Positions 1 through 16,011 of a stretch of 16,011 bases of DNA are shown here, one piece after another. Positions within the stretch are counted from its first letter, which is position 1; each line of letters begins with the position of its first letter. Source of the stretch: a virus (lineage: Duplodnaviria > Heunggongvirae > Uroviricota > Caudoviricetes). The position numbers and the translations under genes are program-made. Below the pieces are notes generated by a model, which made no database searches, had not been told where the DNA came from, and worked only from the letters and a program-made list of their open reading frames with translations. The stretch spans positions 1 through 16,011 of IMG/VR virus record IMGVR_UViG_3300001765_000035; one strand, 5' to 3'.

Positions 1-111
1 GACGATGATCTACTTCATAACTATACTGTTTCAAAAGCATTAGAATCAGTAGATTGGTCAAAAGAAAATTCAAATATTAAAATGATAGCTTGTACGTATC
101 ATTGTGGATGA
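1..111 (+). CDS. 3' end of an upstream hypothetical protein (partial, ...DDDLLHNYTVSKALESVDWSKENSNIKMIACTYHCG*)
   Basis: Frame 1 is open from base 1 to TGA at 109-111; the other two plus frames hit stops early. No recognisable motif. Confidence 0.4.
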   Translation, partial: DDDLLHNYTVSKALESVDWSKENSNIKMIACTYHCG

Positions 112-155
112 TATCATATATAAGATGTAATAATTAATCAAACAAAGGAATATAC

Positions 156-206
156 ATGGCTCTAGGTTGTAATATAATAATACATGATTCCTACTGTTAT
201 AATTAA
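156..206 (+). CDS. possible 16-aa micro-ORF (MALGCNIIIHDSYCYN)
   Basis: ATG at 156 preceded by AAAGGAA (144-150), the same SD type and spacing as the long genes; very short, so may be non-coding. Confidence 0.2.
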   Translation: MALGCNIIIHDSYCYN

Positions 207-300
207 TGGTATTCAATGTTATATATTTTACGATTCTGACTTAGATATAGGTTTTGGATTAAGGGAATATAGAACCTTGTTACGATATAATAGAGAATAA
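184..300 (+). CDS. possible 38-aa small protein (MIPTVIINGIQCYIFYDSDLDIGFGLREYRTLLRYNRE)
   Basis: ATG 184 to TAA 298-300, overlapping the end of the 156-206 micro-ORF; no clear SD of its own. Confidence 0.25.
   Translation: MIPTVIINGIQCYIFYDSDLDIGFGLREYRTLLRYNRE
195..203 (+). promoter_or_regulatory. extended -10 sigma70-type promoter element TGTTATAAT
   Basis: Exact TGnTATAAT match in an AT-rich region upstream of the structural operon. Confidence 0.4.
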
Positions 301-335
301 TATAATTCTACTATAATACTATAATATTATAGTAT
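301..335. promoter_or_regulatory. promoter cluster: three TATAAT (301-306, 312-317, 320-325), tandem TACTATAA x2 (309-324) and a perfect 20-bp palindrome ATACTATAATATTATAGTAT (316-335)
   Basis: Read directly from sequence; 50 nt upstream of the 386 start; AATTCTACTATAATAC (304-319) recurs at 6535-6550 with one mismatch. Confidence 0.55.
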
Positions 336-385
336 ATTTTACTGATAATAAATAAAATATAAGTTAAACAAAAAAAGGAAAATGC

Positions 386-1264
386 ATGGCAACAGTATAT
401 ACACAAGAAATAGTAGACAGTATAGCACCAGATGTAGTAGATATATTTAAGAGTTTGATGGAAGCTTCTACAGGAGTAGATAGTGTATATTTAAAAGCTA
501 AAGAAACACTTATTCAGATACTTAATGATGCTAATATTACAGGTGATCAGAAAGGTGAAATAGTAGCTCAAACTATATCTAATATGGTTAATGGTATTAC
601 CGCACAGTCTATGGACTCAGCGATGAAGATAGCTGTAGAAGACAGATTGGCTCCTTATACCTTAACTAAGATGAGAGAAGAAACTAAAGCTATTACTGCC
701 TCAGTATCTAAAATGGAATCTGATATTAAAAATACAGATGCAGAAATACTACTTAAAAGATTCCAAGGATGGAAGATACAAGGTGAAGTTAAAAGAGACT
801 TTGGTATTGATGCTCATGATCTTGCCGAAACTACTGTAATAGTACCATCCATAGAATACCATAATGAAGGTATTAAGTATGAAACTATAAGACAAGCTCA
901 AGCTAACACTTATGGAGCATACGCAGGGTCATTTAGAACTCATGGCTATGTAGATGTTACTACTGATGTGGATGGGATGTTAGGTGTATCAACTACAGGT
1001 AGTACTGCTATAGGTAAAGAAGGGCTTACATACTGGCAGACACGTGTAGCTGAAAGACAAGAACAAGGTTTTGATGATAACATGAGACAACACGTAGTTA
1101 ATAGTTCAGCAACAATGATCAGTATGTTACTTAGTACAGAAGCAAGTGGTATAGATTATACATCATACCTAAGTAAGTGGACACTAGCAGCTAACTACTT
1201 AAATTCTAGTGATGGATCTGTACAAAACACTAAAGGTGGTGGAACAGACGGAATTACACTATAA
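386..1264 (+). CDS. virion structural protein, N4 gp54-like (292 aa)
   Basis: SD AAGGA at 375-379; clean ORF. N-terminal IFKSLMEA...NITGDQKGEIV and C-terminal YWQTRVAERQEQGFDDNMR resemble motifs I recall from N4-like gp54-family proteins; position four genes upstream of the vRNAP block fits. Confidence 0.6.
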   Translation: MATVYTQEIVDSIAPDVVDIFKSLMEASTGVDSVYLKAKETLIQILNDANITGDQKGEIVAQTISNMVNGITAQSMDSAMKIAVEDRLAPYTLTKMREETKAITASVSKMESDIKNTDAEILLKRFQGWKIQGEVKRDFGIDAHDLAETTVIVPSIEYHNEGIKYETIRQAQANTYGAYAGSFRTHGYVDVTTDVDGMLGVSTTGSTAIGKEGLTYWQTRVAERQEQGFDDNMRQHVVNSSATMISMLLSTEASGIDYTSYLSKWTLAANYLNSSDGSVQNTKGGGTDGITL

Positions 1265-1283
1265 CGAAAGTTGTAGTGTATTT
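1255..1283 (+). terminator. stem-loop over the ORF386 stop codon, weak intrinsic terminator or RNA stability hairpin
   Basis: TACACTATAAC-GAAA-GTTGTAGTGTA: 11-bp stem with one U-G wobble, GNRA tetraloop, followed by only TTT. Confidence 0.55.
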
Positions 1284-1302
1284 AAATACTAAGTAGGTTT
1301 TA

Positions 1303-3150
1303 ATGTATATAGTACATGATAGATATACCCCACAAATACAAGAGTTTACTCATGCTTTACGTATTAAAAACATAGTACTTCGCCATTGGCCTAAAAGGAC
1401 TTTAGGTAGTGGAACAATAGTTTTAGACAAACTGTTTATATATATTAAAGGTCAAGGCGTAATTGATAGTGTAGCTACTCGTAAGTTATTTAAACTTATG
1501 AATATGAATCTCGAAGATCTTAAAAAAGAAGATTGGGATGGTGTAGAAAACTACTATGTGTATTGGCAACGATACGAGATGAGTTATATATTAACACTAG
1601 AAGAAGTAAAATATTATATAGAAATGCATTCTCCTTTAGTAGGTACAGAATCTGAATGGCAAGTAGCTACTGCTATATATAAACCTATGCAACCTGTCGC
1701 TGCTAGTATTACAGATGCGGAGATAATAGCTATGACTAAATCAGTTGAAACTGAAGCTATATCTTTTACTACTGAATACCATGATCCTGCTACCGGTAAT
1801 AGTGTACCTGTTAATAGGTTATTAGGAGTAGCCTTACTAGATACTTCAGACCTTCTATTTGAAAAACAAATTACTGTTAAAAGTAAAAAAATAGGTGCTA
1901 GAGAAACAGCACAACAGTTTAGAAGTTTTAACTATAGTCAGCCTGGAAGTATACTATCTAGTCTTATATTAGAAGCTAATATAGAAATAAAGTACAGACG
2001 AAAAGCTGTAGTAAACTTAGTCGATACTCCTATAAGTACTTTAGTAAATACTATAAAATTACGTCTAGAAAATATAAATAACCCTACAGGTATGTATACT
2101 AGTTTATATTATAACACATTAGTATCAAGACAACAACAAGGTACAGTATCTTCTACAGAAAATAGTATAAATGCTTCATTAAAAAATATGTATGAAGATC
2201 TAGTACCTATCGTAGAGGATAATGTATATATAGACGCTAGTGGTGGTTTAAGCCAAAGAGGTACGTATGTAAAAGTATCCGGTATAGAAAATATGAAAGC
2301 TGTAGAGTTTGTAAAATTCTTTGGTAAAAGTCTTAAGACTGGCTATACAGAAGAAGAAGCTGAATGGTATGAAGAACTAATTGCTATTGTATTAGCTGTA
2401 GCATTAATAGCTTTTGCTATATTCTCAGGCGGTGCAGCTATTGCAGCAGGTATGAGTCAAGCTTCTGCTATATTTGCTTTCTCATCAGCATTTGCTTTAG
2501 TACTTTCGGTAGGTACACTTGCGTTAACTGGATTAGCTTATGTTGCAGGAGAGCAAGGATGGCATGGATTTGCTGCTTATATAGGAAAAGTTATAAACTT
2601 CCTAGGAGTAGTAAGTACTATTGTAGGTGTTATATCTATATATGGAGCATTAAAGGTAGCTTTAGCAAAACAAGTAGCTACAGAAGCTTTACAGAGTGCT
2701 GGGAAAGAAGTAACAAATGAAGCAATAATAGAATTAACATCTACTACTATAAAGGATGTAGCTATTTCTGAAGTAGGTTTAAAAACACTGTTTGAAACAG
2801 CTAAGACAATGATATTCGGTAGTTCAACATTATCCTTAATGGATATATTCAACAAAACAGTATCTGCTGTAAACTGGGTAGCTTCCTACTTTATGGAAAA
2901 AGATATGGCTGAAATACAAGGTGATTTAACAGCACAGCAAGAAAAGAATGATGAAATGAAACAACAATATGAATTGTACAAAGGTAGTGTAGATAAAGTA
3001 TACTATAGTACTTCTGATTTGTATGAAGGATACTATAATCCATTCTTTAATGATTTTGAATTGGGTACCGGAGAAGGTCCGGATAGGTACTTTAAAACAA
3101 CAGGTACATGGCGCTGTCAAAACAGTTTAGAATACATATACCCTAACTAA
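1303..3150 (+). CDS. internal virion/ejection protein with multi-helix hydrophobic segment, N4 gp53-like (615 aa)
   Basis: YTEEEAEWYEE followed by about 90 hydrophobic/small residues (aa 359-450, LIAIVLAVALIAFAIFSGGA...GVISIYGAL) and a C-terminal coiled-coil-like stretch; syntenic with N4 gp53. Confidence 0.6.
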   Translation: MYIVHDRYTPQIQEFTHALRIKNIVLRHWPKRTLGSGTIVLDKLFIYIKGQGVIDSVATRKLFKLMNMNLEDLKKEDWDGVENYYVYWQRYEMSYILTLEEVKYYIEMHSPLVGTESEWQVATAIYKPMQPVAASITDAEIIAMTKSVETEAISFTTEYHDPATGNSVPVNRLLGVALLDTSDLLFEKQITVKSKKIGARETAQQFRSFNYSQPGSILSSLILEANIEIKYRRKAVVNLVDTPISTLVNTIKLRLENINNPTGMYTSLYYNTLVSRQQQGTVSSTENSINASLKNMYEDLVPIVEDNVYIDASGGLSQRGTYVKVSGIENMKAVEFVKFFGKSLKTGYTEEEAEWYEELIAIVLAVALIAFAIFSGGAAIAAGMSQASAIFAFSSAFALVLSVGTLALTGLAYVAGEQGWHGFAAYIGKVINFLGVVSTIVGVISIYGALKVALAKQVATEALQSAGKEVTNEAIIELTSTTIKDVAISEVGLKTLFETAKTMIFGSSTLSLMDIFNKTVSAVNWVASYFMEKDMAEIQGDLTAQQEKNDEMKQQYELYKGSVDKVYYSTSDLYEGYYNPFFNDFELGTGEGPDRYFKTTGTWRCQNSLEYIYPN

Positions 3151-3175
3151 GTTCAACAAGAGTTAAACATATTTA

Positions 3176-3184
3176 TGGTATACT
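3176..3184 (+). promoter_or_regulatory. extended -10 element TGGTATACT upstream of ORF3224
   Basis: TGn + TATACT in the 73-nt intergenic gap, about 40 nt before the ATG; SD AAAGGA at 3212-3217. Confidence 0.45.
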
Positions 3185-3195
3185 AAAAGTAATAA

Positions 3196-3211
3196 ATGTA
3201 AAGTTTTACAT
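3196..3211. repeat. inverted repeat ATGTAAA-GT-TTTACAT between promoter and SD
   Basis: Perfect 7-bp arms with a 2-nt spacer directly abutting the SD. Confidence 0.45.
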
Positions 3212-3223
3212 AAAGGATAAGAT

Positions 3224-3622
3224 ATGGCAGCAGGTGAATTATACCAAACAAATCCGGCATACGCAAGTATAGGTAATAGTGCTGATACATCAAACTTAGG
3301 TATGAGGGGCGATACAACTAGTTGGATGGATAGTATAGGCGGATATAAAGGAGTACAAGGTGCACTAGGTATAGGACAGCTTGGACTTGGTTTTATGGGT
3401 TATCTTGATAATAAGAAAACTGCAGAAATGCAACGTAAATTACTAGGTCAGCAATACGATACAAACGGATTCTTACTTGATCAAGCTAAAGGTAGACAAG
3501 CAGATATAGCTAGAGACTTCGGTGCTGGTGGTACTGCTCCGATTCAAGCTCAAGGTCTAGCTGCTAATACAGCACAAGCTCCTAGAACAGGATCTCCATT
3601 CGCACCAAAAACTGTAGTATAA
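3224..3622 (+). CDS. small Gly-rich internal virion protein, N4 gp52-like (132 aa)
   Basis: SD AAAGGA; Gly-rich hydrophobic segment GGYKGVQGALGIGQLGLGFMGY followed by a Q/K-rich helix; size and position match N4 gp52. Confidence 0.6.
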   Translation: MAAGELYQTNPAYASIGNSADTSNLGMRGDTTSWMDSIGGYKGVQGALGIGQLGLGFMGYLDNKKTAEMQRKLLGQQYDTNGFLLDQAKGRQADIARDFGAGGTAPIQAQGLAANTAQAPRTGSPFAPKTVV

Positions 3623-3632
3623 GGATTTATAT

Positions 3633-5753
3633 ATGCCTTTAAGACAAGACTTTGGATCATTCAGACAACCTGTAGATGCAACAAGCCCATTAATGAATGC
3701 GTTAACTAACGTACAGGCTATGTTTGCTAAACAAGAATCTGATGATGAAAACAAACGTAGGTATGATCAAGAACTACTAGTAAGAGAAGCTGCTCTTGCA
3801 GAAGATAAACGTAGATACGAAGAAGGTATGAAGTTTAAGAATTCGGCAGAAGCTAGAGCTATAGCCTCTGACGGTAGGGCAATCGACTTATATAACAGAA
3901 GTATAAAAGAACGTGACTCTACTGATTTATTTCTTCGAGAATTAAGTAAACCAAAACAAGAAATTGGTGGTTGGTTAAATCCTTCTAACACACTAGAGCA
4001 AAAAGCTATAGATGATATTGGAGTATTTTCTAGACATAACGATAAAGGCGAGCTTGTAACTTCCGATGTTAAAGGTACACCACTTAATCTACAGTCAGAG
4101 TATGTAGATTCGCAAGGTAAACCAATTACAAAAGAAGAAGCTGATACTCGTTTGGCTACTCAATTAAGCTTAGGAAGTCTTGCCGGTAATAGTCCATCTC
4201 AAGTTGAGTCAGAAGCAGATGTACTTCGTAGAGCTAATGAGACTGTACGAAATTCAGGTGGACTACCTACTCTTGGAATGCATCAAGAATTACTTCAAGC
4301 TGAAGCAGCTGAAAAAACAGTAGCTCAAAAAAGAATTGAAGAGATAGAAAAAACTAATGCAAAGTTACTTGCTGATAAAACTAAACTAGAATTAGACAGT
4401 AGCAAGACAGAGTATAAAGAAAGTAATAAAAGTTCTAAAGGTAGTGGTTCTGGTTATAAACTAGAAGACTGGACATTAGCTCAGGAAGCAGATGCTGAAA
4501 AAGTATCACCTTTAGGGTTAGGAGCAGATGCTTCTAAGATACGAGACGTATATGCACATGCACAAGAAAAAGGAATTCCTTTAGTAGTTGTACAAAATGC
4601 TGTAAGTAGAGCTACAAAAGCTGGTGCTAGTGGTACTTCTTTCGATAATACTGTTATATCAAAATATATACAAGAAGAAGAAAATGCTTTTAAAGGTAAA
4701 AAAGGCGGATACGCTGACGCTACTGGTTATAAAGCTAAAGTAGCAGCTACTGTTAACGCATATGATGCTGCTTATAATAAAGGTGCTGAAAAATTACGTC
4801 TATTAAATATGGATCCTGATGCAGTTAAAGCTGCACAAGCAGACGCATTATTTGCAGGTGTTATGGGTAAATACGCAAGTGCTAATAAACCTGCAGAAAC
4901 TAAAGCAGCTACAAACACAGCATCGTCAACTAATACTGCAAAAGTAGTTAAAGAACCTACAGTAGTACCTGTAGATAAACAAACAAAAGCAGCAGTTGCA
5001 AAAGTAGCACCTGTAGATATGGCTCAACACTCATTACCTGTTGGTTTCGGTACTGCAGATAGAGTTATCCCAAAACCGAAAGTAGTTCCTGGTTATGAAG
5101 TACTAGGAGATATTATAGGTTCTGGTGCTGTAAAGTTAGGTAACCATATAAAAGAAACAGTAAGTCAAGGTAAAGAACCAACAGCAGTAAAAGCAGGGCT
5201 TGGTTTGTTGGCTAATTCAGCAGCTGAATCTTTGAATATTGCAACAAGTCCTTATAATGTAATTAAAATGGGTACAGATGAATTCTTATTTGGAGAACAA
5301 AAAGGTTCTGTATTTACAGACTTTTCGAAAGATACTACAGCTAAAGCTGTAACACTATTAGAAAATGCTGGAGTTACAAATCCTACTACACAGCAAATAG
5401 CTATTATAGGTTCATCACTAGTAGGTCCTGGAGGAGCTTTAAAATCAGGAGTAAAATCAGCAAAAGAAGCAGCTACAGCTGTACGTAAAGTATTGACTGA
5501 TCCAGATTCTACTAAATTATTAAAAGGTTCACGTACGTTAAAAGCAGAGAAAGCAGCTGATGTTAAAGCAGCTGATCTTGGTGCAGCAACAGAATCGGCT
5601 AAGAATGATCTATACTTAATTGAAGAAGGATTCTCTAGCTTAAAAGGTGGGAATAGAAAACGTTATCAAGAGTTAGTAAAAGAAGCAACAGCAGCTGGAT
5701 ACACTAATGTAAAAGCTTATGTTAAAAAACAAATAGAATTGCTAGGTGAGTAA
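3633..5753 (+). CDS. large internal virion/ejection protein, N4 gp51-like (706 aa)
   Basis: SD AAGGA at 3621-3625 overlapping the upstream stop; Ala/Lys-rich helical protein with no Cys, an A/T/K/P-rich linker and a Gly-rich hydrophobic C-terminal patch; syntenic with gp51. Confidence 0.55.
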   Translation: MPLRQDFGSFRQPVDATSPLMNALTNVQAMFAKQESDDENKRRYDQELLVREAALAEDKRRYEEGMKFKNSAEARAIASDGRAIDLYNRSIKERDSTDLFLRELSKPKQEIGGWLNPSNTLEQKAIDDIGVFSRHNDKGELVTSDVKGTPLNLQSEYVDSQGKPITKEEADTRLATQLSLGSLAGNSPSQVESEADVLRRANETVRNSGGLPTLGMHQELLQAEAAEKTVAQKRIEEIEKTNAKLLADKTKLELDSSKTEYKESNKSSKGSGSGYKLEDWTLAQEADAEKVSPLGLGADASKIRDVYAHAQEKGIPLVVVQNAVSRATKAGASGTSFDNTVISKYIQEEENAFKGKKGGYADATGYKAKVAATVNAYDAAYNKGAEKLRLLNMDPDAVKAAQADALFAGVMGKYASANKPAETKAATNTASSTNTAKVVKEPTVVPVDKQTKAAVAKVAPVDMAQHSLPVGFGTADRVIPKPKVVPGYEVLGDIIGSGAVKLGNHIKETVSQGKEPTAVKAGLGLLANSAAESLNIATSPYNVIKMGTDEFLFGEQKGSVFTDFSKDTTAKAVTLLENAGVTNPTTQQIAIIGSSLVGPGGALKSGVKSAKEAATAVRKVLTDPDSTKLLKGSRTLKAEKAADVKAADLGAATESAKNDLYLIEEGFSSLKGGNRKRYQELVKEATAAGYTNVKAYVKKQIELLGE

Positions 5754-5754
5754 T

Positions 5755-6504
5755 ATGAATAACCCATTAAACATAAACCCTAAGAATACGCTAAAGCAGT
5801 TTCTACGTGATGATGTAAATGCTGTTGATCCTAAAGGATTAGCTACACAAGAGTATATGAAAAATCTTCAGCAGATGAATACAGAGTCATCCTTAACCTC
5901 CCCTCGTATGTTTCAAACATACTTTGGTGACGATAGTGCACCGGTACAGCAACAACGAGCTAAAGAAGCTGGTTTAGCTCATGCAGTAACGAATACTATA
6001 CCTAGTAACGGGGATAAATATAAAGAGATGTGGAGTCAAATGTACCAAACTACAAATGATCCAGTAAAAGAAGCTGCTTATTCACAACACGTAAAAGACT
6101 TATATGGTAAAGCTCCTAAAGAAGTTGAAATTAGAACAGCTATAGATAAGTCAATGCCAGCTTTTGCTGGTGAACTACAAAGTAGAGGCTTTGCTCCAAA
6201 TGAGATGAAAGAGTTATTGTACCAAACTGCATTACATGAATCAATGGGTGGTAGGTATAATAAACAAATTAATGGTCCAGCTAGAAGTGCTTGGCAAGTA
6301 GAGCCAAATACAGCGTATGATAATATACAAAATTATGGACACGCTATGGGTAAAGACTACGAAAAAGCTGTAGGTTATAGTAGAGAACAACTACAAGGTA
6401 TGAGCAAAGACCAAGTAGCTACATTACTTGAAACAGATCCCGCTTTCGCTGCATCACAAGCCGGACTATGGTACTTACGAAAAATGGATAAAAAGGGGGC
6501 TTAA
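5755..6504 (+). CDS. virion-associated lysozyme-like / lytic transglycosylase-like peptidoglycan hydrolase (about 249 aa)
   Basis: C-terminal domain ELLYQTALHESMGGRYNKQINGPARSAWQVEPNTAYD...AASQAGLWYLRK fits the lysozyme-fold pattern (catalytic Glu in HES at 6238-6240, G-x-x-Q-type strand as AWQVEP). Start moved from GTG 5746 to ATG 5755 because the SD AGGTG at 5744-5748 gives 6-nt spacing. Confidence 0.75.
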   Translation: MNNPLNINPKNTLKQFLRDDVNAVDPKGLATQEYMKNLQQMNTESSLTSPRMFQTYFGDDSAPVQQQRAKEAGLAHAVTNTIPSNGDKYKEMWSQMYQTTNDPVKEAAYSQHVKDLYGKAPKEVEIRTAIDKSMPAFAGELQSRGFAPNEMKELLYQTALHESMGGRYNKQINGPARSAWQVEPNTAYDNIQNYGHAMGKDYEKAVGYSREQLQGMSKDQVATLLETDPAFAASQAGLWYLRKMDKKGA

Positions 6505-6509
6505 GTACT

Positions 6510-6536
6510 TTCGTGTAAAGCCGGTCTTTATACGAA
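6510..6536 (+). terminator. stem-loop after the muralytic gene (weak terminator or processing hairpin)
   Basis: TTCGTGTAAAG-CCGGT-CTTTATACGAA: 11-bp stem with one G-U wobble, 5-nt loop, poor U-tract (TTAT). Confidence 0.45.
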
Positions 6537-6550
6537 TTATACTATAATAC
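6535..6550 (+). promoter_or_regulatory. promoter-like motif AATTATACTATAATAC upstream of the vRNAP gene
   Basis: Contains TATAAT (6543-6548); 15/16 identical to 304-319; SD AGGA at 6570-6573 precedes ATG 6582. Confidence 0.55.
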
Positions 6551-6581
6551 CTTAATAAAATATACCTATAGGAATTAATAT

Positions 6582-9500
6582 ATGGCAAGTAACCCTTATT
6601 TAGCAATCGCAGAAGCAGAACTTAACGATAGGCTAAATGGGCCTACTTTACTTCCAGAACCTACATCATTAACATCAGATAAAACTTCATTATTAGCAAA
6701 TAGAAAAGAAGAGAAAGTAAGTCGTCTTGGTAAGTTAGCTCAAGGAGCTGATCTACAGAATAATACCTATTCAGAAATAGGTAACGGACTTTTAGAAAGT
6801 AATGCCAACAAAGTGTGGAATGACTTAAGTGGTGCACAACTACAAGATGCTTTTAGTGATGCTGCTGATAAATCATTACGTCAAGATCCAGTTACAGGTA
6901 AAGTATACTCTAACGTTACAGGTGAAGAATTCACCGGAGATACTAGACGTATGTACATGTACGGAACAAAAGATGATCCTAATGTAGTTAAAGTAGGATT
7001 GGCTAGAGGAGATTTACCTAGCTCTGATTATAGGTATACTCCAGGACAAGCTGAAGCTGAAGGTTATAACACAGGTAAAAACGGTTATGGGTGGGATGCT
7101 GGTGAGAATGGTGTAGACTTAAAAAAGAACTATATGGATATGCTACTTCCATACGAAACTGCTACTGCTTTAGAAGGTATGGTACATGGTAATAAAACAG
7201 CACTAGAAAATAGACAATTTCCTGATGTTATGGCTCCTGAAGCATTAGCTCATGCAAGTGGTGTTAGTGAATACTATAATGATGTATCAGGTATACTTGG
7301 TGATACTAGAGGTATGACACCAGAAGAACTTACTCAAGCTGAGAATAATATACTTGCTGAGAAAGAACTACTTCCGGGAGCAGAAAGCTGGAGTTCAAAG
7401 CATGGACAAAGTGGTGGATCATCATTTGCTGACTTTAAACCAGATCCTGGTATGCAACTACCAGAAGCAATGGCTAGTGGATACGCTAACCTATCTTCAC
7501 GAGGAGCAGAACTTGTAGGTAGTTTAGTAGAACTAGCTGGAGAAGGTGTTGAAAAATTAGATGAATGGCAGAACGGTTATAACAAAGAGAACCCTGCTTC
7601 TGAAGAAAGTAATGTATCTGAAAGTGCATTAAAAAGTATTGGTAGTTTCTTAAAAGAAGAAGGCGCACAGATACAGACTGAACAACAAGACTGGAGAGAA
7701 AAAGGTAAGTATGATGAACTTGTAGGTTATGACACATCTTCTGTACAAGGTTTTGGTAAAGAGCTTGCAGACATGGTAGAAAAAGGTGATTACCTAGAAG
7801 CTGTAGGTCACATGTTCGATACACGTTCAATAACAGCATTTACTCAGTCTTTACCTGAAATGGTTGTAATGGCTAACCCATTCGGTCTAGGTGGAGTTGT
7901 ATCTGCTAACATAGCAAGTAACCTAAACGAACTAGAAGATAGTGCCGCTAAAGCAGGTATTGAATTATCAGATGAAGACAAGATGACATCTGCCGCACTA
8001 AGCACTGTAGGTACATTACTTGATAGATTTGGTGATAAGGTTACATTAGGATCCGCTAAAGGTTTGTCTACTATGATGAAAGGTATGCCTGAAGGTGTAC
8101 AGAATAAAGTAATAGGAATGTTCGGAGATCGTTTAACTGCAGTAGGTGTAGAGATTGCTTCAATAGCCCCTAAAGCGGCAGTAGAAGGTATTACAGAAAC
8201 AGCACAGACTGTATTAGAGAATAAAGCAACTGATGCTAGTAAGATGAATACTGAACTTACAGATAAAGAACAACGAGAAGCATTAGAAGCTGGTATGATT
8301 GGTATGGCTGCAGGTGGTGTTCCATCAGCTGCTACAGCTACAAAAGCTGCTATAAGTAACTTTACAGGAATGTCAGTAGAACAGCTTAAAGCTGAAATGG
8401 ATCGTAGAAAACAAACTAGAAATAGTACACGCCCTCAAGTAGGTACAGATATTCCTGCAGTAGCTCCTACAATGGATGATATTGCAAATATAGATGTAGA
8501 GATCGGTAATGATGGTATAGAAGGTACACTAGCAAGTGTTATGGAACTACAAAACAGAGTAGAGGATTTTGAAGATTCAGACGAATTATCCCCGGAAGTT
8601 AAAGCAGAGTACGCTAAACGTAAAGAGACATTAACATTAGCATTTGATGATATGTCAAACGATGAGCCTATTAAATTCGGTAGTACTGCTGATGCAGAAA
8701 GTTTCTTACTTACTGTACTAAAAGGTAAAACATTAGATGATGTTATTGAACCTAAATTAGAAAGCTTTGCAAAAATTAATAATATATCTTCTGAAAGTCT
8801 TACTAAGATTAAAAACTTAATTACTGTAGAACAAGAAGCTATCGGTGGTAAACGTGGAGCAGCAAGTTATTTAGCAGAAGCTAAAGTCTATATGAAAGAT
8901 CCTGAAAAGAATTCTAAAAAGATTCAAAAACTAGGTACCCGTATGGGTAGTTTCTACGATAAAGAAGTAGAGTATAAATCTGCAGTAGACAGCGTTATTG
9001 ATGAATTAGGGACAATACTTAAGACTAGAGAAGCAGGTGTAAAAGCTACACAGACAAGTATTAAGCGTATTCTTCCTATAAGTAACAATCGTAAAAAAGA
9101 ACATAAGATAGAATTTAAAGTAAATAGTCTTGAAGATATACAACAAAGTCTAGTTAACGCTAAAAAAATATCAGATGCTACAGGTAGAGTATTAACAAAC
9201 CTTGAAGACGGTATGGTTACAATCGGTAAAGAAACTACTAAAGCTAATGTTACTCTTGATGGATTTGATGGAGGTATCACAGTACCGGCTGCAACAAAAC
9301 CTAAGAATCAAAAGTTTAGAGATAATGATCAAAAACTGTATAGCGAACATGATGTGAGTAAAGTTATACTTGATACTAACCACGGATATAAGTGGAATGA
9401 GTATAAAAAAGTAGCAAGTAATAGTAAGCTTGTAAATACTAAAAAATATACTTCTGAAGATGTAGTAGTTGTAAACAGTTCTACTCCTGCAAAAAGCAGA

Positions 9501-12500
9501 AATATAAAAGGTTATGTACACAAGTTAGATAAAGCAACTATAAATGAAATAGTAAAAGCTAAAAAAGCTGGAGCAACTATAGTAATGGATAGTCAATTAG
9601 ATAACAAAGCAAAGGTAGCAATAAGAACTGCTATAACTATTGGACATACTTACTCAGCAGCAGATGCTGATAGTAAAGTGTATAAACCAAAAGAAAAAGC
9701 TATAGTAGAGAAAGCTGAAATAGATGCTGTAAAAGCTAAAGCAGCAGATAAAGCAAAAGCTAAATCAAAAGCTAATGGTAATTTAACACTAAGTATAGCA
9801 GCATTAATAAACGACATATCTGAAATAGATGATATAAGTACAAAAGCTAAAAAAGATACTTCCTTTAAAGAAGCAGCTACTAATGCTAAAGAGTATTATA
9901 GTGCAACAGATACAGAAGATGTACGTCAAGATAAGATGATAAAAGCTTCTACAAGTGCTATAAAAAAGCAAGTACAAGAACTTAGCAATGGCTATAGAAA
10001 AGCTATGGTAGACAATGATTCAGAACTAACAAGTATGGATATAGCCGATGTAAATAAGAAATGGCTTGTAGGCAAAGATTACTCAACAGTAGCAAAGAAG
10101 ATCGAAGAACTTGCTGTTAAAAAAGCTACAGACGATATTAGTAATGTTAATGCTAAAGTAAATATGCTTAGTAAATGGAAAGGTATTCTAGCTACAGCTA
10201 AAGATAAAGGCGGTATATCTGAAACAGATGCTATAAACGCATTGCTTACAAGTAAAGAATATGGACATATTACAGAAGCTAAAAAGGTTGTTGAGAACAT
10301 ACTTAAAAAGACAGGTATAAGTCTTAAAAGATATAGAGATAGTATTACAGATAAGAAAATAGGTATGACTTTAACACTAGACATAAATGAGATAGTTGAA
10401 CTTAAAGGTACGCCTACAGTGTTTAATACACTACCTGTAGATAATATGGGATCTAAGCTTTATGAAATATTCAATAATGCTAAAAAAGTATTTACAGCTC
10501 CTAACGTAGATGTAGTACAAGGTAATACTAAAAAAGATCCTTCTATTAAGACTAAAGAAGAACATAAAAAAGCCGGAGGTTTTGCTACCTTATTTGATTA
10601 TTCATTGTATAACGATCCTGCTAGAATGTTACTTATGGAAGAAGTTAACGATAAGACAGTACTTAATGATAACGTAGTTGCAGCAATGACAACTGCTGTA
10701 ATAGAACAGATAGCGATCAACGGTAGAATGATCTCAGATAAGTATAAGACTAAAGAAGACGTAGCTAGAATGCACGGAATAGAAGCTTACTCTATAGGTA
10801 ATAGAGAAGCTATTGATCTTGGTAAACATGGTATGTTAAAGAAAACTTTAGCTGATGATATGGGAAAAGCTATAGCTAAACACTTAGGTATTAAGCGTAA
10901 AGCAAATAGTGAAGTAGCAGATACAGAACAGTATGATAGATTAATAGCTGACTTAGGACAGTATGCTATACTACTTGGTGTAGATATGAAAGTATTCGAT
11001 ATGGATGAAATGTCTGTAGAAGAATATATGCATCTACTAGGTAGGGATGGTGCATTAGATGACAGTGCAGAGAATATAACTGGAACTACTGTAGGTTTTG
11101 TAAAGATTCCTGGTGATATCTATGATGATGTTATAGAAGAATACAAAGAATCATTTGAAGTATTGAAAGAACAATTACCTGATGTATCTACTATACGAAG
11201 AGAACCTTCAGATGTAGAGATAGGAAAAGGTACTAAAGAAGCACGTAAGAATACTATATCAAAAGATATATCTGGGTTTAAGCCTGCAGAAGAAGCTAAG
11301 ACAACATTAGAAAATCTAATGAATCAAGAGTATAGTGTAAACTTTGAATTAGTAAATCAGGTACTTGATAATCAGGATGATATCAAAGCTTTACTTGGTT
11401 GGATTGATATGGAAAATACGGATGCTCTAGAAGCATTATCATACGAAAGCAGAGAAATACAACCTGCAATCAATATGGATATAGAAAGATCTATAGAAGA
11501 ATTATCGTTACTAAAAGATAAGTATACTGATAATGAAGATGTAGGTTTATTCTTTGAATGGTTCTATACTAAGAACGGTCGTTATATGATGGATAGTAAT
11601 ACAATTAATCCTCAGACAGACAAACAGCTACATAGATTTATAGTAACACCTAAAGAGCATAAAGTAATGTATGGTGTTAGCTATAAAGAAGATGTACCTC
11701 AGTTTACAGTTACGGATTGGGTAGGACAGTCTAACACAGAACTAAAAGCTAAAGCTGATGTAGATCCTAAAGTAGTTCAACAAAATATGTATTACGCACT
11801 AGCACAAGGTTTAGGTATTGCTACAGATAAAAAAGAGAGTAGCAAATTCTATACACAAATGCAAAGATTGCTTGAAGGTACTGCGAATAGTAAATTAGAG
11901 ATAATCTATGAAGGTCCTAAAGATATACAGATTATAGAAGATGCTAAAATAGCTGACATACGTAATATATTTATGAAGAAAGGTGAATTACGTATTAACG
12001 TTAAAGATAACACTAATCCTGATAACTACATAAAGATTGAAGTAGAACATTTTACACATGCGCTACAAGCGTTTAGTATACTAGAGAAGATTGAAAATAA
12101 TGATACAAGCATAACTAGCTCAATTACAGCAGAGTTCGATGCGGTAACTTCAGGTTTCGCTATTAAGTTAGCACAGATGCCGGTTATAGGAAGAACGTTA
12201 AGATACGCACTTAAAGTAGGTATAATACCAAAAGTATTGATAAATGCTGATGATGCTAAAATGAGTGCGATGTTTAACGGGTTTACCGGTGGAGAATCAT
12301 GGGCTGACTTTAAGAAAGACCATAAAGAACTATTGGACTATTTAGATACAAAACCTAAAGTAAGTATGAATGATATCCTTGATGGTAAGATCAGAGATTC
12401 ATACCAGACAGCAGCAGAACAAATGGTAGATATAGATTCAAAACTAATAGAGAGTTCATTAAGCAGTAAAGAACTACAGCAAGCTTATCCTGATTTTGTA

Positions 12501-13922
12501 AACTATGCAGGTGTTTTAGCTGATATGCGTAAAGGACATGGTACTGAGGGTAAAAGTACATGGGATATACTTTATGGAATGTTGCCTAAGCATATAGCCG
12601 GAACTGCTGTTAAGTCTGATTTGCGTACATTGTTTAAGAATCCTTTCATGATCTTTAACTATAGTGCTTCTATTAAGAGTATTAGAATATCACTAGCGAA
12701 TAAACTAGCTACAGATATATTAGAGAAAGTTTTAGCTAATAAAGAGAAAACTGTTATTGAAGAATTATTTAAAAGTTTAAATATGAATATTGGTACAGGT
12801 AAACTACAGGTAGACGGTAAGAAGATTACTACTGTAGATGAATTACGTAAAGCAATTCAAGAAGTACCTGCAGATAGAATAATGTTAGGTAATAGTAAAA
12901 AACATAACCTACATACATTGCTGAGTACTCTTATAAATGCTTCATATGGTAGTAAGTTAGAAACAGTATTAACTAAAGAGTTTAAACCATTCTTAGATAT
13001 ACAAGCTGTAATTAACAACTCCTTTAAAGGTATGTTTGAAGTATTCAACATAGAGTATACAAAAGCTTTAGAGGACAAAAGAGCAGCTAACGATGGTATA
13101 TTAACAGTACAAGGTAAATTAGAAGTATTAATGGCTATGCAAGATGCATTCCCGGCAATTAAGGGACCATTCACTAAAGATGATATGAAAGCGTTAATAC
13201 CTATATATAAAACCAAATCAGGTACACCCGACAAAAGTGTAGGTGCTAAGACGTGGTTATCAAAAGGATGGGCTAAAAAGAACCTTGGTGAAAGTCAAGA
13301 GACATTAAACATCTGGCATAAGATTAAAGAGTTTGATGCAGCTATAAGTGCTGGTTCAGTTGTACCAATACACTTTATAGATGGTGCATTAATGGGTAGA
13401 ACATTAAATCATATGACTAGTGAATATAAAAGTGCTATGACAACATCAATCCATGATGCGGTTATGCCTCCATTGCTATTAGCAAATGAGGTTACAAGAC
13501 AGTACAATAAAGAATTTATAGATATGTCAGATGAGTATAGTGTTATAGATGAAATAGTAGCTGGATTAGAACGTGTATTAAAAAACAAGTCTAATGACGA
13601 AGCTTATAACGCAACTAATAGTTATAACGTAAATGGTAAGTGGGAAACACTTTCTGTATCAGACTTTGTAAAGCAAGCATTAAAAGATGCTAAAGCTCAA
13701 CAAAAAAAGATTATCAAAGGTAGAAAACAGTTTAAAGAAGTATTGGATGAAGACGGTGCCTACGTAATGCACATGGCAGGTATGTCTGAAGGTGTATTTG
13801 AACATCCAGGAAAGCCTAAGTTGAAAAGTAGTAAACTACAGGAACAGGTTGACAAGGGTAATATACCATTTGAAGCAGCAAAAGAATTTGAAGATAGCAT
13901 AGGGAAGTGTAATGGCTTGTAA
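6582..13922 (+). CDS. vRNAP: virion-encapsidated single-subunit DNA-dependent RNA polymerase, N4 gp50-like (N-terminal region plus polymerase domain, 2446 aa)
   Basis: T7/N4 RNAP motifs in order: TKNGRY-MMDSNTINPQTDK (DxxGR equivalent, R1667, nt 11568-11624), motif A EFDAVTSG (D1853, 12132-12155), motif B RTLFKNPFMIFNY (R2015, K2019, Y2027; 12624-12662), PIHFIDG (13365-13385), motif C IHDA (D2292, 13449-13460). The motif B to C distance of 273 aa is N4-like rather than T7-like. A ~1240-aa N-terminal extension precedes the polymerase. Confidence 0.93.
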   Translation: MASNPYLAIAEAELNDRLNGPTLLPEPTSLTSDKTSLLANRKEEKVSRLGKLAQGADLQNNTYSEIGNGLLESNANKVWNDLSGAQLQDAFSDAADKSLRQDPVTGKVYSNVTGEEFTGDTRRMYMYGTKDDPNVVKVGLARGDLPSSDYRYTPGQAEAEGYNTGKNGYGWDAGENGVDLKKNYMDMLLPYETATALEGMVHGNKTALENRQFPDVMAPEALAHASGVSEYYNDVSGILGDTRGMTPEELTQAENNILAEKELLPGAESWSSKHGQSGGSSFADFKPDPGMQLPEAMASGYANLSSRGAELVGSLVELAGEGVEKLDEWQNGYNKENPASEESNVSESALKSIGSFLKEEGAQIQTEQQDWREKGKYDELVGYDTSSVQGFGKELADMVEKGDYLEAVGHMFDTRSITAFTQSLPEMVVMANPFGLGGVVSANIASNLNELEDSAAKAGIELSDEDKMTSAALSTVGTLLDRFGDKVTLGSAKGLSTMMKGMPEGVQNKVIGMFGDRLTAVGVEIASIAPKAAVEGITETAQTVLENKATDASKMNTELTDKEQREALEAGMIGMAAGGVPSAATATKAAISNFTGMSVEQLKAEMDRRKQTRNSTRPQVGTDIPAVAPTMDDIANIDVEIGNDGIEGTLASVMELQNRVEDFEDSDELSPEVKAEYAKRKETLTLAFDDMSNDEPIKFGSTADAESFLLTVLKGKTLDDVIEPKLESFAKINNISSESLTKIKNLITVEQEAIGGKRGAASYLAEAKVYMKDPEKNSKKIQKLGTRMGSFYDKEVEYKSAVDSVIDELGTILKTREAGVKATQTSIKRILPISNNRKKEHKIEFKVNSLEDIQQSLVNAKKISDATGRVLTNLEDGMVTIGKETTKANVTLDGFDGGITVPAATKPKNQKFRDNDQKLYSEHDVSKVILDTNHGYKWNEYKKVASNSKLVNTKKYTSEDVVVVNSSTPAKSRNIKGYVHKLDKATINEIVKAKKAGATIVMDSQLDNKAKVAIRTAITIGHTYSAADADSKVYKPKEKAIVEKAEIDAVKAKAADKAKAKSKANGNLTLSIAALINDISEIDDISTKAKKDTSFKEAATNAKEYYSATDTEDVRQDKMIKASTSAIKKQVQELSNGYRKAMVDNDSELTSMDIADVNKKWLVGKDYSTVAKKIEELAVKKATDDISNVNAKVNMLSKWKGILATAKDKGGISETDAINALLTSKEYGHITEAKKVVENILKKTGISLKRYRDSITDKKIGMTLTLDINEIVELKGTPTVFNTLPVDNMGSKLYEIFNNAKKVFTAPNVDVVQGNTKKDPSIKTKEEHKKAGGFATLFDYSLYNDPARMLLMEEVNDKTVLNDNVVAAMTTAVIEQIAINGRMISDKYKTKEDVARMHGIEAYSIGNREAIDLGKHGMLKKTLADDMGKAIAKHLGIKRKANSEVADTEQYDRLIADLGQYAILLGVDMKVFDMDEMSVEEYMHLLGRDGALDDSAENITGTTVGFVKIPGDIYDDVIEEYKESFEVLKEQLPDVSTIRREPSDVEIGKGTKEARKNTISKDISGFKPAEEAKTTLENLMNQEYSVNFELVNQVLDNQDDIKALLGWIDMENTDALEALSYESREIQPAINMDIERSIEELSLLKDKYTDNEDVGLFFEWFYTKNGRYMMDSNTINPQTDKQLHRFIVTPKEHKVMYGVSYKEDVPQFTVTDWVGQSNTELKAKADVDPKVVQQNMYYALAQGLGIATDKKESSKFYTQMQRLLEGTANSKLEIIYEGPKDIQIIEDAKIADIRNIFMKKGELRINVKDNTNPDNYIKIEVEHFTHALQAFSILEKIENNDTSITSSITAEFDAVTSGFAIKLAQMPVIGRTLRYALKVGIIPKVLINADDAKMSAMFNGFTGGESWADFKKDHKELLDYLDTKPKVSMNDILDGKIRDSYQTAAEQMVDIDSKLIESSLSSKELQQAYPDFVNYAGVLADMRKGHGTEGKSTWDILYGMLPKHIAGTAVKSDLRTLFKNPFMIFNYSASIKSIRISLANKLATDILEKVLANKEKTVIEELFKSLNMNIGTGKLQVDGKKITTVDELRKAIQEVPADRIMLGNSKKHNLHTLLSTLINASYGSKLETVLTKEFKPFLDIQAVINNSFKGMFEVFNIEYTKALEDKRAANDGILTVQGKLEVLMAMQDAFPAIKGPFTKDDMKALIPIYKTKSGTPDKSVGAKTWLSKGWAKKNLGESQETLNIWHKIKEFDAAISAGSVVPIHFIDGALMGRTLNHMTSEYKSAMTTSIHDAVMPPLLLANEVTRQYNKEFIDMSDEYSVIDEIVAGLERVLKNKSNDEAYNATNSYNVNGKWETLSVSDFVKQALKDAKAQQKKIIKGRKQFKEVLDEDGAYVMHMAGMSEGVFEHPGKPKLKSSKLQEQVDKGNIPFEAAKEFEDSIGKCNGL

Positions 13923-16011
13923 TAAAAATGAAATACTAAAAAATGTACGTGATAAACATAACTTAACTATGGCTCAGATTAAACTACTAGAATCACTTAT
14001 GAAAGATGTAGTTGAAGACTTACGCTTAGGAGACGAAGCAGTAAAATCTTCTTCAAAAGATGATGTATATGAATACATTGTAGATTCTTATGAAAGTACT
14101 AAAAAAGATTTTATTGCAGAACTAAATAAAGAGAAGCCTAAGATACAGAATACTAAAAGTGAATCTACAGGATATGTAGTTCCTATTACTATAGAAAGAA
14201 TAGTAGGTCGTACAGCTTATTACACATATAAAGATGCTAATAAAGTATATCAGATACCGGCTAATTCTAAATTCATTAAATTAGATAATGTAGATTTAGA
14301 TACACGTATCAGAGAGTTTGCTCATGTAGCAGCTACTTATGGTAATACACAAGGTGCTAATAAAGCATGGAATAGCTTTGAAGATATCGAAAAGAACATA
14401 CACAAAGATCCTGAAAGAATGGTAGCTCTACTTGAAGAGTTACATGAAGCAGATGGTAAAAAAGAATCTGATGAACACATGAGTCAATTACGAACATTGT
14501 TTAGCACATTAAGATCTGATTTCTTCACAAAGATGGACGTATATGTAAGTAAAGATGTAGAAGGACGTGGTGGTATAGCGAGTAATACGAAGATAGGTGT
14601 ATACTTTTCAAATGTAGCTAAGCAAGCAAATAATGAAATGGGTGCTGCAGAAATATATGCACATGAAATCGTACACGCAATAACACAGTTTTCATTAGAA
14701 TCTGCCTCTATAAACAGAGAAGCTGCTAAGCTAGTTAAAGAACTTGATTACTTGATGGAATCTGTAATGGATCGTTTAACTTGGAAAGAGCTTATGCCTA
14801 AAGAAAGCATAGACGCAGTTCGTGAAGAACGTATAGCTAAAGAGTTGTATCAGTATATATTTACCAATAAAGAAGCAAGAGCAGAATTTATAGCCCATGC
14901 ATTGACAAACCCTATACTATCAGAAAAACTAAAGCTGATGAACCTAAAGCCTAAGCATGAAACTAAGAATATCTTAGAAGTACTTGTAGATTGGTTTACC
15001 TCTTTAGTAGATTTAATAATGGGTAACTATGAGTTTAACGATAGTAAGAAGACAGCTTATGAACAAGCTATGAAGTTGACAATGGCTTTAGCAGAAATCA
15101 ATAACAATAAGTTAAATGAGGTAAAGCAAAAGAACATTGTAAATACAATAACAGATGGTATTCAAAGCGGTAATGAAATGATAGGCGAAGCTATAGATAA
15201 AGTAATCAATAAATTCAAAGATGAAAATATTACGATTGCAAATCTACCAGCAAACGCAACACTGGCTGAACGTATACCATGGACAGCTAAAGCCTTATGG
15301 GTAATAATGAATAACAAAGAGTATAGAAACTACTTTGGTCATGTTATGTCTGCCTGGGGTGTAACCCCTGAAGGTATGTTAAGAGACTGGGGAAGAGCAT
15401 TCATGGAAACTAATGAAATGCAGAAAGCAGTAGAATGGTTAGGTACAACTTCAGATAAGATTGACCAAGCTAGAAACAGAGTAATACTTGAAGCTAAAAA
15501 ATTAGTATTAGATGGATTTGGGGAAACTAAACTATCAGAAACTGAAGAAGAAGCTTTAACAGCAATACTTGTAGATACAGATATACAAAGTATATTTTTT
15601 GATAAACAATATACCAATAAGAAAATACGTAGTATGTTAGAAGATGATGCTGAGCTAGAAAAACAGCTTAACTGGGCTAAGAGTAGATTAGAAGATATGG
15701 ATAGTGTACATAGACATTGGCATATTAACCAAGCACATGTACTAGGTGTATATATGGCTACAGGTGAGATAAGTACAGGAATGAACTTTAACTCATGGAA
15801 CATAGCTAGAGGATTACAGTCATCAGAAATTAAAAAAGTAAAAGGTAATCGTGGAAGATTACTAATGAAAGAAATAGATACAGTTGCCACACTAACAGCC
15901 TTGAAATACTCAAACAAAGAACAGAAGAAGCAAGTTGCAGAGTTAATGAGGGTAGAGTGGGGTAGACGTGGAGTAAAGAATTTAGTACATATCCATAAAG
16001 GATTTATAGAT
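13912..16011 (+). CDS. vRNAP C-terminal-domain-like protein with zincin metallopeptidase motif (partial, at least 700 aa, runs off window; absent from the supplied ORF track)
   Basis: ATG 13912 (MACNKNEILKNVRDKH...) with SD AGGGA at 13901-13905, 11-nt overlap with the vRNAP stop. I translated frame 1 to base 16011 with no stop. Contains YAHEIVHAIT (HExxH at 14662-14676) and EFIAHALTNP (14884-14913); downstream blocks such as NQAHVLGVYMATG and IDTVATLTALKY resemble what I recall of N4-like vRNAP C-terminal regions. Confidence 0.85.
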   Translation, partial: MACNKNEILKNVRDKHNLTMAQIKLLESLMKDVVEDLRLGDEAVKSSSKDDVYEYIVDSYESTKKDFIAELNKEKPKIQNTKSESTGYVVPITIERIVGRTAYYTYKDANKVYQIPANSKFIKLDNVDLDTRIREFAHVAATYGNTQGANKAWNSFEDIEKNIHKDPERMVALLEELHEADGKKESDEHMSQLRTLFSTLRSDFFTKMDVYVSKDVEGRGGIASNTKIGVYFSNVAKQANNEMGAAEIYAHEIVHAITQFSLESASINREAAKLVKELDYLMESVMDRLTWKELMPKESIDAVREERIAKELYQYIFTNKEARAEFIAHALTNPILSEKLKLMNLKPKHETKNILEVLVDWFTSLVDLIMGNYEFNDSKKTAYEQAMKLTMALAEINNNKLNEVKQKNIVNTITDGIQSGNEMIGEAIDKVINKFKDENITIANLPANATLAERIPWTAKALWVIMNNKEYRNYFGHVMSAWGVTPEGMLRDWGRAFMETNEMQKAVEWLGTTSDKIDQARNRVILEAKKLVLDGFGETKLSETEEEALTAILVDTDIQSIFFDKQYTNKKIRSMLEDDAELEKQLNWAKSRLEDMDSVHRHWHINQAHVLGVYMATGEISTGMNFNSWNIARGLQSSEIKKVKGNRGRLLMKEIDTVATLTALKYSNKEQKKQVAELMRVEWGRRGVKNLVHIHKGFID

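Follow-up and report, generated by a model that had tools for sequence, protein, structure and literature searches.

The window (16,011 nt of the Caudoviricetes record IMGVR_UViG_3300001765_000035, an uncultured marine phage) contains a long open reading frame with an AGGA ribosome-binding site about 10 nt upstream of its ATG (Table 1). Its product matched phrog_2206 'virion RNA polymerase' (E 1.9e-52, aa 359-2425), PF21867 is precomputed on an identical protein, and comparison with the virion RNA polymerase (vRNAP) of Alteromonas phage AD45 gave 32% identity over 1050 aa, identifying the gene, by homology over the polymerase region, as an N4-type vRNAP. No PHROGs match was obtained for aa 1-358. 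As for N4 gp50 and other Schitoviridae vRNAPs, a giant, packaged and ejected single-subunit RNA polymerase is expected. Its N-terminal region has weakly hydrophobic helices, and these are candidate counterparts of the membrane-spanning helices in the N-terminal domain of N4 vRNAP. Unlike N4 gp50, the polymerase in the window is split into two genes, in the same way as the AD45 vRNAP (PMC3821669).

Table 1. Features of the vRNAP locus (window positions; aa numbering of the first polypeptide)
Feature	Position	Strand	Basis or remark
vRNAP N-terminal polypeptide, 2446 aa, naturally split N4-type	6582..13922	+	phrog_2206, PF21867
Conserved N-terminal module, aa 30-260, one compact globular unit	6669..7361	+	alignment, AF2 model
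N-terminal subdomain, aa 30-114: helix, two beta-hairpins, helix	6669..6923	+	
GIY-YIG/T5orf172-like core, aa 115-260	6924..7361	+	model residues ~86-231
Strand beta1 RRMYMYGT, invariant Y125 (codon 6954-6956)	6945..6968	+	putative 'GIY' tyrosine counterpart
K137-V-G139 in strand beta2, K and G invariant	6990..6998	+	putative counterpart of T5orf172 'KIG' ('YIG' motif)
R151 (invariant) and Y152 (141/145), short helix alpha1	7032..7037	+	R151 candidate catalytic Arg
Family-specific insertion, aa 153-177, conserved YGW..G..G loop	7038..7112	+	
Helix after strand beta3: A194, E198 (invariant), H202 (140/145)	7161..7187	+	
G227-x-S-E230-Y-Y	7260..7277	+	matches T5orf172 end motif 'GSTEFF'/'EWF'
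Gly/Ala-rich weakly hydrophobic helices, aa 427-446 and 510-528	7860..8165	+	
Second (C-terminal) vRNAP polypeptide, start; runs off the window	13912..16011	+	

Ahead of the polymerase region lies a module that recurs in N-terminal position in 147 representative clusters (50% identity) of large vRNAP-like proteins, and 145 homologous N-terminal modules were aligned (mean column identity 21%). A preliminary description had placed a T5orf172/MUG113-like GIY-YIG nuclease here, and its reading of 6945-7277 (+) as aa 122-232 of the 2446-aa frame, from RRMYMYGTKDDPNVVKVGLAR to SGVSEYY, was correct. The Arg at 7032 and the Glu at 7173 that it had put forward as active-site residues (R151, codon 7032-7034; E198, codon 7173-7175) turned out to be invariant, together with only Y125, K137 and G139 (each 145/145), and the alignment placed the T5orf172-type motif order within a conserved domain at the vRNAP N-terminus. 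Near-invariant were E230 (144/145), Y152 and R211 (141 each) and H202 (140), followed by A194 and Y231 (133 each) and Y232 (131). From the proposed 'Y-x-Y' the first tyrosine, Y125, held, but the second, Y127, is variable (Y 80, G 33, F 22 of 145). All five invariant columns are motif positions that had been named from the sequence alone; the probability of this agreement arising by chance is near 1e-6 by a rough estimate (five random columns in 231 positions, about 12 named), and the motif pattern at the vRNAP N-terminus exceeds chance. E198 is a candidate metal-binding Glu, corresponding to E180 of ICP1 Odn (PMC8263062). Within the insertion, G174 (141/145) and G177 (143/145) mark the conserved loop. 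The preceding subdomain (aa 30-114) carries an ESNxNKIWN motif (N76 in 133/145) and has no recognisable relative; it is possibly a specificity or DNA-binding part.

Membership in a known family was not supported by sequence searches, and the profile match foreseen in the preliminary description (GIY-YIG, T5orf172 or MUG113) did not materialise. Pfam gave no match at E <= 10 for P0002, for aa 100-260 or for aa 1-420, none of the 145 homologues matched the T5orf172, MUG113 or GIY-YIG Pfam HMM at E <= 1, and PF10544, PF13455 and PF01541, run against all six frames of the complete 80-kb genome, returned nothing at E <= 10. As a control, the same PF10544 search recovered the true T5orf172 genes in T5 and AD45-P1. 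Comparison by hhalign with alignments of the T5 ORF172 subfamily, the AD45 subfamily and a second T5 subfamily led to probabilities of 0.6-2.2% and pairwise E-values of 0.02-0.1, the T5orf172 alignments being narrow, and only the beta1-beta2 block of 23-27 residues was aligned; neither global mode nor removal of the insertion raised the probability. Under relaxed settings, the alignments with two T5orf172 subfamilies brought Y, KxG, R, E..H and SE[YF][YF] into register, with Y125, R151 and E198 opposite the invariant Y78, R100 and E128 of the T5 ORF172 relatives. HMM cross-searches with filters off scored equal to shuffled-sequence controls, and Pfam scans of the N-terminal extensions in six proteins with an internal module found nothing. 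Searches of PDB sequences (phmmer and profile) produced ribosomal-protein noise alone and were discarded.

With the 145 sequences, AF2 modelled the module at pLDDT 96.2 and pTM 0.90, and the core showed the order beta-beta-alpha-beta-alpha, in agreement with beta1-beta2-alpha1-beta3-alpha2 of the GIY-YIG superfamily; DSSP assigned E92-100, E107-113, H119-123, E149-161 and H162-174 (model numbering; +29 gives protein numbering). In fold searches of the kind suggested earlier, the best matches in four libraries were T5orf172, MUG113 or GIY-YIG proteins, with weak fold scores. In the AFDB clusters, 17 of 30 rows carried one of these three names (probability up to 0.97), and BFVD returned T5orf172, CapR-homology and GIY-YIG phage proteins. 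The first row of the ESM Atlas was a MUG113/T5orf172 cluster (111 aa aligned, rmsd 4.1, TM 0.49 as given by the row), and among 48,161 PDB representatives the top three were Slx1 (6seh, 7cq2) and Arabidopsis HIGLE (7wme), whose alignments cover 88-98 residues within model positions 86-231. Slx1 and HIGLE have the beta-beta-alpha-beta-alpha core in common with the module, and aa 115-260 is the part aligned by all T5orf172, Slx1 and HIGLE matches. I-TevI and the UvrC N-terminal domain are further structurally solved GIY-YIG nucleases. Other routes were abandoned: single-sequence AF2 of aa 1-420 was useless (pLDDT 37), Foldseek against the PDB yielded nothing beyond NudC and 2'-5' ligase rows (TM ~0.1, noise), and in a Swiss-Prot fold search this noise was accompanied by a single UPF0213 (GIY-YIG) row (probability 0.25). 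An ESM Atlas feature search had the MafB toxin and the P22 gp7 'DNA transfer protein' as nearest named entries (0.78-0.79), which is below the shuffled-sequence level.

The core can be compared with T5orf172/MUG113 domains (PF10544, PF13455; GIY-YIG clan), which likewise occur in phages and include T5 ORF172, ICP1 Odn (gp88) and the ICP1 homing endonucleases. Its predicted layout would be beta1 (Y125), beta2 (K137-x-G139), alpha1 (R151), the insertion, beta3, a helix with E198 and H202, and the closing G-x-S-E230-Y-Y. The invariant set and its order are alike in both, comprising a Tyr in beta1, K-x-G in beta2, an Arg in alpha1, Glu..His after beta3 and a terminal G-S-x-E-aromatic-aromatic; for the T5 ORF172 relatives the invariant residues are Y78, K90, G92, R100, E128 and E142. 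Tyr and Lys are 12 residues apart in both, whereas the distance from Arg to Glu is 47 residues in the module and 28 in the T5 ORF172 relatives, owing to the 25-residue insertion after the Arg; the spacer before the last motif is also longer. In place of the Bro-N, KilA-N or zinc-ribbon partners of T5orf172 proteins, the module has its extra 85-residue N-terminal subdomain, and its fusion partner is a virion-packaged RNA polymerase, whereas T5orf172 is a free-standing gene. Nuclease activity is proven for T5orf172 domains: ICP1 Odn cuts DNA, and the E180A change inactivates it (PMC8263062).

Among cultured phages, the module is confined to Alteromonas phages vB_AmaP_AD45-P1 to P4 (tblastn identity 37% over aa 34-249; profile E 2.3e-67 for AD45-P1). 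N4 lacks it (PMC13434306), in line with the preliminary description, which had not counted it among the features of N4 vRNAP, and so do LUZ7 and the two Vibrio schitoviruses examined, phages PG11 and 1.238.A. When relatives were selected by their polymerase, 51 of 86 carried the module and 35 lacked it, the four closest among the latter. Similarity in the module is uncoupled from similarity in the polymerase (module against polymerase, 93% and 24% for P0066/P0067, 30% and 73% for P0005/P0131), and the module therefore behaves as an exchangeable cassette. We regard this exchange between polymerase genes as a clean case of domain-level mosaicism within an essential virion protein; an optional, exchanged module of this kind is typical of conflict effectors. 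A recent insertion of 6945-7277 was considered and dropped, since its base composition is the same as that of the flanks and reveals no foreign island.

The module core is probably a very divergent GIY-YIG-superfamily domain, and our best explanation puts it closest to the T5orf172/MUG113 branch. A new fold with merely convergent motifs is improbable. Such a module would serve in ejection, for example as a docking unit for the portal, for the envelope or for a gp51-like ejection protein, or would act on a non-nucleic-acid substrate, and the failure of every sequence-based test speaks for it, as do the cell-wall hydrolase domains at the N-terminal end of other vRNAP relatives and the binding of gp51 and lipid by the N-terminal domain of the ejected N4 gp50 (PMC13434306). 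However, four independent structure libraries rank the GIY-YIG superfamily first, the five invariant residues and their order match the T5 ORF172 relatives, and, with a few dozen GIY-YIG chains among the 48,161 representatives, three of three top ranks by chance would be very unlikely by our estimate.

That the GIY-YIG-like module is an active, virion-delivered nuclease is a narrower claim, which we hold at slightly under even odds. The first ~260 residues of the injected vRNAP form a compact, strongly conserved module, which would then act as a metal-dependent DNA endonuclease or nickase. In AD45, both vRNAP polypeptides were seen in virions, the homologous, module-bearing one at about full size (PMC3821669), and for the protein described here packaging and delivery with the DNA are proposed by homology to AD45 and N4 gp50. 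Packaged in the capsid, the protein would leave the virion N-terminus first, by analogy with N4, and the most likely reading is therefore that the nuclease would already be present at genome entry, before phage gene expression. Its likely targets would be host or competing DNA, for host shut-off, counter-defence or the exclusion of plasmids, satellites or rival phages, and the module would represent an optional, exchangeable 'warhead' like the effector domains of polyvalent phage proteins. The resemblance of the core to a DNA-cutting domain thus points, short of proof, to delivery of a ready-made nuclease along with the phage DNA. Against it stands the danger that a nuclease lacking specificity, if produced late in infection, would pose to the DNA of the phage itself. 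The cellular compartment reached by the module is likewise a matter of analogy: in the N4 model the N-terminal domain, which is helical and lipid-binding with no nuclease mentioned, heads the ejected chain and remains in the inner-membrane complex (PMC13434306), so that the module might never meet host DNA. In its most specific form, the nuclease reading takes the module as a so far unrecognised, highly divergent GIY-YIG/T5orf172-type DNase family that occurs only as the leading vRNAP cassette of AD45-like phages, is active and is swapped as an arms-race module; such a DNase would enter ahead of the genome, aimed at host DNA, defence loci or competing mobile elements. We put this forward tentatively.

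Loss of cutting with retention of the fold offers another, rather unlikely, explanation, in which a GIY-YIG/T5orf172-derived DNA-binding or holding domain might grip the leading genome end or an early hairpin promoter, letting the ejected polymerase drag the first DNA inside. The leading part of the N4 genome depends on the N-terminal domain for its entry, and the job would be analogous to that of this domain at the head of the ejected chain. A binding domain would also be harmless to the phage's own DNA, and the T5orf172 domain was originally reported as DNA-binding, while some of its relatives are domesticated DNA binders, e.g. the repressor-type CapR of PLE, a point that also counts against the nuclease. 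Yet catalytic-type Tyr, Arg and Glu invariant in 145 diverse sequences would be unexpected for mere binding, and the module cannot be a core part of DNA entry because N4 and 35 of the 86 related polymerases do without it. Least convincing is a selfish cassette of the homing type. Here a GIY-YIG endonuclease domain, carried in frame, would cleave the vRNAP alleles of co-infecting phages that lack the module or are equipped differently, repair would copy it into them, and it would spread from one polymerase gene to another while bringing the phage little benefit. The preliminary description had allowed for a homing-endonuclease remnant, and the patchy, exchangeable distribution (51 of 86 relatives, with the four closest polymerases devoid of it) and the strong discordance between module and polymerase agree with such an origin, as does the role of T5orf172 genes as homing endonucleases at phage recombination boundaries (PMC10448857). 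The catalytic-type residues are nevertheless invariant, which does not suit a remnant, and this invariance across deep divergence suggests selection for function; moreover, the module invariably forms the N-terminal part of a virion protein, in frame, behind a conserved leader and with an additional subdomain of its own, it has the base composition of its flanks, and divergent alleles replace each other without alternation between presence and an empty site. Nicking as an aid to hairpin-promoter extrusion, also raised earlier, was set aside as unlikely, since N4-type hairpin promoters are thought to need negative supercoiling, which a nick would relax.

The N-terminal regions are the least understood part of virion RNA polymerases; in N4, 2026 cryo-EM studies reportedly left this region unresolved and assigned only membrane binding to it. 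A large uncultured clade (the 147 clusters) and one cultured group carry a confidently folded module at this place, with invariant residues that are those of a nuclease active site. We found no paper describing it: the 2013 AD45 paper leaves its N-terminal module undescribed, and the remarks on GIY-YIG there concern other, free-standing genes (PMC3821669). Polyvalent proteins embody the same concept as proposed here, a virion-delivered giant multi-effector protein, in which MPTase, lysozyme, ART and RNase effectors are joined to an RNA polymerase of the N4 type (Iyer et al. 2017; PMC5512222), and the main text of that study never mentions GIY-YIG or T5orf172. Should the nuclease reading be true, a GIY-YIG-type DNase would be the second DNase type in the polyvalent-protein repertoire and, in the arms-race form given above, the first GIY-YIG-type DNase among polyvalent or ejected phage proteins. 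An inactive module would still constitute a new conserved domain family missed by current Pfam and PHROG models; an active one would show that in some phages the delivered polymerase brings a DNase along, and would provide a tractable 230-residue domain for probing ejected proteins in the first seconds of infection.

Residues 30-260 of the vRNAP polypeptide are a real, conserved unit. When 1.84 billion representatives were searched exhaustively by HMMER with this region as query, 147 clusters passed E <= 1e-3 and 110 passed E <= 1e-10, and with word-index hits added the set comprised 178 homologues, 118 of them with a length of at least 2000 aa and 172 with the module start inside the first 100 residues. 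Alignment of 145 of these (A1; mean column identity 21%) showed only Y125, K137, G139, R151 and E198 to be invariant, and near-invariance of E230 (144/145), G177 and G227 (143), Y152, G174 and R211 (141 each) and H202 (140). All five invariant columns are among the motif positions named from the sequence alone in the preliminary description, including its proposed Arg and Glu; its quoted translation was exact as well, and of its Y-x-Y motif the first tyrosine, Y125, held, whereas the second, Y127, is variable in A1. The module was also seen as a separate short ORF in two metagenomic contigs, with the next ORF 33 nt on in one and a 77-nt overlap in the other, to be explained either by one more natural break in the polymerase gene or by a frameshift or an error of assembly.

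Coordinates of the polymerase, its module and related features
Feature	Record	Position	Strand	Residues or length	Basis
vRNAP polypeptide	window	6582-13922	+	2446 aa	ORF map
Stretch first described as GIY-YIG module	window	6945-7277		aa 122-232
Proposed Arg (R151 codon)	window	7032-7034		aa 151	invariant in A1
Proposed Glu (E198 codon)	window	7173-7175		aa 198	invariant in A1
Gly/Ala-rich, weakly hydrophobic helix 3' of module	window	7860-7919		aa 427-446
Gly/Ala-rich, weakly hydrophobic helix 3' of module	window	8109-8165		aa 510-528
Sole cysteine of the polypeptide	window	13908-13910		aa 2443
Five ORFs 5' of polymerase	window	386-6504		292, 615, 132, 706, 252 aa	PHROGs of unknown function or no match
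Short module ORF (P0084)	contig L092	122-970		282 aa
Short module ORF (P0145)	contig L093	2383-3390		335 aa
Canonical free-standing T5orf172 protein	AD45-P1 (L005)	1465-1854	-	129 aa	PF10544, E 3.6e-13

The expected match to a GIY-YIG, T5orf172 or MUG113 profile was found neither by Pfam nor by six-frame HMM searches. The vRNAP polypeptide and its N-terminal pieces gave no Pfam match at E <= 10, none of the 145 homologues matched T5orf172, MUG113 or GIY-YIG at E <= 1, and PF10544, PF13455 and PF01541 had no match in the six frames of the whole 80-kb genome; a control search with PF10544 readily recovered the genuine T5orf172 genes in both T5 and AD45-P1. Against alignments built from T5 ORF172 relatives, the AD45 gene and a second T5 gene, the hhalign probability was 0.6-2.2% (pairwise E 0.02-0.1), with the beta1-beta2 block alone aligned, and HMM cross-scores were on a par with those of shuffled controls. 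As these sequence-level tests fail, we do not file the module under the Pfam families T5orf172, MUG113 or GIY-YIG. Under relaxed hhalign settings, Y, K-x-G, R, E...H and S-E-aromatic-aromatic fell in register in both comparisons. The T5 ORF172 subfamily has a corresponding invariant set (Y78, K90, G92, R100, E128 and E142) and the same Tyr-to-Lys spacing of 12, and the end motif GSGxSEYY of the module is close to GSTEFF of the AD45 and T5 T5orf172 proteins. The AD45 group thus has both the canonical T5orf172 family and the divergent vRNAP-borne module; no canonical T5orf172 copy was found in the window's own genome.

AlphaFold2 with A1 as input predicted aa 30-260 as one compact domain (pLDDT 96.2, pTM 0.90). 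Here, two hairpins with a helix on either side make up aa 30-114, and aa 115-260 comprise, in order, beta1 (RRMYMYGT), beta2 (VKVGLAR), the short helix alpha1 (SDYRY), an inserted loop, the long strand beta3, a helix (ATALEGMVH) and short elements that end in SEYY, so that the predicted order matches the beta-beta-alpha-beta-alpha of GIY-YIG domains. Among the 30 matches listed in a fold search of the AFDB clusters, 17 bear T5orf172, MUG113 or GIY-YIG names (best E 2.3e-2, probability up to 0.97) and align to model residues ~86-231. T5orf172, CapR-homology and GIY-YIG phage proteins were among the matches listed for BFVD, and the top match in the ESM Atlas was a MUG113/T5orf172 cluster (111 aa aligned, rmsd 4.1, TM 0.49), with two more T5orf172 clusters listed. 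Foldseek searches of PDB and Swiss-Prot with the model, and a second-look PDB search, gave nothing useful. Since four differently built structure libraries rank the same small superfamily first, each time for the same part of the model, the module is probably a very divergent branch of the GIY-YIG superfamily. It would be a divergent form of a known domain type in a new context, with no new principle involved. In Pfam and PHROGs, aa 1-358 are covered by no model; in the parts available of the literature naming both virion RNA polymerase and GIY-YIG, the remarks of the AD45 paper (PMC3821669) concern other genes and the rest group II introns, and both GIY-YIG and T5orf172 are absent from the main text of the polyvalent-protein paper (PMC5512222).

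Among 50,697 phage records, only the Alteromonas AD45 phages gave tblastn matches to aa 1-420 (37% identity over aa 34-249, within the gp50-like frame), and the AD45-P1 module was found by the A1 profile with E 2.3e-67. At E <= 1 this profile found nothing in N4, LUZ7 and the Vibrio phages PG11 and 1.238.A, bearing out the earlier doubt that N4 vRNAP has the module; in recent N4 structures the N-terminal domain of the latter is unresolved, and it is described there as lipid-binding and, by prediction, helical, no nuclease being mentioned (PMC13434306; PMC13492108). Selection by likeness to the polymerase core (aa 1400-2350) alone gave 86 proteins, of which 51 have the module and 35 lack it, the four closest polymerase relatives (38-43% identity) being among the latter. 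Module-less N-termini mostly show no Pfam domain, with peptidoglycan hydrolase domains in 2 of the 35 scanned, both inside the first 450 residues. Such domains on related vRNAPs are the VgrG3-like C-terminal PF21277 (P0239, P0241, P0136), glucosaminidase PF01832 (P0265, P0267) and phage lysozyme PF00959 (P0253, P0260, both also module-bearing). The N-terminal region of related vRNAPs is a mosaic of enzymatic domains, and recurring motifs (DAD...R...DAxE...LG...T..D) in the majority consensus of the first 450 residues of the module-less relatives (A3) hint at one or more further conserved, unnamed domains.

For 102 proteins with both regions, module and polymerase identity correlated by Pearson (0.62), driven by close pairs, with essentially no rank correlation at depth (Spearman 0.09). 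Direct BLAST gave 93% module and 24% polymerase identity for P0066/P0067, 30% and 73% for P0005/P0131, and 32% and 60% for P0018/P0232. Module and polymerase therefore have separate histories, and by these sequence comparisons vRNAP genes have exchanged divergent module alleles. The base composition of the window's module stretch equals that of its flanks, so this copy has not been inserted recently from a foreign source; that the module is a selfish homing cassette appears very improbable.

The place of T5orf172 in the GIY-YIG superfamily is accepted and its nuclease activity proven: ICP1 Odn cleaves its target both in vitro and in vivo, whereas its Glu-to-Ala mutant E180A is inactive (PMC8263062). 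That the Tyr, Arg and Glu at the matching positions are invariant throughout this very deep family argues for retained catalysis in the module. Among AD45 virion proteins, the homologue of the module-bearing polypeptide was seen at close to the full size predicted for it (PMC3821669). The N4 model has the polymerase leave the tail after gp51, with its N-terminal domain ahead of the rest (PMC13434306), and 'polyvalent proteins', which bring additional effector domains into the cell, have N4-type polymerases as their prototype (PMC5512222). As best explanation we tentatively propose, at somewhat less than an even chance, a metal-dependent endonuclease or nickase cassette that would be carried in the virion on the vRNAP, delivered at the moment of entry and directed against host or competitor DNA. 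Three points weigh against it: such an enzyme would call for protection of the producer cell and of the packaged genome, the module might stay in the membrane complex, and some T5orf172 relatives are now pure DNA binders. A domain that holds DNA without cutting is unlikely given the invariant catalytic-type residues, and an ejection domain non-homologous to GIY-YIG, for which the failed profile comparisons speak and against which the fold matches stand, seems equally doubtful. In polyvalent proteins, ParB-like DNases are neither accompanied nor displaced by other DNase domains (PMC5512222).

The polymerase ORF has AGGA ~10 nt upstream of its ATG and was assigned as virion RNA polymerase by PHROGs (phrog_2206, E 1.9e-52, aa 359-2425); PF21867 is present on a database protein identical to its product. 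The ORF map agrees with a natural two-gene split of the polymerase, as also reported for the Alteromonas phages AD45-P1 to P4 (PMC3821669). The two Gly/Ala-rich helices may be counterparts of the proposed N-terminal membrane-spanning helices of N4 vRNAP and, judged by position, the five upstream ORFs may include gp51/gp52-like ejection proteins. The sole cysteine lies four residues from the C-terminus.

Follow-up and report, generated by a model that had tools for sequence, protein, structure and literature searches.

In phage N4 the virion RNA polymerase (vRNAP) is a single chain, gp50 (3500 aa; PDB 2PO4, 3C46, 9PNQ, 9PNR; PMC13434306, PMC4496689). The locus described here, from an uncultured N4-like phage, raises the question of whether such a polymerase can also be encoded as two genes, and of what would then keep its two parts together. 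It was analysed in a window of 16,011 nucleotides, positions 1 to 16,011 of the IMG/VR record IMGVR_UViG_3300001765_000035. Instead of the one-chain layout of about 3500 residues of N4-type vRNAPs, two ORFs (2446 and 1334 aa) are found, the first closed by a stop and the second opened by a start of its own (Table 1). It is almost certain that this is a genuine split of the vRNAP into two genes.

The ATG of ORF-B lies inside ORF-A, and 11 nt are common to both. The two ORFs comprise 3780 codons and are both intact; the window stops short of the end of ORF-B, which was read from the 80,011-bp record. AGGA or AAGGA sites also precede other genes of the module to which ORF-A and ORF-B belong. With its own ATG, a Shine-Dalgarno site and the 11-nt overlap, the arrangement fits a separate, probably coupled, translation of ORF-B. 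The five proteins encoded upstream matched only families of unknown function among the PHROGs. An earlier sequence-only reading had described a polymerase ORF that stops 154 aa after the catalytic D2292, followed by a second ORF with its own Shine-Dalgarno site, an 11-nt overlap and a frame closed by TAG, and the sequence agrees with it on every one of these points.

Table 1. Features of the two vRNAP genes and of their junction (positions are those of the window)
Feature	Position	Strand	Remarks
ORF-A	6582..13922	+	2446 aa; vRNAP N-terminal domain and T7-like polymerase domain; C-terminus ...SIGKCNGL-TAA
D1853 in AEFDAVTSG, candidate motif A aspartate	12138..12140	+	D invariant in 30 homologues; codon checked
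D2292 in SIHDAVM, motif C aspartate	13455..13457	+	H-D-A invariant in 30 homologues
TAG in the ORF-B frame, 4 codons before the ORF-B ATG	13900..13902	+	read directly
AGGGAAG, Shine-Dalgarno-like	13901..13907	+	5-11 nt 5' of the ORF-B start; resembles the sites of other module genes in type and spacing
C2443 (TGT), sole cysteine of ORF-A	13908..13910	+	3 residues from the C-terminus; codon checked
ORF-B, vRNAP C-terminal domain	13912..16011, on to 17916 past the window	+	1334 aa; N-terminus (M)ACNK...
C3 (TGT), sole cysteine of ORF-B	13918..13920	+	codon checked; invariant in 35 aligned homologues
TAA stop of ORF-A, within the 11-nt overlap	13920..13922	+	read directly
HExxH (H251-E252-x-x-H255), zincin-like module of ORF-B	14662..14676	+	invariant or nearly so in homologues

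Pfam gave nothing significant for ORF-A or ORF-B, and single-sequence phmmer searches of both against PDB chains returned nothing useful, so that profiles were needed. ORF-A matches positions 172-1991 of the 3406 positions of phrog_2206 (E 2e-52). The AF2 model of its residues 1347-2446 (pLDDT 82.6) superimposes on the N4 mini-vRNAP (3c46_A) with Z 27.9 (826 residues aligned, rmsd 4.6) and on T7 RNAP with Z 24. Fold and invariant aspartates together identify a T7-like single-subunit polymerase domain in ORF-A; from its place in the fold and the motifs of T7, D1853 is presumably the motif A aspartate. D2292, which is paired by the HMM with N4 D1948 (D951 of mini-vRNAP), is followed by 154 residues up to the C-terminus. 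Residues 1-1066 of the model align to N4 1130-2070 and the next 34 residues reach approximately N4 2104. By this structural mapping ORF-A ends about where, in gp50, the polymerase domain gives way to the disordered linker (2102-2123, PMC13434306).

ORF-B covers positions 2269-3388 of 3406 in phrog_2206 (E 2e-134), and its profile matches residues 2473-3389 of the N4 gp50 chains (9pnr_A, E 6e-67). Residues 157-409 of its model align with N4 2373-2592 (VIA-align: Z 10.2, 176 residues aligned, rmsd 4.2). Family, profile and fold thus agree on a large C-terminal domain homologous to gp50 2124-3500. The claims that the split falls at the mini-vRNAP boundary and that the downstream ORF is related to the vRNAP C-terminal domain are both borne out by these results. 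N4 gp50 and the two ORFs have in common the N-terminal domain, the T7-like polymerase and the large C-terminal domain with HExxH. They differ in that the single chain of N4 runs through a 23-residue disordered linker where the present locus has a stop codon, a start codon and a pair of cysteines. Nor is there a clear counterpart to the C1 subdomain (2124-2375) of N4: residues 1-150 of ORF-B are modelled at low confidence. A Foldseek search of the ORF-B N-terminal model against the PDB yielded no match at E ≤0.001.

The split by itself has been described before. A vRNAP of two polypeptides, ORF127 and ORF126, was published in 2013 by Garcia-Heredia et al. for the Alteromonas phages vB_AmaP_AD45-P1 to P4 (Efbeekayvirus), the virions of which gave two bands of 270 and 175 kDa (PMC3821669); in AD45-P1 the ORFs measure 2481 and 1409 aa. 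There, too, the genes are adjacent, the break follows the polymerase domain, each product is homologous to its counterpart here (28% identity in the polymerase half, 33% between ORF-B and AD45-P1 ORF126 over 1285 residues) and one cysteine stands at each facing end, the upstream chain of AD45 closing with ...HCKQ and the downstream one opening with (M)TICT.... Against a phage collection, only AD45 phages matched the polymerase half at E ≤1e-10. The junction of AD45 is a 7-nt gap as opposed to the 11-nt overlap here, the sequences are only about 30% identical, and the present genome is uncultured, with 34.5% GC, and stems from a microbial-mat metagenome.

Megablast of positions 12900-16011 against phages gave no match, and related loci, of which a search with the single protein found none, were recovered by an alignment search (9 loci). 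The metagenomic loci L005-L016 carry the same break as ORF-A and ORF-B, all 55 unfused representatives of the polymerase half fall within 1726-2766 aa, and dozens of lineages, at only 30-50% identity, are broken at this very domain border. Among these relatives the downstream gene lies in relative frame +1, 0 or -1, and the spacing at the junction ranges from -11 to +26 nt. In 9/9 of the two-piece junctions read, an ATG stands 2-3 codons before the cysteine, with an SD-like stretch upstream in most; an SD-like AAGGA lies between both cysteine codons in most relatives. Judged by this comparison of sequences, the two-gene layout is inherited and widespread, and the conserved ATG, the SD-like site and the varying frames indicate that two separate polypeptides are probably made. 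In related genomes the split thus occurs in all three relative frames; an indel restoring one frame was absent from a second assembly (Logan contig, about 10x depth), which is identical across 13300-14500 but, as its source is probably the same sample, does not count as independent. A search of sequencing runs for this stretch listed no RNA run, and its sole full match is probably the source sample.

A further feature of these proteins is the placement of their cysteines. At the 0.92% cysteine of the other ORFs of the phage, about 35 would be expected in ORF-A and ORF-B together, versus the 2 found (binomial P 5e-13). N4 gp50 resembles them in being nearly devoid of this residue; it has none at all. 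Exactly one cysteine, 0-3 residues from the C-terminus, is present in each of 55 polymerase halves, and one, at position 3 or 4, in each of 16 C-terminal halves. Among the best 150 matches to the profile of the C-terminal domain, 135 measure 1150-2400 aa, and a cysteine stands within the first 7 residues in 125 of them; the other 10 lack one there and may be truncated calls. Where relatives have three pieces (L005, L011, L018), the middle one carries a single cysteine at each end and no others. Five fused relatives contain no cysteine and occupy five separate places among the split ones in the tree (4/5 with support 0.87-1.0; six changes by Fitch parsimony). The tips that bear C2443 and C3 are modelled with pLDDT <50, as is the AF2 tail 2438-2446 of ORF-A, and alignments of homologues reveal no further conserved Cys or His ligands at the cut ends. 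The pattern was not found in the literature searched and looks unpublished; in the AD45 paper the cysteines were read as a bar to injection, and their terminal, paired placement was not remarked upon (PMC3821669).

On comparative evidence, a lone cysteine at each cut end suggests that the pieces may be re-joined by a disulfide. The reading we favour, and hold to be rather probable, is that of a two-gene vRNAP split at the linker, in which the chains of ORF-A and ORF-B would be tied end to end after translation by an interchain disulfide C2443-C3. As both cysteines lie on disordered tips, at most 4 residues from the chain ends, the joint would be nearly as thin as a peptide chain. The C-terminal domain could then serve to package the joined pair, which could pass down the tail as a single string. 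The disappearance of both cysteines on fusion is as expected for a substitute of the peptide bond. Where the earlier reading left open whether the polymerase half is recruited in trans or re-joined, a reasonable pair of options, the terminal cysteines speak for re-joining.

The bacterial cytoplasm is reducing, and in N4 the C-terminal domain inhibits the polymerase. More speculatively, the cytoplasm of the host might cut the bond and free the polymerase from the C-terminal domain. That terminal cysteine pairs serve as redox-cleavable stand-ins for peptide bonds, allowing a thin string to pass tail and periplasm and to be cut in the cytoplasm with relief of autoinhibition, is offered tentatively, as an idea with rather less than an even chance. 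No member of the Erv1/ALR, glutaredoxin and thioredoxin families was matched in the 80-kb record (about 78% complete), although the Erv1 search matched no control genome either and its null result says little. With a reducing cytoplasm and no thiol-oxidase gene found, formation of the bond would have to await lysis or take place within the capsid. Prediction of a complex between ORF-A 2250-2446 and ORF-B 1-160 lends the pairing weak support (score 0.38, best control 0.00; runs agreeing in at least 39% of contacts, partner pLDDT at least 46). The mark set for this test was reached by 51/78 solved complexes and 2/108 mismatched pairs, and the passes at a score ≤0.60 comprised 5/78 solved complexes and all 4 mismatches that passed.

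One cysteine in each chain is also compatible with A-A or B-B pairs or a metal bridge. That the chains stay separate and the terminal cysteines share a metal (a zinc-type clasp), form such like pairs or link to another virion protein is the strongest of the alternatives, though an unlikely one. The rule of one cysteine per cut end shows that the thiols matter and leaves their chemistry unspecified, and a reducing cytoplasm, with no phage thiol oxidase found, suits a role other than an A-to-B disulfide. Against this, the cysteines come in pairs that face each other across a junction, down to the two of each middle piece, both are gone in fused relatives, and the tips offer no additional conserved ligands.

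It is considerably less probable that the halves are independent, the polymerase half being untied from the C-terminal domain and perhaps neither packaged nor injected. This is the view of the AD45 authors, for whom cysteines would block passage through tail and periplasm (PMC3821669), and the interface between polymerase and C-terminal domain is weak in N4 (PMC13434306). It leaves unexplained, however, the sole cysteines at facing ends in more than 100 lineages and their loss on fusion; the phage preparation of AD45 contained both polypeptides (PMC3821669), and an injected polymerase is an established requirement of N4-type infection (PMC4496689). Whether the AD45 gel was reducing is not stated (PMC3821669), so its two bands neither support nor exclude a bond.

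Recoding into one fused chain, by a 10-nt hop from TGTAAT (13908) to TGTAAT (13918) or a +1 shift between 13903 and 13919, is very improbable. TGTAAT does occur twice in the window, the 10-nt skip joins the frames, and a Cys codon on both sides would fit matched take-off and landing codons. Across 14 junctions, however, only the Cys codon family is shared: the 6 nt are common to both sides at just 2, and in 5 the Cys codon itself differs (TGT vs TGC). The relative frames vary, an ATG stands at the head of every downstream piece and an SD-like site precedes most of them, neither of which a hop needs, and a hop does not explain a constant Cys codon in otherwise Cys-free proteins. The bypass of T4 gene 60 is similar in the identical short word flanking a short untranslated gap. 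It differs in that the junction RNA here has no take-off hairpin (MFE -2.9 kcal/mol, z +1.58), that the stop follows the take-off codon only after two sense codons, and that the downstream ATG, mostly with an SD-like site, is conserved while the repeat is absent in relatives. AD45, moreover, has two polypeptides (PMC3821669). Frameshifting and stop read-through were rejected as a conserved mechanism because the frames vary and stops lie directly 5' of each ATG. A split intein or trans-splicing was likewise rejected: only 0-3 residues follow the upstream cysteine and 2-4 precede the downstream one, where intein halves comprise tens of residues, and no intein Pfam was matched.

That the break is an error of assembly or sequencing, or marks a gene decaying in a defective phage, is barely conceivable: the contig is metagenomic at about 10x depth, and the AD45 locus is labelled 'potential frameshift' in GenBank and was taken as a miscall in one paper (PMC10654107), but dozens of divergent lineages (30-50% identity) share the border, the AD45 break was confirmed by re-sequencing (PMC3821669), and all 3780 codons are intact. 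A probable true case of sequencing error looks different. The vRNAP of Shigella phage pSb-1, said to be in three pieces (PMC10654107), has no cysteine and is broken inside domains.

It is still an open question how N4-like phages fit a chain of about 3500 residues into the capsid and pass it through a channel of about 35 Å (PMC13434306). A large natural clade in which this chain is cut exactly at its inter-domain joints, and in which two cysteines, a residue avoided elsewhere in these proteins, mark every cut, would provide a ready-made experiment on which connections are needed, and the marked cuts suggest a simple gel test in the cultured phage AD45. The finding also corrects annotation practice, in which such loci are flagged as frameshifts or concatenated (GenBank; PMC10654107). 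Should the bond exist, a disulfide would here stand in for a peptide bond, a rare case among proteins of bacterial viruses, possibly with a built-in release switch.

The viral record that contains the window is linear, 80,011 bp in length with a G+C content of 34.5%, about 78% complete (CheckV) and probably derived from a microbial-mat metagenome; the window is its first 16 kb. Seven genes, all on the + strand, fill the region 386-17916. The sequence-only reading described a virion RNA polymerase (vRNAP) split into two genes at the mini-vRNAP boundary, and its observation is right in all details: the polymerase half, ORF-A, stops 154 residues past D2292 (within SIHDAVM), and the C-terminal half, ORF-B, has its own start, an SD-like site, an upstream TAG closing its frame and, because of the position of its ATG, an 11-nt overlap with ORF-A. 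ORF-B was additionally followed beyond the window to its end. An antisense ORF lying entirely within ORF-B is probably spurious.

Features of the vRNAP region and of related loci (positions in the window or record unless a locus is named)
Feature	Position	Strand	Remarks
ORF-A	6582..13922	+	2446 aa; C-terminal end ...SIGKCNGL-TAA
ORF-B	13912-17916	+	ATG at 13912; 1334 aa; extends past window end
TAG	13900-13902	+	closes ORF-B frame four codons upstream of ATG
AGGGAAG	13901-13907	+	where the module's other genes carry AGGA or AAGGA
HExxH, ORF-B H251-H255	14662-14676		conserved, inside zincin-like module
C605 of 615-aa protein	~3115-3117		ten residues before C-terminus
Antisense ORF	15339-16070	-	243 aa
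Three-piece vRNAP loci	L005:8943-10001, L011:7286-9616, L018:1282-13435		relatives
Short SD-derived tails	L011:7270-7290, L005:9985-10005, L008:9985-10003		relatives

Against the PHROG virion RNA polymerase profile (3406 positions), ORF-A aligns to positions 172-1991 (E 2e-52) and ORF-B to positions 2269-3388 (E 2e-134). A profile of ORF-B homologues recovered the solved chains of N4 gp50, the single-chain reference enzyme (E 6e-67, aligned N4 2473-3389), confirming the homology of the downstream ORF to the N4 C-terminal domain. An AlphaFold model of ORF-A 1347-2446, made with 30 homologues (pLDDT 82.6, pTM 0.83), resembles N4 mini-vRNAP (3c46_A; Z 27.9, 826 residues, rmsd 4.6) and T7 RNA polymerase (Z ~24). 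In the model of ORF-B 1-520 about 150 low-confidence residues are followed by a zincin-like module with an HExxH motif; this module (residues 157-409) resembles N4 2373-2592 (Z 10.2), while metallopeptidases of the lethal-factor and PPEP types are weaker matches (Z 6-6.7). The HExxH of N4 itself is located in subdomain C1 (PMC13434306).

In the structure alignment residues 1-1066 of the ORF-A model align to N4 1130-2070, and the remaining 34 residues extend to about N4 residue 2104. The N4 polymerase domain is modelled up to 2101, followed by a disordered linker (2102-2123) and the C-terminal domain from 2124 (PMC13434306); mini-vRNAP comprises 998-2103 (PMC4496689). The cut therefore lies at the domain boundary, where the earlier reading had placed it.

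The two-gene split is real, and its layout is a known arrangement, here in a new uncultured member. It recurs in the Alteromonas phage AD45-P1 (ORFs of 2481 and 1409 aa; 28% identity to ORF-A and 33% to ORF-B) and in metagenomic relatives. Garcia-Heredia et al. 2013 reported two genes in AD45-P1 to P4, re-sequenced the stop, proposed fission and found polypeptides of 270 and 175 kDa, the paper being silent on whether the gel was reducing (PMC3821669). The locus still carries a 'potential frameshift' flag in GenBank, and in a 2023 survey, which considered it a miscall or read-through, the pieces were concatenated (PMC10654107). ORF-A 1500-2446 as query retrieved 55 cluster representatives that are unfused and 1726-2766 aa long, with full-length proteins of 3350-3600 aa only among the remotest matches. 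Junctions occur in all three relative frames (downstream versus upstream: +1, 0 or -1), with gaps of -11 to +26 nt; an ATG stands 2-3 codons ahead of the Cys in 9/9 two-piece junctions read, mostly preceded by an SD-like purine stretch that often falls within the final codons of the upstream ORF. In the window, the RNA at the junction is unstructured (MFE -2.9 kcal/mol, z +1.58). These sequence features fit separate initiation; they speak against frameshifting, read-through or hopping as a conserved mechanism. The short tails after the upstream Cys (C-K-G and similar) owe their recurring sequence to the next gene: for the most part they are its Shine-Dalgarno site translated (TGT AAA GGA ...).

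Homologue alignments revealed two invariant Cys residues, one near the C-terminus of the polymerase half, the other near the N-terminus of the C-terminal half. C2443 and C3 are the single Cys residues of ORF-A and ORF-B, respectively; because the other ORFs of this phage hold 0.92% Cys, about 35 would be expected in these 3780 residues (binomial P 5e-13). All 55 polymerase-half representatives possess exactly one Cys, 0-3 residues from the C-terminus, and all 16 C-terminal-half representatives likewise a single one, at position 3 or 4. When 1.84 billion representatives were searched with a profile, 3034 C-terminal-domain relatives emerged; 135 of the best 150 measure 1150-2400 aa, and 125 of these 135 carry a Cys, nearly always the sole one, in the first seven residues. 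Terminal cysteine couplers of a split vRNAP were not found in the literature searched. The whole seven-gene module (~5780 aa) contains three Cys, the third being C605 of a 615-aa protein; its upstream putative ejection proteins contain none.

Three relatives (L005, L011 and L018) have a three-piece enzyme with Cys pairs at all cuts, the middle piece containing exactly two Cys, at position 3 and 1-4 residues before the end. In L005 and L011 the middle piece is similar to N4 2225-2376 (C1 subdomain); the C1-like module with HExxH has its own gene there, placed between those for the polymerase and the C-terminal domain. L018 is cut into N-terminal domain, polymerase and C-terminal domain, the first break lying roughly at the N-terminal/polymerase border. 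The closest relatives, L005 (176-kb contig binned as a Sulfuricurvum MAG) and L008 (205-kb contig), lie on contigs far longer than an N4-like genome; larger phages, concatemers or misassemblies may lie behind this length. A Campylobacterota host would fit the low GC.

N4 gp50 has no Cys, nor have five proteins inside the split clade with both halves in a single chain (P0072, P0100, P0118, P0130 and P0184). In the C-terminal-domain tree each of these five falls in a different place among the split forms (local support 0.87-1.0 for four; six changes by Fitch parsimony), indicating repeated re-fusion or repeated fission, so that break and Cys pair arose or disappeared together several times. The vRNAP of Shigella phage pSb-1 (NC_023589, 410-11198) is annotated as three genes; its breaks lie within domains, it has zero Cys and close relatives possess a full-length vRNAP, so it is probably a sequencing error rather than a natural split.

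The two genes, separately started and cut at the linker, thus carry unique junction-facing Cys residues that track the breaks, from which we infer a C2443-C3 disulfide as an end-to-end link that would reunite the two chains. In the models both residues lie on disordered tips, at most 4 residues from the chain ends. Complex prediction with ORF-A 2250-2446 and ORF-B 1-160 lends weak support, with a score of 0.38 (best control 0.00), contact agreement between runs of at least 39% and partner pLDDT of at least 46. The mark applied was reached by 51/78 solved complexes and 2/108 mismatches, and at scores up to 0.60 by 5/78 solved complexes plus all 4 mismatches that passed. The bacterial cytoplasm is reducing, and a phage thiol oxidase was not found in the ~78% complete record; both points weigh against the disulfide, and the terminal Cys may instead hold a metal clasp or pair like with like.

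With the disulfide, the polymerase half could be packaged through its linked C-terminal domain, which is needed for encapsidation in N4 (unpublished data according to PMC4496689; PMC3821669 credits Kazmierczak 2002). Cleavage of the bond by the reducing host cytoplasm may, as a further step, release the polymerase from the C-terminal domain, which is inhibitory in N4 (PMC13434306). The joint would be scarcely thicker than one chain, which would be relevant should this enzyme pass through the tail like beads on a string, the mode of threading proposed for N4 (PMC13434306).

Follow-up and report, generated by a model that had tools for sequence, protein, structure and literature searches.

An N4-type virion RNA polymerase (vRNAP) that is encoded here by two separate genes, ORF A and ORF B, probably has its two pieces rejoined head to tail by an inter-chain disulfide that stands in for a peptide linker, a reading drawn from the distribution of cysteines in the sequences. 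The pattern at the split ends hints at such a tie, short of proving it. Within the 3,780 aa of ORF A and ORF B there are two cysteines, both at the junction, where ~36 would be expected from the ~1% cysteine content of the genome's remaining ORFs; as a protein feature, this distribution is far beyond chance. Conservation of the terminal cysteine extends over more than 230 homologous proteins. Both genes begin within the window, the whole 16,011-nt stretch of virus record IMGVR_UViG_3300001765_000035 that was analysed.

Two genes for one virion RNA polymerase

The features on which the argument turns are listed by their positions in the window:

6582–13922, + strand: ORF A, 2,446 aa, N-terminal and T7-like RNA polymerase (RNAP) domain of an N4-type vRNAP (PHROG 2206)
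13455–13457, + strand: codon of D2292 in an ITSIHDA motif, the motif C catalytic Asp by alignment (alignments A1 and A2; N4 profile alignment)
13901–13907, + strand: AGGGAAG, a putative Shine–Dalgarno-like purine run 4 nt 5′ of the ORF B start codon (sequence read)
13908–13910, + strand: TGT codon of Cys2443, sole cysteine of ORF A, followed by N-G-L (sequence read)
13912–16011, continuing to 17916 in the genome, + strand: ORF B, 1,334 aa, C-terminal domain of vRNAP as a separate gene (tblastn, N4 alignment)
13918–13920, + strand: TGT codon of Cys3 of ORF B (MAC...; sequence read)
13920–13922, + strand: TAA stop of ORF A, inside ORF B, giving an 11-nt gene overlap (sequence read)
14662–14676, + strand: HEIVH, an HExxH zinc-peptidase-like motif at ORF B residues 251–255, conserved in B-type homologs

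ORF A and ORF B both belong to the N4-type vRNAP family by sequence. ORF A matches the 'virion RNA polymerase' profile PHROG 2206 (E = 1.9e-52, profile positions 172–1991 of 3,406), and its cluster carries PF21867 (vRNAP_dom_2). H295, D296 and A297 are invariant or nearly so in alignments A1 and A2, and D2292 of ORF A aligns with D1948 of N4 gp50 when the profile of A1 is used. A tblastn search with ORF B matches N4-like vRNAPs of Vibrio and Alteromonas in their C-terminal part, and residues 532–1271 align with residues 2741–3446 of N4 gp50 (E = 6e-5). Further searches were silent: none of the seven window ORFs matched Pfam, blastn against phages gave no match, sequence and profile searches of the PDB returned only chance-level matches to hemagglutinin coiled coils, and IMG/VR scans with single proteins found nothing. 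Within the HEIVH motif of ORF B, E252 and H255 show almost no variation across the B-type homologs of alignment A3; this motif belongs to the separated piece B and not to the cysteine pair at the junction.

The overall design resembles N4 gp50 and its counterparts in the Schitoviridae, such as gp71 of Pseudomonas phage DEV, which are giant injected polymerases built from an N-terminal, a T7-like RNAP and a C-terminal domain. N4 gp50 has no cysteine in its 3,500 aa, and gp51 and gp52 are likewise cysteine-free (PMC11445570). As in N4, small cysteine-free genes lie upstream of the polymerase, with sizes and an order that correspond to gp52 and gp51. The neighbouring ORFs at 3224–3622, 3633–5753 and 5746–6504 encode no cysteine, and the cysteine suppression that is a trait of ejection operons is found in both the polymerase pieces and these neighbours. 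Identity to N4 is very low, however, with matches at the profile level only, and unlike gp50 the polymerase is cut into two genes at the linker between RNAP and C-terminal domain (CTD), with one cysteine at each cut end. Instead of the single ~3,500-aa polypeptide of the gp50 type there are ORFs of 2,446 and 1,334 aa in different frames, a two-ORF state also found in most of the nearest homologs. In N4 the RNAP–CTD linker comprises residues 2102–2123 (PMC13434306), and the break maps there: the end of the A1 profile falls at about N4 residues 2111–2127, and 154 aa lie downstream of D2292 in ORF A compared with 155 aa up to residue 2103 in N4. Each of the two genes has a start of its own, and the alignments place the break between them at the RNAP–CTD linker of N4 gp50.

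ORF A ends in ...IGKCNGL, and ORF B starts with MACNKNE (ATG at 13912). The DNA at 13901–13926 reads AGGGAAG TGTAAT GGCT TGTAAT AAA, with TGTAAT copies at 13908 and 13918, exactly as the original prediction had given it. That account had also taken C2443, near the end of the protein, for the only cysteine of the 2,446-aa ORF A, which is correct, and C3 for the only one in the 700 aa of ORF B visible in the window, which now extends to the full 1,334 aa; removal of 10 nt does fuse the frames into K-C-N-K-N-E, as it had claimed. Judged as DNA, the repeat carries little weight. Its exact pattern has a chance expectation of 0.01 per window, but a hexamer of any kind is repeated 7–16 nt downstream at 102 of the 16,011 positions of this AT-rich window, and a TGT–TGT pair is almost forced once a cysteine codon is required in both proteins at the junction. 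Two Cys-Asn dipeptides, each conserved independently of the other, and an AT-rich codon usage yield TGTAAT twice as a by-product. The 11-nt overlap of ORF A and ORF B is likewise restricted to this genome; relatives range from an overlap of a few nucleotides to a gap of 28 nt, and the distance from upstream stop to downstream ATG is positive in most.

Terminal cysteines across homologs

Homologs of both pieces obey a common rule, with few exceptions, with one cysteine on each side of every break, cysteine otherwise absent and the terminal residues lost on fusion. Exactly one cysteine is present in 113 of 114 A-type homologs, 0–10 residues from the C-terminal end, and in 111 of the 114 it lies within 0–4 aa of that end. 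When the last 450 aa of 40 sequences are aligned, it forms the sole invariant column among 983. B-type homologs mirror this arrangement: 122 of 131 have exactly one cysteine, 123 of 131 have a cysteine at residues 3–7, and C3 of ORF B is invariant in a 42-sequence alignment. Non-terminal cysteines number only 5 in 464,353 residues of homologs. Among paired loci with DNA, every junction (23 of 23, across 20 loci) has a cysteine on both sides. The homologs share 24–53% identity, that is, they are not near-identical copies, and the terminal cysteine is kept down to ~24% identity while neighbouring residues and codons drift; Lys, His and Glu are frequent beside it. In the literature searched, we did not find a terminal-cysteine rule at vRNAP breaks. 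Exceptions are few. P0178 and the B piece of L024 carry extra internal cysteines, and 7 of the 131 B-type calls have none. Two shorter B calls without cysteine, separate from these seven, were traced and proved to be truncation artefacts, one at a contig end and the other at a 100-N scaffold gap that hides an MSC start.

The rule also holds where the polymerase is cut more often or not at all. Middle pieces of three-piece versions (174, 352 and 419 aa) contain exactly two cysteines each, at residue 3–4 and 1–4 aa from the end, and two further middle-piece homologs show the same two-terminal pattern. In the closest relatives a gene of 174–352 aa lies between A and B and the rule is still obeyed, and fused A-plus-middle pieces have a cysteine at their end only. 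One-piece relatives lack cysteine entirely in six of eight cases and lack it at the junction in all eight, with a polar low-complexity linker at the break site. In a tree of the CTD, these eight fused forms are scattered among split ones, and well-supported branches force at least eight changes of state, which indicates repeated switching between the fused and the split state. The B piece is represented by 1,413 clusters, B-sized proteins make up most of the best 150, and the same A/B protein pair is recorded from other contigs; the split state is, by this survey, ancient and widespread. A split caused by a homing endonuclease was considered and rejected: no gene separates the pieces in the window, and the intervening ORFs of relatives gave no match to HNH, GIY-YIG or LAGLIDADG families. 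One of these intervening ORFs is itself a vRNAP module (PHROG 2206, positions 2093–2250) with a cysteine at both ends.

The junction DNA is far more variable than the cysteines that it encodes. The TGTAAT match occurs in 1 of the 23 junctions, that of this genome; the two sides differ in using TGT or TGC in 9 of 23, and neighbouring codons vary. Spacing between the two cysteine codons ranges from 10 to 43 nt and covers all three frame relations, with four junctions in the same frame across stop codons. An ATG stands 2–4 codons before the downstream cysteine in all 23 junctions, preceded in most by a purine-rich run that is AAGGA- or GGAG-like in many relatives. No stem-loop was found in the RNA at 13880–13970 (minimum free energy (MFE) −4.6 kcal/mol, z +1.19, weaker than shuffles). 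Because codon choice (TGT or TGC), neighbouring codons and spacing all vary, selection acts on the cysteine residue and not on the DNA.

Competing readings of the junction

The original prediction had set a disulfide that re-links the two pieces and is reduced on entry against translational bypassing, with a scar of gene fission as a third reading, and had proposed conservation of the terminal cysteines as the test between the first two. The cysteine proved invariant on both sides and the TGTAAT repeat unique to this genome, and the disulfide is favoured over bypassing because the cysteine is conserved and the repeat is not. This conservation is the part of the disulfide model that has been borne out, in 23 junctions and more than 230 proteins; the bond and its reduction on entry are what we infer from it. 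Bypassing, in which peptidyl-tRNA would hop from the first TGT-AAT to the second to yield some full-length fusion as in T4 gene 60, is now highly improbable. With its matched hexamers 10 nt apart, this genome would permit re-pairing and an in-frame product, much as matched codons flank a short gap between two frames of the split T4 enzyme, and since a single tRNA-Cys decodes TGT as well as TGC, differing codons do not strictly exclude a Cys-to-Cys hop. Yet the hexamers match in that single junction, neither spacing nor frame relation is fixed, and the closest relatives place a whole gene of 174–352 aa between A and B with every cysteine kept. Several features also differ from T4 gene 60: the take-off AAT is followed by GGC and not by a stop codon, there is no stem-loop, and every downstream piece has its own ATG, mostly behind a purine-rich run. 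Any matched codon would serve for a hop, so bypassing leaves the invariant cysteine unexplained, and gels of phage AltAD45 show two separate polypeptides (PMC3821669).

We give next to no credence to the idea that the repeat and two cysteines are a neutral fission scar or a coincidence, or that the split is an assembly error. In principle, a single 10-nt insertion that brought in both a stop and a start could produce the layout at once; sequencing error probably accounts for some of the published 'split' vRNAPs, and pSb-1 has three pieces without a cysteine at any junction. Against this, the split is old and found across many clusters, the same protein pair recurs in other contigs, and the cysteine outlasts the drift of its neighbours and codons in a family otherwise purged of the residue. 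The tail 'KCN' is common to P0003 and the head 'MACNK' to P0122, which shows the two CN dipeptides to be inherited separately.

It also seems rather unlikely that the terminal cysteines are functional but form no A–B disulfide, serving instead to bind a metal ion (possibly shared among polymerase copies, of which N4 virions hold several), to make A–A or B–B bonds, or to bond a third partner in the virion, for instance a portal or core protein. Conservation shows that the thiols matter and travel with the breaks, not what they bond, and this reading can draw on the Lys, His and Glu common beside the cysteine and on the several polymerase copies per virion (PMC13434306). One cysteine per cut end and two in middle pieces are, however, what pairwise end-to-end linking predicts. 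A bond to a third partner leaves the loss of cysteine on fusion unexplained, and two thiolates alone make a poor metal site, with no conserved His or Cys neighbours to complete it.

A putative disulfide between virion proteins

Under the A–B disulfide that we favour, the bond, the place and time of its forming and opening, and its part in ejection can be pictured as follows. The polymerase would be translated as two proteins, cut at the flexible RNAP–CTD linker, and the thiols at the end of A and the start of B would pair as an inter-chain disulfide once the virion is complete and outside the cell; virions assemble in the reducing cytoplasm, so that oxidation has to follow release. With the bond taking the place of the missing linker, the pieces would remain joined as a single, almost linear thread, bearing stubs a few residues long at most, to be fed through portal and tail at ejection. 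The reducing cytoplasm of the new host would then break the bond and detach the polymerase from its C-terminal domain. Two-chain AB toxins likewise consist of disulfide-linked chains that separate in the cytosol. The proposed likeness is a covalent S–S tether of catalytic and delivery chains that holds in the extracellular state and opens in the reducing cytoplasm; it is an analogy and not homology. In the toxins a single chain is cut by a protease and the disulfide sits inside folded domains, whereas here separate genes bear cysteines at their extreme termini. Complex prediction with alignments for the last 450 aa of A and the first 500 aa of B gave a score of 0.17 (mark, 0.32), a value that weighs neither for nor against the bond. 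Several points do count against the disulfide: some relatives come from low-oxygen habitats, no gene for an Erv1/ALR sulfhydryl oxidase, thioredoxin or glutaredoxin was found in the phage's own 78%-complete genome, oxidation is delayed until release, and the few homologs with extra or missing cysteines depart from the pattern.

Cultured relatives share the layout. Alteromonas phages vB_AmaP_AD45-P1 to P4 (Efbeekayvirus) have a split vRNAP that was published in 2013 (PMC3821669), and AltAD45-P1 has the same two-gene arrangement with the break in the same place. Its polymerase tail shows ~35% identity, and its single cysteines lie 2 residues from the end of A and at residue 4 of B. The stop codon was re-sequenced, and gels showed polypeptides of 270 and 175 kDa, which bears indirectly on packaging and injection of the polymerase; the authors took the cysteines as a sign of non-injection and did not remark on the junction pair (PMC3821669). 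Their paper places two cysteines in the large ORF (PMC3821669); the sequence record shows one in each ORF. A later survey regarded the split as a miscall or read-through (PMC10654107). If true, the disulfide would explain published 'broken' vRNAP genes as real, and would supply an annotation rule in which cysteines on both sides denote a true split and their lack, as in pSb-1, a sequencing error.

We see an even chance of a general, undescribed mechanism, shared by podophages from two or more orders (N4-like Schitoviridae and crAss-like Crassvirales), in which disulfides between single terminal cysteines chain giant and otherwise cysteine-free injected proteins head to tail into a redox-cleavable thread, the S–S bond being freely swapped with a peptide linker and fission or fusion of cargo genes being nearly neutral. 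How proteins of several hundred kDa are threaded, and in what order, through a 3–4-nm tail channel is an open question for both N4-like and crAss-like phages (PMC13434306, PMC10172136). A disulfide clasp would explain simply, in physical terms, how separate cargo leaves as one thread and parts in the cell, and it would make the known lack of cysteine in ejection proteins readable as a code.

The crAss-like side of this comparison comes from one genome, that of Cellulophaga phage phi14:2, which with AltAD45 is in culture and makes the clasp testable by gel. Three consecutive giant proteins of its cargo block follow the same head-to-tail cysteine rule: g067 has a cysteine at its last residue, g066 one at residue 3 and one a single residue from its end, and g065 one at residue 3, with no others in any of them. 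According to the annotations, mass spectrometry detected all three proteins in virions, and g066 is the catalytic RNA polymerase subunit. The phage differs in belonging to another order, and no sequence similarity to the window was found; judging by its published structure, the phi14:2 polymerase presumably also differs in fold from vRNAP.

Cysteines at the junction of a split virion RNA polymerase

The N4-type virion RNA polymerase (vRNAP) in this genome is divided between two genes. ORF A, comprising the N-terminal and RNAP parts, matches the PHROG N4-type virion RNA polymerase family (E 1.9e-52, profile positions 172-1991 of 3406). ORF B, the separately encoded C-terminal domain, matches by tblastn the C-terminal part of annotated vRNAPs from Vibrio and Alteromonas N4-like phages, and also N4 gp50 residues 2741-3446. 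A profile built from the final 450 aa of homologs of ORF A puts their invariant HDA motif (D2292) opposite D1948, the motif C aspartate of N4, and ORF A then ends at about N4 2111-2127. In the N4 structure, residues 2102-2123 are a disordered linker from RNAP to C-terminal domain (PMC13434306), so the cut in the enzyme falls at a natural hinge.

The two genes overlap as follows:
6582..13922, ORF A, 2446 aa, C-end ...IGKCNGL
13912 (start, within the final codons of ORF A), ORF B, N-end MACNKNE

On re-reading, the sequence originally reported for 13901-13926 is an exact match, and the junction cysteines are confirmed. C2443 is the sole Cys in ORF A, and C3 is the sole Cys in ORF B, both in the 700 aa inside the window and in all 1334 aa from the 80-kb genome, whose other ORFs contain about 1% Cys. 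An antisense ORF within ORF B (window 15339-16070, minus strand, 243 aa) has 12 Cys (4.9%), a richness typical of a non-coding frame that makes visible how strongly Cys codons are avoided in the coding frame.

Conservation of the terminal cysteines

Split polymerases are widespread, and nothing about them is better conserved than the cysteines. The ORF A tail as query returned 118 proteins, nearly all of 2200-2750 aa. Exactly one Cys is present in 113 of 114 A-type homologs, followed by 0-4 residues in 111, and this Cys is the sole invariant column of a 40-sequence alignment with a mean column identity of 21%. For the B side, an exhaustive profile-free search yielded 1413 representative clusters; 123 of 131 B-sized proteins carry a Cys at residues 3-7 (the sole Cys in 122) and 7 have none. 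Among shorter calls lacking Cys in this search, two were traced: a contig end had cut one, and a scaffold gap hid the MSC start of the other. Non-terminal Cys number only 5 of 242 pooled, across 464,353 residues.

Three-piece versions are the sharpest test of the rule that one Cys stands at each end facing a chain break and none elsewhere. The two closest relatives and one third lineage have an additional gene separating A from B:
L021, 443-1501, middle piece of 352 aa
L023, 977-1501, middle piece of 174 aa
L024, 14157-15416, middle piece of 419 aa

Each has exactly two Cys, the first at residue 3 or 4 and the second 1-4 residues before the C-end, and two other proteins homologous to the 352-aa piece share this arrangement. 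One of the middle pieces is a vRNAP module that carries an HExxH of its own (HEMVH), not a homing endonuclease. Where A is fused to this module, the sole Cys sits at the new end. Neither the length nor the sequence of the middle piece is constant from lineage to lineage, so the hinge seems to be a place where modules are inserted or swapped.

One-piece relatives have a polar low-complexity linker at the junction position; Cys occurs there in 0 of 8, and 6 of 8 have no Cys at all. Two fused proteins, P0270 (3811 aa) and P0267 (3496 aa), are no longer Cys-free, with 6 and 2 internal Cys. In a C-terminal domain tree the 8 fused forms are scattered amid 124 split ones, and well-supported branches force at least 8 state changes. 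The cysteine pair therefore comes or goes with each cut or joining of the chain. The 'three-ORF' vRNAP of Shigella phage pSb-1 (L029, NC_023589, gp101-gp103), which serves as a negative control, has Cys at no junction, unlike every true split in the comparison set; these breaks are probably sequencing errors.

We found no description of the junction rule in the literature searched. The AltAD45 split was published in 2013, with its cysteines read as a sign of a non-injected protein (PMC3821669); as we read that record, each piece has one Cys, at the junction. A 2023 survey took such splits for miscalls or read-through and discarded proteins <2500 aa (PMC10654107), and the DEV paper, which quantified Cys suppression, set aside as errors the Cys that lie close to the termini of 'truncated' predictions (PMC11445570). 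The same pattern appears in the one crAss-like genome examined, Cellulophaga phage phi14:2 (L031), where three consecutive giant virion proteins, g067-g066-g065, have Cys only at facing ends: the last residue of g067 (1797 aa), residue 3 and one from the end of g066 (2180 aa), and residue 3 of g065 (1421 aa).

Disulfide, translational bypassing or fission scar

The original prediction offered an inter-chain disulfide or translational bypassing between the TGTAAT copies, with a fission scar as fallback, and proposed that a disulfide would conserve the Cys and not the repeat. Among 23 junctions with DNA, from 20 loci, Cys flanks all 23 and the hexamer repeat occurs in the window only, which supports the disulfide. 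Although the exact TGTAAT repeat pattern has an expectation of just 0.01 per window, it is weak as a DNA feature, with hexamers repeating at short range at 102 of 16011 positions (34% GC). The tail 'KCN' is common to ORF A and P0003 but the head 'MACNK' to ORF B and P0122, so the Cys-Asn dipeptides were inherited separately, and TGTAAT appears twice only because of codon bias on them; this speaks against a scar. Nor is a hop yielding full-length fusion supported, because its geometry is not conserved: Cys codons are unequal (TGT vs TGC) in 9 of 23 junctions, the following codon varies, and the Cys codons lie 10-43 nt apart in all three frame relations. Each downstream gene starts at an ATG of its own, 2-4 codons 5' of the Cys and in most cases preceded by a purine-rich run. 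The window junction lacks a stop after the take-off codon and a stem-loop, the closest relatives have whole genes between the pieces, and cultured AltAD45 phages show two separate polypeptides with the stop codon re-sequenced (PMC3821669).

The simplest reading is that an inter-chain disulfide would substitute for the peptide linker between ORF A and ORF B. Beyond the Cys, the terminal stubs are only 0-4 and 2-3 residues long, which would suit a near-linear chain that must traverse the tail. The purge of Cys from ejection proteins generally has already been attributed to periplasm passage (PMC11445570, PMC3821669). A search of the phage's own, 78%-complete genome found no phage oxidase; given this and assembly in the reducing cytoplasm, we infer that the bond would form after virion release and open again at entry.

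Neighbouring virion genes

N4 gp50, gp51 and gp52 contain zero Cys, and three Cys-free ORFs lie directly 5' of the polymerase here:
3224-3622, 132 aa, resembling N4 gp52 in size and order
3633-5753, 706 aa, resembling N4 gp51 in size and order
5746-6504, 252 aa, PHROG 3108, an additional gene

The PHROG 3108 product may be a further ejected protein. A 615-aa virion-module ORF (window 1303-3150; PHROG 25216, function unknown) has a single Cys 10 residues before its C-end; the ORF after it has none, which places it outside the pair rule, and its positional counterpart, N4 gp53, is likewise not Cys-free. Within ORF B, an HExxH motif (HEIVH, residues 251-255, window 14662-14676) is nearly invariant in 42 B-type homologs, with a second conserved block, E-F-x-A-H-x-L-T-N-P, about 70 aa downstream. 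HEIVH is a predicted zincin-like peptidase site of the injected C-terminal piece; in DEV, a zinc motif was predicted at the start of gp71-C (PMC11445570).
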